From an uncultured bacterium (GTDB taxonomy: Bacteria > Cyanobacteriota > Vampirovibrionia > Gastranaerophilales > Gastranaerophilaceae), in the NCBI GenBank assembly GCA_902766395.1, contig CACXDL010000041.1, positions 1,400 through 65,399 on the forward strand: 64,000 nt of DNA. The letters are read 5' to 3'. The translations under genes and the position numbers were made by a program. A model generated the notes under the pieces. It did no database searches. It was given only the letters and a program-made list of their open reading frames with translations, and had not been told where the DNA came from. Of this stretch, positions 1 through 64,000 are shown one piece after another (within the stretch, counting starts at the first letter, position 1; each line of letters begins with the position of its first letter).

Positions 1-2199
1 ATTCTTGATTTTGCAAAGGATACACCTGTTGAATATATTGCAAATATCGAAAAAATAAGAGACAACAGCGCCGTTTCATATTTATCGGAAGAAGAACTCA
101 TAGATATCGCAAAAACTATGAAGTCTTCGAGATTGCCAAAAAATTTCATCAATGAAAACAGTGAAGATGGTTTTATACTAAAGGATATAGCACAAGAATT
201 ACTCTCAGACAGAGCAACCGAAGATCAGATTTTTTCAGTTTTTGACGAAAGTTTAAGAATAAAACAAAATGCAACACCGGAACTAAAGGGGTTATATTCA
301 TCTCTCAGAGATTCTGAACAAAATTTAAGAGATACCGTCAACTCATTATTAAATAATTCAAATTTTTCAAAATATCTTCAAGACAACATTTACACAGAAA
401 GAGACGGAAGAATTGTTTTTCAGGTAATCGCATCCAACAAAACTAAAATTCCGGGAATTATACATGATGTTTCGTCATCTGCAAAAACTTTTTACATTGA
501 GCCTTCACAAATAGTCCCATTAAATAACAAAATCCGTGAAATAAAAGCAAAAATAAATCAGGAATGCATAAAAATACTTGTAGGTTTAACTAATTTAGCT
601 AAATTGCATATGGATGAATTATATTTATGCGAAAAAATAATGTCCGAAATTGATTTTCATTTTTCAAAAGCAAGATACGCCGTAAAAATTCAGGCTACAG
701 AACCTGAAATTACAGAAGAAAAATATATCTACTTTGAAAATATGAAACATCCGATTTTAATAGCACAAGGAACGGAAGTTGTATCAAATAATTTTGAAAT
801 AGGGAAAGATTATCATACAGTTGTTATCACAGGATCAAATACCGGAGGAAAAACAGTAACACTAAAAACCATAGGTTTATTTATACTAATGGCAAAATCC
901 GGAATGTTTTTACCTTGCACATATGCAAAATTGTATCCGTTTGAACAAGTTTATGCAGATATTGGTGACACTCAGAGTATTACAGAAAGCCTCTCAACAT
1001 TTTCTGCACACATGACAAATATTATTGAGATCCTCAAAAAAAGTAATGACAAGACATTTATATTACTTGATGAAATTTGTGCAGGGACAGATCCTGTAGA
1101 GGGAGCCGTTTTAGCACAGGGAATACTAAAAAAACTGGCTCAAATGAAAACTAACGGAGTTATAACAACTCACTACGGAGAACTCAAAGCACTTGAGTAC
1201 TCTGATACATATTTTAAGAATGCCTCTGTAGAATTTAATACAGAAACTCTGCAGCCAACATACAAATTACTAATCGGAATCCCGGGACTTAGCAACGCAA
1301 TTTCAATCGCTTCAAATCTTGGACTTGACACTGATATAGTCGATAAGGTCAAAAATATATTAATCACACAAAAAGATCCCTCTGTTGCAGTTGTAGAAAA
1401 ATTGCAGGAAACTCACCAGAAACTTTCTAAAAATCTTGAGCAGGCACAAGAATTAAAAGAAACATCTTTATCGATAAAAAAAGAATATGAAGAAAATCTT
1501 AATCGAGTAAAAAAAGATAAAACCAAAACGCTTAAAAATATTAAAAATAAATTTGATGCGGAAATTATGGAAGCAAGAGCAGAAATTAAAGACATACTCG
1601 ACGAACTAAGAAAAGAAAAATCAGAAAAAATTGCCCGCAGAGCATACTCTCGACTTGCAAAGCTTGAACAAAATTTCAGAGAAGACATAGATCAAGCTTC
1701 AGACAAACAAAAATATCTTGAAATCGATTGGGATAAAGTTATTGTTGGTGACATAGTAATGCTTAAAAATCTAAACCAAAAAGTCACAATTGTTACTTTA
1801 CCCGACAAAAACAAACGACTCACCGTAGATATGGGGTCAATTAAAATGAAAGTAAAACAAGATGAACTCGCAGTTTTGGATGAAAATTACAAAGAACCGG
1901 CAAAAATTAAAATCCCTGGAACGACATTTAATAAATTTGAGCTAAAGAAATATTCAATCCCTCAAACCTTGGATTTACGGGGATACCGAGTTGAAGAAGC
2001 ATTAGATGAAGTTGAAAATTATTTGGATAAAGCCAGCCTTGCAAATCTTACACCTGTAAATATCATTCACGGACACGGTACAGGAGCACTAAAACAGGCC
2101 GTAAGAGATTTTCTTAAGACTTCACCATATGTAGCAAAATTCAGGCCAGGAGATGAATCCGAAGGAGGAGACGGAGTAAGCGTCATTGATATAAAATAA
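1..2199 (+). CDS. mutS2: Endonuclease MutS2 (5' end truncated by window edge)
   Basis: Frame 1 is open from base 1 into the ORF at 118. Walker A GSNTGGKT, DEICAGTDP motif, long coiled-coil linker, C-terminal Smr domain (LDLRGYRVEEAL...HGHGTGALK). Confidence 0.9.
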   Translation: MLDFAKDTPVEYIANIEKIRDNSAVSYLSEEELIDIAKTMKSSRLPKNFINENSEDGFILKDIAQELLSDRATEDQIFSVFDESLRIKQNATPELKGLYSSLRDSEQNLRDTVNSLLNNSNFSKYLQDNIYTERDGRIVFQVIASNKTKIPGIIHDVSSSAKTFYIEPSQIVPLNNKIREIKAKINQECIKILVGLTNLAKLHMDELYLCEKIMSEIDFHFSKARYAVKIQATEPEITEEKYIYFENMKHPILIAQGTEVVSNNFEIGKDYHTVVITGSNTGGKTVTLKTIGLFILMAKSGMFLPCTYAKLYPFEQVYADIGDTQSITESLSTFSAHMTNIIEILKKSNDKTFILLDEICAGTDPVEGAVLAQGILKKLAQMKTNGVITTHYGELKALEYSDTYFKNASVEFNTETLQPTYKLLIGIPGLSNAISIASNLGLDTDIVDKVKNILITQKDPSVAVVEKLQETHQKLSKNLEQAQELKETSLSIKKEYEENLNRVKKDKTKTLKNIKNKFDAEIMEARAEIKDILDELRKEKSEKIARRAYSRLAKLEQNFREDIDQASDKQKYLEIDWDKVIVGDIVMLKNLNQKVTIVTLPDKNKRLTVDMGSIKMKVKQDELAVLDENYKEPAKIKIPGTTFNKFELKKYSIPQTLDLRGYRVEEALDEVENYLDKASLANLTPVNIIHGHGTGALKQAVRDFLKTSPYVAKFRPGDESEGGDGVSVIDIK

Positions 2200-2200
2200 A

Positions 2201-2875
2201 CTAGTTACTCTGGCCGGCTCTAAATCCACAATATGTATAAATAAACGGCAATGCTTTATCTAAATGCAATTTATCCACCAACGGGAATTTTGCCAAAACG
2301 AATGCACCGACAGCATCATCAGCATTTGCAATACAATCCTTTAAACCTAATTTTCTGTCAAGAACTTCATCTTTTGGATCAAATATGAGATTGGAAATCT
2401 CGGCACATCCATACATTCCAACCAGCAAACCACCTGCGACAGACAATATCTTTGATGGAATATTATTGTATTTTTTGCTTGTTTCACAGAGTTTTAAAAC
2501 CCCTCCGACAATCCAAGTCGGAACAGCAGCATTTAAAAATTGAAACACACCTTCTTTAAACTTATTCTTTTTCGCTTCTTTAGTTTCACCAAGCATGCCG
2601 ACACCAACACCACCAACAACGGATGACGCTGATAACACAACCATATCGCCCAAATCATAATTTAATTTTAAAGGATTTTTAATATTCCTTTTTTTCATCA
2701 TGAGTGCAAGCGGAATTAAGGTACCGGCCAACGCTCCAATCCCAGCTTTTATCTTATCTGAAGGTGTAATATCCCTTTCATATGAATAAGGTCTTCTGTA
2801 TGTTTTAAGGGGTTTCTTGACTGATGTACCGGTTAAATAAGAAAAATGATCATTTTTATTTATACCGCTTAACAT
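2201..2875 (-). CDS. Hypothetical membrane protein with glycine-zipper-like TM segments
   Basis: 224-aa ORF with several Gly/Ala/Val-rich hydrophobic stretches (GIGALAGTLIPLAL, VVGGVGVGMLG, WIVGGVL). No family recognised. Own promoter-like element directly upstream. Confidence 0.5.
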   Translation of the reverse strand: MLSGINKNDHFSYLTGTSVKKPLKTYRRPYSYERDITPSDKIKAGIGALAGTLIPLALMMKKRNIKNPLKLNYDLGDMVVLSASSVVGGVGVGMLGETKEAKKNKFKEGVFQFLNAAVPTWIVGGVLKLCETSKKYNNIPSKILSVAGGLLVGMYGCAEISNLIFDPKDEVLDRKLGLKDCIANADDAVGAFVLAKFPLVDKLHLDKALPFIYTYCGFRAGQSN

Positions 2876-2881
2876 ACTTCT

Positions 2882-2910
2882 AATATATTGCGGTTACACA
2901 AAAAATGCAA
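2882..2910 (-). promoter_or_regulatory. Sigma-70-type promoter, leaderless geometry (TTGCAT-N17-TATATT-N6-ATG)
   Basis: Read on the minus strand: TTGCAT (2910-2905), 17-nt spacer, TATATT (2887-2882), then 6 nt (AGAAGT) to the ATG at 2875. No Shine-Dalgarno. Confidence 0.4.
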
Positions 2911-2965
2911 TACATAAAAAGGATATAATTATTGTTACAAAAACTTTACAAAACAGACAAATTTG

Positions 2966-2992
2966 CTAAAGTTTTTTCTATTTATTCCGATT
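2966..2992 (+). promoter_or_regulatory. Sigma-28 (FliA/SigD)-type promoter candidate
   Basis: TAAAGTTT (2966-2973), 11-nt spacer, TCCGATTA (2985-2992), compared with the consensus TAAAGTTT-N11-GCCGATAA. The -35 matches 8/8, the -10 matches 6/8, and the spacing is exact. Lies 31 nt upstream of the ATG at 3024. Confidence 0.55.
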
Positions 2993-3023
2993 AAATATTT
3001 GTAAGGAAACCAGGGATAAGCTA

Positions 3024-3554
3024 ATGAGTCTTAATGTAAACTATACATCTCTATACAAAAACGGTATTGATAAATCCATGTTAGCGGAAGTATCAAAGGA
3101 GATTCTTAACCGTGCAGAGGCAAAAAGCACTCAATATGCTCAAAATTATTCCCCTGCTCAGGTTAATTCTACTGCAAAGCCTGTAGAATTAGGACTTGAT
3201 TTATATCAGGGGAAACTTGATACAACAGTTCAAAAACAAATTTCAATCAACAATACACTTCAATTCCAGTTAAATAATGAAACATTAAAATCAATACAAT
3301 TTTTAAATTCTCAAGCCGCAATCACAAACAGAGTTGACGGCAAATATCTTCCTAACGTAAATGTTCCAACCGAAACCCAAAAAGTTTCTGAAGAAAACAA
3401 ATCTCAATTTATGAGTATTTTCACATCAAAAACCGCAAAAGATAAAAACGGCTCAAATCCATTCTACTACGGAGAATTATTATCAAATAATTCTTCAAAA
3501 AGAGAAGAACAAACTAAACAACAAGCAGATTCATTAAAAAGTATTTTCGCATAA
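3024..3554 (+). CDS. Hypothetical N/Q/S/T-rich protein (176 aa) with no Cys, Trp or His and no signal peptide
   Basis: Monocistronic ORF bounded by a sigma-28-like promoter and a hairpin terminator. N-terminus is MSLNVNYTSL. No family recognised. Confidence 0.6.
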   Translation: MSLNVNYTSLYKNGIDKSMLAEVSKEILNRAEAKSTQYAQNYSPAQVNSTAKPVELGLDLYQGKLDTTVQKQISINNTLQFQLNNETLKSIQFLNSQAAITNRVDGKYLPNVNVPTETQKVSEENKSQFMSIFTSKTAKDKNGSNPFYYGELLSNNSSKREEQTKQQADSLKSIFA

Positions 3555-3606
3555 TAATTTATATCCTTTTTCCTACGTGTTTAAATTAAAAAATTATAAG
3601 TGTGTA

Positions 3607-3639
3607 GCCCTGAAAAATTTCAGGGCATTCTTATTGTTT
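3607..3639 (+). terminator. Rho-independent terminator candidate
   Basis: GCCCTGAAA (3607-3615) pairs with TTTCAGGGC (3618-3626), followed by a T-rich tract. Confidence 0.6.
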
Positions 3640-3717
3640 AAAATTACCCATTCAGAGAATACGAAAAAAATAATTTACTTATAAAATTTGGATAAAGATC
3701 AGAAAGAGGAGTTTATT

Positions 3718-4179
3718 ATGAAAAATAATATTTGGTTTTTAGTTGCTTGCGCACTATTTTTTGTTGCCGGATACAGCTTAAATAATAGTGCTATTTCGTT
3801 TCCGAGATATAAGGTTGCTGTCGTTGATATCAGCAAAATTCTTGAAAATTCACAAGAAATTAAAACGTTAAAAATATCTCAGGAAAAACAAATGAAAGAA
3901 ATCAATACACTTGTTTCAAAAGCACAAAATGAACTTGCAAATGAAAAAGATCCAACTAAAATCGCACAGCTTGAAGCAAAATACAGAAAAGAAATAGAAA
4001 CAAAAAGAAATTCGATGGACGAAGAATACAACACTAAAATTGCAAAAATAACCGAAGACATTAAAAAAATGGTAACTCAAGAAGCAAACAAAACAGATTA
4101 CAATCTTGTTTTGCCGACCGGAATGGTGATTTCAGGAGGAGAAGATATTACCCCAAAAGTAATAAAGGATATGAAATAA
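3718..4179 (+). CDS. skp: OmpH/Skp-like periplasmic chaperone
   Basis: Start reassigned to the ATG at 3718, with GAGGAG 6 nt upstream. The TTG at 3688 looks like an artefactual extension. Signal anchor MKNNIWFLVACALFFVAG, then a K/E-rich helical body of the typical size. Confidence 0.65.
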   Translation: MKNNIWFLVACALFFVAGYSLNNSAISFPRYKVAVVDISKILENSQEIKTLKISQEKQMKEINTLVSKAQNELANEKDPTKIAQLEAKYRKEIETKRNSMDEEYNTKIAKITEDIKKMVTQEANKTDYNLVLPTGMVISGGEDITPKVIKDMK

Positions 4180-4180
4180 G

Positions 4181-5005
4181 CTATTCTTTTACCCCGCCTT
4201 GTAATATATCATTTATAAAATATTTTTTACCCAAAAGAAATATTGCGACAACCGGCAACGTGCATATTACAGAACAGGCAAGCAAATCCCCCCACAAAGT
4301 AATTTCACGAAAGCTGCCTTTAAAAATTGCTAAACCGACAGGTAAAGTACGCATTCCTTCTGTATTTGTTACGATTAACGGCCACATAAAACTATTCCAA
4401 CTTGATACAAAAGTAAATATTGCCAGCGTTGTCACTACAGGAACAGCCAACGGGAAAATTATCTTGCAAAACATTTGAACATAATTACATCCGTCAATTC
4501 TTGCAGATTCTTCCAAATCCTTTGGCAACCCAAGAAAATATTGACGCATCATAAATATTCCAAACCCTCCAAAAAGCCCCGGAAGTATTAACGCCTGATA
4601 TGTATTTATCCAGTGGAACTGGCGCATAAGAAAAAACAGCGGAATTATATTCACCTGAGGAGGAACCAGCATTGTAATTAAAATTACCAAAAAAATTGCA
4701 TCTCTGTATTTAAAATTTAATCTTGCAAAAGCATACCCTGCAGGAGCACAAAACAAAACCTGCCCAATTGTCGTGACCGTAGCAACAAAAAGGCTGTTTA
4801 CAAAATATTTCCACAAAGGGATTTTTTCAAATACATTTGAATAATTTTCCAAACTCAAAGGAGAATAAAATAACCTACCGCCTTGGTTAAAAATCTCACC
4901 ATTTGGCACAAATGATAAATTTATCATTGCAAAAAACGGATAAAGCATCGTTATTGCAATAAATATCAAAATTAAATATCCACCCCAAATTCTGAGTTTA
5001 TTCAT
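4181..5005 (-). CDS. ABC transporter permease, CUT1/MalG-like
   Basis: Six hydrophobic segments. EAA loop EESARIDGCNYVQMFCKIIFPLAVP. No partner permease, ATPase or binding-protein gene is adjacent. Confidence 0.85.
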   Translation of the reverse strand: MNKLRIWGGYLILIFIAITMLYPFFAMINLSFVPNGEIFNQGGRLFYSPLSLENYSNVFEKIPLWKYFVNSLFVATVTTIGQVLFCAPAGYAFARLNFKYRDAIFLVILITMLVPPQVNIIPLFFLMRQFHWINTYQALILPGLFGGFGIFMMRQYFLGLPKDLEESARIDGCNYVQMFCKIIFPLAVPVVTTLAIFTFVSSWNSFMWPLIVTNTEGMRTLPVGLAIFKGSFREITLWGDLLACSVICTLPVVAIFLLGKKYFINDILQGGVKE

Positions 5006-5153
5006 ACAAAAATTATAATAAAAAATCTGTTAAAATACTAGCAAAAAAAAATACTCTACTGTTTTAATATGATATGTGTTTGAATAGATTTACAAACTAA
5101 GAGAATATTGATATAATTGACACAAGGTTAGTAAAAGAAAAGGGGTCTGCATA

Positions 5154-5900
5154 ATGGCAATATTACCTGTAAGTAGTGTAAGTTTTAAAAATAATAATGT
5201 AAATTTTAAAAGTAGCAACAATAATGAAGAAACAGAAATGGTTTCAACACCAATAATTTCTGAAGCTCCAAAGGCTATACCGGTAATGGTACTTATGGCG
5301 CTGTCTCCATCATTGCTAAATGCTGCCGTTCCGAAAACTATGGAAGAAAGTTCAAATACCCCAAAAGTTGTTATGGTTGAAGATGCTCCGGAACAAGAAA
5401 TATCGGAAGCAACTTATGTAATGTCTCCGGAATTACAAGAAACCCAGCAAAGTTCCGCACCTTTCGGATGGCCCCAATTAAAAAACCATAATATTAAATA
5501 CACTTTACATGGTCAATCAAGGATGTTTGATTACGACATGATATACACAACAGGGCAATTTAACGATCGAGGGAACAACGTTTCAAATGTATATTTAATT
5601 CCAAGAGATAATAATCGTCCTAACAGTGTACACACTCAACCACCTGAAGTTCTGGAAATAATTTATCACGATATAGGTGATAAAGATGAGTTTTGCGGAG
5701 CAAAAGTTTTTGAATATCTACTCGATAAAAATGGTAATGAAATAGGCAAAATGTGGAGTGAAGTCCCAATGGACAGAAATTCAGCACAAACTTTGATATA
5801 TTTGGTAACAGATCATTCAAAATGGGACAACGACACAAATATAAAAATTAGAAAAGTAAATACAAGTAAACTTTTAACCCCTAGATACGAAGAATATTAA
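5154..5900 (+). CDS. Hypothetical protein (248 aa), possible signal anchor
   Basis: TTTACA-N17-TATAAT promoter upstream and AAGGGG Shine-Dalgarno. Hydrophobic stretch AIPVMVLMALSPSLLNAAV. No family recognised. Confidence 0.5.
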   Translation: MAILPVSSVSFKNNNVNFKSSNNNEETEMVSTPIISEAPKAIPVMVLMALSPSLLNAAVPKTMEESSNTPKVVMVEDAPEQEISEATYVMSPELQETQQSSAPFGWPQLKNHNIKYTLHGQSRMFDYDMIYTTGQFNDRGNNVSNVYLIPRDNNRPNSVHTQPPEVLEIIYHDIGDKDEFCGAKVFEYLLDKNGNEIGKMWSEVPMDRNSAQTLIYLVTDHSKWDNDTNIKIRKVNTSKLLTPRYEEY

Positions 5901-5985
5901 TAAATGTAAAAATTCCGGAATAACTTGAAAAAAAAGTTTTTTCAGATTGTTTGAATAAATAGTTAAACTTAACGGGTGCTAATAC

Positions 5986-8900
5986 ATGAGTTTTGATATT
6001 CCCAAAAGCGATAATTTGATAATAACAACAACGCCAACAACAACAGTGGCGCAAACTGCGATGCCATCAACAACCATATCGGCATCTACAACTGCTTCTA
6101 CAACAAAAACCAATTCCGTATTTACAGCGACTACAAAACCGACAACTGAAACAGCTGTAACCACGCAAACTGTCTCTCAAAAAGAGCCCGATATAAAAGT
6201 TATAGAAAAAAACAAAATAATTGAAAATTTAAAGAAAAAAAACAAAGATAATAAAGTAACAGAAGGCGATATATATAATGAATTAAAAAGATTAGAACAA
6301 GAACATCAACTTACTAAAGAACAAAAAGAGCTACTTAAATATTATGAAGAATTAAAGAATATAGATAAAACAAATCCTGGATATTCGGATAAACTTTTTG
6401 CACAAATTGCACCAGACTCCCTCATATCAGCGGGATTAAACACAAGAACAACTTCAGAAAGTAGCACGCTGGCATCTGAAGAACCTAAGACAGAAAAATC
6501 ACCCGAAGAAAAAGATCTTGAAAACTACATTGCGAAACATAAAGACATATTTGAAAACAAAACCATTGATGATGTTTATTCGTATTTATTACGTAAACCT
6601 GACAAAACAGAAGAAGAACAAAAAATACTAAACATTCTTAAGAGTAATAAAAAAGAAGCATCTCAGGATACCAAGCCTGCAGATGAACAAAGTTCTGCCA
6701 TTTCTCCGGAGAATGCTGAGAAACTTAAAAAATGCAATGAAATAATTCAAGGTTCAGGGACAGATTATGAAAAGTTATCTCAAATTATGGATTTGTATCT
6801 GAGCGAAAATGACCCAGAATACCAAAAACTCCCTGATTATCAGGGAAAAACATATAAGTACGATCGTAAAAGACAGTACAGAGATAAGCTTATTAAAAAA
6901 TTAAGAGAAGACTTCGCTCCAGGGGATTTATCAACTACAGAAAGATCAATAATGCATCAAAAACTTACTGCATTATTTACAAATTGCATTGCCCAAAATA
7001 AAACTATTGATAGCATAACTTCACAAGGAAAAGGGGCACTAAAACAAGAAATAGAAGCTATATCCAATAGAGAATTTAGCTCTATTATACAAAATGTAGA
7101 AACAAAAGGAACGGACCAAGATGTTATAATAAGCTTTGCTGATAAGCTGCTCGCAAATAAACCGGAGTACACAAACTTAACAACTAAAGAAGAAAAAATA
7201 AAATATATAAGATCAAAAGCTGGAGAGATTTTTGAAAAAACTCTTGGTATTCCCGTAGAAAACTTAAAAATAGACTCTGAAACCATGCCACTTATAGAAA
7301 AAGCAGCTGCAGAAGCTATAAAAGAAATTGTCTCAAAAAAATATACTGAATCGGATTTAGAAAACCCAGAAACTCAAAACAAAATTATAAACAATGTTAT
7401 GACAGCTAACCCTGATCTTTTGGAGCAAATCAAAGAAAAACTTCCTAAAGTGTTTAATGGACTTATGGTTTATCTAGAAAAAAATAAACTAATAGCTGAA
7501 TTAAAATTAAACGATAAAGATGGAGTAATTACAGAAGGAGAGATTTATAAGGAGTTAAAAAATAGAGAAAAGAATGGTTCGCTTACTAGTCCTGAGCAAA
7601 AGGAGATGCTTAAATACTACGAGCGCGTAATAATGATGGATAAGGAAATTCCAAATTATTCAAAAACATTATTTAAACAAAAAGCAAGCAATTCCAGTCT
7701 AATAGCACGTGCCGCACTCACAGGCAAAGATGTTCCTACATATATACATGAAATGTTTGCTGGAAAAACTGAACAAGAAATAAATAAAGCTCTGAAAAGA
7801 TTAGTACCGGATGTTAACTCTTTTCCTCCAAATAGCGAAGCATTTATAGCAATATTCACAGAGTTGAAAGAAGTATATGGTCCACAAGAAGCATACAATA
7901 AAATGAAAAAAATGGGAATGAAACAACCACGCGATTTCCAGATTGATGCATTTATTCGCAATGATGGTAAAAGTACTGCAGAATTAGGCAATATAGCTGC
8001 GAATTACGGGACAAAGGCTGAAAAGGAAGAATGCTTAAAAGTTGCCTCTGCATCTGCAAAATTTTTGGATAATGAACAACAGAGTATATATTGGGAAAAT
8101 TCAAACAAATACTACGATAAAACTATTGCTGAAAGTGTTAATAATTACAAAACTAAAGAAGATGCCGTTCAAATTCATGCATATGTTGCAAGTTCTCAGA
8201 TTGTTTCAGACGAAAGAAAATCCTCTGTAACGAAATTCATGGTAGAAACTGCCGCACCTGATAGACAAATTTATTACGCAAGAGAAATGTCAAAAATTAA
8301 AGATGCTGCAGTAACAGAAGGTTTAGCCGCGGCAGAACAAAATGTTGACTCCTCCGTAAGACAACAATATTCTCAATACGTTGATAATGCAATAAAAAAT
8401 AACGGATACACATCTGAGCAAAAAGCTAATATTGAGCAAGCACGCCAAACCGGTCAAATAAGTTATGAGCGCAGCAGTTCTTCTGAAGGGGCATCTGACA
8501 AATCCTCTTCAACCGGAACTAGAACAAGTTCTAACACACCGAGTGCGAGCAGAACTTCCACAGGGTACGCAACAACAGTATCATCCTCAACCGGAGGCTC
8601 TGGGTCCTCTTCCGGAACAGCATCAACATCCGGTTCAAAGCCAACTTATGTTGCATTTGGTTCAACAAATTATGGTGATCAGGTAACAAAGGCTCTTTCA
8701 GATAAAAAAGAAAGAGTTCAAGAGAGAATTACTCAAATTATTGACAATTATCAAAAAACAACAAAAGCTCAAGAAGCAAAATCCGAAAAACAAGCGGACA
8801 CAACAAGTAAAGAAGCCACTTCACAAGCAGCAAAAGCAGCAGAAAAAGAAGCAAAAGTTGTTAAAACCTTTATTGAAAGCCCTCAAGCTTCCGGTAATAT

Positions 8901-9495
8901 TGATGCAAAAACTATTCAGGAATTAAAAACTGCATACAGCTCAGGCGGTATGAAAGGTCTATATGAAAAACTCGGAACACTTGGTGAAACCGTTCAGGAA
9001 AAATTCTTATCATTCTTTGCTAAATACTCAGATGGTAACTCTTTACACAGTTTTGCAAGCAGTTTTTCAAATAATAAAAGCGTAATACTTTCATTGTACC
9101 AGTACAGCAATGATCCATCATTGTTAGCATATCTTGGAGAATCTGCAACAATGGATTTACTCTCCAAAGGTAAGATTAAATTGAAAGATTTCTTAAAATA
9201 TGCAAGCCCTTCAACAATTGCTTTGTATATCAGCGATCTGAACAAAACAGGTAATCATGAATTATTGAAACAAATATTTGGCTTGTTAAATCTTTCCCAA
9301 GCAAGCTATGTTCAACAGCACACCTCAAAGCCGACACTTGGAGGAGACGATTGGATGGAACAACTTCAAGGTAACATGTCACGTGCATCCGGATTTGAAA
9401 TGGCTGATGGACTTGCAATGGGTTCAGACAGAGCTCCTATGGGCAGATCATATGATAAAATGAAACAACGCGGCCCTTTCTACTTTAATGCATAA
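5986..9495 (+). CDS. Large hypothetical protein (1169 aa) with low-complexity tracts and an internal repeat
   Basis: Long uninterrupted ORF. Thr-rich N-terminus, two ~64-aa repeats (6214-6405 and 7486-7680), a Ser/Thr/Gly tract, and a Lys/Ala/Glu tract. No signal peptide or TM segment seen. Confidence 0.65.
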   Translation: MSFDIPKSDNLIITTTPTTTVAQTAMPSTTISASTTASTTKTNSVFTATTKPTTETAVTTQTVSQKEPDIKVIEKNKIIENLKKKNKDNKVTEGDIYNELKRLEQEHQLTKEQKELLKYYEELKNIDKTNPGYSDKLFAQIAPDSLISAGLNTRTTSESSTLASEEPKTEKSPEEKDLENYIAKHKDIFENKTIDDVYSYLLRKPDKTEEEQKILNILKSNKKEASQDTKPADEQSSAISPENAEKLKKCNEIIQGSGTDYEKLSQIMDLYLSENDPEYQKLPDYQGKTYKYDRKRQYRDKLIKKLREDFAPGDLSTTERSIMHQKLTALFTNCIAQNKTIDSITSQGKGALKQEIEAISNREFSSIIQNVETKGTDQDVIISFADKLLANKPEYTNLTTKEEKIKYIRSKAGEIFEKTLGIPVENLKIDSETMPLIEKAAAEAIKEIVSKKYTESDLENPETQNKIINNVMTANPDLLEQIKEKLPKVFNGLMVYLEKNKLIAELKLNDKDGVITEGEIYKELKNREKNGSLTSPEQKEMLKYYERVIMMDKEIPNYSKTLFKQKASNSSLIARAALTGKDVPTYIHEMFAGKTEQEINKALKRLVPDVNSFPPNSEAFIAIFTELKEVYGPQEAYNKMKKMGMKQPRDFQIDAFIRNDGKSTAELGNIAANYGTKAEKEECLKVASASAKFLDNEQQSIYWENSNKYYDKTIAESVNNYKTKEDAVQIHAYVASSQIVSDERKSSVTKFMVETAAPDRQIYYAREMSKIKDAAVTEGLAAAEQNVDSSVRQQYSQYVDNAIKNNGYTSEQKANIEQARQTGQISYERSSSSEGASDKSSSTGTRTSSNTPSASRTSTGYATTVSSSTGGSGSSSGTASTSGSKPTYVAFGSTNYGDQVTKALSDKKERVQERITQIIDNYQKTTKAQEAKSEKQADTTSKEATSQAAKAAEKEAKVVKTFIESPQASGNIDAKTIQELKTAYSSGGMKGLYEKLGTLGETVQEKFLSFFAKYSDGNSLHSFASSFSNNKSVILSLYQYSNDPSLLAYLGESATMDLLSKGKIKLKDFLKYASPSTIALYISDLNKTGNHELLKQIFGLLNLSQASYVQQHTSKPTLGGDDWMEQLQGNMSRASGFEMADGLAMGSDRAPMGRSYDKMKQRGPFYFNA

Positions 9496-9616
9496 TATAT
9501 AGGCTTGCTTTTTGATTATTTTTGTAGTGTAATTAAGTTACAACGGGAATAAGGGTTAAATGCAATCATATTTAGCAATATCCTCCCGTGAGTCCATTTG
9601 AAAGAAGACAATTTAA

Positions 9617-10486
9617 TTGCCTGAAAGTAGAAAAATTACATTAGCGAAATATGCAGGGTTCTGTTACGGAGTAAAAAGAGCCGTTGAAACTGTTGAAAAA
9701 TTAAAACAGGAAAACCCTGAAAAAAAAGTTTGTGTTCTGGGAGAACTTATACACAATAATGATGTTATAAAAAGTCTTGCAGATCATGGTGTTAAAACAA
9801 TTGAAACTTTACCTGATTCCGGTGAAGGATACTGTGTTATAAGAACTCATGGTCAAAGTCCTGACGTTTTTGAACAAATAGAAAATGCCGGATTTATTCC
9901 ATATGATTTAACTTGTCCTGATGTTAAAAAGGTTCAGCAAAAAGCCATTGAACTTGTACAAAACGGCTATTATCTTATAATTGTCGGAAAAGAAGAGCAC
10001 CCTGAAGTTGTTGCAATAAAAGCAAATGCTCTACAATACGGACAAAAAGTCATTGTTGCGACAAATATTGAGCAGCTTAAAAATTTTGAAGAAAAACTAA
10101 AAGAAAACAAAAAAATAGGAGTTGTCGTCCAAACAACCCAAATGCTTTCAACATTAAATCCTGTAGTTGAATTTCTGACATCAGTTTCAAAAGAATTGAT
10201 TATATACAACACAATATGTCCAAGTACTTCACGCAGACAAAAAGAAGCAGAAGAGATGGCAAAAGAAAACGATTTAATGATAGTTGTAGGCTCAAAAAAC
10301 AGTGCTAATACAACCCACTTAGCTGATATTGCAAAAAAAATAACAAATACTATACATATTGAATCAGAAAAAGAACTTGCTCAATATAAAGACATAATAG
10401 ATAAAACAAAAAAAATAGGTATTACAGCAGGAGCTTCAACTCCTCAAAATATAATAGACAAAGTCATTGAAGAATTGAACAAATAA
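9617..10486 (+). CDS. ispH: 4-hydroxy-3-methylbut-2-enyl diphosphate reductase
   Basis: GFCYGVKRAV N-terminal motif, conserved Cys positions, typical length. Start is TTG; the exact start is uncertain. Confidence 0.9.
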   Translation: MPESRKITLAKYAGFCYGVKRAVETVEKLKQENPEKKVCVLGELIHNNDVIKSLADHGVKTIETLPDSGEGYCVIRTHGQSPDVFEQIENAGFIPYDLTCPDVKKVQQKAIELVQNGYYLIIVGKEEHPEVVAIKANALQYGQKVIVATNIEQLKNFEEKLKENKKIGVVVQTTQMLSTLNPVVEFLTSVSKELIIYNTICPSTSRRQKEAEEMAKENDLMIVVGSKNSANTTHLADIAKKITNTIHIESEKELAQYKDIIDKTKKIGITAGASTPQNIIDKVIEELNK

Positions 10487-10506
10487 AAAGAAAAGGAGAA
10501 AATAAA

Positions 10507-11586
10507 ATGACACAAGCAACATTAGACGAATTCGAAAAACTGTTAGAAGAAAGTTTTTCAAAATCACACACAGTAGCAGACATCGTAGAAGGAACTATTC
10601 TTAAAAAAGAAAAAGACGGATACCTTGTAAGCGTACACGGAACAAAAACTGAAGCATTTTTACCTGAAAGAGAAATTTCATCTTCAGAAGAAGGAAGTTC
10701 AGTTGAACTTGGAGATGTAAAAGAATTTTATGTATTAAAAGAAGAAACAGATGAAGAAGGCATGATGTTATCACTTAAAAGACTTGCATTTGCTCAAGCT
10801 TGGGCTCAACTTAACGATGCAAAAGTTCAGGGTGACACAATTCTTGCAAAAGTTGTTTCAGTTGTTAAAGGTGGTGTACTAGTTGATATAGCAGATTTGA
10901 AAGGTTTTATCCCTTCTTCTCAACTTAGAACAGGTACACCATTTGACGGTCTTTTAGATCAAAAAATTGAAGTTAAAGTTCTTGAGGCTGATCCAAAGAA
11001 AAACAAACTTATCTTATCTCAAAGACAAGCTATTGCTGAACAAAGAGACCAAGTTGTTGACAACATTCTTTCTACTTTGGAAGAAGGACAGGTTGTTAAA
11101 GGTGAAGTTGTAAGAATTGCTGATTTTGGAGCATTTATTGATATCAACGGTATCGATGGATTATTACCTATTTCTGAAATTTCTTGGTCAAGAATTAAAC
11201 ATCCTTCTGATGTTATTTCTTTAGGAGAAACTTTAGAAGTAAAAATAATTAAAATTGATAACGAATTAAAGAGAATCTCATTATCATTAAAAAGAATGGG
11301 AGAAGATCCATGGCAACAGATAGAAGGTCAATTCTCTGAAGGTCAGGTAATTACAGGAACAGTCAATAAAGTTACCGGTTTTGGAGCTTTTATTAACATA
11401 TTCCCTGGAGTTGAAGCACTATTACCTGTTTCTGAAATGGCAGAAGAAAATATTAATCCGTTTAATCAATTCAAAGTTGGTGACAGCGTAGAAGTTCTTA
11501 TTAAGAAATTCACACCGCAAGAACACAGAATCGCTTTAAGTATTAAAGATATAAATTCTGCAGAAACAACAACCTCAGAAGAATAA
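10507..11586 (+). CDS. rpsA: 30S ribosomal protein S1 (four S1 domains)
   Basis: Repeated S1 OB-fold motifs (G.V..V...G..V.....GFIP / GLLPISE). AAGGAG Shine-Dalgarno. Sits downstream of ispH, a common arrangement. Confidence 0.9.
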   Translation: MTQATLDEFEKLLEESFSKSHTVADIVEGTILKKEKDGYLVSVHGTKTEAFLPEREISSSEEGSSVELGDVKEFYVLKEETDEEGMMLSLKRLAFAQAWAQLNDAKVQGDTILAKVVSVVKGGVLVDIADLKGFIPSSQLRTGTPFDGLLDQKIEVKVLEADPKKNKLILSQRQAIAEQRDQVVDNILSTLEEGQVVKGEVVRIADFGAFIDINGIDGLLPISEISWSRIKHPSDVISLGETLEVKIIKIDNELKRISLSLKRMGEDPWQQIEGQFSEGQVITGTVNKVTGFGAFINIFPGVEALLPVSEMAEENINPFNQFKVGDSVEVLIKKFTPQEHRIALSIKDINSAETTTSEE

Positions 11587-11610
11587 TTGATTTATGTATC
11601 ATATAAAAAA

Positions 11611-11638
11611 TAAGGTGCTGAAATGCACCTTATTTTTT
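11611..11638 (+). terminator. Rho-independent terminator
   Basis: TAAGGTGC (11611-11618) pairs with GCACCTTA (11625-11632), followed by TTTTTT. Confidence 0.75.
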
Positions 11639-11709
11639 GGGGCTAAATTCAAATAAAAAAAGTATTATTTTATCTATGAATATTTTAGTAAAGGTGATAT
11701 AATGATTTT

Positions 11710-13500
11710 ATGAGTGAAAAAGGTTTGACTAAACAAAATCGTTTGATAATCATAGGTTTAATTATCAGTACATTATTAATAATGGCTATAGCCATATTTG
11801 TCACCGTAAATATTCAAAGAAATTTGAATGACAGCTATAAAAGTTTTGGGCAAGTTATCTCTAAGACTCTTGCTATAGAAAGCGTTGAAATAACAAAAAA
11901 TGTTCCCCAAAATCAAATTAAACAGACTTTGCAAAAACATTCCGAGCCTATATTAAAATCCCACAAAGATATTCTTTCGCTCGAAATTAGGGATAAAAAC
12001 GGATCAATAATTTTTGCCGCAAAGAATCCGCAAAAAGAAAAATCCAAACAACCAAGTATTTCAGTGTCCTCTCCAATGATAAATATTGAATCAGGAGAAA
12101 ATATAGGTTCTGTAACTATTGGTTTGTCTGGTACTATTATTGAAAAACTGTCCTCCACAACAAGGGCTTCCATAATGTTTGTGTTTACCATTGTTTGGCT
12201 TGTTTTTGCATTTGTTGTTTTAATAAATACATATCTTATAACAAGAGAACTCAAAATACTGCACGACGGTGTAAGAAAAATTTCATCTAAAGAATTTGGA
12301 TATAAGATTGAGGGTAAAGACGTAAGTGACGAAGTCAGAGAATTATTTAAAGAATTTAACGACATGTCAAATAAACTCCGTCAGTACGAAGAATCAAACA
12401 TTGATCAATTGACACTTGAAAGAAATAAATTAAAAACAGTCCTAATGAGTATTGCTAACGGAGTTATTGTTTGTGACAACAATGATACTGTTTCTTTGAT
12501 AAATAACCATGCAAAACAATTACTTGAATTGCAGGAAGATCAATTACTTAATTCTAATATTAAAAATTATGTTGATTCCGACGGGAATTACTGTTTTAAC
12601 GAGAAAATTAATGAATACAAAAAATTATCTTTAGAAGAAAAATCAGCAAAACCGGTTATTTTTGATTTGAAATTAGACGATAAAACATTACGTGCGATTA
12701 TATCGCCAATGCTTACCAGAAATTATGAATATTTGGGGTATATTATCGTTCTTTTGGATATAACCAAAGAAGCTGAAATGGAAGTTATGAGAGCACAATT
12801 TATTTCTAATGTCTCTCATGAATTAAGAACTCCGGTAACAGTTTTAAGAAGTTATATTGATACTCTTTATGATATGGGAAATGATTTTGATTATGAGTCA
12901 CAAAAAGAATTTATAGGAACGCTGCATACCGAAATAATAAGACTTCATAACATGGTTAATGATATACTTGATTTTTCAAGACTTGATTCCAACGCTAAAA
13001 TAGAAAAATCCGAGAATGATATTTCTCAATTAGTCGATTATTGTGTATCAGAAGTGCAAGCCCTGCTTAAAGAACACAATTTAAATATAAAAGTTGAAAA
13101 AGAAGAAGATATTCCTATGATTAATTGTAATTATGATGCAATTGCAAGAGCTTTAACAAATTATTTATCAAATGCAATTAAATATGCACCGGAAAATTCT
13201 ACAATAACCGTACGTTTATACAAAGAGGAAGTAAATAATCAAATAATTATTACAGTTCGAGATGAAGGTATCGGTATTGCACCGGAATATCAGAAGAAAG
13301 TATTTGAAAGATTTTACAGAGTAGAAAATAAAACCCATAGTGTAAAAGGTACGGGTTTAGGACTACATTTGGTCAAAACAACTATAGAAAAACATCACGG
13401 GGGACATGTTTTTGTAAACTCTGTTCCTGACCACGGAGCAACATTTGGTTTTACACTTCCAATTAGAGAAGAAGAAAACTTTAATGAAGATTTGATTTAA
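11710..13500 (+). CDS. Sensor histidine kinase (TM-HAMP-PAS-HisKA-HATPase)
   Basis: H-box SHELRTP, N-box NAIKYAP, G-boxes DEGIGI and GTGLGL, two TM segments. No adjacent response regulator. TGaTATAAT-N6-ATG upstream. Confidence 0.85.
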   Translation: MSEKGLTKQNRLIIIGLIISTLLIMAIAIFVTVNIQRNLNDSYKSFGQVISKTLAIESVEITKNVPQNQIKQTLQKHSEPILKSHKDILSLEIRDKNGSIIFAAKNPQKEKSKQPSISVSSPMINIESGENIGSVTIGLSGTIIEKLSSTTRASIMFVFTIVWLVFAFVVLINTYLITRELKILHDGVRKISSKEFGYKIEGKDVSDEVRELFKEFNDMSNKLRQYEESNIDQLTLERNKLKTVLMSIANGVIVCDNNDTVSLINNHAKQLLELQEDQLLNSNIKNYVDSDGNYCFNEKINEYKKLSLEEKSAKPVIFDLKLDDKTLRAIISPMLTRNYEYLGYIIVLLDITKEAEMEVMRAQFISNVSHELRTPVTVLRSYIDTLYDMGNDFDYESQKEFIGTLHTEIIRLHNMVNDILDFSRLDSNAKIEKSENDISQLVDYCVSEVQALLKEHNLNIKVEKEEDIPMINCNYDAIARALTNYLSNAIKYAPENSTITVRLYKEEVNNQIIITVRDEGIGIAPEYQKKVFERFYRVENKTHSVKGTGLGLHLVKTTIEKHHGGHVFVNSVPDHGATFGFTLPIREEENFNEDLI

Positions 13501-14039
13501 ATTCCTATAAGATTTAAATATCCCAGGGAAATTCCGATGATAGCCGAAACTCCAAGATAAAACAGAGGATCAAATTTTTTCTTAAATGAAGCTATAACAA
13601 AGGTAGCCAAGATAATAAGCCCGATGAGATGCAAGTTAGAAGTAAAGAGCAATTTTATGCCAACAGCAGATAAAAGAGCACATCCTGCAGGTTTTAAAGA
13701 AGCAACAATATTTTTAACATAAATATTCGATTCAAATTTATCCAAAATTTTAGATACTATAGTCACAAAAATAAAAGAAGGAAGAACGATTGCAGATGTT
13801 GCAATCGCAGCCCCCAAAATACCTGAGGTCGAAAAACCTGCAAAAGTTGCCATATTAACACCCACAGGTCCGGGGGTTATGGAAGAAATAGCAAGCATAT
13901 CTGTTAATTGTTTGACTGTAAACCAATTATATTTTTGCGCAATATCGTACAAAAAAGGTATAGTTGCATACCCCCCACCAAAAGAAAAAACTCCGATATT
14001 AAAAAACTGAGCAAACAAAAGAAGATACAATCTAATCAT
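13497..14039 (-). CDS. Short-chain chromate transporter (CHR) family protein
   Basis: GGGYATIPF motif. Start reassigned to the ATG at 14039, which overlaps the upstream CHR gene stop by 8 nt (ATGATTAG). Confidence 0.8.
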   Translation of the reverse strand: MIRLYLLLFAQFFNIGVFSFGGGYATIPFLYDIAQKYNWFTVKQLTDMLAISSITPGPVGVNMATFAGFSTSGILGAAIATSAIVLPSFIFVTIVSKILDKFESNIYVKNIVASLKPAGCALLSAVGIKLLFTSNLHLIGLIILATFVIASFKKKFDPLFYLGVSAIIGISLGYLNLIGI

Positions 14040-14592
14040 ATTTTTGCTCCTGTTTTTTATTGAAAAATACCGCATGTACAATTCCTAAAACTACAGCAAA
14101 TATTACGATTATTGCAGGAGACATATCTGTTAATAAAGCCAACAGCACGCATGACGTGTAGACAGCAACAGAAAATTTATCAACAATACATTTTTTCCAC
14201 ATCTCAGCAACCGCTAAAAATAATAGGGTTATGACTCCTATTCCGACCCCCCAAAACATATATTTAACAAAATTATATCTGACTATTTCGTTAAAAATTG
14301 ATGCAAGCAAAATTATAGCAATGAAAGCCGGCAATATAACACCTAACAAAGCTGCAATAGCGCCTTTGGTTTTTAATAGTTTTCTTCCTGTAAATATCGC
14401 AGTATTTGCAGCAATAATCCCGGGTAAAGATGTACTTATCGCATAATACTGCACAAGTTCATCAGATGTTATCCACTTCTTTTTATCAACCAATTCACTT
14501 TGCAATAATGGAAGAATAACATACCCTCCACCTAAAAGAAGAAGACCAATTTTAAAAAAAGTTTTAAAAACAGAAAAGAATGTTTTATCCAT
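14032..14592 (-). CDS. Short-chain chromate transporter (CHR) family protein
   Basis: LLLGGGYVILPLL motif. Paired with the second CHR half-size gene, as in known two-gene CHR systems. Confidence 0.8.
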   Translation of the reverse strand: MDKTFFSVFKTFFKIGLLLLGGGYVILPLLQSELVDKKKWITSDELVQYYAISTSLPGIIAANTAIFTGRKLLKTKGAIAALLGVILPAFIAIILLASIFNEIVRYNFVKYMFWGVGIGVITLLFLAVAEMWKKCIVDKFSVAVYTSCVLLALLTDMSPAIIVIFAVVLGIVHAVFFNKKQEQKYD

Positions 14593-14660
14593 AGATATAG
14601 AATATTAGAAAAAAATTTAAAAACCAATTATTAAAATAAATTAACATTTTTAAAACTTAG

Positions 14661-14700
14661 GCAATTTTTTAAAACTAAAATACTTTATAAAAATATAGGG
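14661..14700 (+). promoter_or_regulatory. Recurrent 40-bp promoter-like motif, copy A
   Basis: GCAATTTTTTAAAACTAAAATACTTTATAAAAATATAGGG. Matches copy B (17327-17366) at 34 of 40 positions without gaps. Lies 34 nt upstream of the ATG at 14735. Confidence 0.4.
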
Positions 14701-14734
14701 AAAAAGGTTAGTTATTTTTTGAAAGGTTATTGCT

Positions 14735-15406
14735 ATGAGTTTAAACACAAACGTAGGGTTACAAGGTTTTAATACAAATACGGCATCTGCAGGGGCAACC
14801 ACAAATCCTGCGTTACCGCAATTAAATACACCGTTTAATAATAGTATATTTAATTTACAGGCACCTGCTAAAGATTATTCACAGGATCTTATGATGCCTG
14901 ATTTTCTAAAAACAAATACGGCGCAAACATTTACTTCAACTGCTGCAGGTACTACAAATCCGCCTTCTCAAAGCGCAGATATTACACAACAAACAAACAT
15001 TGCACCGCAAACGCAAAATATTCAGACTCAAAATAACACAGTACAAACACCCGCAGGCTTGCAAAACAACATAACATTTCAACAGGATTTAACAAAGCTA
15101 CAGGCTCAAATTAATCAACAAATTGCACAGCAAAGTCCCGAAATAGGTATCTCAGAAAAAGGAAACTTATACAAAACTTCAAATAATGGCAAAAAGCTGG
15201 GACTATTTGGAGGTTTAGTAGCTCCGGTTGCCACAGGGGCATATGCATTAACTAAAGGAGCAAAAATCTCGAAAGCTTTTAACCTGAAAAATCTTTTAAT
15301 AAAATGTCCTTTGGTAGGAGTAGCAGGACTTGCAATCGGGGCAATAGCAGACTACTTTATTAATCGCTATAGAGCAAGCAAAGCAGATTCAACGCAACAG
15401 GCCTAG
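14735..15406 (+). CDS. Hypothetical Q/N/T-rich protein with a C-terminal pair of Gly-rich TM segments
   Basis: 223-aa ORF. N-terminus MSLNTNVGLQGFNTN. Low-complexity Q/N/T region. C-terminal LGLFGGLVAPVATGAYAL and LVGVAGLAIGAIA. Confidence 0.55.
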   Translation: MSLNTNVGLQGFNTNTASAGATTNPALPQLNTPFNNSIFNLQAPAKDYSQDLMMPDFLKTNTAQTFTSTAAGTTNPPSQSADITQQTNIAPQTQNIQTQNNTVQTPAGLQNNITFQQDLTKLQAQINQQIAQQSPEIGISEKGNLYKTSNNGKKLGLFGGLVAPVATGAYALTKGAKISKAFNLKNLLIKCPLVGVAGLAIGAIADYFINRYRASKADSTQQA

Positions 15407-15417
15407 AGTTAGAGAAT

Positions 15418-15816
15418 TTATTCTTGGTTATTTAGTTTCGCTTTTAATCTCGCTTTTGCCCTTGCAATAGAAGCTTCTATTCGCTTGGCATCCATTCTGG
15501 CATTTGCCTCTTTTAAACGGCGCCTTGCACGCTCAAGAGCCTCTCTTGCACGCATTTCATCTATTTCATCTCCTGCTTCTGCAAGAGTAGTTAAAATTAA
15601 ACATTCTTCATCTTTAAACTGCAAAATACCGCCCATTGTAGTAAAAGATTTTACTTCATTACCGATTTTTGCCTTAGTAACACCGATATCCAAAGCACTC
15701 ATAACCGGAATATGACCTTTTAGGATTCCAAACTCACCGTCTACACCTTTAGTGTAGATCTCATCAACTTCATCATCAAATACAACTCTTTCTTGAGTTA
15801 TTATTTTTAGTTTCAT
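15418..15816 (-). CDS. atpC: F1 ATP synthase epsilon subunit
   Basis: Typical N-terminal beta-sandwich sequence (KLKIITQERVVFD...) and C-terminal helical hairpin. Immediately downstream of atpD. Confidence 0.9.
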   Translation of the reverse strand: MKLKIITQERVVFDDEVDEIYTKGVDGEFGILKGHIPVMSALDIGVTKAKIGNEVKSFTTMGGILQFKDEECLILTTLAEAGDEIDEMRAREALERARRRLKEANARMDAKRIEASIARAKARLKAKLNNQE

Positions 15817-15823
15817 AAAAAAC

Positions 15824-17287
<1,464 letters not shown>

Positions 17288-17326
17288 TTATTTTTTAAAG
17301 ATTTTAATTATTTTTTATTAAAAAGA

Positions 17327-17366
17327 GCAATTTTTCTAAAAAAAAATACTTTATATAAATACAGGG
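17327..17366 (+). promoter_or_regulatory. Recurrent 40-bp promoter-like motif, copy B
   Basis: GCAATTTTTCTAAAAAAAAATACTTTATATAAATACAGGG, 22 nt upstream of the ATG at 17389. Confidence 0.4.
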
Positions 17367-17388
17367 GATATCTTATTAGGGGAAAAAC

Positions 17389-18822
17389 ATGGCTATAGGC
17401 AAAATTATTGCGCAAAAAGGGCTTAATTTATTATTTCATAATGGCAGGAATACAAAGAACCTATTAAACGAAACACCTTTATTGCAAATGTCAAAAGAAG
17501 TAGCAACAAAAACAAATACTCCCATCTTACATTTAAGATTGAAGCCGGATATAACAGTTCCTGTAAGACCAGAAACAATGGGCGCAAAAGCTCCTTCATT
17601 TGCCATACACAAAGGGAATATCGATACTCCGGCAGCAGATGCCGAATTAGGCAATTTGGCTCTTAGAATAAATTCTGCAGGGCATAAAATAGAAGCAGAA
17701 TTTAGAAAAACACTACAGAATTTATTTCCGGGATATGATGTTGCCACCAGAACTAAAGGAGTTGACTCTTTGCACTCTAAATTAAAGAAATACATTCCTA
17801 AAAATGGGGTAACCGTAACACAAGATAAAGATGCATATAAATTAACTACAGATTATGTTGCCGGTCGAATAGAACTAAAACAACTATCAAAAGATGAAAT
17901 TAACAACATCATAGAAAATACGGTTATAGACGGGAAAAAACTTACCCGAAGAGAAAAAAGATTTGTTCAAAGACTTTTAAAAAACGATAAAAGCCTGTCT
18001 AAAACACAGAAGAAAGCCGGAGAGAAATACCTTAGGCAAGTGCTACTAAATATGGCAGAAAAACAATCTGAGCCCGCGTTTAACAGTATAATGCTTGGAA
18101 TGATGAAAGATGCACTAAACAGAGGCATTACTACTATAGAAAAACTTGCGGCAGAGAATATTGATCCAAGATTAATAAAAGAATTGCAAACAAACCCAGC
18201 AATCCAGCCAATTAAAGTTACAAGATTCTGCAATTACAGAGGTCCAAACAACATTCCTGTTTTTACTGATAATCAAATCAGGCAAATTAAAAAAATGCAA
18301 TTAGCGACAGGGGAAAAATTTTCAATTGCGACATGCTCTGAAAAAATTGATGTGTCAAAATACGGTTTTGAAAATCTTACAGATATAGAAAAAGCCGCAA
18401 TCAAACAAGGAGGGTACACAAGAGCTCAAATGAATATAGAGCTTCCTGACGGTACAATATCCGAACTTCAAATTGCTGCAGGTAAAGATCCTTTCTATTT
18501 TATAGAACACGATTTAGTTTATAACAATTTACAAAATAAAAATACAATCAATGAGGCAATAAAACCTTTTATTGAAAGATATGATTCATTAGATAAAACA
18601 CAAAAAAATATTTTTGGCAGATATTCACAAAATTGTTACTACGACGACAGACTCCAAGGTCTTGTAGGAACCAGACGAATAAGAAAAAATCCTCACGGAC
18701 TGGGAAGAACTTTCTCAAGAGAATCAATGCATAAGCTATACATGAAAGACGCAGCAGATCAAAACGCAAAAATGAAAACTTTTGTACCTTATATAGAAGA
18801 ACCAATAAATTATGTAGCATAG
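17389..18822 (+). CDS. Divergent RelA/SpoT-homologue (RSH synthetase-like nucleotidyltransferase) with a large insertion
   Basis: Ordered motifs R121-x-K-x3-S-x3-K, D155-YVAG-R160, GGY343, E359-LQI and E373-H...Y378. Spacings mirror those of the bona fide Rel in this window (RAKHYYSIYAK / DVTAVR / NMYQSLH / EVQIRT / AHWRY), except for about 144 extra residues between the DxxGxR and GY motifs. Confidence 0.55.
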   Translation: MAIGKIIAQKGLNLLFHNGRNTKNLLNETPLLQMSKEVATKTNTPILHLRLKPDITVPVRPETMGAKAPSFAIHKGNIDTPAADAELGNLALRINSAGHKIEAEFRKTLQNLFPGYDVATRTKGVDSLHSKLKKYIPKNGVTVTQDKDAYKLTTDYVAGRIELKQLSKDEINNIIENTVIDGKKLTRREKRFVQRLLKNDKSLSKTQKKAGEKYLRQVLLNMAEKQSEPAFNSIMLGMMKDALNRGITTIEKLAAENIDPRLIKELQTNPAIQPIKVTRFCNYRGPNNIPVFTDNQIRQIKKMQLATGEKFSIATCSEKIDVSKYGFENLTDIEKAAIKQGGYTRAQMNIELPDGTISELQIAAGKDPFYFIEHDLVYNNLQNKNTINEAIKPFIERYDSLDKTQKNIFGRYSQNCYYDDRLQGLVGTRRIRKNPHGLGRTFSRESMHKLYMKDAADQNAKMKTFVPYIEEPINYVA

Positions 18823-18834
18823 ATCGGAGAAAAT

Positions 18835-19239
18835 ATGATAGAAATTTTTAATAAAGCTAAAATTATAAAATTAAACCCTTATAAAACAAATACAGTGAAT
18901 AATTTAAATTCTTCACTTAACAAGCTGCTTGAAAACATAACAAAAAGAGCTGAATATGAGATTTCAGACAACCACTATTATCGAAAAATAGATGAATCAT
19001 TTAATAATAGCGGATTAAATTGTAAAGGAATAGCTTTTTCGATTTCTCAAGACAGCGATAAATTCGGCGGTCATTTACTTGAAGTTTCAATGCTGCATCC
19101 ATCTATGAAAAAAGAAGTTTCAAGACCTCTTGCATATGGCAACAAAAAAGACATTCTTGATTTTCTTAAAAAAAAGGAATCCATAAAATCAATAAAAGAA
19201 GATCTTGAAGAAATGGTCGAAGATTTAATACATAATTAA
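18835..19239 (+). CDS. Hypothetical small protein (134 aa), co-transcribed with the RSH-like gene
   Basis: Starts 12 nt after the stop of the upstream gene, with a GGAG Shine-Dalgarno in the gap. No family recognised. Confidence 0.55.
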   Translation: MIEIFNKAKIIKLNPYKTNTVNNLNSSLNKLLENITKRAEYEISDNHYYRKIDESFNNSGLNCKGIAFSISQDSDKFGGHLLEVSMLHPSMKKEVSRPLAYGNKKDILDFLKKKESIKSIKEDLEEMVEDLIHN

Positions 19240-19305
19240 GAAATAATTAAAAAATAAATAAAATCTCTTAATTTATATTATTATATATAGTAGGAGATTT
19301 TCATT

Positions 19306-20319
19306 ATGAAATACAGAGATTATTATGAAATACTGGGTATAAAAAGAGGTGCAACAGAATCTGAAATAAAATCTGCCTACAGAAAACTTGCACGAAAATA
19401 CCACCCGGATGTCAATAAAACAAAAGAAGCCGAGGAAAAATTTAAGGAAATAAACGAAGCCTATGAAGTTTTAGGAGATAAACAAAAACGTCAAAGATAT
19501 GACAGTCTTGGAGCTAACTGGCAAGGAGGAGCAGATTATACGCCACCTCCGGGATTTGAAAATTTTGGCGGCGGAAACTTCCACCAATTCAACTTTGGCG
19601 GTGGTGATATGGGAGGTTTTTCAGACTTTTTCAGCTCTCTTTTTGGAGATATGATGGGAGGAAGAACTTCTCAAAGCAGCTTCGGGGGCTTTGACTTTGG
19701 AAACATGGGAGCCCAGCAACAATACCAAACACGCCAGCGTCCACGTAAGAAATCTCAGGATTTAGATATAACAACAAACCTTACGGTTACGGCAAAAGAT
19801 TTATTTTCTTCTGAACCAATTAATGTAAAATTTTCTGACGTAAGCAAATGTAATCAATGCCGTCCCGGAGAATTCTGCCCGCACTGCGGAGGTACAGGAT
19901 ACACAAAAGAAACAAAATCAATTAAAGTTAAACTGCCTAAAGAAATAAAAGAAGGTCAAAAAATCAGACTAAAAGGGGAAGGACGTATGGATGAATACGG
20001 TCAAAAAGGAGATTTATACCTCATTATAACCCCTAAAGACAGTGAATACGAAATAAACGGTTCAGATTTAACAAAAGATATTGAAATAACTCCACCTGAA
20101 GCCGTTTTAGGCTGTAAAAAAGAAATTAAAACACTCCACGGGAATATTGGAATTCAAATTCCTGCAATGACCTCAAGCGGTAAAATGCTGAGATTAAAAA
20201 ATTTAGGGCTTCCTAAAAAAACAGGAGGATTCGGAAACTTAAATGCTAAAATAAAAATAGTATTGCCTGATAAACTTTCCCCAAAAGAAATTGAACTTTA
20301 TAAGCAGCTTTCCAAGTAA
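19306..20319 (+). CDS. DnaJ/CbpA-like J-domain co-chaperone
   Basis: J domain with HPD (KYHPDVNK). G/F-rich region. Only one CxxC...CxxCGGxG unit ([18 protein letters not shown]). DnaJ C-terminal substrate-binding domains. Confidence 0.8.
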
Positions 20320-20358
20320 TTTTGACAGCTTACTTGACAGGCATGCTATAATTAATAT

Positions 20359-21834
20359 ATGGACATTAGAAAAGTAGTGTGTCTTGTGATATTAGCATTT
20401 ACACTGGCATTACCGCAAGCACAGGCAATAGAAGATGAAGCCGATTTATTTTATCCTGTAGAAGTTAAGGACGGTACGCTCCTTAATATAATGGATTGTG
20501 TTGCTTTGGCATATAAAAACAGCCCTAAAATAAGACGGCAAAAATATAACTTGGATATTGCAAAAAGCAATGTCGGAATTGCCAAATCTAAATTTTTTCC
20601 GGTAATTGGTGCAGGAGTTGGATTTAATTTTGAACGAAATTCTGATGGAGTGTACTATGACAAAAGATACAGAGATTTACCTGTCGTTGGAGTTACCGTA
20701 AATCAACTGGTCTGGGACTTTGGGAAATCAACTGCTTTTATAAAAATGGAAGAATTTTATAAAATCGGAGCTGAATACGAATTTATGGACGCTTTATGTC
20801 TTACACTTTTTGATATAAAAGCAAAATATTATAATTATCTTCAGGCAAAAGCACTTTTTAATGTCGCAAAAAATAATATTACGTTAAATGAAAAATTTGT
20901 AAAACTTGCAAAAAATAAAGATAAAGCAGATTTGACAACTGCACAGGTTAATTTAAGCGAAGCAAAAATCAAATATATTGAAGCCGAAAACACTTTAAAT
21001 AATGCGAAATACGATTTAAGCAATGCAATGTATTTGGATTCACAACCTGATTATGATATAGAAAACACTCCAACATTTACATATAATGATGACTATGCAT
21101 ATGATTCCAAACTTGTGGAATCAAAACCCTTTGAACCGTATGTTTTTCCGTTCAAAATGGGAGACGCTGTAAGTATTGCATACAATAACAGTCCGGATCT
21201 TCAGGTTTTAATTTCAACAAAAAAAGCAATGGAACAGTCACTAAAATATGTAAAACGTTCATACATGCCTGCCCTCAGTGCCGGAGTAGGATACGGATAC
21301 AACAATACAAATTTTACCAGCAATAACGGTTTGAAAGTCGGAGTAGATTTATCTACTTCCGTCAATCTTATGGAATTAAAACACAGTATTAAAGGTGCAG
21401 ATGCTCAATTAAGACTTGCAGACAACGAAATAAATCTGTTTAAAAAAGATTTATATTACGAAGTCCAACGCGCATTCAATAATGTTAACAGAGCAAAAAA
21501 GCAAGTACCGACAGCAAAAACTGAAGTTGAACAAGCTCTGAATAATTTAAAAATAGTGGAATCACAATATATTGCAAATAAACTTGATTATATTTCTCTG
21601 CAAGACGCCCGAAAGATTTATATAAAATCATTAGACAGCTATATTAACAGCATTTACAATTACAATATTGCACTGATACAAGTTGAAATGGCTATGCATT
21701 ATCATCTTATAGATATTCATCATAAATCAGAACACGCAATGCATTACCACGCAGAAGAATTGATAGAACACTTAAACAAAGTTCTGGAATGCGACGAAAA
21801 AGAAGTTAAAAATAAAAAATCTAAAAAACACTAA
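20359..21834 (+). CDS. TolC-like outer membrane efflux protein
   Basis: Signal peptide ending AQA. Two OEP-type repeats (SPKIRRQKYNLDIAKSNV...FFPVIGAG and SPDLQVL...YMPALSAG). TATAAT-N6-ATG upstream. Confidence 0.75.
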   Translation: MDIRKVVCLVILAFTLALPQAQAIEDEADLFYPVEVKDGTLLNIMDCVALAYKNSPKIRRQKYNLDIAKSNVGIAKSKFFPVIGAGVGFNFERNSDGVYYDKRYRDLPVVGVTVNQLVWDFGKSTAFIKMEEFYKIGAEYEFMDALCLTLFDIKAKYYNYLQAKALFNVAKNNITLNEKFVKLAKNKDKADLTTAQVNLSEAKIKYIEAENTLNNAKYDLSNAMYLDSQPDYDIENTPTFTYNDDYAYDSKLVESKPFEPYVFPFKMGDAVSIAYNNSPDLQVLISTKKAMEQSLKYVKRSYMPALSAGVGYGYNNTNFTSNNGLKVGVDLSTSVNLMELKHSIKGADAQLRLADNEINLFKKDLYYEVQRAFNNVNRAKKQVPTAKTEVEQALNNLKIVESQYIANKLDYISLQDARKIYIKSLDSYINSIYNYNIALIQVEMAMHYHLIDIHHKSEHAMHYHAEELIEHLNKVLECDEKEVKNKKSKKH

Positions 21835-22247
21835 TAATGAACTTCTTTGTTATACCACATTTCATTGATAATTTCCCTGAGCTTTTGTTCATCGCTGAAT
21901 GTAATATGCTTTAAGTTTATATTTGAACCATTTTTCATTTCTAAATAAAGAGAATATACATAATAATGTTTTCTGTGATATTTTGTTCCTGAAGTTCTAT
22001 GATGTTTTAATATTTTATAAGAGGCAATATCTCTTGGATTGAACTGCACTTCTATATGCTCTTTTGTAAAATGATTTTCCCGCGTTGTAACAGTACAACC
22101 AACATCCGGTATGCAATCTAATTTTTGACTTGCATCTGTGAATAAAAAGATTAAAGCAGCAATAAACATAACTACTAAAAACATATAAAAGCGTTCCATC
22201 GGAGTCCTGTCATGACGACTTTTAAATATAAAAGAAAATATACTCAT
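21831..22247 (-). CDS. Hypothetical single-TM protein (138 aa)
   Basis: ORF with one hydrophobic segment (FYMFLVVMFIAALIFLF). Last gene of the co-oriented run downstream of minCDE. Confidence 0.45.
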   Translation of the reverse strand: MSIFSFIFKSRHDRTPMERFYMFLVVMFIAALIFLFTDASQKLDCIPDVGCTVTTRENHFTKEHIEVQFNPRDIASYKILKHHRTSGTKYHRKHYYVYSLYLEMKNGSNINLKHITFSDEQKLREIINEMWYNKEVHY

Positions 22248-22284
22248 AATGATTTAATTTTATTTTCTCTTTATAAAATCGACA

Positions 22285-23295
22285 TCATTTTTCTATATGA
22301 GAATTGACATATTTATCAATTCGCTCTGCCATATAAGTTGAAAACATAGGCAAAACTCCGTAATATATAAATGCAAATATTAATGCAGGGCGTAAAATAT
22401 TTATACCTTCAACATACTTTGATAGATGAGAGTCTTTTGCATTTAGATGTTTAAAATGATTCACAAATTTGTCTGTTTTATTTTTTACAACCCTGTCAAG
22501 AGTATAACCGCCGCCTATAGTTATCCCTGTAGCTATAACATTATTATAAATTAGTGCTTTTTTACGATTCTCTTTTATATCATTGCTTTTATTCGTTCTG
22601 TACGCAGCAGCTCCTGTCAATAAAACATCCGTTGCCGCAGTAATATGCATTGCAATATCTCTGTCTTTTTGTTCATATTTAATTGCAAATTTTCTGACCC
22701 ATTCATTATTGATAACTTTTGAAACTCCTCGTGATAACAAATTATCAAATTTGCCGGTAAATGAAGGATTAGAATTAATATTTTTACTGCTTTTAATTTC
22801 CGGCTTTGATGTTTTAAACAATTTGTCCATAATTATAGGAATTAAAGCAACAGTCATCACAGATTTGGGAATAGCTGTCAAAAAACCAACGCTCAACTTA
22901 AGCATTTGCGTAATCATTTTATAGGCTCTTGGAGAAAGATCTCTTATTGTCTCCGGCTTAAGAAAAATCTGAGGATTTTTATCAATTTTTTTTATAGCCA
23001 ACTCAACAGGCAAAGCAACAGATTCAACAATTCCAAACTTTATCAAACCTGAACATATCGAATTTGAAATTGCATACTGTTTATTTTCTTTTTCTACATC
23101 CGGAGTAGAATTTATTGCAAAAGGTCTAAGCGTAGTTGAAAGAAGTAATGCCGCCCCGGCAGAAAAAGAAGTTCCATGTTCTGAAATTTTTTCCAAAGTT
23201 TTCAAAAAATATCGATTTTTTAAAATATTATTAGTTATATTTGATACGCGCATTTTCCCAAACACAATTATATGCAAAAAAAAGATAAGGAGCAA
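22285..23295 (-). CDS. Hypothetical membrane protein with an internal two-fold repeat
   Basis: The two halves share D[VI].KEN[KR].-x-I.N..[IV]..[ST]G[LI].[FI]G. Start is ambiguous: the TTG at 23295 lies inside a hairpin, and the ATG at 23253 has a weak Shine-Dalgarno. Confidence 0.5.
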   Translation of the reverse strand: MLLIFFLHIIVFGKMRVSNITNNILKNRYFLKTLEKISEHGTSFSAGAALLLSTTLRPFAINSTPDVEKENKQYAISNSICSGLIKFGIVESVALPVELAIKKIDKNPQIFLKPETIRDLSPRAYKMITQMLKLSVGFLTAIPKSVMTVALIPIIMDKLFKTSKPEIKSSKNINSNPSFTGKFDNLLSRGVSKVINNEWVRKFAIKYEQKDRDIAMHITAATDVLLTGAAAYRTNKSNDIKENRKKALIYNNVIATGITIGGGYTLDRVVKNKTDKFVNHFKHLNAKDSHLSKYVEGINILRPALIFAFIYYGVLPMFSTYMAERIDKYVNSHIEK

Positions 23296-23312
23296 TTACA
23301 CCCCTTATCTTT
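23276..23312 (-). terminator. Terminator-like hairpin after minE
   Basis: On the minus strand: AAAGATAAGG (23312-23303), 12-nt loop, CCTTATCTTT (23290-23281), then a T run. AT-rich stem, so possibly only partial termination. Confidence 0.45.
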
Positions 23313-23327
23313 TTTAAATATTTTACA

Positions 23328-23945
23328 TTATTTTTCTTCTTTTTTTACTTTTGATTCTTTTTTACTTTCAACTTTTACATCTTTCTCATCAGAATCAACA
23401 GCTTCATCTTCTGATTCAGAATCCTTTTGTTCGCCAGAAGAGCTGTCATCTTCTTGTTTTAAAGAATCCTCATCTGATTCTTCATCATCTTCAGAGGAAT
23501 CTGCATCTTCTTCATCATTTTCCTCTTTAGCTTCTGAAGACTCATCAGTATTTTCTTCTTCATCATCTTCCTCTGATTCTTTGTTGTTTTCATCAGAATC
23601 TTCAACAGAGGTTTTTGCTTCTTCTTTTTCCTTTATTGCTGCTTCTATTTCTGCTTCATCTTTTGCTCTTACAACAGGAATAGAAAGCATCAAAGCCATT
23701 TGTTCCCTTTCTTGTTCAAAATTTAGTTCAAGAGCTTCTTTGTCTAATTCTACATATGTTGAAAGGACTTCTATTAACTCTTTTCTCATACGATGCATAA
23801 TCTCAGGAGTGAGATTAGTTCTATCCTGCATTAACACAAGTCTTAATCTGCTGACTGCAGTATTTTTTGAATCTTCTTTCGGTTCTGCCTGACCAAATAA
23901 ACCTAAAATTTTATTATAAATTTCTGCAAAAATATTCTCTGCCAT
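23328..23945 (-). CDS. minE: Cell division topological specificity factor MinE with a long acidic C-terminal extension
   Basis: The N-terminal ~95 aa resemble MinE (NTAVSRLRLVLMQDR...IEVLSTYVELD...LMLSIPV). About 110 further residues are rich in Asp/Glu/Ser. Directly downstream of minD. Confidence 0.85.
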   Translation of the reverse strand: MAENIFAEIYNKILGLFGQAEPKEDSKNTAVSRLRLVLMQDRTNLTPEIMHRMRKELIEVLSTYVELDKEALELNFEQEREQMALMLSIPVVRAKDEAEIEAAIKEKEEAKTSVEDSDENNKESEEDDEEENTDESSEAKEENDEEDADSSEDDEESDEDSLKQEDDSSSGEQKDSESEDEAVDSDEKDVKVESKKESKVKKEEK

Positions 23946-23946
23946 C

Positions 23947-24768
23947 TTAGTTCTCCTTTCCTTTATTCAGGAATTTTGCGAAGAACTTTTTAATTTTTGG
24001 TAATAACTTCATTTCTTCTTCAAAATTTATAATAGGTACTTCATTACCGATAATCCTTTGGGCAACATTTCTGTATGCACGTCCCGCCAATGATTTTTCA
24101 TCATTTACTATTGGCTCACCTTTGTTTGTTGAAGTAATAATTCCTGCATCTTCTGGAATTATACCAATCAAATCAGCTGACAAAATTTCAACAACTTCAT
24201 CTGCACTCATCATATCTTTTGCATTCACCATCTTTGGCCTGTATCTGTTTAAAAGTAAACGATATGATTTAATTTCTTCTTTTGCTTCCAGTAGCCCGAT
24301 AATTCTGTCCGCATCACGAACTGCAGACATCTCTGGGGTGGTAACTACGATTGCTTCAGAAGCACCTGCAACAGCATTTTGAAATCCCTGTTCAATACCT
24401 GCAGGACAGTCAACTAATACAAAGTCAAATTTTTCTTTTAATTCATCACAGATATTTTTTAATTGTTCTTCTGTAACTGCGGTCTTATCTCTTGTTTGAG
24501 CCGCAGCTAAAAGACACAAATTAGGATTTTTCTTATCCTTCACAAGTGCTTGCTTCAATTTGCATCGTTCTTCAACAACATCGACAATTGTATAAACAAT
24601 TCTATTTTCCAGTCCCAATAACAAATCCAAATTTCTTAATCCTAAATCTGTATCTATCATTACGACTTTCTTTCCCGCTCTAGCCAGCGCGGTTCCGATA
24701 TTGGCATTTGTCGTGGTTTTACCTACTCCGCCCTTTCCGGATGTTATTACTATTACTCTACCGGTCAT
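23947..24768 (-). CDS. minD: Septum site-determining ATPase MinD
   Basis: Deviant Walker A GKGGVGKTT. Typical length. C-terminal amphipathic helix (KKFFAKFLNKG). Confidence 0.95.
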   Translation of the reverse strand: MTGRVIVITSGKGGVGKTTTNANIGTALARAGKKVVMIDTDLGLRNLDLLLGLENRIVYTIVDVVEERCKLKQALVKDKKNPNLCLLAAAQTRDKTAVTEEQLKNICDELKEKFDFVLVDCPAGIEQGFQNAVAGASEAIVVTTPEMSAVRDADRIIGLLEAKEEIKSYRLLLNRYRPKMVNAKDMMSADEVVEILSADLIGIIPEDAGIITSTNKGEPIVNDEKSLAGRAYRNVAQRIIGNEVPIINFEEEMKLLPKIKKFFAKFLNKGKEN

Positions 24769-24778
24769 TTATTTCTCC

Positions 24779-25633
24779 TTAATTTTCATCATGTATTTTT
24801 TTTATTATTATTGTATCTTTATAAGCAAATGCTTCTTCAGGAGTATATTCACTTGATTTTTGGATATATGGTACATTAACGGTATCCGGTCTTCTTGCAA
24901 ATATTTCTCCAATTCTGATTTGTACAGGGTTTAATTTCAAAGCTCTTATTCGTGCGTAATTGTTATTATCAGATCCGGCATGCGCAATTCCTGCTAAAAT
25001 ACCCCATACGGTAATATCACCTTTTGCAATTATTTCAGCGCCGGGATTAACATCACCAATTATCAAAACATTCCCATCGGAGGATATACTTTGTCCTGAA
25101 CGAATTGTTTTTCTGATATATAAAGTCGGCATCTTTTCAATTTCTTCACGACTGTTAAGAGATTCTTCACTTGTTTCAACTTCTGTTTCATCAATTATCG
25201 GGGCAGAAATATCATCACTTTCATAAGCAACAGAAACTTTTTCTTGATCCATAGTTTTTTCGGTGTCTGCATCATTTTCACCAAAAATATGATCCAGAGC
25301 CTTTTCTACTTCAACATTCTCATTTTGAAAAGAAGGTGCGGTTAACTCATTCGTAAATTGCGAAATTTTTATATCTAATTCTGATGCAGATTCCAATGTT
25401 TGAGATGAACTTGTACTGATAAATTCTAATTTTGACTCCATCAATTCAACAAGAGTCCTTATACTGCTTAATTCAGAATTCGAAAGATCTATATTGCCAA
25501 GTTTTAAACAAATTTGTTTGCCTTTAGACTCCGGCATATCCAAAACTCTTGAAAGTTCATATATAACTTCAGAAGTTTTTTTTGCGTGGGATAAATCCAC
25601 TATAAAACCATTTTCTACATACCCTTTGTCCAT
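24779..25633 (-). CDS. minC: Septum site-determining protein MinC
   Basis: C-terminal beta-helix motif (GDVNPGAEIIAKGDITVWGILAGIAHAG). Position upstream of minD. Confidence 0.8.
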   Translation of the reverse strand: MDKGYVENGFIVDLSHAKKTSEVIYELSRVLDMPESKGKQICLKLGNIDLSNSELSSIRTLVELMESKLEFISTSSSQTLESASELDIKISQFTNELTAPSFQNENVEVEKALDHIFGENDADTEKTMDQEKVSVAYESDDISAPIIDETEVETSEESLNSREEIEKMPTLYIRKTIRSGQSISSDGNVLIIGDVNPGAEIIAKGDITVWGILAGIAHAGSDNNNYARIRALKLNPVQIRIGEIFARRPDTVNVPYIQKSSEYTPEEAFAYKDTIIIKKIHDEN

Positions 25634-25728
25634 AATTCCCTTTCTGAAAATCAGCTACACAAATAGGGTAACTCAAAAAATATTAATCTTCAAGAAAAAT
25701 TTTATAATTGTAATTAAATCATTTACAA

Positions 25729-26610
25729 TCAGCTTAAAGATCTATATGCTCTATTCACCGTCGCAACATATGTTTTTGTTTCTGCTATATCAGGAACTGA
25801 GCTTTGAACTCTTGCAGGGCCCGCATTATAGGCAGCAACCACTAAATCCATATTTCCGTTATAACGTTCTTTTAAATATTTTATAAATTTCACTGCCGCA
25901 TCAATATTTTGTTCAATATTATAAGGGTCTGATGCTCCATATTGACTTGCTGTTCCCGGCATCAATTGCATTAACCCCGCAGCTCCGCACCTTGAAGTTG
26001 CATTCGGATCAAATTTCGATTCCGCATACATCATTGAGATAACTAGCTTTGGATCAACATTATATTTATTGCATGCACTTTCTACAGCAGCTAAAATTCT
26101 TTCTTTTCGGTCATTTGGGACATTTTTCATTAAATCAGAATTTTTTATACTTGGCAGCGCATTTTTATTATAATTCACATCAGATACAGATGCTCCAGAC
26201 ACAGCTCCTTGAGATTGCACTGTCGATGAAGGGAAATTAATAAAAGGCATACTTAATTTCGGCATAGAAAAATTAATTAGAGGCAAAGTACTTGTTTGAC
26301 TTAAGCCTACCCCGGAATACAAATTCGAATATAAGCCGGTACTTGCATCATAACTAAAAGTATAGTTACTATTTAAATTTGGATTAGTTGCAGTCTGAGA
26401 ATAGTTATAATTTGATGATGCCGAATTAAAAGATGGATATATTTGAGAACATGAAGATCCACTACACATAGGAATATAACCCATTGGCACGTAAGTCGGC
26501 AATCCGGAAGTTGCTAATGCCATACCCATATAAAAATTTGCACGAGGATTACACCCAAACATAAATGGTCCTGAATATGCTATTCGATTATGAAATACCA
26601 TCGAAAACAT
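25729..26610 (-). CDS. Lytic transglycosylase (SLT domain) with a low-complexity N-terminal region
   Basis: SLT catalytic motif MMYAESKFDPNATSRCGAAGLMQLMPGTA...AAYNAGP. N/S/Y-rich N-terminal half. GAGGA Shine-Dalgarno. Confidence 0.85.
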   Translation of the reverse strand: MFSMVFHNRIAYSGPFMFGCNPRANFYMGMALATSGLPTYVPMGYIPMCSGSSCSQIYPSFNSASSNYNYSQTATNPNLNSNYTFSYDASTGLYSNLYSGVGLSQTSTLPLINFSMPKLSMPFINFPSSTVQSQGAVSGASVSDVNYNKNALPSIKNSDLMKNVPNDRKERILAAVESACNKYNVDPKLVISMMYAESKFDPNATSRCGAAGLMQLMPGTASQYGASDPYNIEQNIDAAVKFIKYLKERYNGNMDLVVAAYNAGPARVQSSVPDIAETKTYVATVNRAYRSLS

Positions 26611-26625
26611 GTAATATCCTCATCA

Positions 26626-26665
26626 TCTCTTATATATATAAAGATAAAATTTCATTTAAAATTGC
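26626..26665 (-). promoter_or_regulatory. Recurrent promoter-like motif, copy C (weaker)
   Basis: Minus strand reads GCAATTTTAAATGAAATTTTATCTTTATATATATAAGAGA. It shares GCAATTTT-N14-CTTTATAT with copies A and B at identical spacing. Lies 15 nt upstream of the slt ATG. Confidence 0.35.
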
Positions 26666-26776
26666 ATTTCCCATTAAAAGATGTAAACAAATATTAACAA
26701 ATTTAACAAACTGGTTAGCCGATATAAATTTGTTTATTATATATTTGAATATAGGGTAGAAGGATATTATATAAGA

Positions 26777-27457
26777 ATGTTTAATGAAACTAAAACACAC
26801 GAAATCACAGTCGACGTTGTAATACTTACAATTAAAAACAACGCACTACAGGTTCTGTTAGTAAAAAGAACAAATGAGCCGTTTAAAGATAAATGGGCTA
26901 TTCCCGGAGGATATGTCAGATTGTCAGAAAATCTTGATGATGCAGCATTACGCGTTTTAAAAGAAAAAACAGCAGTTGACAACATTTATCTTGAACAGCT
27001 GTACACTTTTGGTGATCCTTTGAGACACCCTAATGCACGTGTAATTACATGCGCATATTTTGCATTAGTAAGATCAGAAGATATCAAAATTATTTCAACT
27101 CCTGAACTTGGATGGCATAAAGTTGATGATTTACCACCTCTCGCGTTCGACCACAAAGAGATTATTCAATATTCTCTGAAAAGAACAAGAGAAAGATTGG
27201 AAATATGTCCTGTTGCATATCAGTTGTTACCGGAAAAATTCACTCTTACAGAAATGCAAAAATCTTATGAACTTATAATGCAAAAGAAACTGGATAAAAG
27301 AAATTTCAGAAAAAAAGCTCTTTCGACAAACGGACTTGTTGAACTTGAAGAATATACAAAATCTTCTTCAAAACGTCCTGCAAGACTCTATACCTTTGAA
27401 TCTATTGAATTAAATTCAAAAAGAGCCCATTTTATAAAAAAAGGAGATAAAAAATAA
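26777..27457 (+). CDS. NrtR-like Nudix-related transcriptional regulator
   Basis: N-terminal Nudix fold with a degenerate Nudix box (GGYVRLSENLDDAALRVLKEKTAV). C-terminal winged-helix region with LAFDH and DKRNFRKK, typical of NrtR. Confidence 0.7.
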   Translation: MFNETKTHEITVDVVILTIKNNALQVLLVKRTNEPFKDKWAIPGGYVRLSENLDDAALRVLKEKTAVDNIYLEQLYTFGDPLRHPNARVITCAYFALVRSEDIKIISTPELGWHKVDDLPPLAFDHKEIIQYSLKRTRERLEICPVAYQLLPEKFTLTEMQKSYELIMQKKLDKRNFRKKALSTNGLVELEEYTKSSSKRPARLYTFESIELNSKRAHFIKKGDKK

Positions 27458-27681
27458 TGGCTAATACATTATGGACAATATCAACTGTCAGCGCAGTTTT
27501 ATTAATAATTTTGATTTTAATGCACTCACCAAAAGGAGATGGTATTGGAGGTATTGGTGGTGCTTCTCATATTTTTGCATCTCAAAAAAGCGCAGAAAAA
27601 GGTTTGAATAAAATAACAGGTATTGTTTGCGCAATATTTATCATTTGCTCTTTTCTTATTGGTTTAGGAATTGTAAAATAG
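27457..27681 (+). CDS. secG: Preprotein translocase subunit SecG
   Basis: 74 aa, two TM segments, Gly-rich loop (KGDGIGGIGGAS). Start overlaps the upstream stop (TAATG). Confidence 0.8.
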   Translation: MANTLWTISTVSAVLLIILILMHSPKGDGIGGIGGASHIFASQKSAEKGLNKITGIVCAIFIICSFLIGLGIVK

Positions 27682-27768
27682 ATAACCTGCCTACCCTTGT
27701 TTACTAATTTATAAATACACTTTATTTGCTATTATAAATATGTTATAATAGTAAATACGAGGTTAAAT

Positions 27769-28158
27769 ATGGACAAAAAGACGATTTTAACAATTTTGGC
27801 TGTAATCATTCTACCGGTTTTGGCTTTCTGGGGAGTTTCGTTTAGCAAAGAATCATCTGCAATTGCGCAGAGCGGGAATAAACCTCAGGTGATAAAATTT
27901 TCTTCGACTATGTGTCTTGAATGCAAACAGGTTGAAAAAATCTTTAAAGAAATACTTCCTAAATACCAAGATAAAATTGAATACATATCTGTTATTGTAG
28001 ACAGCAGAAAAGACATGAATCATAACCTTATAAAAAAACATAAAGTCCAGCTTGTACCTACAGTTGTTATGATAAATTCTAGCGGACAAGAATGTAAAAG
28101 GTTTGAAGGTGCTGTTTCTAAAGAAAAATATGAACATGCTATTGAAGGTTTAAAATAA
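27769..28158 (+). CDS. Membrane-anchored thioredoxin-fold protein
   Basis: Signal anchor, CxxC (CLEC), and a downstream cis-Pro-type VPT motif. Translationally coupled to ccdA. Confidence 0.65.
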   Translation: MDKKTILTILAVIILPVLAFWGVSFSKESSAIAQSGNKPQVIKFSSTMCLECKQVEKIFKEILPKYQDKIEYISVIVDSRKDMNHNLIKKHKVQLVPTVVMINSSGQECKRFEGAVSKEKYEHAIEGLK

Positions 28159-28856
28159 TGGAAGATTTAATAAATCTCTTTTCTCAACCAACCAGCATAT
28201 ATATACTGTTTGCGGCATCTTTTATAGGTGGTCTTATAGCTTCAATATCACCTTGTTCTCTTTCAATGCTGCCACTAATTATTGGTTATGTAGGAGGCTT
28301 TTCAAATGAAAAACCTGCAAAAACCCTGATTCAAATGATATTTTTTGTTCTTGGTTCAAGCATTGTTTTTTCAATAATTGGAATATTCTGCGCTTTAACA
28401 GGGAAAATATTTTTAGGAAACCCTTATTTCGCCGTAATTATAGCATCCGTAATATTAATAATGGGTTTAAACATCCTGGGAATAATCAATTTTCAACTCC
28501 CAACAGTTATTAAAGAAATGCCGAAAAATAACATTAATAATGAATTTATATACCCGATAATACTTGGAGGAGCTTTTGCTCTTATAGGAACACCTTGTTC
28601 TACTCCTATCCTTGCAAGTATAATGGCGTTCGCTTCAATTTCAGCAAAAATAGGTCACTCCATTATTATGCTGTTTTTATTTTCGTTAGGACAGGGACTA
28701 ATATTTATACTGGCAGGAGTCATTACCTCAAAATTGAAAAATTCCGGAGATAAATTTTATAAAATATCCGAAATTATAATGAAAATAAGCGGAATTTTAT
28801 TAATTCTTGTTGCGATTTATATTTACTACAAAGTTTTTGGGGCTTTATTTGCATAA
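28158..28856 (+). CDS. ccdA: Cytochrome c-type biogenesis / thiol-disulfide electron transfer protein CcdA (DsbD core)
   Basis: Six TM segments with the two conserved Cys motifs SPCSLSMLPL and GTPCSTPIL. Confidence 0.85.
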   Translation: MEDLINLFSQPTSIYILFAASFIGGLIASISPCSLSMLPLIIGYVGGFSNEKPAKTLIQMIFFVLGSSIVFSIIGIFCALTGKIFLGNPYFAVIIASVILIMGLNILGIINFQLPTVIKEMPKNNINNEFIYPIILGGAFALIGTPCSTPILASIMAFASISAKIGHSIIMLFLFSLGQGLIFILAGVITSKLKNSGDKFYKISEIIMKISGILLILVAIYIYYKVFGALFA

Positions 28857-28942
28857 AAATTATTAACATTTAGCCATAAAACATTGTAAAATAACCTTTT
28901 GTATTGTATCATGTGACATATATAGGATTAGGAGAAAGTATC

Positions 28943-29407
28943 ATGAAAACATACGAAGGACAGCTTGTAGCATCTGAAAGCGACAAATTTTGTATAATAC
29001 TTGCACGTTTTAACGATTTTATAGGTGCAAAATTATTATCAGGTGCCATTGATGAATTAAAAAGACACGGAGTAAAAGATGAAAATATAGAAATAATAAG
29101 AGTTCCTGGGGCTTTTGAAATTCCTGTTATTGCCCAAAAAGTTGCCTCCTTGAAAAAATACAATGCCATCATCACTCTTGGAGCTGTCATAAAGGGAGCA
29201 ACCCCTCATTTTGATTTTGTATCAAGTGAAGGGGCTAAAGGAATTGCTCAAGTAAGCCTCGCAACAGGAGTTCCTGTTACATTTGGTGTTCTTACAACAG
29301 ATAACATAGAACAGGCAATTGAAAGAGCCGGAACAAAAGCAGGAAACAAAGGATCTGACGCTGCAAGAACTGCTATTGAAATGGCAAATTTGATAAAAGA
29401 ATTATAA
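28943..29407 (+). CDS. ribH: 6,7-dimethyl-8-ribityllumazine synthase
   Basis: Start reassigned to the ATG at 28943 (AGGAGA Shine-Dalgarno). Motifs [32 protein letters not shown]. Confidence 0.9.
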
Positions 29408-29434
29408 TGTAGTGTGTTTATAAGGAGTTTTACT

Positions 29435-30328
29435 ATGAGCGAAGCAATCACCGAATACAGAAACGAAAATACAAAAGATATAGATCTTTTGTCTACCATT
29501 GATATGGTTAGAAAAATGAATGAAGAAGACCAAATCGTTGCAAAAGTTGTAGGAGATGTATCTGCAGATATCGCACTTGCTATAGATATGATTGCTAAAG
29601 CATTTTTAAAAGGGGGAAGACTTTTTTACTTTGGAGCAGGAACTTCCGGCAGGCTTGGGATACTGGATGCTTCAGAATGCCCTCCGACATTTAGCGTTGA
29701 CCCGTCAATGGTTCAGGGCAGAATTGCCGGTGGTCATGCAGCATTACTTACTGCTGTGGAAGGAGCTGAAGATAATTTTGAAGAAGGCAAAAAAGATGCT
29801 TCTGTTCTGACTGAAAAAGACGTATGTGTTGTCATCTCTGCAAGCGGAAATCCAAAATACTTACTGGGAGTTCTTGATAAGGCAGACGAAATAGGATGTG
29901 CAACTATAGGTTTAACTTGTAATTCGAAGGGAAAAATCGCTCAGGAAGCAGGACATGTAATCTGCACGGAAGTCGGGCCGGAGGTTATTGCAGGATCAAG
30001 CAGGTTAAAAGCAGGGACGGCTCAAAAAATGGTTTTAAATATGCTCTCTACCGGTTCTATGATAAAAATCGGAAAGACATATGAAAACTTTATGATAGAC
30101 CTTAAAGCTGTCAATGAAAAACTAAAAGACAGGGCAATAAGAATTGTTTCCCAAATTGCAGATGTATCAAATAGCGATGCACTGGCAGCATTATTAAAAT
30201 GTAATTGGGAAATAAAAACAGCAATAATTATGCTTGATATGAAATTTGAAGCTGAAGAAGCAAGAAAAGAATTAAAAAAATACGGTGGAGTATTAAGAAA
30301 ATTACTTAACGCTGAGAGTGCCGTATAA
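29435..30328 (+). CDS. murQ: N-acetylmuramic acid 6-phosphate etherase
   Basis: SIS domain FGAGTSGRLGILDASECPPTF. Start reassigned to the ATG at 29435 (AGGAG 7 nt upstream). Confidence 0.9.
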   Translation: MSEAITEYRNENTKDIDLLSTIDMVRKMNEEDQIVAKVVGDVSADIALAIDMIAKAFLKGGRLFYFGAGTSGRLGILDASECPPTFSVDPSMVQGRIAGGHAALLTAVEGAEDNFEEGKKDASVLTEKDVCVVISASGNPKYLLGVLDKADEIGCATIGLTCNSKGKIAQEAGHVICTEVGPEVIAGSSRLKAGTAQKMVLNMLSTGSMIKIGKTYENFMIDLKAVNEKLKDRAIRIVSQIADVSNSDALAALLKCNWEIKTAIIMLDMKFEAEEARKELKKYGGVLRKLLNAESAV

Positions 30329-30403
30329 GATTTTTCTTACATCTGTCATGAACTTTTTCATAGACACATAAAACTTATATCTTCAACACAGGAGGAGAAA
30401 AAA

Positions 30404-31405
30404 ATGAAATTAACAGTTTTAGGTGCAGGATGCTGGGGACTTACTTTAGCTTGGCTTTTAACTAATAATTTTGAAGAAATAACCGTTTGGGGAAGACAAC
30501 AAGATCTAAATGAAGATTTAATAAAAAACAAACACACTTCAAAACCATTGGAAGTCCAACTTGATAGTAAAGTTGAGATTACATCCGATTTAAGTTCAGC
30601 AATTAAAAATGCAGATATTATACTTTCAGTAATTGCAACTTCCGGGACAAGAGATGTTTGCGAAAACCTTAAAAATGCAGGTATAAAATCCGATCAAATT
30701 CTGGTTAACGCTTCAAAAGGTATAGAACTTCCATCTTTGATGAGGATGTCAGAAGTTATTAAAGATGTTTTACCTGAACAAAAACTTGTCATTCTTTCCG
30801 GGCCGACACTTGCAAAAGAAGTATTACAGGGTAAACCGACTGCAGCATGTGTTGCTTGTGAAGATATAGAAACTGCAACTTTTGTTCAAAAGGCAATGAA
30901 TGTTGCAGATCGATTCAGACTTTACACAAATACTGATGTGATTGGGGTTGAACTCGGCGGAAGTTTAAAAAACGTAATAGCAATTGCATCAGGATTTGCT
31001 CATGAAATGGGCTTAGGTGATAATTGCGCAGGAACTCTTTTAACAAGAGGAATGGCAGAAATTGTAAGGGTAAGCCTTCAACTTGGAGCAAATCCTTCAA
31101 CGTTATATGGATTATCAGGTATAGGAGATCTAATTGCAACCTGCTCATCTCCAATGTCAAGGAATTACACAGTAGGCTCCATGCTTGCAAAAGGTAAAAA
31201 AATTAACGATATACTGGCTGAACTTGGTTCTGTGGCTGAAGGAGTAAAAACCTCAAAAGCAATATGTGAACTTGCTCAAAAATTAGGAATTGAAGTTCCG
31301 GTTTCAAGTGCAATATATGAAGCTGTTTACACGGATATAACACCAAAAGAACTTTTATCAAAACTTATGAACAGAAAACTGAAAGAAGAAGAAAGATACG
31401 TATAA
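30404..31405 (+). CDS. gpsA: NAD(P)H-dependent glycerol-3-phosphate dehydrogenase
   Basis: Rossmann motif LGAGCWG, plus SKGIE, GPT.A.EV and NV.AIA.G motifs. Confidence 0.9.
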   Translation: MKLTVLGAGCWGLTLAWLLTNNFEEITVWGRQQDLNEDLIKNKHTSKPLEVQLDSKVEITSDLSSAIKNADIILSVIATSGTRDVCENLKNAGIKSDQILVNASKGIELPSLMRMSEVIKDVLPEQKLVILSGPTLAKEVLQGKPTAACVACEDIETATFVQKAMNVADRFRLYTNTDVIGVELGGSLKNVIAIASGFAHEMGLGDNCAGTLLTRGMAEIVRVSLQLGANPSTLYGLSGIGDLIATCSSPMSRNYTVGSMLAKGKKINDILAELGSVAEGVKTSKAICELAQKLGIEVPVSSAIYEAVYTDITPKELLSKLMNRKLKEEERYV

Positions 31406-32334
31406 TGAAATATGCAGTAAGATATTTAAAAAATACATATTATCCTTTAGATGTCCCTGAAAAAACCACTTTAACAGACGGACAAATGGTAATTGCAAGA
31501 ACAGAAAAAGGGGAAGAAGCGCTAAGGGTTTTTATTGTAAACTCAAAAATCGAAGAAATTTGGGAAAAATCAAAGCAAAAACCTGCCCCACTCCCTTTGA
31601 TTAAAATTATGACTCAAAGAGATCTACAAACTTTAGATGAAATAAAGAAAGAAGAAGTTAGCGCATATTTTAAATGTCAGGCACTGATAAAGCAACACAA
31701 GTTGGTTATGACTCTTGTTCAATGCAGAATTACATTTGACAAAAGGAAAATAACTTTTTATTATACAGCACCTGAAAGAGTTGACTTCAGAGGATTACTG
31801 AAAGATTTAACGCAAACGTTCCAGAGAGTAAGAATTGATTTACGCCATATCGGAGTAAGAGATGAAACTTCAATATTAGATGGTTGCGGTATTTGCGGAC
31901 AACCATTCTGCTGCGGAGGATTTTTGAAAAAATTTCCGACAATTAACATTAAACTTGCCAAAGATCAGGGTATGCCAATTGCTCCCGGGAAGATATCCGG
32001 AACATGCGGACGCTTACTTTGTTGTCTGAATTATGAATATTCAAATTATATTGAAGCTGCAAAAGGTATGCCACCAATCGGCTCTTCTGTTATGACAACT
32101 GAAGGACTTGGTAAGGTTTGTTATCTTCAGTTTATGAGCGGAAAAGTTGCAGTAAAAATGGAAGATGGCAAAACTAAAGAATTTGATAAAAATGATATTG
32201 AAATGGTTGATGCTGAGGTCAATGTTGAAATTGATACAAATCCTTCAATTAACAATTACGCATCTGAAGATGAGCAGAACATTGATATTAAACAACTCGA
32301 AGATGATCGTAACAGTTCAACGGGAAATATCTAA
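31405..32334 (+). CDS. PSP1 domain protein (YaaT/RicT-like)
   Basis: PSP1 C-terminal domain with a Cys cluster (CGICGQPFCCGGF...GRLLCCLNYE). Start overlaps the gpsA stop (TAATG). Confidence 0.8.
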   Translation: MKYAVRYLKNTYYPLDVPEKTTLTDGQMVIARTEKGEEALRVFIVNSKIEEIWEKSKQKPAPLPLIKIMTQRDLQTLDEIKKEEVSAYFKCQALIKQHKLVMTLVQCRITFDKRKITFYYTAPERVDFRGLLKDLTQTFQRVRIDLRHIGVRDETSILDGCGICGQPFCCGGFLKKFPTINIKLAKDQGMPIAPGKISGTCGRLLCCLNYEYSNYIEAAKGMPPIGSSVMTTEGLGKVCYLQFMSGKVAVKMEDGKTKEFDKNDIEMVDAEVNVEIDTNPSINNYASEDEQNIDIKQLEDDRNSSTGNI

Positions 32335-32335
32335 T

Positions 32336-32365
32336 AAAAAAGAGGAACATATGTTCCTCTTTTTT
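32336..32365. terminator. Bidirectional rho-independent terminator
   Basis: Perfect 20-bp palindrome AGAGGAACATATGTTCCTCT (32341-32360), flanked by an A run and a T run, between convergent genes. Confidence 0.8.
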
Positions 32366-32378
32366 ATTAGTTTGCAAA

Positions 32379-33647
32379 TTAAGCATTGAATGTTTTGAAT
32401 GAAGATTCAACGTTTTTGGAAATAACTTTCTTAACTGCATCAAGTTCGGTTGAAATCGCATTTTCTTCAGTATCTAATTGCTTTAATTTCAATTCTAAGT
32501 TTTTATCTTGTTGTTGAATTACTTCAAGTTTTGAATTAATCTCCTGAATTTTATGGTCATATTCATGCTGAGCATAGTGGTATTGATTCATTGCATCATT
32601 ATATGCTTCTTCATCAGTTGTTGTAGTTGTAGTCAAGCTATAAGAAGTTTGATTACCTTCTTTATCGAACAATGTTATTCCGATATATCTTCCTGATGAA
32701 TCCTTTTCGACAACAGCTTTTTGATTTAATACTTCTTTCGTTTGAGTACTTGAACCTAATGAATAGCAGTCGATATTTGCCAAATCATTTGCGGTATATT
32801 TTTCATTGTTATTTAAATCTTCTATTTTGTAGAAATATGGTTCATAAGAGCCGGTTGTAGAATTTTTAACATATCTTACTGCCCAGGTTGTATCCGCTCC
32901 ATATTTATCCTGAAGCATTTTAATATAATATCTTTCTTCTTCTAATAAATCAGCACGTTGTTTCTCGTCCAAAGAGTTGTAATAGTCATCTCCAAACGGA
33001 TTAGATACTTGCAATGCTAGGATGTCTTGTCCTTCTTCATCTTTTTTTAAAGTACCATCATCATTTGCTTCATATACATCAACACGAATAACTATAAAAT
33101 TACCATTTTCGTCTTGTATAGGAACTCCCCCAGGTCCACTTTTGAGATGTTCCTTAATTACGACAGGTTCTTTGTAATATGCATATACTCCAGAACCGCT
33201 GTCACCATCAGGTAGGAAAACTTTAACAACATCATCCTTAAGTCTTGGTTCTTCCCCAAGAGATCTTAATTTTGAAGTTCCCACAGAATATACAACTGTT
33301 CCATCCAATCTTTTAGACCTTGCAATAAGAGCAGAAGACGCAGGAGTAATTGAATAATCATCTTGCCATTGCTGTAAATAGCTTACAGAATATTCTCCAG
33401 ATCCTCTTGCAATAAGAGAGGTTACCGTATTAGTCATTGCACCATCATTAAATGTATAGCTGACTTTTGTATAATCATCAACTGATGGAGGTGTCGGAAC
33501 TTCCATATTACACAATTCACTGTAATAACTTGCAGATTCGTTTGACAATGTTGTTCTTTGCTGGTTAATTTGTTGACCTTCAAATTCAACATTTGACTTT
33601 CTTGCTGTTAGGCTTAAGAATCTTGCCTGTGTAGCTGACATTCCCAT
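32379..33647 (-). CDS. Hypothetical protein (422 aa) with helical N- and C-termini around a beta-rich core (filament-protein-like architecture)
   Basis: Monocistronic, with terminators on both sides and a sigma-28-like promoter. N-terminus MGMSATQARFLSLTARKSNVEFEGQQINQQ. C-terminal ~70-aa heptad-like helix (...KLEVIQQQDKNLELKLKQLDTEENAISTELDAVKK...). No signal peptide. Confidence 0.6.
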   Translation of the reverse strand: MGMSATQARFLSLTARKSNVEFEGQQINQQRTTLSNESASYYSELCNMEVPTPPSVDDYTKVSYTFNDGAMTNTVTSLIARGSGEYSVSYLQQWQDDYSITPASSALIARSKRLDGTVVYSVGTSKLRSLGEEPRLKDDVVKVFLPDGDSGSGVYAYYKEPVVIKEHLKSGPGGVPIQDENGNFIVIRVDVYEANDDGTLKKDEEGQDILALQVSNPFGDDYYNSLDEKQRADLLEEERYYIKMLQDKYGADTTWAVRYVKNSTTGSYEPYFYKIEDLNNNEKYTANDLANIDCYSLGSSTQTKEVLNQKAVVEKDSSGRYIGITLFDKEGNQTSYSLTTTTTTDEEAYNDAMNQYHYAQHEYDHKIQEINSKLEVIQQQDKNLELKLKQLDTEENAISTELDAVKKVISKNVESSFKTFNA

Positions 33648-33683
33648 AGCTTTTTCCTTTCGTCTTTTACGTTATTACCCATG

Positions 33684-33711
33684 GTTACGGCTAGTTTTTG
33701 CATGAACTTTA
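33684..33711 (-). promoter_or_regulatory. Sigma-28-type promoter candidate (weaker)
   Basis: Minus strand: TAAAGTTC (33711-33704), 12-nt spacer, GCCGTAAC (33691-33684). The -35 matches 7/8, the -10 matches 5/8, and the spacer is 1 nt longer than consensus. Lies 36 nt upstream of the ATG. Confidence 0.4.
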
Positions 33712-33750
33712 AGATTTTGAGACTTATTGTTAACATTTTGTTACATTCAT

Positions 33751-33781
33751 AAAAAAAGGTCGTAATCGAGAGATTACGACC
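33751..33781 (-). terminator. Rho-independent terminator of the SIMPL-domain gene
   Basis: Minus strand: GGTCGTAATC, loop TCTC, GATTACGACC, then TTTTTTT (the plus-strand A run at 33751-33757). Confidence 0.75.
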
Positions 33782-33803
33782 TTTAAACCCTTTTGTAATA
33801 ACT

Positions 33804-34529
33804 TTATTTTACTCTGAATGTTACATTAGCAACTGCTGTAATTTTCTTTTGGATAGAAGATGTATCATTTAGTCCATAATCAGATACATTTGTAGATTCT
33901 ACCGGAGTAATCTGGAATACTCCCATTTGAAGAGATTGGATTTTTCCAACCTTATTGCGAGTTGCTTTCAACATAGCAGAGGCACGATGTTTTGCATCTT
34001 TAGAGGCTTTTTCTAACATTTCAACTTTTAAATCTGACAATTTTGAATAGTAATACTCAGCATTTGAGCTTGAAACCTCTATTCCTCTCTGTGCTAAGTC
34101 ATAAATTTCGGTAGAAACTTTTTTCACTTTTTTTACATCATTAGATTTTACAGAAATCATCTGAGATGCATTATATGCAACAATTTTATTTGTTGAACTA
34201 CCATTTGGCGCAACATCATAAACTTCATATCCGTTAATCGGATTTATATCTATATTTTCTTTTTTAAATCCTTTTGAAATTAAATACTTTTCTATTTCAG
34301 GAATTTGTTTATTTAAAACGGCATAAGATTTTGCCCTTGTTGCCTCTCTGGAATTAATGTAAAAATCAAACTTTCCTTTATCTGAAGTTACTTCCTGAGA
34401 ATAAGACCCTGTTACAGTTATTACATCTTTAGACATAGTATTTGCAAAAATAGCAGTTGAAATAATAGCCCCTAAAGCCAATAATAAACCTAATAACAAG
34501 ATCTGAAATTTTTCAATTTTTTCTAGCAT
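33804..34529 (-). CDS. SIMPL/DUF541 (BP26-like) periplasmic protein
   Basis: N-terminal anchor, then the typical ITVTGS...D.a.f...v pattern and C-terminal V.A.V.V.F.V ending. AGGAG Shine-Dalgarno. Confidence 0.7.
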   Translation of the reverse strand: MLEKIEKFQILLLGLLLALGAIISTAIFANTMSKDVITVTGSYSQEVTSDKGKFDFYINSREATRAKSYAVLNKQIPEIEKYLISKGFKKENIDINPINGYEVYDVAPNGSSTNKIVAYNASQMISVKSNDVKKVKKVSTEIYDLAQRGIEVSSSNAEYYYSKLSDLKVEMLEKASKDAKHRASAMLKATRNKVGKIQSLQMGVFQITPVESTNVSDYGLNDTSSIQKKITAVANVTFRVK

Positions 34530-34633
34530 GCTTCACTCCTTTTTTATAATTCAATAATAGAACTTAAAAAATAATAATCAAGATTTAATAAAATATTCTT
34601 TAAATTTTTACATTTAATTGATATACTTTTGTT

Positions 34634-35224
34634 ATGCCTAATAAAAAAATTTTTGAGAAATATATTGAGATATTTTTAGAAGAAAATCATAAAGTTAACC
34701 TTATTTCAAAAAATGATGAAAAATACTTATGGGAAAAACATATCTGTGACTCTTTAGCTTTAGAAAAAGTTTTTAAAAAATACAAACAGCCTGAAACACT
34801 TTTAGACATAGGAACAGGCGGGGGCTTCCCTTCTGTCCCTCTGGCAATTTCAAACCCTGAAATTAAAATATATGCAGTAGATAGTATCTCAAAAAAAATA
34901 AGAGCTGTACAAGTTTTTAAAGATAAATTAAAATTGAATAATTTATTTCCTATATGCTCCAGAGTTGAGAATTTAAATGAGAAATACGATATTGTCACCT
35001 CGCGTGCAGTTGCATCTTTGGATAAAATTTGTGAATATGCGCTTCCAAAATTAAAACCAAACGGCTATTTTGCAGTTTTTAAATCTAAAAAAGCCTCGGA
35101 AGAAATTAAAAACGCTCAAAATATTTTAAAAAAATACAATGCAAAAATAATAGATATAGTCAATTACAAGTTACCTCTAAAAGAAGAAATAGAACGAAAT
35201 ATAATCGTTATAAATATTGAATAA
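34634..35224 (+). CDS. rsmG: 16S rRNA (guanine527-N7)-methyltransferase
   Basis: SAM motif LLDIGTGGGFPSVPLAI and SRAVA motif. TATACT-N6-ATG upstream. Confidence 0.9.
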   Translation: MPNKKIFEKYIEIFLEENHKVNLISKNDEKYLWEKHICDSLALEKVFKKYKQPETLLDIGTGGGFPSVPLAISNPEIKIYAVDSISKKIRAVQVFKDKLKLNNLFPICSRVENLNEKYDIVTSRAVASLDKICEYALPKLKPNGYFAVFKSKKASEEIKNAQNILKKYNAKIIDIVNYKLPLKEEIERNIIVINIE

Positions 35225-35292
35225 TCGCCATTTTGTTTGCTTTTTATTTTTGTCTTTTGTAGAATTTAAAAAAATCGTTGGGGATAAAGAGC

Positions 35293-35709
35293 ATGACTAT
35301 TATTAATGAAACTTTTACTGTTCATACTAAGGGAAATACAGACATAATTGATTTAACACCGCAAATCCGAAATGTGGTATATAATCACATATTACAAAAT
35401 GCTGTGGTATACATATATGCACAAGGAAGCACCGTTTCTATTACCAATTTGGAATTTGAACCCGGCTTGCTGGTTGATTTGCCGGAGGCAATGGAAAAAA
35501 TTTGTCCGTCTAACGCAAATTATCACCACGATGAAATGTGGCACGACGGCAACGGTTATTCTCATGTCAGAGCCGCTATTATTGGAAATTCTACACATAT
35601 ACCCCTCATTGACGGTGTTTTACAGCTTGGACAATGGCAACAAGTCGTTATGATAGATTTTGATAACAAAGCAAGAGCAAGAAAAGTTAATGTTCAAATT
35701 ATTTACTAG
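35293..35709 (+). CDS. YjbQ/UPF0047 family protein (secondary thiamine-phosphate synthase family)
   Basis: Family-typical motifs (DIIDLTP, NGYSHVRAAIIG, LGQWQQVVMIDFD). The ATG at 35293 is preferred over the TTG at 35278. Confidence 0.8.
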   Translation: MTIINETFTVHTKGNTDIIDLTPQIRNVVYNHILQNAVVYIYAQGSTVSITNLEFEPGLLVDLPEAMEKICPSNANYHHDEMWHDGNGYSHVRAAIIGNSTHIPLIDGVLQLGQWQQVVMIDFDNKARARKVNVQIIY

Positions 35710-35715
35710 TAAACT

Positions 35716-36537
35716 ATGAACGAAAAAGAATTAATAAAGTACTTAAAAAGCCTTGGGTTGGAAGTTCATACCTCAACAAAAGCAAGAGGTCATCAGGGAT
35801 TTTATCTAAAAAACAGAATTGATATTTCTAAAAATATTTCCCCTGAAAAAATTATTCCAACTTTAATCCATGAATTTACTCATTATATTCACTCTGAAAT
35901 TGAACCGGGAATAGATAAGAACGGCGGAAGCATTGAAGTAATTTTTGATGATGATAATGCTAAGTATTATTTAAAAGAACTCGAAAAGGTAACAAATTTT
36001 GCAGATGTAAATTCAAAATGCGAAAAGTTACAAACGCACAAAGAATTAATAAAAGAAAAAATACATGAGTATGAAAACATTATAAAAAATAAGTATCCAA
36101 ACTTTATGCGCTCCAAAAAGTTCAAAGAATTCGATAATTACATAAGAAAAAGTGATGCAAAATACCTTTTAAAATACGACAGAGTAAAACTTATCTGCGG
36201 AGGTTTTACAAAAAAAATAAAAATTTATTCTGTTGACAAAATAGAACAAGATTTTTGCGATATGCCAAAAGAATTTGCCGCTTATATAAGATTAAGATCC
36301 TGCCAAAAAAGACAGGCAAGGATATCTGCAAGAATAAACAGACTTGGCAAATATTACGCAAAACCAACAGAATTATTTGCTAGATTTGTAGAATCACTTT
36401 ATTTGGATTACGAAAAAGTCCAAGAACTCGCACCGAATTGCTGCAAACGCTTTTATGAACTTCTACATGCCGGATATTATAAAGAATTATACGGTATTTA
36501 TGATCTGATATCAAATAAAGAATTGAATATTCGCTGA
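35716..36537 (+). CDS. Hypothetical protein with an HExxH zinc-metallopeptidase-like motif
   Basis: LIHEFTHYIH lies about 50 aa from the N-terminus, after GFYLKNRIDIS (ImmA/IrrE-like or SprT-like context). The rest is unrecognised. Confidence 0.5.
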   Translation: MNEKELIKYLKSLGLEVHTSTKARGHQGFYLKNRIDISKNISPEKIIPTLIHEFTHYIHSEIEPGIDKNGGSIEVIFDDDNAKYYLKELEKVTNFADVNSKCEKLQTHKELIKEKIHEYENIIKNKYPNFMRSKKFKEFDNYIRKSDAKYLLKYDRVKLICGGFTKKIKIYSVDKIEQDFCDMPKEFAAYIRLRSCQKRQARISARINRLGKYYAKPTELFARFVESLYLDYEKVQELAPNCCKRFYELLHAGYYKELYGIYDLISNKELNIR

Positions 36538-37016
36538 CCCAAACTTTTATTTTTTGATTTTACATATCTTTTATCCAAATCCGTCAGCTGACGACCGACT
36601 TTGGAATATACATATGCTATTGCTTCATCCGATCTGTGCTGATCATTTACATATTCTTCTCTGATTTTTAAGAGTTCTTTATTATCTAAAAACTTGCCAC
36701 CGCAACCGTAACAATCATCAACCGTAATACAACTTCTGACGCCTGCAGAATTTTTAACCATCTTCATTCCGCAGCAAGGACAAACCCTTGTAACACCTTC
36801 ATCAACTGGTGCGAAGTCTTTATTTCCAAGCTTTTTCAAAATTTCTGATATATCTTCGTTTTGTTCATTAAAAGAATCAAATTCTCTGTTATCAAAAAAT
36901 ATTCCGCCGCAGCCATCAGTACATATATCAATATTAATACCTTCAGAAGGTATAAAAACCTTTTCCATTTCTTTTCCACAAGCGGGACAAATTATTTTCT
37001 TTAATGTATCAGCCAT
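36498..37016 (-). CDS. Double TFIIB-type zinc-ribbon protein
   Basis: Two copies of CPxCG...C..CGG.F.D..E (CPACGKEM...CTDGCGGIFFDNREF and CPCCGMKM...CYGCGGKFLDNKEL). AGGAG Shine-Dalgarno. Confidence 0.65.
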   Translation of the reverse strand: MADTLKKIICPACGKEMEKVFIPSEGINIDICTDGCGGIFFDNREFDSFNEQNEDISEILKKLGNKDFAPVDEGVTRVCPCCGMKMVKNSAGVRSCITVDDCYGCGGKFLDNKELLKIREEYVNDQHRSDEAIAYVYSKVGRQLTDLDKRYVKSKNKSLGQRIFNSLFDIRS

Positions 37017-37128
37017 TTCATTCTCCTGTTTTCACATCTTCAATCTTAATTTATCATTTGTTTGAAATTTTTCATCATACAATTGATTTATTTACCACAG
37101 TAAAGGGTTTGTATTTATACCAAAAATA

Positions 37129-38883
37129 TTGTACAATAATTATGAGAGGACATTTTCGGTGGAAAGCAAATTTAAAACGCAAGAGGCTCAAAAACTATTG
37201 AAAAATGGTATTAAAGCTATTTTAAAAAAGAATTACATAAGCTCACGCAGTTTTGTAAATTCAGCTTTTGCCGTTTTTAAATCTGAAAATTCCGTTTCTG
37301 ATATGGCAATTTGTCTTAGCCTTATAGCATTTATTGATTATTCTGAATCATCAGGAGCTAAAGGACTGGAGCTACTTGATGAAGCAACATATCTCACCGA
37401 AAAAACAAATAATATAAATGCAAGGATTATTAATGAACTAATAAAAGGGAACATAAATTTTTGTGAAAACAGTAAAGATATTGCGTTAATCCACTATAAC
37501 AATGCACTCAAATTATCAGTAGAAGATGACGAATACTCTCTTGCCCCAACAATAAATGCAAGAATTAAACAATTACAAAATGGTATGGACTATTATTTAC
37601 CGACACAGAGCGACCCTTTAGTGTCTTTGGTAAAAATAAGCCGTTCCATCACTGCTCTTACAGATATTGACGAGTTATTAAAAGTTATAGCACAGGAAAC
37701 AAAAAATGCTATGCAGGCAGACCGATGCACAGTGTTTTTATGGGATAAAGAGACAAATGAATTATGGTCAAAAGTAGCATTGGGAGTTGATGAATCACAG
37801 GAAATAAGATTCCCCGCCGATAAAGGTCTTGCCGGATATGTTGTCCAAACCGGAGAAACGCTTAATATTACAGATGCATATTCTGATCCCAGGTTTAACC
37901 CTGAAGTTGATCACAAAACCGGTTACAAAACAAAAACCATACTTTGTATGCCAATAACAAATAACAACAGAGAAATTATTGGAGCTTTTCAAATATTGAA
38001 TAAAATCGACGGAATTTTTACTCAAAATGATGAAGATTTACTAGTTGCAATCGGAGGAAGTGCGAGTATTGCATTAGAAAATGCACAGTTATTTGACCAG
38101 CAACTGCAACTTTACAGAGAACAAAAACTTCTGTTCGAAAGTTTTATTGATACCCTCGCAACATCTATCGATGCCAGAGACAAAATTACAGCAGGTCATT
38201 CTACCAGAGTAAGAATGTACTCAGGATTAATTGCCCAAACAATGGGTATGGATAAAAAGGATATTAACATCATTGAAAAAGCCGCAACACTTCATGATAT
38301 AGGAAAAATCGGAATCAAAGATTCTGTTTTACAAAAAGAAGGTAAACTTACCGACGAAGAGTACAAACATATTCAGGAACATGTAAGGATTACTCACAAT
38401 ATACTTAATAAGATTTATATGTCCCCTGATTTCAGAATCATTACTGAAATTGCATCTTCCCACCACGAAAAATATGATGGCAGCGGATATTACAGACATT
38501 TAAAAGGAGAAGAAATAACAATTGGCGGCAGAATACTTGCCGTTGCGGATGTATTTGATGCCATCACATCAAAAAGGCATTATCGTGACAAAATGCCAAT
38601 CAAAAATGTTTTGAATATACTAAAAGAAGGTTCCGGAAAACATTTTGATCCTAAAATTGTTAACCTGTTTATGTCGATTCCACTGGATAAAATATGCGGA
38701 ATTTTTCTATCTGATGGAAGCGGAAAAATCTCTAAAAATGACGAACTTATTTTAAGTAACTTAAATTTATCATTTATAGATAATTACGTAAGACTTGAAA
38801 ATCCTTCAGAACAAGAACAAAACATTATTGATTTATTCAATAAATACTACATCGGAGAACCTCATAAACAGGAGGAAAACTAA
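37129..38883 (+). CDS. GAF domain-containing HD-GYP-type phosphodiesterase
   Basis: GAF region, then HD-GYP catalytic residues (HDIGK, HHEKYDGSGY, ADVFDAITSKR). The GYP motif reads GYY. Start is uncertain: TTG at 37129 or GTG at 37159, the latter preceded by GAGAGGA. Confidence 0.85.
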   Translation: MYNNYERTFSVESKFKTQEAQKLLKNGIKAILKKNYISSRSFVNSAFAVFKSENSVSDMAICLSLIAFIDYSESSGAKGLELLDEATYLTEKTNNINARIINELIKGNINFCENSKDIALIHYNNALKLSVEDDEYSLAPTINARIKQLQNGMDYYLPTQSDPLVSLVKISRSITALTDIDELLKVIAQETKNAMQADRCTVFLWDKETNELWSKVALGVDESQEIRFPADKGLAGYVVQTGETLNITDAYSDPRFNPEVDHKTGYKTKTILCMPITNNNREIIGAFQILNKIDGIFTQNDEDLLVAIGGSASIALENAQLFDQQLQLYREQKLLFESFIDTLATSIDARDKITAGHSTRVRMYSGLIAQTMGMDKKDINIIEKAATLHDIGKIGIKDSVLQKEGKLTDEEYKHIQEHVRITHNILNKIYMSPDFRIITEIASSHHEKYDGSGYYRHLKGEEITIGGRILAVADVFDAITSKRHYRDKMPIKNVLNILKEGSGKHFDPKIVNLFMSIPLDKICGIFLSDGSGKISKNDELILSNLNLSFIDNYVRLENPSEQEQNIIDLFNKYYIGEPHKQEEN

Positions 38884-38885
38884 TA

Positions 38886-40430
38886 ATGAAAAAAAATTTG
38901 ATAACTTTATTTATAATAACATCTTTCATATGTTCTCCGGCATATTGCCTGGATTTTAGAGGAATAAACCCCGTAGATCCCCTTGATAATAATCCTCAAA
39001 CATATATCGCAGAACCTATTAATCCTGCATATAAAATCAAAAGAGCAACTCTTACAAGAAATTCAATTAAAAATCAATACACTATTGCAATGAATAAATT
39101 TATGCAAAGTAATGTTCGCTCTTCATACATGGATTTTAGAAATTTAATTGACAGTATGCCATCAAATGACTATGCATACATGAGACTCACTCAAGAGATG
39201 GCTGCAATAGGATTTTTTAATCTTTCAGAACTCGCAATGTCCAAAATACAAGATAATGATATTACATCTGCACTTGAAACGGATGTGAAGAACTTCTACT
39301 ATCCATCATCAGAGCATTCACAAAAAGATCAATTATATCTTGCAGAAATGTATTCTAATATGATGTATAACGACCAAAGCAGAGAAGCAACAGCTGAACT
39401 TATGAAACAAACATCTTTACTTATGGATTCTGATTATGCAAACTATCTCGTCGCTTTTGGAAGTTCCAAAACAGGGAATATCAAACAGGCAAAAGAATAT
39501 ATAAATAAAGCAATTGCTAAAAATCCTACAAATATTAATTATAAAAGGCTAAAATCAGAAATTCTAGCTCAGACTGATAACCCTAGAGATGCAATCAACT
39601 GCCTTAATTCAATTAACTTAAATGATATTCACACCGTAATTTTCGATAAGGAAATGCATTCAACACAAGAATATGTTCTTTATAAATCGGCAAAAAATGA
39701 TTACCTGAAAAAATATCATCTGGCTCATTATTACTACGATAAAGGAGAACTAAATAAATCTCTCGGAGTTTTACAAACTTCTATTTCCGGAAAGAAAAAT
39801 ATTAATAAAGATGTATATGCCCTGACTGCAAAAGTTTATTTTGAGTTAAAAGAATTTGAAAAAGCTCAGGACTATGCTCTAAAATCTATTGATATACAAA
39901 AAGAGAACACTTTAGCTTTAACTGTTCTTGGGGATATTGCACTCAGAAATAAAAATTATAATGAAGCACAAAAATATTATAAAAAAATTGGCTCCCGCGA
40001 CGGTTCTCACTACGCTGAAATAGCGCTTGCAAAAATATATCAAAAACTAAATGAACAGGATAAAGCAAAAAATATTTATTCAAAAATACTAAAAGAATCC
40101 TCAAAAGCATATGAGGCATATTATCAAATGGCTTTAATCGAAAAGGACAGAGAGAATATATATCTAAAAAAATCTGTTGCCATTAATCCAAATTTCATTG
40201 ATGGCTGGATTGACCTTGCAAGATTGGAAATAAAAAAGGAAGATTTTGACAAAGCTATGGCATTCCTTGGAATATCAAAGTATATTGACGAAAATAATGA
40301 TAGATATTATTATTACCTTGGGCTTATTCAAAAAAACAAAGGTTTAGTGGCTGAAGCTCATAAAAATTTTGAACGCAGTTTAGAATTAAATCCGGATAAT
40401 TTGCTTGCAAAGAAGGAACTAAATATATGA
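38886..40430 (+). CDS. Secreted tetratricopeptide-repeat protein
   Basis: Signal peptide. Multiple TPR-like 34-aa units (A...Y..A......G....A...y.kal..nP). Confidence 0.8.
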   Translation: MKKNLITLFIITSFICSPAYCLDFRGINPVDPLDNNPQTYIAEPINPAYKIKRATLTRNSIKNQYTIAMNKFMQSNVRSSYMDFRNLIDSMPSNDYAYMRLTQEMAAIGFFNLSELAMSKIQDNDITSALETDVKNFYYPSSEHSQKDQLYLAEMYSNMMYNDQSREATAELMKQTSLLMDSDYANYLVAFGSSKTGNIKQAKEYINKAIAKNPTNINYKRLKSEILAQTDNPRDAINCLNSINLNDIHTVIFDKEMHSTQEYVLYKSAKNDYLKKYHLAHYYYDKGELNKSLGVLQTSISGKKNINKDVYALTAKVYFELKEFEKAQDYALKSIDIQKENTLALTVLGDIALRNKNYNEAQKYYKKIGSRDGSHYAEIALAKIYQKLNEQDKAKNIYSKILKESSKAYEAYYQMALIEKDRENIYLKKSVAINPNFIDGWIDLARLEIKKEDFDKAMAFLGISKYIDENNDRYYYYLGLIQKNKGLVAEAHKNFERSLELNPDNLLAKKELNI

Positions 40431-41074
40431 AAAAGAACTTATTAATAGTAGAAGATCATGAATTAACAAGATTTGGTCTAAAGACAACATTTGAAGATGT
40501 TGAATACGTTGAAACTATTTATGAAGCATCAAATGCCGAAGATGCCATAGAAATATTTAAAAACAATAAAATTGATATTGTTATTATGGATTTGGGCCTG
40601 CCGAATATGAACGGAATAGAAGCAACTCAGACCATACATTCTTTAAATGACGAAGCAAAAATAATTATACTAACATCTCATAATGATGAAAAAGAAGTTT
40701 TAAACAGCCTTAAAGCAGGAGCTAACGCATATTGTTCAAAGGAAATAAACCTACAACGCCTTGTACAGGTTGTTCAATCTGTTTCAGAAGGCGCAGCCTG
40801 GTTTGATCCAAGTATTGCTCATATAGTATTACAGGCCACAGCAAATACTGCAACCGAAGATAAAGAATCTAATTTTAAAGAATACGACCTGACCGCAAGA
40901 GAGGCTCAAATTCTTAAACTAATGACTGAAGGATACAGCAACATGGAAATCGCACAGCATCTTGTTATTAGCGTTAATACAACAAAAGCACATGTTGCCA
41001 GTATTTTGCAAAAATTAGAAGTTGATGACAGATTACAAGCAGCAATAAAGGCACTTAAATACAAAATTGTTTAA
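40427..41074 (+). CDS. NarL/FixJ-family response regulator (REC + LuxR HTH)
   Basis: Receiver Asp in IVIMDLGLPNMNG. LuxR HTH LTAREAQILKLMTEGYSNMEIAQHLVISVNTTKAHV. ATGA overlap with the TPR gene. Confidence 0.9.
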   Translation: MKKNLLIVEDHELTRFGLKTTFEDVEYVETIYEASNAEDAIEIFKNNKIDIVIMDLGLPNMNGIEATQTIHSLNDEAKIIILTSHNDEKEVLNSLKAGANAYCSKEINLQRLVQVVQSVSEGAAWFDPSIAHIVLQATANTATEDKESNFKEYDLTAREAQILKLMTEGYSNMEIAQHLVISVNTTKAHVASILQKLEVDDRLQAAIKALKYKIV

Positions 41075-41141
41075 TATACCTCTTGACTAAATTATAAAAA
41101 AATGTTTTTATTATTGAACAGAGAACACACAGGAGATGATT

Positions 41142-41684
41142 ATGCTAGATTATACAAAAGATGAGTTATTATCTTTAATAGGAAAAAGCCCTGAAAAATT
41201 TAATGAATGGAAACAAGGAGCTGATGATGAAATTGATTTAAGTGAAATGGATTTTTCAGGAATGTCATTGAAGGAAATTGATTTTAGCGGTGCAGATTTA
41301 AATTCAAGTTCTTTTGCAGATTGTGATTTATCTTTAATTAATTTTACAGATACGGATTTAACCTCTGTTGATTTTACAAGAGTTAATGCTGTAGAATGTG
41401 ATTTTACAGACAGTTTACTAAGTGGTGCAGATTGCAGTTATGCACAAATTACTTATTCAAATTTTGCAGGCTGCGATATGGCAGGATGTATCTTATCAGA
41501 AACAGATTTGTCAAATTCTGATTTATCTTCAGCTGAAAATTTATCCTCAGCCAGATTTGATAATGACACAGTATGGCCGGATACAGATATGATGCCGGAG
41601 GATTTTGATTCTGAATGCCATGATGATTTATCTGCACTTAAAGATGAAGATGATGCCCCAATAAGAAGTGATGGAGAATATTAA
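41142..41684 (+). CDS. Pentapeptide-repeat protein with an acidic tail
   Basis: About 20 consecutive A(D/N)LxX pentapeptides (ADLNSSSFADCDLSLINFTDTDLTSVDF...). The second ATG is preferred because of Shine-Dalgarno spacing. Confidence 0.8.
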   Translation: MLDYTKDELLSLIGKSPEKFNEWKQGADDEIDLSEMDFSGMSLKEIDFSGADLNSSSFADCDLSLINFTDTDLTSVDFTRVNAVECDFTDSLLSGADCSYAQITYSNFAGCDMAGCILSETDLSNSDLSSAENLSSARFDNDTVWPDTDMMPEDFDSECHDDLSALKDEDDAPIRSDGEY

Positions 41685-41685
41685 T

Positions 41686-42435
41686 ATGATAAAAGTAGCA
41701 GTATGCGGTGCTAACGGAAAGATGGGAAAAGAAGTATGCCTAGCCGTTAGTGAAAATTCTGATATGGAATTATGTGCAAAAATTGACTTATTTGGCGATG
41801 ATACATACAAAACAATAGAAGAAGCAAAAAAGAACTGTAATATTGATGTTTTAATTGATTTTACCCAACCTAAATCTATATATGAAAATGCAAAATATTG
41901 TTTAAATAACGGAATAAAAATTGTTATTGGAACAACAGGATTATCTGACGATCAAATAGAAGAATTGAAAACAATTTCAAATAAGAATTCTACAGGTTGT
42001 TTAATAGCTCCAAATTTTTCAACAGGAGCAGTTTTGATGATGATGTTTGCGGCACAAGCTGCAAAATATTTTGATAATGCAGAAATCATAGAGTTACACC
42101 ACAACCAAAAGAAGGATGCCCCATCAGGAACAGCTATAAAAACAGCATTAATGATGTCAAAAGCAAAAGAAACATTTAAAAAAGGTAACTGTGCTGAAAC
42201 AGAAACTATAAAAGGGGCAAGAGGCGGAACATCATACTCTGACATTCAAATTCACTCTGTAAGAATGCCCGGTTACACCGCATCTCAGGAAGTTATACTG
42301 GGTTCAAGCGGACAAGTTTTAACTATAAGACACGATTCTCCCGACAGAAAATGTTATATGCCTGGGGTAATAATGGCTGTTAAACACGTTGCTCAAAATA
42401 ACGATTTTGTCTACGGTCTGGAAAATATTTTATAA
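41686..42435 (+). CDS. dapB: 4-hydroxy-tetrahydrodipicolinate reductase
   Basis: VAVCGANGKMG Rossmann motif and E.HH..K.DAPSGTA motif. Start reassigned to the ATG at 41686 (GGAGA Shine-Dalgarno). Confidence 0.9.
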   Translation: MIKVAVCGANGKMGKEVCLAVSENSDMELCAKIDLFGDDTYKTIEEAKKNCNIDVLIDFTQPKSIYENAKYCLNNGIKIVIGTTGLSDDQIEELKTISNKNSTGCLIAPNFSTGAVLMMMFAAQAAKYFDNAEIIELHHNQKKDAPSGTAIKTALMMSKAKETFKKGNCAETETIKGARGGTSYSDIQIHSVRMPGYTASQEVILGSSGQVLTIRHDSPDRKCYMPGVIMAVKHVAQNNDFVYGLENIL

Positions 42436-42459
42436 AAAAAGGATTGAATCGATATTTTT

Positions 42460-42846
42460 TTAATTATCTTCTTTAATATTAAGAAATTTCCAAAAGCTTT
42501 TCCAAAATCCTTTAATATTTTGTTCGTGTAATATTGGGGCTGTTTCATAAAAATCTTTATAATTATTTATTATATTAACAGGTAAACTTTCGCCCTTTTC
42601 AAGAGTTTGATATATGAATTCAAGATAATCGTCCTGTTCTTCTTTATATAAAGGATCCCTAAGCCTCAAATCTTCATCGGCTTCATAATGAATTAATGCA
42701 TGATAAGCCGCAATCAATGAATCATCTTTCGTATCCCTTGGATACCTGATCATCGCTTCACGGACACATAAATTACCTAAACGGACAGCCTTCAAAAGCT
42801 GTCCGACAAATATTCGGTCATTTATACTGATATTATTTTCATCCAT
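42460..42846 (-). CDS. Hypothetical soluble protein (128 aa) coupled to the BlaI-like regulator
   Basis: Starts 4 nt after the regulator stop. No TM segment and no peptidase motif. No family recognised. Confidence 0.5.
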   Translation of the reverse strand: MDENNISINDRIFVGQLLKAVRLGNLCVREAMIRYPRDTKDDSLIAAYHALIHYEADEDLRLRDPLYKEEQDDYLEFIYQTLEKGESLPVNIINNYKDFYETAPILHEQNIKGFWKSFWKFLNIKEDN

Positions 42847-42850
42847 GATT

Positions 42851-43195
42851 TTATTTTACAAGATATTCTACAGTTTCTCTTTCAACAAAACGAACCATCT
42901 TTGAAACATCTCCGCCAAAGAAATTATTAGTAAATTCTCTCATCATATCAAGAGCCATTTCACGTTTATCCATAGTAGCTTTGTAAAAGAATTTCTTTCC
43001 GGTTTTATACCTTACCAAAATACTTTTAGATACAAGACGATCCATTACAGTTTTAATTGTAGTATATGCTCTTTCAACACCATTTGATGATAATTCATCA
43101 ACTACATCCTGAATAGAAATGTCTTTGTCTTCATTTTGTGAATTTAGAGTCCATATAGTGTTTAAAATTTCCATTTCAAGAAAACCACAAGCCAT
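42851..43195 (-). CDS. BlaI/MecI/CopY-family winged-helix repressor
   Basis: Start reassigned to the ATG at 43195 (AGGAGA Shine-Dalgarno). E.EILN.IW...........V...L.......YTTI.T...RL..K..L pattern and family-typical length (~114 aa). Confidence 0.75.
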   Translation of the reverse strand: MACGFLEMEILNTIWTLNSQNEDKDISIQDVVDELSSNGVERAYTTIKTVMDRLVSKSILVRYKTGKKFFYKATMDKREMALDMMREFTNNFFGGDVSKMVRFVERETVEYLVK

Positions 43196-43213
43196 AATAT
43201 AATCTCCTATAAA

Positions 43214-43238
43214 TGTAATATTACTATAATTGTAATAT
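43214..43238. promoter_or_regulatory. Candidate operator: TGTAA/TTAC half-site array overlapping the repressor promoter
   Basis: 10-bp perfect palindrome GTAATATTAC (43215-43224). Direct repeat TGTAATAT at 43214-43221 and 43231-43238. ATTAC-N7-GTAAT dyad. Overlaps the TTGTCA-N16-TACAAT promoter read on the minus strand. Confidence 0.35.
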
Positions 43239-43305
43239 AAAATTTTTTTTTGACAACCCTGTTTACAAAAAACTTTACAATATTGCATTACATATATTAT
43301 TCTTC

Positions 43306-43333
43306 TTGAAAAAAAGCTGAAAATAAGTATAAT
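43306..43333 (+). promoter_or_regulatory. Sigma-70-type promoter, leaderless geometry
   Basis: TTGAAA (43306-43311), 16-nt spacer, TATAAT (43328-43333), then 6 nt to the ATG at 43340. No Shine-Dalgarno. Confidence 0.5.
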
Positions 43334-43339
43334 AAGATT

Positions 43340-43963
43340 ATGATGAAAGCGTTTAAGATAATTATATTACTTGTATTCAGTATATTAACAATTGAAACAG
43401 TATCATTTTCACAAGAAATTGATACTGTTAAACTCGAAATGAGAGAGTCAGAAGGAGTTGCACTCCCTGCAGGAATAGTAATTTCGGTTATAAATATGCA
43501 GGGAATATCTACAAAAGATTGCCCTATTGGATACAAAACAAAATTTGTAACAACAAATGATTTATACATTGAAGATTCAAATGTTATTCCTGAAAATTCT
43601 GAATTTTATGGGTATATAGAAGAAATTCATGAACCTATAGTCGGAACAAATGCGTCAATGAAAGTTAAAATTACAAAACTTATACTTCCGGATGGCTATG
43701 AAATGCCTGTAAAGGGTTACCTATACTCTGCGAATAATAACCTGATAGGTGGCGAACTTACAGCTCCGGCTGAATGGGTTAAAATGCCTCATTATCAGGA
43801 CAAATTTCAAGGGATATCATGGATTCATAGAGGAGCAACTCTACAAATAAGACCCGGAGGAACAAGATCAATGGGAGTACACACAAATGTTCCGGCAGGA
43901 GAAAGACGACTTATAATACTGACAGCTCCTACAAATTTCACTCATATTTATTCAAATGACTAA
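43340..43963 (+). CDS. Secreted hypothetical protein, distant paralogue of the next gene
   Basis: Signal peptide. Motif ...IPENSEFYGYIEEI...MKVKITKLILPDGYEMPVKGYL resembles the G..i.G.v......g...l.l.f..i..p.G..i.i pattern of the downstream gene. Confidence 0.55.
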   Translation: MMKAFKIIILLVFSILTIETVSFSQEIDTVKLEMRESEGVALPAGIVISVINMQGISTKDCPIGYKTKFVTTNDLYIEDSNVIPENSEFYGYIEEIHEPIVGTNASMKVKITKLILPDGYEMPVKGYLYSANNNLIGGELTAPAEWVKMPHYQDKFQGISWIHRGATLQIRPGGTRSMGVHTNVPAGERRLIILTAPTNFTHIYSND

Positions 43964-44041
43964 TTATTTAATAAATTGACAAATTGCAGTAATAATGTAT
44001 TATTAATATTGATAAGAAATAAACTTACAGGGAGGTATAAG

Positions 44042-44773
44042 ATGATAAAAAGAAGTATTTTAGCACTTGCTATGATTCTCAGTACTTCAGCTCTTGCTTA
44101 TGGAACACAAAATTTTAGTTACACCAGCCAGGAAGCACCATCCTATACTCCTGAAAATTATGCACAGGAAAACTATAAAATTGACGCTCAAACTCTTAAA
44201 GGGAGTGTTATTACAGTGCCTGCCGGACAAACATTTAAAGGTGTGTTTATGGCTCCGGTAAGTTCTGAAACAGCGTACACAGGACAAGAAATAACACTGG
44301 CATTAAGCTCAGATTTTTACTATAACGGTAAAATGATTGCACCTGCAGGAAGTTCTATCATCGGAACAGTAATTGAAGTTGCGACAGCCAAACATGGCTC
44401 TCTGAACGGTAAACTTTCATTAAGATTTACAAAAATAATTACACCTAACGGTCAAACAATACCAATTTCAGCAATTATCAAAACAGATGATAATACAGGT
44501 ATCTTGTTAGGTGGAACTAAAATGGATACAACTAAAGAGTATGCTAAAGACTTAGCAATAGGGGCCGGTGCAGGAGCTATTATCGGAACTATTGCAGCTC
44601 CGTTATCAGGAGGAAGCGTAGGAAGAGGAGCAGCATTAATGACTGCTGTCGGTGCCGGAGGAGGTTTAGTTAAATCTATTTGGGATAAGGGAACAGAAGT
44701 TTCCATTCCTGTAAATGCCTCAATAGACTTAATTCTTACTCAACCGATTACGGTAAATCCAACCTCAATATAA
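44042..44773 (+). CDS. Secreted protein with a VirB10/TrbI-like beta-barrel pattern and a Gly-zipper insertion
   Basis: Start reassigned to the ATG at 44042 (GGGAGG Shine-Dalgarno) with signal peptide. VITVPAGQTF...IAPAGSSIIGTVIEV...GKLSLRFTKIITPNGQTIPISA...D..G...G...GTEVSIPVNASIDLILTQPI resembles TrbI/VirB10 C-terminal domains. Recognised by eye only. Confidence 0.45.
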   Translation: MIKRSILALAMILSTSALAYGTQNFSYTSQEAPSYTPENYAQENYKIDAQTLKGSVITVPAGQTFKGVFMAPVSSETAYTGQEITLALSSDFYYNGKMIAPAGSSIIGTVIEVATAKHGSLNGKLSLRFTKIITPNGQTIPISAIIKTDDNTGILLGGTKMDTTKEYAKDLAIGAGAGAIIGTIAAPLSGGSVGRGAALMTAVGAGGGLVKSIWDKGTEVSIPVNASIDLILTQPITVNPTSI

Positions 44774-44787
44774 ATACGCTAACCGGC

Positions 44788-44823
44788 TAATCATTTTATT
44801 TTAAGATTTTTATAAAATGATTA
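44788..44823. repeat. 12-bp inverted repeat in the intergenic region
   Basis: TAATCATTTTAT (44788-44799) and ATAAAATGATTA (44812-44823) separated by 12 nt. Could be a weak AT-rich terminator or attenuator, or a protein-binding dyad. Confidence 0.4.
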
Positions 44824-44852
44824 GGACAACAAATAATTGATTAGGGAAAACA

Positions 44853-46085
44853 ATGTCACTATTAGGTAAGTACACAGAAAAAACAATATACAAAAGAAGA
44901 GAGTTAAATTCAGAAAAAGAATATAGAATGCCTGCCGTTACAAGAAAAATCAATGACGGGTCTATATCATTAAAGAAGGGTATTGCTATTTCAGCACTAT
45001 TACACCCGGTTACTCTGGGTATAATAGCATTGATATTGTTAATTCTTGCATTTTTCGGAATAAATTTAGCTATTTTTAATCATCCGAAACCGAAAGTAAA
45101 CGACATTGAATTTGTATTGGTTGATAAGGAAGAAACACCTTTAAACAAAAATACAAAATACAGAGCAGACAGAAATTCCAGAACAGGAGGAATAAATAAT
45201 CCAAAATTACCTGTATCGATGCCGTCGGCACCTGCAGCACCATCATCAAAACCTGCAGGAGGGGGAGCAAGCAATGCACCGAAGAAAACAACAATAAACA
45301 AAATTCTGCAGAGTGTAACGCAACCTAAAGCTCCTTCACCTAAACAACCAACGACAACAACTCAGAAGAATGTAAAGCCGTCACCAACAGTGACACAAGC
45401 TATTCCAAAGCCTGAAGTTGCACGTCCGCAACCACCGTCACAACGACCATCTATCAGACCGTCGTTAACGCCTAAGACTGTTCAGAGACCAACGAATTCA
45501 CCATTTAAAGTTCCTGTCCCGTCCGGTGGAACAACTACAGGACAATATGCAACAGGTCCAATAAGCGGATCAGGAACATCTAAAAATGGAGGCTCAAGCG
45601 GATCAGGAAATTATTCACCAAATCCATCATTGGCACCTATTGGCGGAGGCTCAGGGACTAAAACAGCTTCCAGAGGAACCGGTTCAGGCACAGGATCAGG
45701 CCGCGGTTCAGGATATGGCGGGGGATCAGGCTCCGGAGGGGGTAACCCTGGAGGAGGCGGAGGCCGCCCAGGCATAGATGCAATTAAAGAACCTGATTTC
45801 GGGCCTTACATGAGAGAACTCCAAAGACGTATAAAAATGAACTGGGATCCTCCAAAAGGAAATGAAAGTAAACGTGTAGTTCTTTTATTCAAGATTGCTA
45901 AAGACGGGAGATTATTATCATGCAGCGTCTTTAAATCTTCAGGATTACAAAATGCAGATAAAGCGGCTATAAATGCAGTTCATTTGGCCGCACCATTCAG
46001 ACCTTTACCGCCTGAATATAAAGGACAAAGTATAGATATCCAATTTACGTTTGATTATAACGTATTCGGAGCAACAAAATATTAG
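44853..46085 (+). CDS. TolA/TonB-family energy-transducer protein
   Basis: N-terminal TM anchor, long Pro-rich then Gly/Ser-rich linker, C-terminal domain YMRELQRRIKMNWDPP...KDGRLLSCSVFKSSGLQNADKAAINAV..AAPFRPLP. Confidence 0.75.
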   Translation: MSLLGKYTEKTIYKRRELNSEKEYRMPAVTRKINDGSISLKKGIAISALLHPVTLGIIALILLILAFFGINLAIFNHPKPKVNDIEFVLVDKEETPLNKNTKYRADRNSRTGGINNPKLPVSMPSAPAAPSSKPAGGGASNAPKKTTINKILQSVTQPKAPSPKQPTTTTQKNVKPSPTVTQAIPKPEVARPQPPSQRPSIRPSLTPKTVQRPTNSPFKVPVPSGGTTTGQYATGPISGSGTSKNGGSSGSGNYSPNPSLAPIGGGSGTKTASRGTGSGTGSGRGSGYGGGSGSGGGNPGGGGGRPGIDAIKEPDFGPYMRELQRRIKMNWDPPKGNESKRVVLLFKIAKDGRLLSCSVFKSSGLQNADKAAINAVHLAAPFRPLPPEYKGQSIDIQFTFDYNVFGATKY

Positions 46086-46120
46086 TATAAAGTTAATAGA
46101 AAAAGTGAGGATAAAAAATT

Positions 46121-46771
46121 ATGGAACTATTATGGGAATCGATTAAAATGGACTGGCCGGTATTGTTACCGATTTTTGTGTGTTCAATACTTGTAGTAGG
46201 TGTAGTAATAAGCAAGTGGTCTTTTTATAATAAAAATAAAAGAGAAATTGCAATATACATGAGAGAGCTTAGTAGAGCATTACAAAATAATGACTTAAGA
46301 GCAGCTCAGGACACCGCCCTAAATTGCGGTGGAGTCATCGGAGAAGTAATTGAAGAAGCTGTAAGAATCTTCACCGAACAAAGAAAAGGATTCTCAAGAT
46401 CGTTCGATATATCTGCAGCATTAGCAACCAGAAAATTAGAAAGTCATCTGACAATCTTAGGTACAATTGGTGGTGTTGCACCTTTCTTAGGTTTGTTTGG
46501 TACTGTTGTGAGAATTTTGTTAACATTTAATATTTTGGCAGATGCAGGAAACCAGGCAGCAACTGTTGCTTCAGGTATTGGTTCAGCGTTAATCGCAACT
46601 GCATTTGGTTTGGGAGTAGCAATTGTTGCAGTTATCTTCTTTAACTCATTCCAATCAATAGTAAAACATTTTGAAGATGACTTCCAACTAATCAAGTTGT
46701 TATTCTTAAGTTTTACAGATTCTGAAGAAGAAAAAACACAAAAGTATTCTTCCACAAAAGTAAATTTATAA
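46121..46771 (+). CDS. MotA/TolQ/ExbB proton-channel protein
   Basis: Three TM segments with LGTIGGVAPFLGLFGTV..IL and ALIATAFGL motifs. Confidence 0.85.
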   Translation: MELLWESIKMDWPVLLPIFVCSILVVGVVISKWSFYNKNKREIAIYMRELSRALQNNDLRAAQDTALNCGGVIGEVIEEAVRIFTEQRKGFSRSFDISAALATRKLESHLTILGTIGGVAPFLGLFGTVVRILLTFNILADAGNQAATVASGIGSALIATAFGLGVAIVAVIFFNSFQSIVKHFEDDFQLIKLLFLSFTDSEEEKTQKYSSTKVNL

Positions 46772-46783
46772 TAGGTAAAAAAA

Positions 46784-47269
46784 ATGGCATTCGGAAACAA
46801 TAAAGAAGGAAAAATATTTTCTGAAATAAACATTACACCATTAACAGACATTTTTCTAGTTTTGTTAATCATAATGATGGTAGTTGCACCTTCATTTCAA
46901 TCAAATGATACGGCTGTTGATGTTCCTGAAATTAATAATGGAATAAATATTGAAGAAGCCAAAGTAACAGTATCAGTAACACATGATGGAGCAATGTATG
47001 TAAACGGTCAACCAATAAATCCTTCAGAATTAACAGATAAATTGATTGCTGTTAAAGATCCTGCTCTTGAAGGGAAACAAGAGGTTGTCGTTAAAGCCGA
47101 CAAAAACATAAAAAGCGGTAAAATAATGGATATTATGGATGCTGCTCAAAATGCCGAATACAAAAAACTTATTGTTGCCGGAGAACCTTTAAATAAGAAA
47201 GAACAAAAGGACTTGGAACGTAATGCTCAAAGGCAACAGACCGTTAATATTCCGACGGAGGAAGAGTAG
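46784..47269 (+). CDS. ExbD/TolR-family protein (long form)
   Basis: EINITPLTDIFLVLLIIMMV TM motif with the conserved Asp, then a periplasmic domain. Confidence 0.85.
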   Translation: MAFGNNKEGKIFSEINITPLTDIFLVLLIIMMVVAPSFQSNDTAVDVPEINNGINIEEAKVTVSVTHDGAMYVNGQPINPSELTDKLIAVKDPALEGKQEVVVKADKNIKSGKIMDIMDAAQNAEYKKLIVAGEPLNKKEQKDLERNAQRQQTVNIPTEEE

Positions 47270-47271
47270 TC

Positions 47272-47652
47272 ATGAGAAAAACTTTTAACGAAATTAATAT
47301 TACACCTTTGACAGATATTTTTCTTGTTTTACTTATCATAATGATGGTAGTTGCACCGTTATTGGATCAACAGGGAATTAGCCTAACGGTACCGGAAAAT
47401 GTTGAAGCCGAAAAAATTGAAAAAGAACCACAAATACTTACGGTTTATGTAACCCAATCTAACAAATATATTATAAATAATGAAGAAGTTCCTGGTGATG
47501 CTTTAGGAACAACACTCAGCAAAGAAATAAAAAATTATCCTGACGGATTATTAATCAAAACAGATTCAGATGCAACACACGGAGCTGTTGTAACATTGAT
47601 GGATAAAGCTCGTTATGCCGGAGTTAAAGCAATTTCAATGGATAAAATATAA
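47272..47652 (+). CDS. ExbD/TolR-family protein
   Basis: EINITPLTDIFLVLLIIMMV motif. Tandem paralogue of the preceding gene. Confidence 0.85.
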   Translation: MRKTFNEINITPLTDIFLVLLIIMMVVAPLLDQQGISLTVPENVEAEKIEKEPQILTVYVTQSNKYIINNEEVPGDALGTTLSKEIKNYPDGLLIKTDSDATHGAVVTLMDKARYAGVKAISMDKI

Positions 47653-47654
47653 AA

Positions 47655-48692
47655 TTACAACCTTTGCAATGCGTGCTTAAGGATTTTTAATTTTTTATCA
47701 TCTGTACCCAACCCACACAATAACATTGTTGATTTTTCATTTGTCCTTTCATCTTCGATGCCAAATTTGTTGTATAAGGTTTCGGATAATTGATAGCCTG
47801 AAACACCGGGAATTCGTATTAAGACTTTTGTTGGGTCATCACCAAAAAATTCACAATTATCAACGCTGTCTCTTATTTTATCTAACTTTGAAATAAGTTC
47901 ATCAATTTCTTTTCTTCCTTTTTCGGAATTAAGATAAATAATATTATTTTCAATAGAAGCCAATAATGGATAAGAAGGAGATGTAGTCATAAACATAGAT
48001 AATGCAGGGCGTACATCAACTTCGCAGTTACAATGAAGCAACGCAGTAGGGTTTAACCCGCCTGCAGTTTTGTGCAGAGATTGAACAGTAAAATCTGCAA
48101 TATTGACTGCTGACAACGGCAAATTTTCGCTAAACGGATATAATGCACCATGAGCCTCATCTACAATTAAATAAGCATTATGTTTTTCACAAACAGCCTT
48201 CAACTCTTCAATATCCGAGATTATCCCTTCGTATGTCGGCGATGTGACAATAACTGTTCTTATATCATACTTTGTCAAATAATAATCAATTAATTCGGGT
48301 TTGGTCTCCATTGGGATACCCCAATACTTATCAACTTCAAGGTCATAAGTTAACGCCCTTGCCCCTGCAAGACGAACAGCATTATAATGACACGGATGGG
48401 CATTAGATGCAATTAGAACCTTATCTCCGACCTGGGTGCAAGACAAAACCGCCGCAATTATTCCGCTGGTAGAACCGTTCGTCAAAAATGTTGTAGAATA
48501 CGTGTGATAAACAGTCCTTGCCCATAACTGAGCATAATGAAGGGCTTCTTGCGGATCTTGAGATTCTGTTTCCGAGATATCATATTTATAAAAATCTTTA
48601 ATAGGCTCATACAGAAATCTTTTCTGACCGTGAGAAGGAGTTGTAAAACAAGTGACTTTATTTTTTTCTTCTAACAGTTTTACTAAACTCAT
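47655..48692 (-). CDS. Orn/Lys/Arg decarboxylase-family PLP enzyme (short form)
   Basis: PLP-lysine context VQSLHKTAGGLNP and DEAHGA motif. Only 345 aa, so it appears to lack the usual C-terminal domain. Confidence 0.7.
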   Translation of the reverse strand: MSLVKLLEEKNKVTCFTTPSHGQKRFLYEPIKDFYKYDISETESQDPQEALHYAQLWARTVYHTYSTTFLTNGSTSGIIAAVLSCTQVGDKVLIASNAHPCHYNAVRLAGARALTYDLEVDKYWGIPMETKPELIDYYLTKYDIRTVIVTSPTYEGIISDIEELKAVCEKHNAYLIVDEAHGALYPFSENLPLSAVNIADFTVQSLHKTAGGLNPTALLHCNCEVDVRPALSMFMTTSPSYPLLASIENNIIYLNSEKGRKEIDELISKLDKIRDSVDNCEFFGDDPTKVLIRIPGVSGYQLSETLYNKFGIEDERTNEKSTMLLCGLGTDDKKLKILKHALQRL

Positions 48693-48699
48693 TTAGCGC

Positions 48700-49293
48700 C
48701 TACTTATTTTTTATCTCAACATTACGTTTTGCACAATATTGTACGAGCATCATTTTATCCTTATTAGAGTCAAATGTAAATTGACCGGAAATAAGATATC
48801 CTTCATTTTCTTTCTGTTTTTCAACTCTTATCGGATGGAAATAACATTTTACTGATGAGGTATCCGAAACTTGTACATTTAATTCATAAGTAGAGTCAAT
48901 ATCAATTTTTTCAGACGTACATAATTTCATACCCCCGGCTGAAATATCTAAAGTTTGAATTTTGTATGAAGCGCCATTAGAAAATATCTCTGTATCTCCT
49001 ACAAATTTTATACGGGTATATTGACGTCTTTGCAAAAACTTGTGTTTTGCAGGACTTGCAATCACTAATTTTTTTCCGTCAATAGTTTTTGCATAAGAAT
49101 CAAAATACAATTTTCCATGTTTAGTTTGTGTATAAAATTCGCAATAATTATTTACCAAAATACCTTTTGGTTCATAATCAAGTTCTAAAACAAAATCCCC
49201 TGCAGAAACACTTTTCACAGTTCCCTCATTTACATATTTAAAATCCTGAGGAATAATTAATACTCTTTGATTTTCTACAACTAATTCTCTCAT
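48700..49293 (-). CDS. PilZ-domain c-di-GMP receptor (YcgR-like two-domain layout)
   Basis: RRQYTRIKF and DISAGGMKL motifs (RxxxR...D.S.GG), preceded by a ~85-aa N-terminal domain. Confidence 0.8.
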   Translation of the reverse strand: MRELVVENQRVLIIPQDFKYVNEGTVKSVSAGDFVLELDYEPKGILVNNYCEFYTQTKHGKLYFDSYAKTIDGKKLVIASPAKHKFLQRRQYTRIKFVGDTEIFSNGASYKIQTLDISAGGMKLCTSEKIDIDSTYELNVQVSDTSSVKCYFHPIRVEKQKENEGYLISGQFTFDSNKDKMMLVQYCAKRNVEIKNK

Positions 49294-49453
49294 AACATTC
49301 CTTTCGATTATATAATAAATAGATTATACAATTTTTTTTTATCTATGGCACAATGTAACAAATATATAATAATTCCTCTTTACTCATATTTTTATATGAA
49401 ATTTATACTATTTTCTTGAAAAGAATAAGTGTAATATATATCATTAATCTGTT

Positions 49454-51655
49454 ATGTCAGACGTCGAAACATTTAAAGAGTTAAAAGAAGCTTTAACCAA
49501 GCAGGAACATACTTCGGACGATATTGCATTAGTCGAAAAAGCATATAAATTCGCAAAAAAGAAGCACGAAGGGCAATATCGTGTTTCTGGTGAACCATAC
49601 ATAATTCATCCTGTTGAAGTTGCCAAAATACTTGCCAACCTTGAAGTTGACACGCACACACTAATGGCAGCATTTTTACATGACATACTGGAAGATACAG
49701 ACACAAAGCCTGAAACAATAAGAGAAATGTTTGGTGATGATGTTTTGAATCTCGTTCAGGGAGTTACCAAATTAGGAAAGTTAAAATTTAAGTCCAAAGA
49801 AGAAAGACAGGCAGAAAATTTCAGACGTCTGTTCATTGCAATGGCAAATGACATAAGAGTCATATTTTTAAAACTTGCAGACCGACTGCATAACATGCGG
49901 ACTCTTAACTTTATGACACCTGAAAAACAGAAAAAAATTGCTCAGGAAACCATAGATATTTTTGCACCTTTAGCAAACAGACTAGGTATCTACAAGATAA
50001 AAGCCGAACTAGAAGATTTATCACTTAAATATTTAGAGCCAGAGAAATACTATGAAATCGCACAATTAGTTGCCCAAACAAAATCTGACAGAGAATCTAC
50101 CGTAAACGAACTAATTGATAAAATTTCGCATGATGTTGAAAAAAGTGGTATAAAGGCACAAATTACGGGAAGAGCAAAGCACTATTACAGTATTTATGCA
50201 AAAATGAAACGCCAAAACATCACTTTTAATGACCTATATGATGTGACTGCAGTCAGAGTAATTGTAGACTCCATAAAAGAATGTTATGAAGTTTTGGGTA
50301 TAATTCATTCCCAATTTAAACCAATCCCCGGCAGATTTAAAGATTATATCGCAATGCCGAAAGGGAACATGTACCAATCATTACATACATCCGTTATCGG
50401 CCCTCGTTTAAAACCGCTGGAAGTTCAGATAAGAACATGGGAAATGCATCAAATTGCAGAATTCGGTATTGCTGCACATTGGAGATACAAAGAAAAAGGT
50501 TCACAAAAAGCAGACGGTGCGCAGGATAAACAATTCTCCTGGCTTCATAAACTTGTAGAATATGATAAAGAAGTAACAAATGCAGAGGATTATGTTAAAA
50601 GCGTAAAATTAGATCTATTTTCGGATCAGGTTTTTGCTTTCACTCCAAATGGTGATATTTATGATTTTCCAAAAGATGCAACATGTGTAGATTTTGCATA
50701 CAGGATTCACTCTGATGTAGGACATAAAACAGTCGGGGCTCTGATTAACGGCAGAATTGTGCCATTAAACACAAAACTCAATAACGGAGATATTGTTGAA
50801 GTTTTAACATCAAAAACGCCTGCTCCACGGCTGGATTGGTTAACATTTGTTGTAACCAAACAAGCATCTTCTAAAATTAAACAATGGTTCAAGAAAAATA
50901 ATAGGGAAGAGCACATTAATCTTGGGAAATCAGCTCTTGAACATGAACTTACTAAAGCAGTTTTTGATGAAAATTTGAAAAATGGAGAATTTGATAAAAT
51001 TGCCAAAATGATGAATTATCAAACAGGAGATGATTTATTTGCAGCAGTCGGCTACGGCGAAACAACGGCAAACAAAGTTGCAAACAAACTCAAAAAACCT
51101 GAAGATAAACATATTGAAGACTCTTTTCATAAAAGTGGCAGAAAGAGCTCTAACAAGGATATAATCGGCTTAGAAGGTATGTTATATTCTTTTGCCAGGT
51201 GCTGTTCGCCAATTCCGGGAGAACCAATTGTCGGAGTAATAACAAGAAACAAAGGAGTTACGGTCCACAGAGTTGACTGCAAAACACTTGAAACAATCCC
51301 ACACGAAAGAATGATGGATATCAAATGGGCAGGAATAAACACAAATAAAACATATACAACAACAATAAGAATTGAAACCGCTGAAAAATTAGGACTTTTA
51401 AAAGATGTTATTTCTGCTGTTTCAGATAATAATACGAATATTGTAAATGCAAATATTAAAACAAAAAATCATGTCGGTATTATCGAGATAGGCATAGAAC
51501 TTGATAATATTGATACTCTGAAAAAAGTTATAAATTGTATTCAATCTTTACCGGATGTCTATAGCGTAAAACGTATCCAGACATCTGCAAACAACATAAA
51601 AAATACTTCTGCAAGCAAACCTCAAAAAAGGAATATAAGCAAGAACAAAAAATAA
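49454..51655 (+). CDS. relA: Bifunctional (p)ppGpp synthetase/hydrolase (long RSH)
   Basis: HD hydrolase (HPVEVA...HDILED), synthetase (RAKHYYSIYAKM, DVTAVRVIV, YQSLH, EVQIRT), TGS and ACT domains. Confidence 0.95.
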   Translation: MSDVETFKELKEALTKQEHTSDDIALVEKAYKFAKKKHEGQYRVSGEPYIIHPVEVAKILANLEVDTHTLMAAFLHDILEDTDTKPETIREMFGDDVLNLVQGVTKLGKLKFKSKEERQAENFRRLFIAMANDIRVIFLKLADRLHNMRTLNFMTPEKQKKIAQETIDIFAPLANRLGIYKIKAELEDLSLKYLEPEKYYEIAQLVAQTKSDRESTVNELIDKISHDVEKSGIKAQITGRAKHYYSIYAKMKRQNITFNDLYDVTAVRVIVDSIKECYEVLGIIHSQFKPIPGRFKDYIAMPKGNMYQSLHTSVIGPRLKPLEVQIRTWEMHQIAEFGIAAHWRYKEKGSQKADGAQDKQFSWLHKLVEYDKEVTNAEDYVKSVKLDLFSDQVFAFTPNGDIYDFPKDATCVDFAYRIHSDVGHKTVGALINGRIVPLNTKLNNGDIVEVLTSKTPAPRLDWLTFVVTKQASSKIKQWFKKNNREEHINLGKSALEHELTKAVFDENLKNGEFDKIAKMMNYQTGDDLFAAVGYGETTANKVANKLKKPEDKHIEDSFHKSGRKSSNKDIIGLEGMLYSFARCCSPIPGEPIVGVITRNKGVTVHRVDCKTLETIPHERMMDIKWAGINTNKTYTTTIRIETAEKLGLLKDVISAVSDNNTNIVNANIKTKNHVGIIEIGIELDNIDTLKKVINCIQSLPDVYSVKRIQTSANNIKNTSASKPQKRNISKNKK

Positions 51656-51675
51656 AAATTAAAAAGGAGACGATT

Positions 51676-52242
51676 ATGGCAATTCCAAAAGAGACACTAG
51701 ATATTATTTGGCAAATTTATTATTATGTTGCAGTCTTTTCAACAATTATTTTTGCTATAAAACTCATAATATTTACTTTTGTAGGCGGAGATACAGAGGT
51801 TAATGCAGATTTTAATACAGAAACAGACACTGACACATCGTTTGGGTTTATCTCCCTCCAGACAATACTGGCATTCTTTATGGGCTTTGGCTGGATGGGA
51901 TATGCAATGTTAAAACAATTCGGACAAGGACAAATTGTATCATTACTTTCAGCTGTCGGCATCGGTTTGGTCTTTATGATCGGAACAGCTTTGTTGATGT
52001 TTTCGGTAAAAAAACTTGAAAAAAGTGTCAAAAAAGATAAAACAACTGCAATTGGCAAAATAGGAAAAGCATATACAAATTTTGACCCAAAAGGAAACGG
52101 TCAAATAGAAATTGCAGTAAATGAACAACTTACTGTTGCAGATGCAGTTAATACGACAGACGAAACAATAAATGCATTTGATAATGTTAAGGTTATAAAA
52201 GTAGAAAACGATATATTATACATAGAAAAAACAGATAAATAG
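51676..52242 (+). CDS. NfeD-like membrane protein
   Basis: Three TM segments plus a C-terminal OB-like domain (GKIGKAYTNFDPKGNGQIEI...VKVIKVENDILYIEK). Precedes a flotillin gene, as in known nfeD-flotillin operons. Confidence 0.65.
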   Translation: MAIPKETLDIIWQIYYYVAVFSTIIFAIKLIIFTFVGGDTEVNADFNTETDTDTSFGFISLQTILAFFMGFGWMGYAMLKQFGQGQIVSLLSAVGIGLVFMIGTALLMFSVKKLEKSVKKDKTTAIGKIGKAYTNFDPKGNGQIEIAVNEQLTVADAVNTTDETINAFDNVKVIKVENDILYIEKTDK

Positions 52243-52252
52243 GAGAAAAAAC

Positions 52253-53686
52253 ATGTTTGGACTAATTGTAGCAGCAGCTTTGATATTCGTAGCAATTTTT
52301 TCATTTGTTGCGAATCAATACAAAAGATGCCCCTCTAACAAAATTATTGTAGTTTACGGTAAAACAGGCGGAGAAAGAACAGCAAAATGTGTTCACGGCG
52401 GCGGGACATTTATTATCCCGCTAATTCAGGATTATGGTGTTTTATCTTTAGAACCAATGACAACCGATATTGATTTAAAAGGCGCATTATCAAAAGGAAA
52501 TATTCGTGTTGCTGTACCGTCAACATTTACATTTGGTATTTCAACAGATCCAAGTATTATGATTAATGCTGCAGAACGTCTATTAGGCTTATCAAGAAGT
52601 GAAGTAATTACTCAGGCCAGTGATATTATTCTTGGCCAATTACGTCTTGCAATTGCAACACTATCTATTGAAGAGATCAATCAGGATAGAGAAAAATTCT
52701 TGGAGCAAATTAACGCAAACGTAAACACAGAATTGAAAAAAATCGGTCTTGAAATCATCAACGTAAACATCAAAGATATTACGGATGAATCAGGATATAT
52801 AGATGCTATCGGTAGAAAAGCAGCAGCAGAAGCAATAAACAAAGCAAAAGTAGAAGTTGCACAACAGGAAAAACTTGGTGCAGTTGGTGAAGCTGAAGCA
52901 AATAAAGAAAAAGAAGTTCAGGTTGCACAACAATCTGCTCAAACTCAAATCGGTAGAACAAATGCAGAAAAAGAACAACGTATTAAAACTGCTGATTTGG
53001 AAGCTCAGGCTGTCGAAGGGGAAAACATTGCAAAAGCCAATATTGCAGAATACAACGCAACCCTTTCCGTTAAACAGGCAGATGCATTCAGAGAAGGAGA
53101 AGTTGCGAAAGCAAACGCACAAAGGGATGTATTACTTGCACAAAAAGAGCAAGAAGAAGCTAAATTAAAGAAAGAAGAACTCGCAAGACAAGAAGTTGAA
53201 AAATTAAAAATTCAGGTTCAGGCTGATGCAGAAGCCGAAAAATTAAGACGTGTTGCACAAGGTCAGGCAGATGCAATAAGAGCAAAATATTTTGCAGAAG
53301 CAGAAGGTGTAAAAGCAGTATTAGAAGCAAAAGCACAAGGTTATGCAGAATTAGTAAGAATCTCTAATAACAGACCGGAAATTGCAACAAGCTTCCTGAT
53401 GATCGAAAAAGTTCAGGATTTGGTTGCTAAACAGGTTGAAGCAATTAAAAATATCAAATTTGATAAAATTACAGTTTGGGATGGTGGCGCAGGATCTCCA
53501 AACGGTTCCACAACTGCCAATTTTATGAAGGATTTGATTAAATCACTACCGGCTATGCACGACCTTGCAAATCAGGCAGGAATTGAACTGCCACAAGTTT
53601 TAGGCAAAGTAGACAACGGTCTTGAGGAAGTTGCAGCCGTTGCTTCTGAAGTCAAAACAGAAAAATCAGAAAAAAAAGATAAATAA
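52253..53686 (+). CDS. Flotillin-like SPFH domain protein
   Basis: N-terminal hairpin, SPFH domain, long Ala/Glu/Lys/Gln coiled-coil (flotillin repeats). Confidence 0.85.
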   Translation: MFGLIVAAALIFVAIFSFVANQYKRCPSNKIIVVYGKTGGERTAKCVHGGGTFIIPLIQDYGVLSLEPMTTDIDLKGALSKGNIRVAVPSTFTFGISTDPSIMINAAERLLGLSRSEVITQASDIILGQLRLAIATLSIEEINQDREKFLEQINANVNTELKKIGLEIINVNIKDITDESGYIDAIGRKAAAEAINKAKVEVAQQEKLGAVGEAEANKEKEVQVAQQSAQTQIGRTNAEKEQRIKTADLEAQAVEGENIAKANIAEYNATLSVKQADAFREGEVAKANAQRDVLLAQKEQEEAKLKKEELARQEVEKLKIQVQADAEAEKLRRVAQGQADAIRAKYFAEAEGVKAVLEAKAQGYAELVRISNNRPEIATSFLMIEKVQDLVAKQVEAIKNIKFDKITVWDGGAGSPNGSTTANFMKDLIKSLPAMHDLANQAGIELPQVLGKVDNGLEEVAAVASEVKTEKSEKKDK

Positions 53687-53703
53687 AAAATTATAATATT
53701 TAC

Positions 53704-53740
53704 ACGAGGGAGCACCTGTTTGGACTCCCTCGTTTTTTTT
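53704..53740 (+). terminator. Rho-independent terminator
   Basis: ACGAGGGAG (53704-53712) pairs with CTCCCTCGT (53725-53733), followed by a T run. Confidence 0.8.
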
Positions 53741-53811
53741 GAAATATGTGTTTTTTATAAGAATTACTTATATTGCTTTAAAAAAAATATAAATTATGGT
53801 ACTATTTTTTT

Positions 53812-54960
53812 ATGGATAGAAAAGAATTTATCAAAGCGAAAAGAATTGTAATTAAACTTGGCACAAATGTTTTAAGAGGCGATGAAGGAAATGTTTCTTT
53901 GCCAAGAATTTATACATTTATTGAGGATATTGCAAATCTTGTAAAAAGCGGTAAAGAGGTTATTGTTATAACATCAGGTGCAGTCAGTATGGGTAAAAAA
54001 CGTCTAAATTTACCGGATACAAAAGGAACAGCACTAAAACAAGCTTGTGCAGCTATCGGCCAAAGTAAACTGATGTCAATATACGAAAACGGATTTGACA
54101 CTTATGGTTTAACAGCTGCTCAAATACTATTGACAGAAGATGACTTCTCAGTAAGAGAAAAATACTTGAGTTTGAGAACAACTTTTAATAAACTTCTTGA
54201 ACTTGAAGTAATCCCTGTAATTAATCAAAACGATACCGTTTCAACGTTGGAAATTGCTCCTCGCTTCGCGGCAGATGATATGCAGGTATGCTTCTCTGAT
54301 AATGATAAATTGTCCGCACTTGTTGCAAGCGAATTAGATGCAGATCTATTGATAATTCTCTCTGACATCGACGGCTTATACGACAGCAACCCAAAAACAA
54401 ATCCGAATGCTCAATTGATAAAATGCGTTTCTGAAGTAAATGAAGAAATTATGTCACTGGGAACAGGAGCATCTGATGGCGGCAGAGGAGGAATGGAAAC
54501 AAAACTCCAGGCTGCGCACATGGTTACACGCTTTGGTGGAAAGGTTTTAATTGCAAACGGAAAAGAACCATATGTTATAAAAAGAATTTTTGAAGGAGAA
54601 GATCTTGGCACAATGTTTTTGCCTTCAAGTGAAAATTTATCTGATAAAAAACGTTGGATTGGTTATGCCACAAATATCATAGGAAAAATTATCGTAAATG
54701 AGGGGGCAAAAAATGCCCTTATAAAAGAAGAAAAGAGTCTCTTACCTATCGGAGTGGTTGATATTAAAAATAATTTTCATAAAGGAGATGTTATTTCGGT
54801 ATTAGACGAAAACAATCACGAATTTGCGAGAGGAATCGTTAATTATGATTCTGAATCATGCAAGAAATTAGTTGGTAAGCATTCTGATGATATTCTCAAA
54901 ATATTAGGACATAAAAACTATGATGCTGTTATTACCAGAGACAATATAACAATTCTTTAG
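53812..54960 (+). CDS. proB: Glutamate 5-kinase (with PUA domain)
   Basis: KLGTN.L, ITSGAV..G and NENDTV-like (NQNDTV) motifs. C-terminal PUA. TGgTACTAT-N6-ATG upstream. Confidence 0.9.
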   Translation: MDRKEFIKAKRIVIKLGTNVLRGDEGNVSLPRIYTFIEDIANLVKSGKEVIVITSGAVSMGKKRLNLPDTKGTALKQACAAIGQSKLMSIYENGFDTYGLTAAQILLTEDDFSVREKYLSLRTTFNKLLELEVIPVINQNDTVSTLEIAPRFAADDMQVCFSDNDKLSALVASELDADLLIILSDIDGLYDSNPKTNPNAQLIKCVSEVNEEIMSLGTGASDGGRGGMETKLQAAHMVTRFGGKVLIANGKEPYVIKRIFEGEDLGTMFLPSSENLSDKKRWIGYATNIIGKIIVNEGAKNALIKEEKSLLPIGVVDIKNNFHKGDVISVLDENNHEFARGIVNYDSESCKKLVGKHSDDILKILGHKNYDAVITRDNITIL

Positions 54961-54970
54961 GAAGGCTGGA

Positions 54971-56218
54971 ATGGAATTTACAAAAATTGCACAACAGGCA
55001 AAACAGGCATCTTTAGAAATTGCCGGTTTGAATACAAGGATAAAAAATATAGCTTTAGAAGCAATAGCATCTGCTTTTGAACAAAATAAAAAAATTATAT
55101 TTGATGCCAATAAGCAGGATCTAATATCTGCCAAGACTCTTGTAGAAGAAGGAAAACTCGCAAAATCAACATATAACAGGTTAAAACTTGATGAAAATAA
55201 AATGCGGGATATGATACAGGGAGTAAGAGATATTGCAAAATTAGAAGATCCTATCGGAGAAATACTTTTAAAAAGAGAATTAGATAAAGATTTAATATTG
55301 ACAAAAGTTAGCTGTCCTATAGGGGTTTTAGGAATAATATTTGAAGCAAGACCAGATGTTATCTCCCAAATTTCATCACTTGCAATAAAGTCTTCCAATG
55401 CTGTTATTTTAAAAGGTGGTAAAGAATCCATTAATACCAACAAAACTATTATGGATATTATGAATAGCGCATTAAAAACTATTGAAGAATTTCCTCAAAA
55501 TGTTATACAACAAGTTTTTACTCATGAAGATATTGCGCAAATGCTGAAATGCGACGAATACATAAATTTAATAATTCCTCGGGGAGGAAATAAACTTGTT
55601 CAGTACATAAAAAATAATACTAATATTCCTGTACTTGGTCATGCCAGTGGGATTTGCCATATTTTTGTTGATTCAAATGCAGATTATGATATGGCTTCAA
55701 GAATAGTTACAGATGCCAAAACTCAATATCCAAGTGCCTGCAATGCTGTAGAAACAATGCTTATACATAAAGATTTTCCTCTAAAGAATGAATTATATGC
55801 ATCTTTAGAACTAAACGAAATTAAGCTTGTTAAAAATCCTGACAGATGGGACATTGAGTATGGGGACAAAATTTTATCGGTAAAAGAAGTTAATTCTCTT
55901 GATGAAGCAATAGCCCACATAAATAAATATGGCTCCGGTCATACAGACAGCATAATAACAAATAACACTCAAAATGCTGAAATATTTATGAATAATGTAG
56001 ATAGCGCAGGTGTATACTGGAATGCTTCAACAAGATTTGCAGATGGCTTTCGCTACGGTTTTGGAGCCGAAGTAGGAATCTCAACCAATAAAACACACGC
56101 CAGAGGTCCTGTAGGTTTGGAAGGTTTAACAATATATAAATACAAACTGACCGGAAACGGGCAAATTGTTGATGATTATGTTAAAGGTGAAAAACATTTT
56201 ACCCATAAAGATGTTTAG
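54971..56218 (+). CDS. proA: Gamma-glutamyl phosphate reductase
   Basis: Aldehyde dehydrogenase fold with catalytic Cys context (PSACNAVETMLIH). Adjacent to proB. Confidence 0.9.
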   Translation: MEFTKIAQQAKQASLEIAGLNTRIKNIALEAIASAFEQNKKIIFDANKQDLISAKTLVEEGKLAKSTYNRLKLDENKMRDMIQGVRDIAKLEDPIGEILLKRELDKDLILTKVSCPIGVLGIIFEARPDVISQISSLAIKSSNAVILKGGKESINTNKTIMDIMNSALKTIEEFPQNVIQQVFTHEDIAQMLKCDEYINLIIPRGGNKLVQYIKNNTNIPVLGHASGICHIFVDSNADYDMASRIVTDAKTQYPSACNAVETMLIHKDFPLKNELYASLELNEIKLVKNPDRWDIEYGDKILSVKEVNSLDEAIAHINKYGSGHTDSIITNNTQNAEIFMNNVDSAGVYWNASTRFADGFRYGFGAEVGISTNKTHARGPVGLEGLTIYKYKLTGNGQIVDDYVKGEKHFTHKDV

Positions 56219-56314
56219 AGTGTTATCTTAACATTTTTTATTATATAATTGAAATTGTACTATGTTGGTAATAGTATCAAATAACGAGTATAGATAGTAG
56301 AATTGGAAAATGTT

Positions 56315-57187
56315 ATGGCATTAAATTTTCAGGAACTTGTATTAAATTTACAGAAATTTTGGGCTGACTATGGATGCATAATAGAACAGCCATATGATAT
56401 TGAAAAAGGGGCTTCCACAATGAACCCTGCAACTTTTTTAAGAGTTTTGGGCCCGGAACCTTGGTCTACAGCAATGATCGAGCCTTGCAGAAGACCGACA
56501 GATGCCCGTTATGGGGAAAATCCAAACAGATTGGGACATTACTTTCAGTTTCAGACAATTTTAAAACCTTGCCCTGATGACTCTCAAGAATTATACCTGA
56601 GAAGCCTGGAGGCAATGGGGATTGATCTTACCGAACACGATGTCAGATTTGTAGAAGATAACTGGGAATCTCCAACTTTGGGTGCAGCCGGGGTTGGTTG
56701 GGAAGTTTGGCTTGACGGTATGGAAATTTCACAATTTACATATTTCCAACAAGTTGGCGGTTTGGAAATTAAGCCTGTTGCATTAGAATTAACTTACGGT
56801 TTGGAAAGAATTGCTATGTATTTACAGAATAAATCTTCTGTATTTGATATAATGTGGAATGACAAATTAACTTATGGAGATATTTATCACCAAAATGAAG
56901 TTGAACAGTCAAAATACAATTTTGAAATTTCAAATTCGGACGATTTATTCAAATCTTTTGATATTTACCAAAAAGAAGTTGAAAACTGCTTAAATGCTAA
57001 ATTAGTACTGCCGGCATATGATTACGTTTTAAAATGTTCTCATACATTTAATTTGCTTGATGCCCGCGGTGTAATAAGTAAAGATGAAAGAAACAATTTT
57101 ATTGGCAGGGTAAGAACTATGGCTTCCGGAGTTGCAAAATTATATGTAGAACAACGTGAAGCAATGGGATTCCCTCTTTGTAAATAA
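56315..57187 (+). CDS. glyQ: Glycine--tRNA ligase alpha subunit
   Basis: [17 protein letters not shown]...QPYD.E.GA.T..P.TFLR, highly conserved. The ATG at 56315 is preferred over the TTG at 56303. No glyS is adjacent. Confidence 0.9.
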
Positions 57188-57227
57188 TTTAATATAAGTA
57201 CTAGGTTGTTAATTATAAGGAAAACAA

Positions 57228-58829
57228 ATGGCTGAAAAATTTAATAGAGCGACATTTACTCGTAATTTTTTGAAAAATTTAACAAGAATAAAAAATCCTG
57301 ATGAAATGCTTGCAGAAGCTAACGAAGGAAGTGGTTTGGAAAAAACTTTAGGCGTGTGGGATTTAATATTACTTGGAGTAGGTGCAATAATTGGTTCAGG
57401 AATATTTGCAGTTGTAGGTATCGCTGCAGCAGGCAGTCCTGATGGATCTTCACTGGGCGCAGGACCGGCATTGGCTGTATCTATGATTATCGCAGCAATT
57501 GCGTGTGTTTTTTCAGCACTATGTTATTCTGAATTTGCTACAATGATTCCTGTTGCCGGAGGTGCCTATACATACACTTTTGCAACTTTAGGGGAATTTG
57601 CAGCCTGGATGGTTGGCTGGGTACTGATGCTTGAGTATGCCATCGGGTTTATAGCTGTTGCTTGTGCATGGTCAAATTATTTTGTTCAATTTATGGCAGG
57701 ATTTGAAAAAGTTCTACCTTCCTGGTTGGCGCATCCGCCTGTATGGCTTACTACAGATGTTTTTTCAGCGAGCAAGATAGCAGCTGCAAATCCTGATGTA
57801 TTTATTCCGACATTATTTGGAGTTCCAATATGTATCAATTTACCTGCAATTGTTATGGTTATATTGACAACTCTTATATTGATAAAAGGCACAAAAGATT
57901 CTGCAAAAATGGCTGGAATAATGGTATTTATCAAACTTGCAGTTATTGCTTTATTTGTTTTGGCCGGAGCATTCTATGTTACTCCTGAGAATTGGACACC
58001 TTTTGCTCCAAACGGATTTAACGGAATTTTTGCAGGAGCATTTATAATATTTTTTGCATATATTGGCTTTGATGCATTAGCAACAACCGCAGAAGAGTGT
58101 AAAAATCCTCAAAAGGATTTACCGATTGGTATTATAGGTTCATTAATTGTGACAACGATTGTATATGTTCTTGTCGCATTAATTATGACAGGTATGATAT
58201 CTACCTCCGGAAATGTCCCTACAGAATTTTTAAAAGCTCCTTTATCATTCTGTATGTCAATGGTACATCAGGATTGGATTGCGGGCTTGATATCTATTGG
58301 TGCATTGGCAGGTTTAACATCTGTACTTTTGGTTATGGAAATGGCTACAACAAGAATATTATTTGCAATGAGCAGAGACCATTTTATATCAAAAAGATTT
58401 CAGAGAATTCATCCAAAGTTCAAAACTCCGGTATTACTTACCTGGACAGTGGGAGCATTGGCAATATTGGGAATTTTGACATTGAATTTGAATATTGCAG
58501 CAGAACTTTGTAATTATGGAACTTTTACATCTTTTATAATTGTATGTGTGGCAGTTCTGATTTTAAGACATACGGATCCAAACAGACCAAGACCATTCAA
58601 AGTTCCGTTTTCTCCGGTAACCCCAATATTAGGGATTATATGCTGTGGCGGTTTGATGGTTTATAAATCATTAGAAGCCGGCAGTTCTGCTTTACTGTTC
58701 CCTGTATGGTTAGGAGTGGGGGCAATCATATATTTACTATATGGATTTATTAGAAACAGAGATAATGAAAATAAAATTCACCGTGAACTTGTAAGCGGAT
58801 TTTTAAAAGACAGTGATGAAAGTAAATAA
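57228..58829 (+). CDS. APC-superfamily amino acid permease (CAT/YhdG-like)
   Basis: About 13 TM segments. GAIIGSGIF and FFAYIGFDA..T.AEE..NPQ+DLP motifs. Confidence 0.85.
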   Translation: MAEKFNRATFTRNFLKNLTRIKNPDEMLAEANEGSGLEKTLGVWDLILLGVGAIIGSGIFAVVGIAAAGSPDGSSLGAGPALAVSMIIAAIACVFSALCYSEFATMIPVAGGAYTYTFATLGEFAAWMVGWVLMLEYAIGFIAVACAWSNYFVQFMAGFEKVLPSWLAHPPVWLTTDVFSASKIAAANPDVFIPTLFGVPICINLPAIVMVILTTLILIKGTKDSAKMAGIMVFIKLAVIALFVLAGAFYVTPENWTPFAPNGFNGIFAGAFIIFFAYIGFDALATTAEECKNPQKDLPIGIIGSLIVTTIVYVLVALIMTGMISTSGNVPTEFLKAPLSFCMSMVHQDWIAGLISIGALAGLTSVLLVMEMATTRILFAMSRDHFISKRFQRIHPKFKTPVLLTWTVGALAILGILTLNLNIAAELCNYGTFTSFIIVCVAVLILRHTDPNRPRPFKVPFSPVTPILGIICCGGLMVYKSLEAGSSALLFPVWLGVGAIIYLLYGFIRNRDNENKIHRELVSGFLKDSDESK

Positions 58830-58832
58830 TTG

Positions 58833-60356
58833 ATGAATATAAAAGAAATTAGCCGGAATTTATTAAAAAAGAAAAGTTTGGATGATTTAATCGCTACAAG
58901 TAAAAAGTCCGAACTTAAGAAAACTTTAAATGTTTTCGACCTTATAGTTATTGGAATAGGTGCTGTGGTTGGGACCGGAATATTTACAATTATCGGAACC
59001 GCAATAACAGGAGGAGTAGAGAGCGCAGGAGCAGGACCTGCAATTATCATTTCAATGATATTGGCTGCTATAGCTTGCGTATTTACAGCTCTTTGTTATT
59101 CTGAAATTGCCGCAATGATTCCGGTTGCAGGAAGTGCATATACATACACTTATGCTACCATGGGTGAATTTATGGCCTGGATGGTTGGCTGGATTTTGAT
59201 GCTTGAGTATGCAATAGGAAATATTACGGTTGCAAGCGCCTGGACAGGATATTTTGTCCAATTTTTGAAGGGTTTCAAACAATATTTACCCGATTTTGTT
59301 GTAAATTTTCCAATATGGTTAAGAGCTGATTACAAAACTATGGAAGCAGTTTGTCTCAATAATCATTGGGATATACATGATAAAATACCTTATTTATTCG
59401 GTCATATCCCTGTTGCAATTAATTTACCCGCAGTTGCAATTGTTTTAGCATTAACTTTATTACTAATAAAAGGAGTAAAAGAATCGACCAGAGTTGCAAG
59501 TATAATGGTTGGGGTAAATCTTTTTATGATATTATCCTTTGTTATTGTTGGGGCTTTTTATGTAAAACCCGAAAACTGGACACCCTTTTTTCCATCTGAT
59601 CCTTCAGGAATTATAATGGGGGCTTTTTTAATATTCTTTGCATATATTGGTTTTGATGCCATTTCAACTACGGCAGAAGAAACTGAAAATCCACAAAGAG
59701 ACTTGCCGGTTGCGATTTTAGGTACGCTTATTATTTGTACAATTTTATATGTAAGTGTTGCTCTTGTTTTAACCGGTATTGTACCAATAGATAAAATAGA
59801 CGTTACCGCTCCGATAGCGCATGCAATGAGTTTTGTTGGTAAAGATTGGTTTGCAGGATTAATTTCGGTTGGTGCGTTATGTGCGTTAACGACTGTTTTA
59901 TTAGTTTATCAATTAGGAACTACGAGAATTTTGTATGCCATAAGTCGTGACAGATTTTTGCCAAGATCCTGGAGAGCAATACATAAAAAATTTAAAACCC
60001 CATACGTAATGACATGGATTTCAGGAGTCGTAGTTATTGTTTGCGGTCTTTTTATGGATTTAAATATTTCGGCTGCATTATGTAATTTTGGGACATTTAC
60101 TTCTTTTGTAATAATTTGCGTTGCAGTATTAATTTTGAGAAAGACCGAACCTGACAGAAACAGACCGTTCAAAGTTCCTTTCTGTCCGTGGTTCCCGCTT
60201 GCAGGAATTACTATATGCGCATTGCTAATAATATATTCTATGAAGACTCTAAAAACATCTTCAAGTTATTTTATAATATGGCTTGCTGTAGGTTTGTTAA
60301 TTTATGCATTATACGGATATAAACAAAAGCGTCTTGGAGATAAAAAGAACTCATAA
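58833..60356 (+). CDS. APC-superfamily amino acid permease, tandem paralogue
   Basis: Same motifs as the preceding gene (GAVVGTGIF, FFAYIGFDAISTTAEETENPQRDLP). ATG at 58833. Confidence 0.85.
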   Translation: MNIKEISRNLLKKKSLDDLIATSKKSELKKTLNVFDLIVIGIGAVVGTGIFTIIGTAITGGVESAGAGPAIIISMILAAIACVFTALCYSEIAAMIPVAGSAYTYTYATMGEFMAWMVGWILMLEYAIGNITVASAWTGYFVQFLKGFKQYLPDFVVNFPIWLRADYKTMEAVCLNNHWDIHDKIPYLFGHIPVAINLPAVAIVLALTLLLIKGVKESTRVASIMVGVNLFMILSFVIVGAFYVKPENWTPFFPSDPSGIIMGAFLIFFAYIGFDAISTTAEETENPQRDLPVAILGTLIICTILYVSVALVLTGIVPIDKIDVTAPIAHAMSFVGKDWFAGLISVGALCALTTVLLVYQLGTTRILYAISRDRFLPRSWRAIHKKFKTPYVMTWISGVVVIVCGLFMDLNISAALCNFGTFTSFVIICVAVLILRKTEPDRNRPFKVPFCPWFPLAGITICALLIIYSMKTLKTSSSYFIIWLAVGLLIYALYGYKQKRLGDKKNS

Positions 60357-60415
60357 ATTTATACACTTTTAAAAAGTAATATTTATGCTATAATATATTA
60401 CAAGGAGTGTGAATT

Positions 60416-60763
60416 ATGTCATTACGAAACGAAAGAGTCAGAAAAGAATTAATGCGTGATATATCTGAGATTTTGCGTAAAGAAATAAGAGGATTAAAAG
60501 GCGTTGTTTCTATTGTAGATGTAGAAGTTTCACATGACAATTCTTTTGCAAAGGTAATTTATAGTGTTTTAGGTTCAGAAGAAGATATTAATACAACAAA
60601 AGAAATTATAGAAAAATCTACTCCAAAAATTCGATATAATGTTGGTAAAGTTTTGCGTTTACGTCTTACTCCCGAATTAAGATTTGTTTATACAAACGGG
60701 TTGGAAGAGTCTTCAAGAGTTGTTGATTTGATAAATAAAATATCAAGAGGAGAAATAAAGTAA
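60416..60763 (+). CDS. rbfA: Ribosome-binding factor A
   Basis: R..RV...+.I..il motif, VEVS.D...A.V.Y and P.L.F..D motifs. Precedes truB. Confidence 0.9.
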   Translation: MSLRNERVRKELMRDISEILRKEIRGLKGVVSIVDVEVSHDNSFAKVIYSVLGSEEDINTTKEIIEKSTPKIRYNVGKVLRLRLTPELRFVYTNGLEESSRVVDLINKISRGEIK

Positions 60764-61678
60764 TTGTTTGGTTTTATAAATGTTTTAAAGCCCAGAGGAA
60801 GAACATCATTTCAGGTTGTTTCTTATTTGAGGAAAATCACAAAAATCAGACAAATCGGTCATATGGGGACTTTAGACCCATTTGCAGAAGGAGTTTTACC
60901 GGTATGTATTGGTAAAGCAACCAAATTAATAGAATATTTAACAGATAATAAATCTTACATTGCAGAAATCAAATTTGGCGCAGAAACAGATACATTTGAT
61001 TTGGACGGTAAGATTGTAAGAACATACGATAAAAAAGTTAGCCAAGATGAAGTTCTTGCAGGCTTAAACAATTTCAGAGGTGAAATTTCTCAAATACCTC
61101 CAATTTATTCTGCTATAAAAATCGGGGGCAAAAAATTATATGATTACGCTAGGGAGGGAAAAGATGTTGAAATTAAACCCCGGAAGGTTACCATTTTTGC
61201 AATAAACTTACTCTCTTTTGATGAAGGTAACCAAATTGCCAAAATATCTGTAAGATGCTCAAAAGGAACATACATCCGTTCTATCGCATATGATTTGGGG
61301 AAGATTTTGGAATGTGGAGGATATTTAACAGCCCTTGAACGTGACAAATCAGGCTTTTTTGATTTAATTGGAGCGGTAAAAATGGAAGATTTGCAAACCA
61401 TAGAGGATGTTGAAAAGCATTTAATTAATCCTTTGGATGTTATGCCTCACCTGAAATACTCTATGGAGGAAAAAGAATACGAACGAGTTAAAAATGGAAT
61501 GTGGATTGGTTTTAATAAGGCAAATGTTTCATACCCACAAACTCCGGAAGATGTTATCCGAGTTCTTGAAAAATATTCTAATATTGTAATTTTAACATAT
61601 AGTGGTAAAATTTATGCAATAGGAAAAGTTGACAAAGACAGAATAGTTATAGAAAAGGTATTAGCAGAGGTTTTATGA
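60764..61678 (+). CDS. truB: tRNA pseudouridine(55) synthase
   Basis: GHMGTLDPFAEGVLPVCIG catalytic motif. TTG start immediately after the rbfA stop. Confidence 0.9.
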   Translation: MFGFINVLKPRGRTSFQVVSYLRKITKIRQIGHMGTLDPFAEGVLPVCIGKATKLIEYLTDNKSYIAEIKFGAETDTFDLDGKIVRTYDKKVSQDEVLAGLNNFRGEISQIPPIYSAIKIGGKKLYDYAREGKDVEIKPRKVTIFAINLLSFDEGNQIAKISVRCSKGTYIRSIAYDLGKILECGGYLTALERDKSGFFDLIGAVKMEDLQTIEDVEKHLINPLDVMPHLKYSMEEKEYERVKNGMWIGFNKANVSYPQTPEDVIRVLEKYSNIVILTYSGKIYAIGKVDKDRIVIEKVLAEVL

Positions 61679-62520
61679 AAAAAATAATATTATTGCTGGG
61701 GATATTTTTATTAAGTATTAATTCATCATTTGGTGCAAAATGTGAATATCAATGTGTTCAGCCATATGATATGAATAATAAAATCAGTTCCTTTTTCAGT
61801 TCAGTAACAGGTTTAAATTTTCTTAGAACAAAAATAACTGAAAGTGTTATAAAAAATACACTTATAAATGTCACCCAGGGAAATAAAAAAATAAAAGTCA
61901 ATATAGATTCATATAGTGCAAAAGATTTAGCAAATGGCATATTCAAATCCTTAAATCTCAGTGGGAATGATATTATTATTAATGATATTTATATTTCGGC
62001 AATAGAATTAAAATCCTTATGTGATTTCAACTATATAAAATACGACAGAAAAGGAAATGTAGCTTTTAAAGAAGATTTTCCTCTATCGTTTTATCTTGTA
62101 ATGAGCGCATCTGATATCAGTAATACGATGCATTCTGATAAGTATAAAAAAGTGATTAATCATTTGAATAAATTTAGTTTTGCAGGGATAAAAGTTTCCT
62201 CTGCAGATGTTTCAATTAGGGGGAACAAATTTTACTATACAATATATGTATCAATTCCTTTTATGAGAGAACAAAAAGTTGAATTAGCAGCAGATCTAAA
62301 GGTCAAAAACGGAGAAATAGATTTTGAAAATACAAGACTTTCTTCAAATTCGTTTAAAATAGATCTCAAAAAAGCTAATTCCATAATAAAACATTTAAAT
62401 CCTCTTGATTTTTCTATGAATATTTTTGATAATAAAAATGCAAAAATTACTATTAAAAATATAGAAATAAAAAATAATGAAATTCATACAGATGGAATTA
62501 TAGTTATTCCTAAAGACTAA
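61675..62520 (+). CDS. Secreted DUF2993/LmeA-like protein
   Basis: Signal peptide. Repeated ...V.i.s.sa.dl..G.f..l.l.g....i..i.i pattern typical of this family. Recognised by eye. Confidence 0.5.
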   Translation: MKKIILLLGIFLLSINSSFGAKCEYQCVQPYDMNNKISSFFSSVTGLNFLRTKITESVIKNTLINVTQGNKKIKVNIDSYSAKDLANGIFKSLNLSGNDIIINDIYISAIELKSLCDFNYIKYDRKGNVAFKEDFPLSFYLVMSASDISNTMHSDKYKKVINHLNKFSFAGIKVSSADVSIRGNKFYYTIYVSIPFMREQKVELAADLKVKNGEIDFENTRLSSNSFKIDLKKANSIIKHLNPLDFSMNIFDNKNAKITIKNIEIKNNEIHTDGIIVIPKD

Positions 62521-62532
62521 TTGGAGTTTAAT

Positions 62533-63132
62533 ATGGAAAAAAATCAAAAAATATTATTAACAATTCTTGCACTCGTAATGATATTCATATTGGGAGTAGT
62601 TGCTTTCAACATTTTTATGCCTAAACCGGAAGTTAAACCCAATGATATAGAAGTTTCACAACGAAATACAGAAGAAGAGCAAATTCAAACACCTGAAGTA
62701 AAAACCAAAGAATATATAAACATATACTTTATTGGTAAAAATGGAAGCAATGAAGAAATATACAAAGCCGTAAAACGAGTATACGATAAGGATGTAGATG
62801 GTTCAAAGATCAGTTTTGCAATTCACGCATTGATAAGCGGTCCTGTCCCGGATGAAATTAAACATGGTGTTTATACAGAAATTCCAAGCGGAACAAGAGT
62901 TATAAAAATAACAGAAATGTCAGACAGAGTTATCGTAAACCTGAATTCTGAATATGTAAACGGAGGTGGAGCAGATAGCCTTTATAAAAGGTTATATCAG
63001 CTGATAAAAACAGCAAAATTAAATTCCTCTTTGCCGGTCTACCTTTACATTGAAGGACAGATGGCAGATGTTATAGGTGGAGAAGGCATAATGTTATCAC
63101 AACCTTTAAGCAATTCATCTTTAGAAAATTAA
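62533..63132 (+). CDS. GerM(N)-domain membrane-anchored protein
   Basis: TM anchor, then IYFIGK...AIHALISGP...GVYTEIPSGTRV...VIVNLNSEY...LYQLIKT......VYLYIEGQ, which matches the GerMN pattern. ATG at 62533 (GGAG Shine-Dalgarno). Confidence 0.65.
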   Translation: MEKNQKILLTILALVMIFILGVVAFNIFMPKPEVKPNDIEVSQRNTEEEQIQTPEVKTKEYINIYFIGKNGSNEEIYKAVKRVYDKDVDGSKISFAIHALISGPVPDEIKHGVYTEIPSGTRVIKITEMSDRVIVNLNSEYVNGGGADSLYKRLYQLIKTAKLNSSLPVYLYIEGQMADVIGGEGIMLSQPLSNSSLEN

Positions 63133-63149
63133 ATAGTGATTTAGTAAAT

Positions 63150-63425
63150 ATGGAAGAGATAAAAAAAGATTTAGACTATTATTTAAATTTAAATTGGACA
63201 TTAATTGAAGGGCAGGATTTGGATTTTGACGGAAATCCTTATTTTTATATTGAGATTAAGGAAATACCAAGTTTCACATTCTGCGCAAAAACTTTGGCAA
63301 GAGCAAGGGAGAATTATAAAAAACAACTACGCTTATCACTAATGGTCATGCTTGAAAATAATGAAGTTATTCCTGAACCGGGACAAGAAGACGATGATGT
63401 TGATTGGGAAAAACTTTGCCCATAA
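63150..63425 (+). CDS. Small acidic hypothetical protein (weak HicB/UPF0150-like pattern)
   Basis: 91 aa. YFYIEIKEIPSFTFCAKTLARARENYKKQLRLSLMVMLENNEVIPEP resembles the HicB-like fold signature. No HicA-like partner is adjacent. Confidence 0.3.
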   Translation: MEEIKKDLDYYLNLNWTLIEGQDLDFDGNPYFYIEIKEIPSFTFCAKTLARARENYKKQLRLSLMVMLENNEVIPEPGQEDDDVDWEKLCP

Positions 63426-63426
63426 A

Positions 63427-63942
63427 CTATGTTAATTTATTAATAATTTTTTGCACTTGTTTTTTTAGATTTTCATAATCGCCGTTATTATCTATCATAA
63501 AATCCCAATCTTTTATGTGGTCAAGACCGATTTCAGTAATATCATCCTCTCCGGCCAGACTGCCACCTCTTTCTAACCGAATATCCCTGTTTGCCTCAAC
63601 TCTTATTGTAGTTGCACCTGCAGCCTTGAATATCTCATACTCATGAGGGACTCTGACATCTGTAACTATAATATTTCCATCTTGTTGCAGTATTTTTTTA
63701 AGCCAGTAATCCTGATTTTGCTGCCTCCCCCAGTTACCAAGATTTATCAAATCTTGTCTGTATAATGGTTTGTTCTTTTCAACTTCTTCATATGTAATGC
63801 CTTTACTTTTTGCATATGTAATTTTTATAATATCACCCATAGCACATCTTTTATAATTCGGCATCTTATCCAACATAATTTTTGCTGCCGTATCCTTGCC
63901 AGAGTATTGTTTCCCGGAAAAAACTATTATTTTATCAACCAT
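63427..63942 (-). CDS. P-loop kinase resembling animal-type phosphomevalonate kinase / dNMP kinase family
   Basis: P-loop FSGKQYSGKDT. Blocks VTDVRVPHEYEIFKAAGA, TIRVEANRDIRLERGG and DDITEIGLDHIKDWDFMIDNNG line up with my recollection of human PMVK ([58 protein letters not shown]). Confidence 0.55.
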   Translation of the reverse strand: MVDKIIVFSGKQYSGKDTAAKIMLDKMPNYKRCAMGDIIKITYAKSKGITYEEVEKNKPLYRQDLINLGNWGRQQNQDYWLKKILQQDGNIIVTDVRVPHEYEIFKAAGATTIRVEANRDIRLERGGSLAGEDDITEIGLDHIKDWDFMIDNNGDYENLKKQVQKIINKLT

Positions 63943-64000
63943 AAAAATCCTATATTTTTTTATTATTTACAACTTCGATTATATATAAAATAACACTCAA

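Follow-up and report, generated by a model that had tools for sequence, protein, structure and literature searches.

In a 64,000-nucleotide stretch of DNA (hereafter, the window) from a gut melainabacterium of the Gastranaerophilaceae, we have identified a gene pair that encodes a 477-aa RSH-family synthetase and a 134-aa partner, ORF134. The pairing is maintained at every related locus examined, and giant melainabacterial proteins, the longest of 7,567 aa, end at the C-terminus in the same enzyme-plus-partner cassette. We propose that the enzyme is a toxSAS-like or Apk-like pyrophosphokinase, that it would be neutralised by the direct binding of ORF134, and that the pair has become fixed in the chromosome, a reading to which we give a slightly better than even chance.

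Gene layout and RSH homology of the enzyme

RSH synthetases move pyrophosphate from ATP onto the 3′-OH of an acceptor. The original prediction, made from the letters of the window, placed a protein of this kind at 17389–18822 (477 aa) and a small companion at 18835–19239 (134 aa), and both reading frames are exactly so. They are 12 nt apart, with the companion's own GGAG (18826–18829) in the gap, again as had been described, and no terminator-like site was predicted between the two genes. In the alignment of orthologous loci, an AGGG/GGGA run is kept at the position of the enzyme's ribosome-binding site. The statement that the enzyme has no HD hydrolase, TGS or ACT domain was also borne out, in that the Pfam search found no other domain in the 477-aa protein; neither a signal peptide nor a TM segment was found in it, nor was a PAAR, MuF, LXG, Rhs or other trafficking domain. 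The genome already codes for a complete bifunctional Rel (49454–51655), rightly taken in the original prediction to be bona fide; it is a long RSH in which HD_4, RelA_SpoT (4.8e-44), TGS and ACT domains were all matched. The coordinates of all features are collected in Table 1.

Is the enzyme itself an RSH protein? In direct Pfam and PDB searches, the 477-aa protein gave no significant RelA_SpoT match, and its own family profile (A1, from a 24-sequence alignment that reaches down to 34% identity) likewise found nothing significant. Its membership of the RSH family therefore rests on transitive homology and on the predicted structure. Individually, 7 of the 24 family members match PF04607 (best 1.7e-5). 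Positions 2–62 of PF04607 align with the syn1/syn2 region in P0015, P0014 and P0019, and positions 50–108 with the syn3–syn5 region in P0050 and P0066. A1 aligns with A3, a profile of insertion-free relatives, at an hhalign probability of 100% (E 2e-50). PF04607 is matched by 12 of the 14 A3 members searched against it (best 1.6e-9), the relatives P0074 and P0107 score 31.2 and 30.7 bits where its gathering score is 27, and in the PDB the A3 profile finds RelP (6fgk, 5.6e-8), S. aureus Rel (7oiw, 4.7e-5) and RelQ (5dec, 4e-4), all of its top 19 matches being RSH proteins.

The AF2 model of the enzyme (pLDDT 85.7, pTM 0.82) has a predicted alpha/beta nucleotidyltransferase fold of the RSH type. 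When it was compared with the PDB by Foldseek, five of the first six ranks were RSH proteins (Rel, Tas1 and RelSeq; E 0.46–1.4), with Rel and Tas1 ranked first, none of them individually significant (E ≥ 0.46), and with Tas1 giving the highest target TM-score, 0.49; global scores of this kind are weakened because insertions interrupt the enzyme fold. Against BFVD, phage RelA/SpoT proteins were matched with E 3.4e-3 and 9.9e-3 (probability 1.00 and 0.99). The lack of a significant profile or structural match to the RSH/nucleotidyltransferase fold had been set beforehand as a ground for refuting the prediction; the profile homology is significant, and Foldseek ranks RSH proteins first. Together, the profiles and the model confirm that ORF 17389–18822 encodes a real but very divergent RSH synthetase, which standard annotation has missed.

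Table 1. Features of the locus, in window coordinates
Feature	Position	Strand	Basis
Second copy of the bipartite element, upstream of ORF 14735–15406	14660..14701	+	
Bipartite promoter-like element, (G)GCAATTTT, 11 nt, ATACTTTATAWAWAYAYAGGGG	17326..17367	+	Conserved, over-represented
Ribosome-binding site AGGGGA, 5 nt ahead of the enzyme ATG	17378..17383	+	Direct sequence reading
CDS, 477-aa divergent RSH-family synthetase (nucleotide 3′-pyrophosphokinase fold)	17389..18822	+	Homology, motifs, model
Core, N-terminal half (syn1 and syn2)	17749..17868	+	Invariant in A1, aligned to RelP
Insertion 1 (residues ~166–275), helical bundle	17884..18213	+	AF2, A1/A3 comparison
Strand T-R-F-C-N282-Y283-R-G, first half of syn3	18214..18243	+	AF2 strand 276–284
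Insertion 2 (residues 286–337, ~51 aa, alpha/beta)	18244..18399	+	Splits acceptor-binding syn3
Core, C-terminal half (second half of syn3, syn4 and syn5)	18400..18525	+	A1 invariance, RelP alignment
C-terminal helical extension (residues 386–463)	18544..18777	+	Common to the wider clade, aligned A1/A3
Ribosome-binding site GGAG for ORF134, within the 12-nt intergenic gap	18826..18829	+	Direct sequence reading
CDS, 134-aa cognate partner (ORF134), putative neutralising (antitoxin or immunity) protein	18835..19239	+	
dnaJ-family gene (J-domain and DnaJ_C)	19306..20319	+	Pfam DnaJ 4.1e-29, DnaJ_C 1.8e-32

Active-site motifs and insertions

Judged by its sequence, the enzyme possesses all five syn motifs in the canonical order. 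Syn1 (R121-T-K123-x3-S127-x3-K131), the ATP phosphate-binding motif, and syn2 (D155-YVAG-R160, or D155-x3-G159-R160), which holds the catalytic Asp, align in HMMER with R-x-K-S-x-x-S-I-x-x-K and D-x-x-G-x-R of RelP. The first half of syn3, in which N282, Y283 and G285 are invariant, is equivalent to G-R-F-K-D-Y-I of Rel, and its second half (I-K339-x-x-G342-Y343-T-R345-x-Q347), syn4 (E359-L-Q361-I-A-A-G) and syn5 (E373-H374-x3-Y378) align with K-P-N-G-Y-R-S-L-H, E-I-Q-I-R-T and E-H of RelP. Residues R121, K123, S127, K131, D155 and R160 in the N-terminal half of the core, and K339, G342, Y343, T344, E359, Q361, G365, E373, H374 and Y378 in the C-terminal half, are invariant in A1, down to 34% identity. 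The motif residues and spacings on which the prediction had been built are thus as claimed and not the product of chance, including the 16 residues from Y343 to E359, a distance identical to that in the Rel of the window. The G-loop Tyr, the catalytic Asp and the catalytic Glu are all retained.

The signatures of the family are [AG]GR in syn2, G-Y-T-[T/R]-x-Q in syn3 and Q[IV]R in syn4, the last of which reads QIAA in the window protein. In this family, [T/R]xQ replaces the syn3 guanine-recognition signature SxH (N-G-Y-x-S-x-H) of RelP and RelQ, and the Apk-type signatures (RYT in syn2, GxN in syn3 and YH in syn4; PMC12226406) are absent. The ELQIAAG sequence had been singled out as unusual, which is correct for the window clade but not as a family trait, because E-x-Q-[IV]-R-G is found in half of the family. 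The window clade has no canonical syn4 Arg, and this loss co-occurs with an Arg gained in syn3 in the same clades.

The excess of about 144 residues between syn2 and syn3 is real, but what had been described as one insertion proved to be two conserved insertions, of ~92 aa between R160 and R278 and of ~51 aa between Y283 and Y343. Insertion 1, which exceeds the corresponding part of Rel by ~92 aa, is modelled by AF2 as helices 168–177, 187–197, 205–244, 250–255 and 260–268 (pLDDT > 90). It is conserved as well as the catalytic core is (majority fraction 0.63, 9 invariant columns), and its own core (~181–266) is confined to the dnaJ-linked lineage of melainabacteria and missing in most of the broader clade. 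Insertion 2, by which Y283 and Y343 are separated by 60 residues as against 9 in Rel, is found clade-wide, the A3 consensus included, and is the best-conserved segment of the protein (majority fraction 0.71), with F292, Q296, I297, E309, K310 and C316 invariant. The Lys/Arg-rich character also attributed to the inserted region holds for the lineage of the window (net charge +23) but is no trait of the family as a whole, the other orthologues ranging from +2 to +10. Helices 389–399, 403–426 and 444–463 make up the C-terminal extension in the AF2 model, and the N-terminal 45 residues of the enzyme are disordered and poorly conserved.

The partner, the neighbourhood and the promoter-like element

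In 40 of the 40 related loci that were examined first, an ORF134 homologue lies 10–35 nt downstream of the enzyme gene; loci L041, L042, L043, L046 and L049 have one as well, and one follows the 7,567-aa, 1,124-aa, 1,756-aa and 437-aa versions of the enzyme. A lack of conserved pairing among homologues had been named as a second ground for refutation, and the pairing is kept at every related locus that we examined. ORF134, for which the family alignments A2 and A4 were made, carries the motif VSMLH88-P89-SM, and its AF2 model (pLDDT 73), composed of one helix, four strands and two helices, predicts a new alpha+beta fold. The protein had no significant match in the PDB, Pfam, NCBIfam or PADLOC, and neither a hydrolase nor another known fold was found; the top PDB matches of the model, Pur-alpha and Whirly-like folds, have a probability of ≤ 0.3 and are not significant. 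PADLOC also returned nothing for the pair.

In most Gastranaerophilales, the pair is located immediately upstream of dnaJ, which follows directly on the same strand in 32 of the 36 loci with enough downstream sequence. There is no terminator-like site between ORF134 and dnaJ, and this conserved neighbour is probably co-transcribed with the pair, any functional tie being conjecture. The L004 lineage and paralogous loci have the pair without dnaJ. The locus is fixed between DUF2582 and dnaJ, both highly conserved, and in at least 30 species the pair is syntenic, vertically inherited and equipped with a conserved promoter of its own. We found no relatives in plasmid, phage or viral-contig collections and no secretion system linked to the locus, and a TolC-like gene downstream is not conserved at the same position in other lineages.

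The enzyme gene and ORF134 are predicted to be driven by a conserved bipartite promoter-like element. Two copies occur in the window, where chance would give 0.02, or 0.23 when the full bipartite pattern is counted. The element lies ~40 nt before the start codon in 29 of 39 related loci (15 are exact), its columns are invariant in alignment A5, and across 552 kb of related loci it is found solely at the position upstream of the enzyme. The promoter-like motif of the original prediction is therefore real and significant; it had been thought common to two other loci and is shared with just one, upstream of ORF 14735–15406, which is possibly co-regulated with the pair. The element has neither an Rfam match nor a conserved RNA structure and hence probably acts at the DNA level.

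Giant relatives and evolutionary rates

The wider clade comprises at least 500 clusters at 50% identity. In proteins of 7,567 aa and 1,124 aa, the complete domain, insertion included, is found at the extreme C-terminus, and an ORF134 homologue begins 13–14 nt later; the domain occupies the extreme C-terminus in 57 of 76 large representatives. An N-terminal module of ~45 aa, not present in the window enzyme, is common to 22 of 87 large proteins, and no PAAR, MuF or known trafficking domain was detected in the large relatives scanned. Two J-domains are fused into one giant relative.

Over 28 loci, the mean identity is 37.7% for the enzyme, 44.0% for the partner and 79.6% for the adjacent DnaJ, and the identities of enzyme and partner co-vary (r = 0.47). 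Compared with its closest relative, ORF134 (74% aa identity) is the fastest-evolving gene of the operon, and at short range its dN is 4.6 times that of the enzyme. Both genes are under whole-gene purifying selection, with a dN/dS of 0.07 for the enzyme against its closest relative and of 0.16 for the partner. A nearby small unknown ORF, orf138, keeps pace with ORF134, so that a high rate is not in itself diagnostic.

Comparison with known systems

Like the toxSAS proteins (FaRel, FaRel2, PhRel, PhRel2 and CapRel; Jimmy et al. 2020, PMC7229694; Dominguez-Molina et al. 2024, PMC11782079), the enzyme is SYNTH-only with N- and C-terminal decorations, is encoded in a tight, conserved bicistron with a small family-specific partner, and keeps the G-loop Tyr and the catalytic Asp and Glu; by analogy, its control would be expected to come from a structured protein by which the site of the donor or of the acceptor is covered. 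It differs from them in the two large insertions inside the catalytic fold, in a partner whose fold is not pZFD, Tis1-like, PanA or SAH, in its vertical inheritance at a fixed locus instead of a patchy, mobile distribution, and in that the cassette also ends giant proteins. Membership of a validated toxSAS subfamily was rejected, as the A3 profile hit no Tas1, CapRel or FaRel2 chain at E ≤ 1 and PADLOC was empty.

The RSH-fold domain, a putative toxin, at the C-terminus of the large multidomain relatives resembles Apk1/Tas1-Tis1 (PAAR, T6SS) and Apk2-IapK-Aph1 (MuF, prophage) (PMC12226406), as do the small cognate gene directly downstream, here a putative immunity gene, and the place of Tas1 among the best structural matches. 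In contrast to the Apk-type toxins, the window enzyme is free-standing, the large relatives scanned are without PAAR, MuF or a known trafficking domain, and [AG]GR, Q[IV]R and [T/R]xQ stand in syn2, syn4 and syn3 instead of RYT, YH and GxN; unlike in Apk2-IapK-Aph1, no product-hydrolysing Aph1/SAH gene lies beside the window pair. A polymorphic-toxin architecture was accordingly rejected for the window enzyme, which is free-standing and has no trafficking domain, although its relatives do show this architecture.

By profile, the closest solved relatives are RelP (YwaC) and RelQ (YjbM), which share the motif order and the Tyr-to-Glu spacing. RelP and RelQ are compact proteins of ~210–230 aa, without insertions and without an obligatory partner gene. 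The assignment of the enzyme to this housekeeping SAS class was rejected on account of its 477 aa, its two insertions and its syn3 G-Y-T-[T/R]-x-Q. The TAC systems (PMC5105189, PMC6377645) offer an analogy only: three genes stand on one strand, a chaperone-system gene coming after the putative toxin and its neutraliser, and the two J-domains fused into one giant relative suit the same comparison. TAC systems have dedicated SecB paralogues, whereas the third gene here encodes a ~80%-conserved, housekeeping-looking DnaJ-family co-chaperone that is missing beside the pair in some lineages, and membership was rejected for these reasons.

Discussion

How might this pair work? In the reading that we prefer, the enzyme would be a catalytically intact (by its motifs) but heavily remodelled RSH synthetase with two insertions and N- and C-terminal extensions, transcribed together with ORF134 from the conserved bipartite promoter. 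Its product would be growth-inhibitory, either as an adenosine- or guanosine-based alarmone made with a drain on ATP or as a pyrophosphorylated tRNA 3′ end, and ORF134 would bind the enzyme stoichiometrically and block a substrate site. The window pair may then be a free-standing copy of the C-terminal cassette of the giant proteins, now chromosomally fixed. In the experiments of Jimmy et al. 2020 (PMC7229694), a conserved bicistronic layout proved to be a sign that an SAS is toxic, and the known RSH toxins are neutralised when a small protein covers their donor or acceptor site (PMC11782079, PMC12226406). The giant-protein cassette and the fast divergence of the pair lend circumstantial support to a toxSAS-like or effector/immunity function, and the fixed locus, the conserved promoter, the lack of a signal peptide, TM segment or trafficking domain and the lack of relatives on mobile elements favour an intracellular, chromosomal role. 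Several observations count against our reading. The window clade has lost the canonical syn4 Arg, the direct Pfam and PDB searches were negative, the PDB Foldseek matches are not individually significant, and orf138 evolves no more slowly than ORF134. ORF134 has no DNA-binding domain, a domain that is common in type II antitoxins. In addition, toxin-antitoxin and effector-immunity modules are normally patchy and mobile, so that vertical inheritance at a single locus across the order, under purifying selection, is unusual for them.

We considered that the enzyme might instead be a free-standing polymorphic-toxin module that is exported by some route into competitor cells, with ORF134 providing immunity for the producer and its kin. 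The toxin-then-immunity gene order is that of Tas1/Tis1 and Apk2/IapK (PMC12226406), the complete domain ends the 7,567-aa and 1,124-aa proteins ahead of an ORF134 homologue and is C-terminal in the 57 large representatives noted above, and the N-terminal module of 22 of the 87 large proteins is reminiscent of the trafficking domains of polymorphic toxins. The top TM-score of Tas1 and the rapid divergence of the pair point in the same direction, and the disordered N-terminal 45 residues could be a secretion signal. However, the window enzyme itself has no trafficking domain, shared N-terminal module or signal peptide, and it lacks RYT, GxN and YH; the pair belongs to a syntenic, vertical gene set in at least 30 species and not to a variable island with orphan cassettes, and neither a locus-linked secretion system nor a positionally conserved TolC-like gene accompanies it. 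We therefore regard export as unlikely. We think it similarly improbable that the enzyme is a non-toxic, lineage-specific small alarmone synthetase that makes (p)ppGpp or a related signal, with ORF134 as its allosteric regulator or sensor. The fixed vertical locus between DUF2582 and dnaJ, the purifying selection on the pair, a syn2 and syn4 of the guanosine-RSH rather than the Apk type, and a clade that is by sequence nearest to RelP, RelQ and Rel, not to Tas1, CapRel or FaRel2, would all suit such an enzyme; its dedicated conserved promoter suggests regulated expression, co-transcription with dnaJ would allow a role in proteotoxic or heat stress, and SASs lie on a continuum of toxicity (Jimmy et al., PMC7229694). 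Yet SxH gives way to [T/R]xQ, syn3 is interrupted by a 51-aa insertion, the genome already has a complete bifunctional Rel, the enzyme and partner retain only ~38% and ~44% identity where DnaJ retains 80%, the pair occurs without dnaJ in the L004 lineage and at paralogous loci, and an identical cassette at the end of giant proteins ill fits a housekeeping regulator.

That the protein is a degenerate pseudo-enzyme with a structural or scaffolding role, or that its resemblance to RSH proteins is due to chance, we consider extremely improbable. The negative direct Pfam search, the missing syn4 Arg of the window clade (ELQIAAG against ExQIRT) and the non-significant E-values of the PDB Foldseek matches might be taken to suggest it, but the profile-level homology is significant, no other catalytic residue varies among sequences as little as 34% identical, the clades without the syn4 Arg have gained one in syn3, and the dN/dS is 0.07.

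A more speculative idea, to which we attach a low probability, is that the promoter, the RSH-like gene, ORF134 and dnaJ together form a chaperone-gated growth switch that uses an acceptor used by no known RSH; within it, the 51-aa insertion that splits syn3 and the replacement of the guanine signature would point to a novel acceptor. If this were true, ORF134 would be labile and would depend on DnaK/DnaJ for its folding or turnover, and under proteotoxic stress, with the chaperones titrated away, the pyrophosphokinase would be set free and growth would stop. For the reading that we prefer, a chromosomally fixed pyrophosphokinase neutralised by ORF134, vertical inheritance beside dnaJ in the Gastranaerophilales makes a stress-linked growth brake inside the producer a likelier function than an exported weapon. 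That giant proteins of related bacteria end in the same pair suggests that it represents a new toxin-plus-neutraliser family.

An RSH enzyme with two insertions in its catalytic fold

Does the 477-residue enzyme encoded at this locus truly belong to the RSH family? The original prediction had reported RSH-like synthetase motifs in an ORF closely followed by a small one, and both ORFs have exactly the coordinates and lengths that it described, with a 12-nt gap containing GGAG between them. The motif residues and spacings that it listed were likewise correct, every named motif residue is invariant in the alignment of the enzyme's family (A1, 24 sequences), and the protein used for comparison (49454-51655) is a genuine long RSH, hereafter Rel, with HD_4, RelA_SpoT (4.8e-44), TGS and ACT domains. 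Searches of Pfam, NCBIfam and the PDB with the window proteins returned only sub-threshold noise (Cullin, Relaxase_C, LptE, 3H domain), and the A1 profile had no match in the PDB because the insertion breaks the profile match, a difficulty that was solved with an alignment of 14 insertion-free relatives (A3).

The evidence was supplied by the family. We recovered 23 homologues of 470-546 aa with 36-92% identity. In the profile check that had been proposed, the window protein itself did not match PF04607, but 7 of the 24 family members did so individually, over profile positions 2-62, which correspond to the half of the domain upstream of the insertion. When 1.84 billion representative proteins were searched exhaustively with the family HMM, at least 500 relatives emerged, of which 370 had E values of 1e-10 or below. 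Most of the relatives match as two adjoining blocks, profile positions ~90-180 and then directly ~265-460, and therefore lack the central insertion. The A3 alignment was linked to the window family by hhalign with a probability of 100% (E 2e-50); its 19 best PDB matches were all RSH enzymes in the correct motif register, led by RelP/YwaC (5.6e-8), S. aureus Rel (4.7e-5), RelP (1.4e-4) and RelQ (4e-4), and 12 of its 14 members matched PF04607 (best 1.6e-9). Two of the collected RSH-like proteins, P0074 and P0107, exceeded the Pfam gathering score for this domain. Alignment by hhalign with the single sequence of the window Rel was weak (E 0.08 for A1, 0.0056 for A3), again with the register correct. 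When the AlphaFold2 model of the enzyme (pLDDT 85.7, pTM 0.82) was compared with the PDB by Foldseek, as had also been proposed, Rel, Tas1 and RelSeq filled five of the first six ranks; no single match was significant, as expected because the large insertions disrupt global alignment. Against a viral structure library, the model matched phage RelA/SpoT proteins at a probability of 0.99-1.00. Therefore, from the family profiles, the A3 link and the structure matches, membership of the enzyme in the RSH family is established.

The single Lys/Arg-rich insertion of ~144 residues that had been predicted is right in size (an excess of about 143 residues over Rel from syn2 to the Tyr of syn3), but it consists of two insertions, and its basic character (the window protein has a net charge of +23) is lineage-specific rather than a family trait; for this reason, we rejected an RNA-binding module. 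According to the AlphaFold2 model and the alignments, R160 and R278 enclose insertion 1, a bundle of helices that adds about 92 aa. The core of this insertion (residues ~181-266) is found only in the melainabacterial lineage, its last helix is common to some relatives, and the strand T-R-F-C-N-Y that follows it is the counterpart of G-R-F-K-D-Y in Rel. Insertion 2, of about 51 aa between Y283 and Y343, is clade-wide and splits the acceptor-binding motif syn3. Both are conserved at least as strongly as the core: the majority fraction is 0.63 in insertion 1 and 0.71 in insertion 2, versus 0.57 and 0.68 in the catalytic core.

Across the family, syn2 ([AG]-G-R) and syn4 (Q-[IV]-R) take the guanosine-RSH form rather than the adenosine-pyrophosphokinase (Apk) form; syn3 (G-Y-T-[T/R]-x-Q) differs from both the S-x-H signature of RSH and the G-x-N signature of Apk. 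The syn4 arginine is missing in the window clade (ELQIAAG) and its sister clade (ELQV--G), and the clades without it carry an extra arginine in syn3 (GYTRAQ versus GYTTxQ), which looks like a compensatory relocation. As far as motifs can tell, the alignments show a SYNTH-only RSH with its catalytic motifs intact and the surroundings of its acceptor site remodelled.

A small partner that diverges with the enzyme

The conserved gene pairing anticipated in the original prediction was borne out: an ORF134 homologue lies 10-35 nt 3′ of the enzyme gene in all 40 loci first examined, which include enzyme relatives at just 27-31% identity. The partner family conserves a VSMLHPSM motif, with H88 and P89 forming an invariant loop. 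In the AlphaFold2 model of ORF134 (pLDDT 73), a four-stranded antiparallel sheet is preceded by one helix and followed by two. Known neutralisers of toxic small alarmone synthetases (toxSAS) include pZFD, Tis1-like and PanA antitoxin domains (PMC11782079); ORF134 had no significant match in the PDB, Pfam, NCBIfam or PADLOC, and is therefore none of these, nor an HD-type alarmone hydrolase.

Across 28 orthologous loci, identity to the window is 77-84% for DnaJ, and averages 37.7% for the enzyme and 44.0% for the partner; the last two co-vary (r = 0.47) and neither co-varies with DnaJ. ORF134 is thus a small protein with a new fold, an obligate companion of the enzyme that diverges along with it. 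Relative to L049, the closest and fully syntenic locus, which served as the reference for dN/dS, dN for ORF134 exceeds the enzyme's by a factor of 4.6, and whole-gene dN/dS gave no sign of positive selection. The pair diverges quickly at a fixed chromosomal position. A 138-aa ORF on the opposite strand evolves as fast as ORF134 (72.5% amino acid identity and dN/dS 0.15 against the closest relative).

Features of the pair, its surroundings and a giant relative. Positions refer to the window unless a locus is named; identity and dN/dS are against L049
Feature	Position	Strand	Amino acid identity	dN/dS	Remarks
RSH-like enzyme, 477 aa	17389-18822	+	92%	0.07	ORF read from sequence
ORF134 partner, 134 aa	18835-19239	+	74%	0.16	ORF read from sequence
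DnaJ-family protein gene	19306-20319	+	94%	0.05	J and C-terminal domains
138-aa ORF	21831-22247	-			No Pfam match; 4-nt overlap with the end of a TolC-like gene on the opposite strand
Bipartite element GGCAATTTT-N11-ATACTTTATAWAWAYAYAGGGG	about 40 nt 5′ of enzyme start codon
Second copy, GGCAATTTT-N11-ATACTTTATA...AGGG	14660-14701	+			5′ of ORF 14735-15406
P0059 giant protein, 7,567 aa	L041, 340-23043				Ends in full RSH-like domain, followed by ORF134 homologue

Gene neighbourhood, promoter and distribution

ORF134 is followed by a same-strand gene of the DnaJ family in 32 of the 36 loci in which the sequence extends far enough downstream, and no terminator was predicted in the interval between the two in the window. 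The window DnaJ, the sole J-domain protein in the 64 kb, has a reduced cysteine cluster (C-N-Q-C...C-P-H-C-G-G-T-G) without a Pfam zinc-finger match. About 135 nt upstream of the enzyme gene, 28 loci carry a highly conserved DUF2582 winged-helix gene of 72-74 aa (L001 5650-5868 and equivalents); where most Gastranaerophilales have this gene, the window has atpD and atpC in divergent orientation. A conserved palindrome, GATATTACA-N3-5-TGTAATATC, with A- and T-runs on its sides, lies 3′ of the DUF2582 gene, some 60-70 nt before the promoter motif; both gene and palindrome are absent from the window. We rejected it as an operator, since its G-U-compatible changes and flanking T-runs suggest that it is probably the intrinsic terminator of DUF2582.

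The bipartite element in front of the enzyme gene occurs in 29 of 39 loci, mismatch-free in 15. The window holds two copies against 0.02 expected, and in 552 kb of related loci the element stands solely in front of the enzyme operon. These counts point to a dedicated conserved promoter for the pair, as judged from sequence. A riboswitch or structured leader was rejected, there being no Rfam match and no consensus RNA structure; no CIRCE/HrcA heat-shock operator was found in front of either the pair or dnaJ. A generic sigma-70 and terminator scan was uninformative in this AT-rich DNA (11 sites versus 13.4 expected). The second copy precedes ORF 14735-15406 (+ strand, 223 aa), which may be co-regulated with the RSH-like operon. 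Its product is rich in Q, N and T in the N-terminal half, is hydrophobic in its C-terminal region and matches nothing in Pfam; among the other retrieved loci, only the syntenic L049 has a homologue.

Several loci depart from this arrangement. In L004 (P0009 lineage), the enzyme gene is followed by two ORF134-family genes (7459-7872 and 7928-8338), the second of them strongly diverged (16% identity; E 5.8e-26 with the family HMM); pgk lies upstream and dnaJ is not adjacent. The pair and its promoter motif can thus move independently of dnaJ. In L037-L040 (MAGs labelled Cyanobacteria bacterium OH_*, one Gastranaerophilales; GC of L038 just 25.7%), a distant enzyme subgroup with ORFs of about 254-585 aa has a weakly similar partner 3′ of each enzyme gene (E about 1e-8), without a dnaJ neighbour or promoter motif. 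A contig binned as 'Candidatus Methanomethylophilaceae archaeon' (L033 5704-7171) bears the typical melainabacterial block of DUF2582, enzyme, partner and dnaJ, and is therefore probably a binning contaminant; its enzyme gene is in two overlapping ORFs, through a frameshift or assembly error.

Melainabacteria are a non-photosynthetic sister lineage of Cyanobacteria from human and animal guts. The window (GC 30-36%) has its nearest genomes among Melainabacteria/Gastranaerophilales MAGs from gut and rumen, and the clade appears to be concentrated in Melainabacteria. No relatives were found on plasmids or phages by tblastn or in a viral-contig scan with A1, and PADLOC gave no defence-system match.

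The cassette at the C-termini of giant proteins

In P0059 and P0056 (1,124 aa), the whole melainabacterial-type domain, including the insertion, lies at the extreme C-terminus, with an ORF134 homologue 13-14 nt 3′ (E 7.8e-26 and 1.9e-11, respectively). The partner also accompanies a 1,756-aa version (E 3e-10) and a 437-aa version (E 3.9e-27), and a 410-aa version has a same-size ORF of marginal similarity at this position. Giant proteins hence reuse the enzyme and partner cassette as their C-terminal module. Among the best 147 representatives, the domain is stand-alone in 71 (<=600 aa), C-terminal in a larger protein in 57 and internal in 19. A gene flanking a giant-protein locus is 71% identical to a window gene, so at least one such locus is melainabacterial.

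An N-terminal module of ~45 aa (..K-I-x-x-[FY]-x-x-x-N-P-x-x-K-x-x-x-x-x-x-[IV]-[LIV]-S-I-M..) is common to 22 of 87 large RSH-like-domain proteins (P0070, P0077, P0100, P0113, P0124, P0134, P0138, P0140, P0144, P0147, P0151, P0156, P0173, P0174, P0181, P0183, P0190, P0202 and cluster members). It could be the domain that directs trafficking in, or defines, a new family resembling polymorphic toxins; its large carriers have no Sec signal. In the large proteins scanned, Pfam recognised RelA_SpoT only, except in P0059 (contig GC 34%), which also has tandem J-domains (aa 1262-1324 and 1364-1417) and a weak N-terminal EF-hand match. Recurrent J-domain fusions were rejected, as this is the one giant protein with J-domains. 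Judged from domain order, the giant-protein layout is that of a polymorphic toxin family, and RSH-fold polymorphic toxins are already known in Tas1/Apk1 with PAAR and Apk2 with MuF (PMC12226406).

Discussion

RSH enzymes are central to bacterial stress signalling, and since 2019-2021 they have been recognised as toxins of toxin-antitoxin modules, antiphage systems and secreted effectors. What, then, might this pair do? Conserved bicistronic layouts of small alarmone synthetases (SAS) predict toxicity, as demonstrated experimentally (PMC7229694), and small proteins that occlude a substrate site neutralise RSH toxins (PMC11782079, PMC12226406). On these precedents, the best-supported mechanism, which we consider somewhat probable, is that the enzyme would be a growth-inhibiting pyrophosphokinase and that ORF134 would restrain it by direct binding. 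An exported effector with ORF134 as its immunity protein, as the giant relatives ending in the same cassette might suggest, seems unlikely; we favour intracellular action, given that synteny is conserved, that the promoter is dedicated and that the window protein lacks a trafficking module.

Conflict modules are seldom inherited vertically under purifying selection, and the enzyme might therefore instead be a non-toxic signalling SAS with ORF134 as a regulatory subunit, a reading that we regard as doubtful. The dnaJ linkage and the J-domains of one giant relative would fit a chaperone-gated switch resembling toxin-antitoxin-chaperone systems; this is speculative and improbable, because DnaJ is strongly conserved and the pair can do without it in some lineages. 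The growth-inhibiting pyrophosphokinase bound by ORF134 is thus our preferred reading.

Systems in which a toxin of RSH fold or an SAS has a cognate partner are already known. The 2020 census, which defined 30 SAS subfamilies, does not mention Melainabacteria (PMC7229694), and our literature search found no paper naming both Melainabacteria and alarmones. The present analysis reveals a large RSH clade, with 500 or more clusters at 50% identity, whose window member is missed by curated models. New to RSH are the two conserved insertions in the catalytic fold, one of which passes through the acceptor site, the fold of the partner, and the giant proteins (1,000-7,567 aa) with the cassette at their end and an uncharacterised N-terminal module in common; a chromosomally fixed copy next to dnaJ is also new. 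If the pair is toxic, toxSAS/Apk biology would reach a new phylum and gain a new neutralisation fold, with a possible pointer to a new delivery route. If it is non-toxic, these organisms would have a second alarmone-type signalling enzyme, adjoining the chaperone gene dnaJ.

Follow-up and report, generated by a model that had tools for sequence, protein, structure and literature searches.

The 422-aa open reading frame at the centre of this analysis begins with ATG and forms a monocistronic unit with a terminator on either side; it is the one copy of its family in the window, that is, in the whole 64-kb stretch of DNA analysed (Table 1). The DNA comes from the Gastranaerophilales, which are widespread gut symbionts of humans, particularly of non-industrialised populations, and of other animals. 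That the reading frame is a real gene between strong terminators had been proposed in an earlier note made from the sequence alone, and on both counts the proposal stands: start, length and coordinates are unchanged, the terminator of the upstream SIMPL gene folds as a 13-bp stem with a T run behind it (dG -17.9 kcal/mol, z -5.4), and the palindrome downstream is a bidirectional terminator between convergent genes, stable on the minus strand (dG -25.5, z -10.2) and on the plus strand (dG -23.9, z -7.5) alike. An Rfam search of the locus returned only sub-threshold matches driven by the terminators.

Table 1. Features of the locus, in window coordinates
Feature	Position	Strand	Description
Palindrome	32331..32370		Perfect, with A/T runs on its flanks; bidirectional terminator, common to the convergent PSP1-family gene
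Open reading frame	32379..33647	-	422 aa; member of a new Melainabacteria-specific family, sole copy in the window
C-terminal heptad helix	32385..32612	-	76 residues (346-421); near-invariant, second hairpin arm
Inserted domain, second half	32613..32996	-	Residues 218-345; conserved, TTTTTTDEE motif at its end
Hypervariable segment	32997..33311	-	Residues 113-217; low model confidence (pLDDT 47-58)
Inserted domain, first half	33312..33500	-	Residues 50-112; conserved, beta-type, VPTPPS linker at its start
N-terminal helix	33510..33635	-	Residues 5-46; near-invariant across the family, first hairpin arm
5' leader	33648..33677	-	Short; conserved Shine-Dalgarno GAAAGGA (33661-33655)
-10-like element	33684..33691	-	GCCGTAAC; spacer 12 nt
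-35-like element	33704..33711	-	TAAAGTTC; sigma-28-type promoter
Upstream element	33728..33745	-	TGTAACAAAATGTTAACA; conserved, candidate regulator-binding site
SIMPL-gene terminator	33755..33784	-	Intrinsic; insulates the promoter

Upstream of the gene, TAAAGTTC-N12-GCCGTAA (33711-33685, minus strand) has the form of a sigma-28-type promoter, from which transcription is predicted to start a few nucleotides 3' of the -10-like element, near 33677. The earlier note had offered it as a partial match to the FliA/SigD consensus TAAAGTTT-N11-GCCGATAA; the agreement of the family motif with that consensus is near base for base, and it is no product of chance. The pattern TAAAGWWH-N11/12-GCCGWHA occurs once in the 64-kb window against none expected (100 shuffles), and a promoter of this type precedes 75 of 81 homologous genes of the Gastranaerophilales, with a spacer of 12 nt in 68 of them, 11 nt in five and 13 nt in two, and with a median distance from -10 to ATG of 38 nt among the promoter-bearing loci. 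Across the 75 loci the consensus around TAAAG is tTAAAGtTT, in which the invariance of TAAAG itself follows from the construction of the promoter search. A strict version of the motif finds 61 sites in 1.39 Mb of sampled DNA, about 50 of them ahead of family genes, and the motif is also present at two of the three Vampirovibrionales homologues examined (L178 and L183), in genes of 53% GC. Elements of the form TAAAGTTT-N11/12-GCCGATAA, an apt distance to the ATG and conservation among orthologues together mark this as a promoter of the type that defines the sigma-28 (FliA/SigD) regulon. Further upstream, the element TGTAACAAAATGTTAACA holds two half-sites of the GTAAC/TTAAC type, starting at -33 and -22 relative to TAAAG, and at least one GTAAC or GTTAC stands at fixed positions in 57 of 72 loci, where the background rate is 0.10 per 60 nt. 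The Shine-Dalgarno that had been judged good is indeed there (AAAGGA, 33660-33655), and GAAAGGR lies no more than 25 nt from the ATG in 63 of 72 loci. At two loci (L057 and L061) the promoter spacer contains a C10 tract.

AlphaFold2 models the protein as a helix (residues 5-46), a beta-rich core and a second helix (346-421), with a pLDDT of 85.9 (84.6 in a second model). The two terminal helices about a beta core described in the earlier note are thus both in the model, with the refinement that the core also holds a helix (228-249), which lies beside long beta strands in residues 218-345; strands of the elongated core measure 27-28 residues. No signal peptide is visible in the 422-aa sequence, and the C-terminus ...KNVESSFKTFNA is invariant. 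Identity between the protein and its closest homologue reaches 97% across the N-terminal 112 residues and 92% across the C-terminal 205, with about 20% in between. The claim of a variable middle therefore holds, but for only part of the core: hypervariability is confined to about residues 113-217, where close homologues cannot be aligned and length varies, and the other parts of the core are conserved within the Gastranaerophilales. Conserved termini around a hypervariable, length-variable centre are what is seen in flagellins. Family members are 297-765 aa long, with a middle region in which T, D, S, N and Y abound and C, W, H and M are scarce, and most carry two or three cysteines. Seven alleles of the window's own species, each adjoining an identical SIMPL gene, differ by 0-3 residues; at this depth of sampling no hypervariability is seen within the species, and the variation appears between species or strains.

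The family is large, undescribed and restricted to the Melainabacteria. The family search gave 3337 scored matches, with 2084 clusters at 50% identity at E<=1e-3 and 437 at E<=1e-30, and at least 541 loci in GTDB species genomes. The best 80 of those loci all belong to Gastranaerophilales or Melainabacteria, some under mislabelled titles, and among the same 80 there are at least 10 assemblies with more than one locus. Tandem copies occur at L035, L046 and L072. The conserved part common to its members is an alpha-helical hairpin of about 110 aa, made of an N-terminal helix of about 45 residues and a C-terminal heptad helix of 55-75. In the flagellated Vampirovibrionales this hairpin alone is the entire protein, a near-invariant 109 aa (76-98% identity across the order) that lines up with the window protein at residues 1-55 and about 365-420. 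Relative to this minimal form the whole beta core is an insertion at the hairpin tip, in the Gastranaerophilales a beta-rich one of 200-650 aa with one or two hypervariable sub-regions; the turn contains proline in either form (VPTPPS in the window protein, NLEPDSD in the minimal one). The Vampirovibrionales neighbour genes, which encode a 315-aa Gly/Ala-rich protein and a protein of about 90 aa, have no homologues in the Gastranaerophilales sample.

Variable central domains are also suggestive of phages, and a tail fibre, receptor-binding protein or other product of a phage or mobile element has one tblastn match to recommend it, in a record titled 'Microcystis phage MaAM05'. That record, however, is a bacterial fragment with ribosomal proteins, tRNA synthetases, SMC, SecDF and flagellar motor genes. 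Neither the phage genomes nor the phage protein families searched contain the family: there is no relative in 2.9 million IMG/VR contigs, nor in plasmids, and no match in PHROGs, and family genes sit among housekeeping genes that differ between loci. With its sole 'phage' record mislabelled and none in IMG/VR or plasmids, a phage or plasmid origin is effectively refuted, and a mobile-element protein of this kind is extremely improbable.

The earlier note had found no recognisable flagellar family in the protein, and wider searches bear it out. At E<=10 the window protein drew no family from Pfam or NCBIfam, coiled-coil noise apart; neither the long nor the minimal form matched PDB sequences, as single protein or as profile, beyond the same noise; 120 family members gave no flagellar match in Pfam at E<=0.01; and hhalign aligned the family profile to a same-clade flagellin with a probability of 0.2%. 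The full model found nothing significant among PDB and BFVD folds. Flagellins did come top in Foldseek against the PDB, at values that are not meaningful (E 7e-3, probability 0.41, TM 0.16), and the beta core by itself gave no significant PDB fold (E>=0.056, TM<0.12), its weak best matches being OspA, RHS and beta-pore-forming toxins. Neither the window protein nor any of the 120 members matched the Flagellin_N/Flagellin_C profiles or the flg_bb_rod and Flg_bbr_C profiles and ANNLAN-type motif of rod, hook and hook-associated proteins; FliD_N/FliD_C profiles and the D2-D3 fold were not found either, nor was a FlgM domain in the long or minimal form. The model, with its single N-terminal helix, does not have the flagellin D0/D1 helical fold. 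Divergence of the clade is not the cause of these failures, because NCBIfam recognises same-clade FlgC (104 bits) and FlgF/G (120 bits). The family protein has no detectable homologue among flagellin, rod and hook proteins, FliD or FlgM.

Two further explanations involve families of this kind. A true but extremely diverged homologue of flagellin, FlgK/FlgL or FliD would share the design of conserved terminal helices and variable middle, would fit the place of flagellins at the top of the non-significant Foldseek matches, and would sit naturally beside canonical flagellin, whose gene adjoins a family gene in four loci (L069, L120, L129 and L158). Such descent is nonetheless very improbable given the failure of every flagellin, rod and FliD profile in 120 members, the hhalign result, the recognition of same-clade FlgC and FlgF/G by NCBIfam models, a single N-terminal helix where flagellin D0/D1 has two to three, and a minimal form of only 109 aa. 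The size and helicity of that minimal form, its class-III-type promoter and its monocistronic layout are, for their part, typical of flgM, and the family might on these grounds consist of anti-sigma-28 (FlgM-like) or other small regulatory factors, sigma-28-dependent, helical and of about 100 aa in their basic form. Yet Pfam and NCBIfam gave no FlgM match even at E<=1-10; FlgM proteins are poorly conserved and largely disordered, unlike the near-invariant, heptad-regular hairpin; and such a factor would have no use for hypervariable insertions of 200-650 aa or for several paralogues in one genome. We consider this reading highly improbable.

The likeness to flagellin (FliC/Hag; PF00669, PF00700) is one of design and gene behaviour. 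The family has conserved heptad terminal helices with a middle that minimal forms do without, and it lacks a signal peptide; its genes are monocistronic units with strong terminators, a sigma-28-type promoter and a hint of promoter phase variation, they are present as several paralogues or in tandem within a genome, and some of them adjoin flagellin genes. It differs from flagellin in having no sequence, profile or fold similarity to it, one helix on each side and a 109-aa minimal hairpin in place of a D0/D1 four-helix unit of about 250 aa, common cysteines, an inserted-domain fold not found in the PDB, members in genomes without hook, filament or motor, and a promoter other than that of same-clade flagellin. 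The needle and filament subunits of injectisomes (PrgI/MxiH, EspA) are type III-exported and polymerise via two helices, so that any insertion at the turn would face outward, and the minimal unit of the family may resemble them in its small helical hairpin, very conserved termini and proline-containing turn. With PrgI/MxiH it has hairpin topology alone in common: no PDB chain matches, its helices are of about 45 and 55-75 residues as opposed to about 35 each, and its promoter is of the flagellar class-III type. Injectisome genes were absent from every gene context examined, and to our knowledge none are known in Melainabacteria genomes carrying the family. As in FlgB/C/F/G/E/K/L and FliD, an N- and a C-terminal helix bracket beta-rich domains and the termini are the more conserved parts, and FliD and FlgK/L are sigma-28-dependent in many bacteria; unlike those proteins, the family lacks their profiles and motif and resembles no hook, rod or FliD domain in fold.

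Given a flagellin-like arrangement of helices and variable domain together with a conserved sigma-28 promoter, the protein may be cargo of a stripped-down flagellar machinery. About three-quarters of Gastranaerophilales genomes hold a puzzling remnant of flagellar export whose cargo is not known, and the family is a candidate for that cargo or for a distal structure, on the grounds that it comprises thousands of sequences, is restricted to Melainabacteria, conserves its promoter and terminal helices across two orders and, in the gut lineage, has gained a variable domain such as would be expected of antigens exposed to host or phage. We know of no dedicated, lineage-specific, sigma-28-driven cargo or filament protein for reduced flagellar systems. 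Around 75% of Gastranaerophilales are described as keeping only a flagellar subset, postulated to secrete substances (bioRxiv 10.64898/2026.04.24.720558). Zag_111, which carries a family gene (L040), keeps FlhA/B, FliI/P/R and FlgB/C/F/G and is without FliC, FlgE, FlgK/L, FliD, C-ring and motor (Soo et al. 2014, Table S5). In reduced export systems that act as secretion devices, such as the basal bodies of Buchnera, there may be a parallel, Gastranaerophilales devoid of flagellin, hook and motor keeping FlhA/B, FliI/P/R and rod proteins. The earlier note had held that homologues mainly in non-flagellated genomes would tell against a flagellar role; in part this is what is seen, and the presence of the gene in Zag_111 argues that the family is not a simple extra part of a swimming flagellum, while agreeing with a role as substrate of the export apparatus that remains. 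In the flagellated relatives a gene for the minimal form shares a 274-kb record with motA/motB-like, fliL, fliM and fliY genes. Neither Di Rienzi 2013 nor the 2026 preprint offers, in its supplement, a usable table of flagellar genes or of fliA.

By analogy with these systems, the protein would be exported late by the flagellar type III apparatus, assemble by way of its helices and display its variable domain, a reading that we regard as plausible rather than probable. As a substrate of that apparatus it would be class-III-like; its near-invariant helices would pack onto those of neighbouring subunits, as in flagellin D0/D1 or injectisome needle hairpins; and the inserted domain would face outward, within reach of phages and of the host's immune system. 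Where Gastranaerophilales retain export gate and rod but no longer have flagellin, hook and motor, the protein would be a principal cargo or distal structure of the reduced machine. The protein would then be flagellin-like in the way it works, by analogy, and not a detectable homologue of flagellin. Export is favoured by the size and restriction of the family, the fixed promoter and the hairpin topology; by variation of the exposure type and by tandem or multiple copies, which is flagellin-like behaviour for a gene; by adjacency to flagellin, the flagellar genes on the record with the minimal form and the presence in Zag_111; and by the lack of a signal peptide and the absence from phage, IMG/VR and plasmid collections. 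Counted against it are the lack of homology to axial proteins and of a fold match for the beta core, the different promoter of flagellin, the lack of FliA in sampled DNA and the near-identity of alleles in the window's species. Cysteines are unusual in flagellar export substrates, and their number in most members weighs on the same side. In addition, FliF and the L/P rings are reported to be missing from the reduced systems (Soo et al. 2014), which leaves the route across the outer membrane unexplained.

The extreme conservation of the hairpin-only form in Vampirovibrionales fits equally well an intracellular protein with a conserved partner. The family could in that case consist of lineage-specific proteins of the flagellar or motility regulon that are not exported, acting as intracellular or periplasmic coiled-coil scaffolds, adaptors or regulators; the hairpin would bind, for instance, the export gate, the motor or the chemotaxis array, and the Gastranaerophilales insertion would be a clade-specific add-on. 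Identity of 76-98% is as expected for a partner-binding module, the cysteines and the slight variation inside the window's species agree with it, a sigma-28-type promoter indicates regulon rather than location, and many lineage-specific flagellar accessories are known. An intracellular scaffold, however, leaves unaccounted for the cassette-like replacement of the middle between near-identical termini, the wide range of lengths and T/S/N/D/Y-rich composition, the multiple and tandem paralogues and the homopolymer tract in the promoter spacer of L057 and L061, and the family persists where motor, C-ring and filament have been lost. We hold a non-exported protein to be somewhat unlikely.

Canonical flagellins of the same clade, which had been expected to serve as a positive control for the promoter, lack the sigma-28-type motif of the family and have another conserved promoter, containing a poly-G tract; the family is for this reason not simply co-regulated with flagellin. 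B. subtilis SigD and E. coli FliA, used as tblastn queries, found RpoD-type factors only and no fliA in the sampled DNA, and the sigma factors encoded close to family loci belong to the RpoD type or to ECF. A single group-3 sigma factor was seen in the sampled DNA, the 'fliA' of MW495066, a Vampirovibrionales-like record; it is closest to cyanobacterial SigF (NF005644) and falls below both cut-offs (SigF, 208 versus 261 bits; FliA_WhiG, 121 versus 190 bits). Cyanobacterial SigF governs pili and secretion, not flagella. A SigF-like group-3 factor might read the family promoter, and the protein might be an adhesin, coat protein or toxin that reaches the surface or the medium by a non-flagellar route, such as type I secretion through the invariant C-terminus, vesicles or a pilus-linked path. 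The better score of 'fliA' against SigF, the retention of the family in genomes without functional flagella, the C-terminus ...KNVESSFKTFNA, the long beta strands with OspA, RHS and pore-forming toxins as weak best matches, and the separate promoter of canonical flagellins are all in keeping with this. The motif, on the other hand, follows TAAAGTTT-N11-GCCGATAA nearly base for base and is unlike the SigB/SigF-type -10 GGGTA reported at cyanobacterial SigF targets, the sigma factor passes neither the SigF nor the FliA cut-off, no transporter gene is linked to the family in the neighbourhoods examined, the fold matches are not significant, and flagellin adjoins a family gene at four loci. A non-flagellar route is, on balance, unlikely.

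Returning to export through the flagellar apparatus, a bolder and distinctly doubtful form of it may be put forward. Gut Melainabacteria whose swimming flagellum has been dismantled might use the export gate and rod that they kept for a non-homologous, needle- or flagellin-like hairpin polymer with a hypervariable and possibly phase-variable outer domain. The flagellum would thereby have been converted independently into an organelle of secretion or adhesion whose subunit arose de novo in the Melainabacteria, and the 109-aa form would be an unrecognised flagellar component of flagellated relatives. The implications would be considerable: a new kind of type III-exported polymer, a second example, beside the injectisome, of flagellum repurposing, and, in a human gut lineage about which little is known, a major surface antigen. 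Even if export proves wrong, the family is a new core member of a sigma-28-type regulon in non-photosynthetic relatives of cyanobacteria, and its conserved promoter-plus-operator module is directly testable.

A minor observation concerns gene order. In 22 of 83 loci the family gene follows three co-directional genes of unknown function (c4-c1-c2), which sit behind an AdoCbl-II riboswitch (RF01689, 43-47 bits). An accessory operon was considered and rejected: the three genes have their own riboswitch and the family gene retains a separate promoter, and none of the three occurs in the window, so that the arrangement is mere synteny.

The 422-aa product of ORF 32379-33647 on the minus strand is a sigma-28-driven protein of flagellin-like design that does not match a described family. 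The gene is present once in the window (GC 33%), where its neighbors are housekeeping genes (SIMPL, PSP1-family, GpsA, RsmG, MinCDE, and others) and flagellar genes are absent across all 64 kb. Its extent and its insulation, as described in the earlier note, both stand, with two strong intrinsic terminators bracketing it; so do its good Shine-Dalgarno sequence and its sigma-28-like promoter, which is the sole match to a relaxed sigma-28 pattern in the window (0 expected). When the 5' flanks of all 81 family copies on the fetched loci were extracted and compared, TAAAG(T/A)TT, a spacer, and (G)CCG(A/T)NA were found upstream of 75, with a spacer of 12 nt in 68 of these, 11 nt in five, and 13 nt in two, and a median distance of 38 nt from -10 element to ATG; in four of the six copies without the motif the contig ends at that spot. 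A strict version occurs at 61 sites on both strands of 1.39 Mb, about 50 of which precede family genes. The consensus is tTAAAGTTT-N12-tGCCGATAA; that of FliA/SigD is essentially the same, minus one spacer base.

The conserved promoter is accompanied by an upstream element, two GTAAC/GTTAC/TTAAC half-sites 11 bp apart, which in 57 of 72 loci begin at positions -33 and -22 relative to TAAAG (background 0.10 per 60 nt), with a third TAACATG repeat in some loci, and this element is probably a regulator-binding site. The leader is short, and in 63 of 72 loci GAAAGGR stands close to the start codon. At least two GGA motifs, one of which falls within the Shine-Dalgarno sequence, are present in 44 of 72 leaders (33648-33684 in the window); they look similar to the two CsrA sites of the Bacillus subtilis hag leader. 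In two family loci (L057, L061) a C10 tract about 50 nt 5' of the gene occupies the promoter spacer, which is 13 rather than 12 nt long, and is a candidate on/off switch, suggesting slipped-strand phase variation of the family gene.

Features of the window gene, of its product, and of clade flagellin promoters
Feature	Position	Strand	Remarks
Upstream terminator	33784-33755	(-)	dG -17.9 kcal/mol, z -5.4
Two-half-site element, TGTAACAAAATGTTAACA	33745-33728	(-)	fixed position relative to TAAAG; same position in fetched loci L005-L084
Sigma-28-type promoter, TAAAGTTC-N12-GCCGTAA	33711-33685	(-)	relaxed sigma-28 pattern match
Shine-Dalgarno AAAGGA	33660-33655	(-)	downstream of promoter
Downstream terminator, perfect palindrome	about 32331-32370	both strands fold	dG -25.5 (z -10.2) and -23.9 (z -7.5)
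Flagellin promoter region, CTGAAACCCTTACGGCTGTA-G(9-13)-CTAAATA or TATAAT	L069:14140-14155; metagenomic loci L098-L177, about 60-80 nt 5' of flagellin start	(-) in L069	G tract length variable
Helix	residues 5-46		AlphaFold2 model
Beta strands	residues 60-160		AlphaFold2 model
Low-confidence stretch	residues about 160-215		AlphaFold2 model
Helix	residues 228-249		AlphaFold2 model
Beta strands	residues 255-344		AlphaFold2 model
C-terminal helix, 76 residues	residues 346-421		AlphaFold2 model

The family is new and is confined to Melainabacteria in every collection searched. None of 3337 relatives scored in a word-indexed search has a Pfam domain, and the few that are named are each a 'hypothetical protein' from Gastranaerophilaceae. 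When 1.84 billion cluster representatives were scanned exhaustively with HMMER, 2084 clusters matched at E<=1e-3 (437 of them at E<=1e-30). Scanning a single genome for each GTDB species gave at least 541 family loci, the best 80 of which are titled Gastranaerophilales or Melainabacteria or bear titles ('Brachyspira sp. CAG:484', 'Clostridium sp. CAG:967', 'Heliobacteriaceae', 'Muribaculaceae') that are taken to be mislabels on the basis of neighbor similarity and prior knowledge. A literature search found no published description. Paralogue arrays occur, proteins range from 297 to 765 aa, and cysteines are found in most members. The aligned termini are near-invariant (start MGMSASQARFLSLTARKNNVEFEGQQINQQRT, end LKQLDTEENAISTEMDAVKKVISKNVESSFKTFNA) and the middle region is T/S/N/D/Y-rich; identity between the window protein and its closest relative is 97% across residues 1-112 and 92% across the last 205, but only about 20% across the 105 between them. 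One aligned member (P0110) has a second insertion site directly before a TTTTTTDEE motif.

The flagellin-like terminal helices and beta core proposed in the earlier note recur in a full-length AlphaFold2 model built with 120 homologues (pLDDT 85.9), in which the C-terminal helix carries a regular heptad (Y349, Y356, Y363, I370, I377, L384, L391, I398, V405); residues 47-346 modeled separately (pLDDT 84.6, pTM 0.72) have strands of 27-28 residues. The structural match to flagellin did not materialize, as Foldseek gave no significant hit to the full model in the PDB (top, a flagellin, E 7e-3, TM 0.16) or BFVD (best E 0.013), or for the core in the PDB (best E 0.056, TM <0.12; OspA, RHS, beta-pore-forming toxins). 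Profile searches of the PDB with the family and hhalign against flagellin of the same clade gave no match either, in keeping with the earlier view that no flagellar family is recognizable. Given that NCBIfam detects FlgC and FlgF/G of the same clade, these negatives are not due to clade divergence, and an undetectably diverged flagellin, HAP, or FliD is very improbable. Checked against the traits that define flagellin, rod/hook/HAP proteins, FliD, FlgM, and needle proteins, the family falls short on all those examined except flagellin's conserved termini and variable middle, and with needle proteins it has just the hairpin topology in common; a FlgM-like factor is equally hard to credit.

The topology is clarified by a 109-aa form of the protein. 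A tblastn search of phage records matched 'Microcystis phage MaAM05, complete genome' (MW495066.1, 273,876 bp, GC 53%). Its annotated ribosomal proteins, tRNA synthetases, SMC/ScpAB, SecDF, nusG/secE, and flagellar genes (motA/motB-like, fliL, fliM, fliY) led us to reject it as a phage; it is evidently a Vampirovibrionales-like bacterial chromosome fragment, and may represent a predatory bacterium mistaken for phage. That the family protein is of phage origin can be virtually dismissed. In alignment the 109-aa product covers window-protein residues 1-55 and about 365-420, both helices being joined through a short proline-containing turn; across more than 100 proteins labeled Vampirovibrionales, Vampirovibrio sp., or Melainabacteria, identity to this form is 76-98%. 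Its gene follows TAAAGGTT-N12-TCCGATAA in MW495066.1 (L178) and TAAAGATT-N12-TCCGATAC in another Vampirovibrionales locus (L183); in a third (L184) no -35 element stands out clearly. At its core, therefore, the family consists of a helical hairpin preceded by a sigma-28-type promoter, and the Gastranaerophilales beta domain, with its hypervariable sub-region, has been inserted at the tip of that hairpin. By analogy, the protein would work like flagellin or an injectisome needle or filament subunit, in which a hairpin holds an insertion that faces outward, the beta domain following the logic of flagellin D2/D3.

In Vampirovibrionales two conserved co-directional genes lie 3' of the 109-aa gene (L178:6458-7748; L183:8428-9719; L184:8442-9745), encoding a Gly/Ala-rich protein of ~315 aa with a C-terminal coiled coil and a coiled-coil protein of ~85-96 aa; Pfam matches neither, the Gastranaerophilales sample contains no homologue of either, and both are possible partners of the hairpin protein. 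MW495066.1 also carries a second perfect site of the sigma-28 type, TAAACTTT-N11-GCCGATAA at 15566-15592(-), 29 nt 5' of EMOOHJMP_00015, an acidic 184-aa protein without a Pfam match that may belong to the same regulon.

The reading we favor, short of calling it probable, is that the flagellar type III export apparatus handles the family protein as a late substrate. The protein's helices would drive assembly, its inserted domain would be exposed outward, and in reduced systems it would serve as the principal cargo or distal structure. Exposure is argued from cassette-like replacement of the middle, its composition, the paralogue arrays, and the possibly phase-variable promoter. The family gene is immediately upstream of flagellin in three of 80 metagenomic loci of related flagellins (L120, L129, L158), and a canonical flagellin lies 1 kb away in L069; neighbors 40-70% identical to Gastranaerophilales genes support assigning these flagellin loci to that order. 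Export is weakened by the cysteines and by promoter differences: the family has a sigma-28-type promoter, whereas the clade's flagellins lack the motif and share CTGAAAC and CTAAATA or TATAAT separated by a homopolymeric G tract, which suggests, from sequence, phase-variable expression that is not sigma-28-motif-driven. It is weakened, too, by the outcome for the fliA gene that the earlier note proposed to look for, which was not located in the sampled DNA using SigD and FliA queries. The only group-3 sigma factor seen was SigF-like and below family cut-offs; this and the promoter difference would fit a surface protein that leaves by a non-flagellar route under such a factor, which we consider unlikely. 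Somewhat less so is a non-exported regulon member, for which the cysteines speak and to which the extreme conservation of the 109-aa form, as an intracellular partner-binding module, would be equally suited.

Vampirovibrio chlorellavorus is flagellated (PMC4451040). Within Gastranaerophilales flagella are limited to part of the genomes, 3/9 according to Soo et al. 2014 and about 25% according to a preprint of 2026 (bioRxiv 10.64898/2026.04.24.720558). The earlier expectation that homologues would keep to flagellated genomes holds only partly: Zag_111 has the family gene with its promoter (L040), and Table S5 of Soo et al. 2014 lists it with FlgB/C/F/G, FlhA/B, and FliI/P/R and without FliC, FlgD/E, FlgK/L, FliD, FliF/G/M/N, FlgH/I, and MotAB. 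If the more radical version were true, which is unlikely, the protein would be a de novo subunit of a flagellar export machine put to new use.

Elsewhere in the window, several large conserved ORFs have no Pfam family on record (5986-9495(+), 17389-18822(+), 18835-19239(+), and the 118-2199 region), including 1169-, 477-, and 134-aa proteins adjoining ATP synthase genes. In three comparison loci an AdoCbl-II (cobalamin) riboswitch (RF01689, 43-47 bits; L013:7055-7131, L053:7103-7180, L064:4155-4227) leads a conserved operon of three proteins without Pfam matches, of ~235 aa with a CPxGxxxGACPICxG motif, ~495 aa with hydrophobic stretches resembling transmembrane segments, and ~160 aa, possibly new Gastranaerophilales components of B12 uptake or binding.
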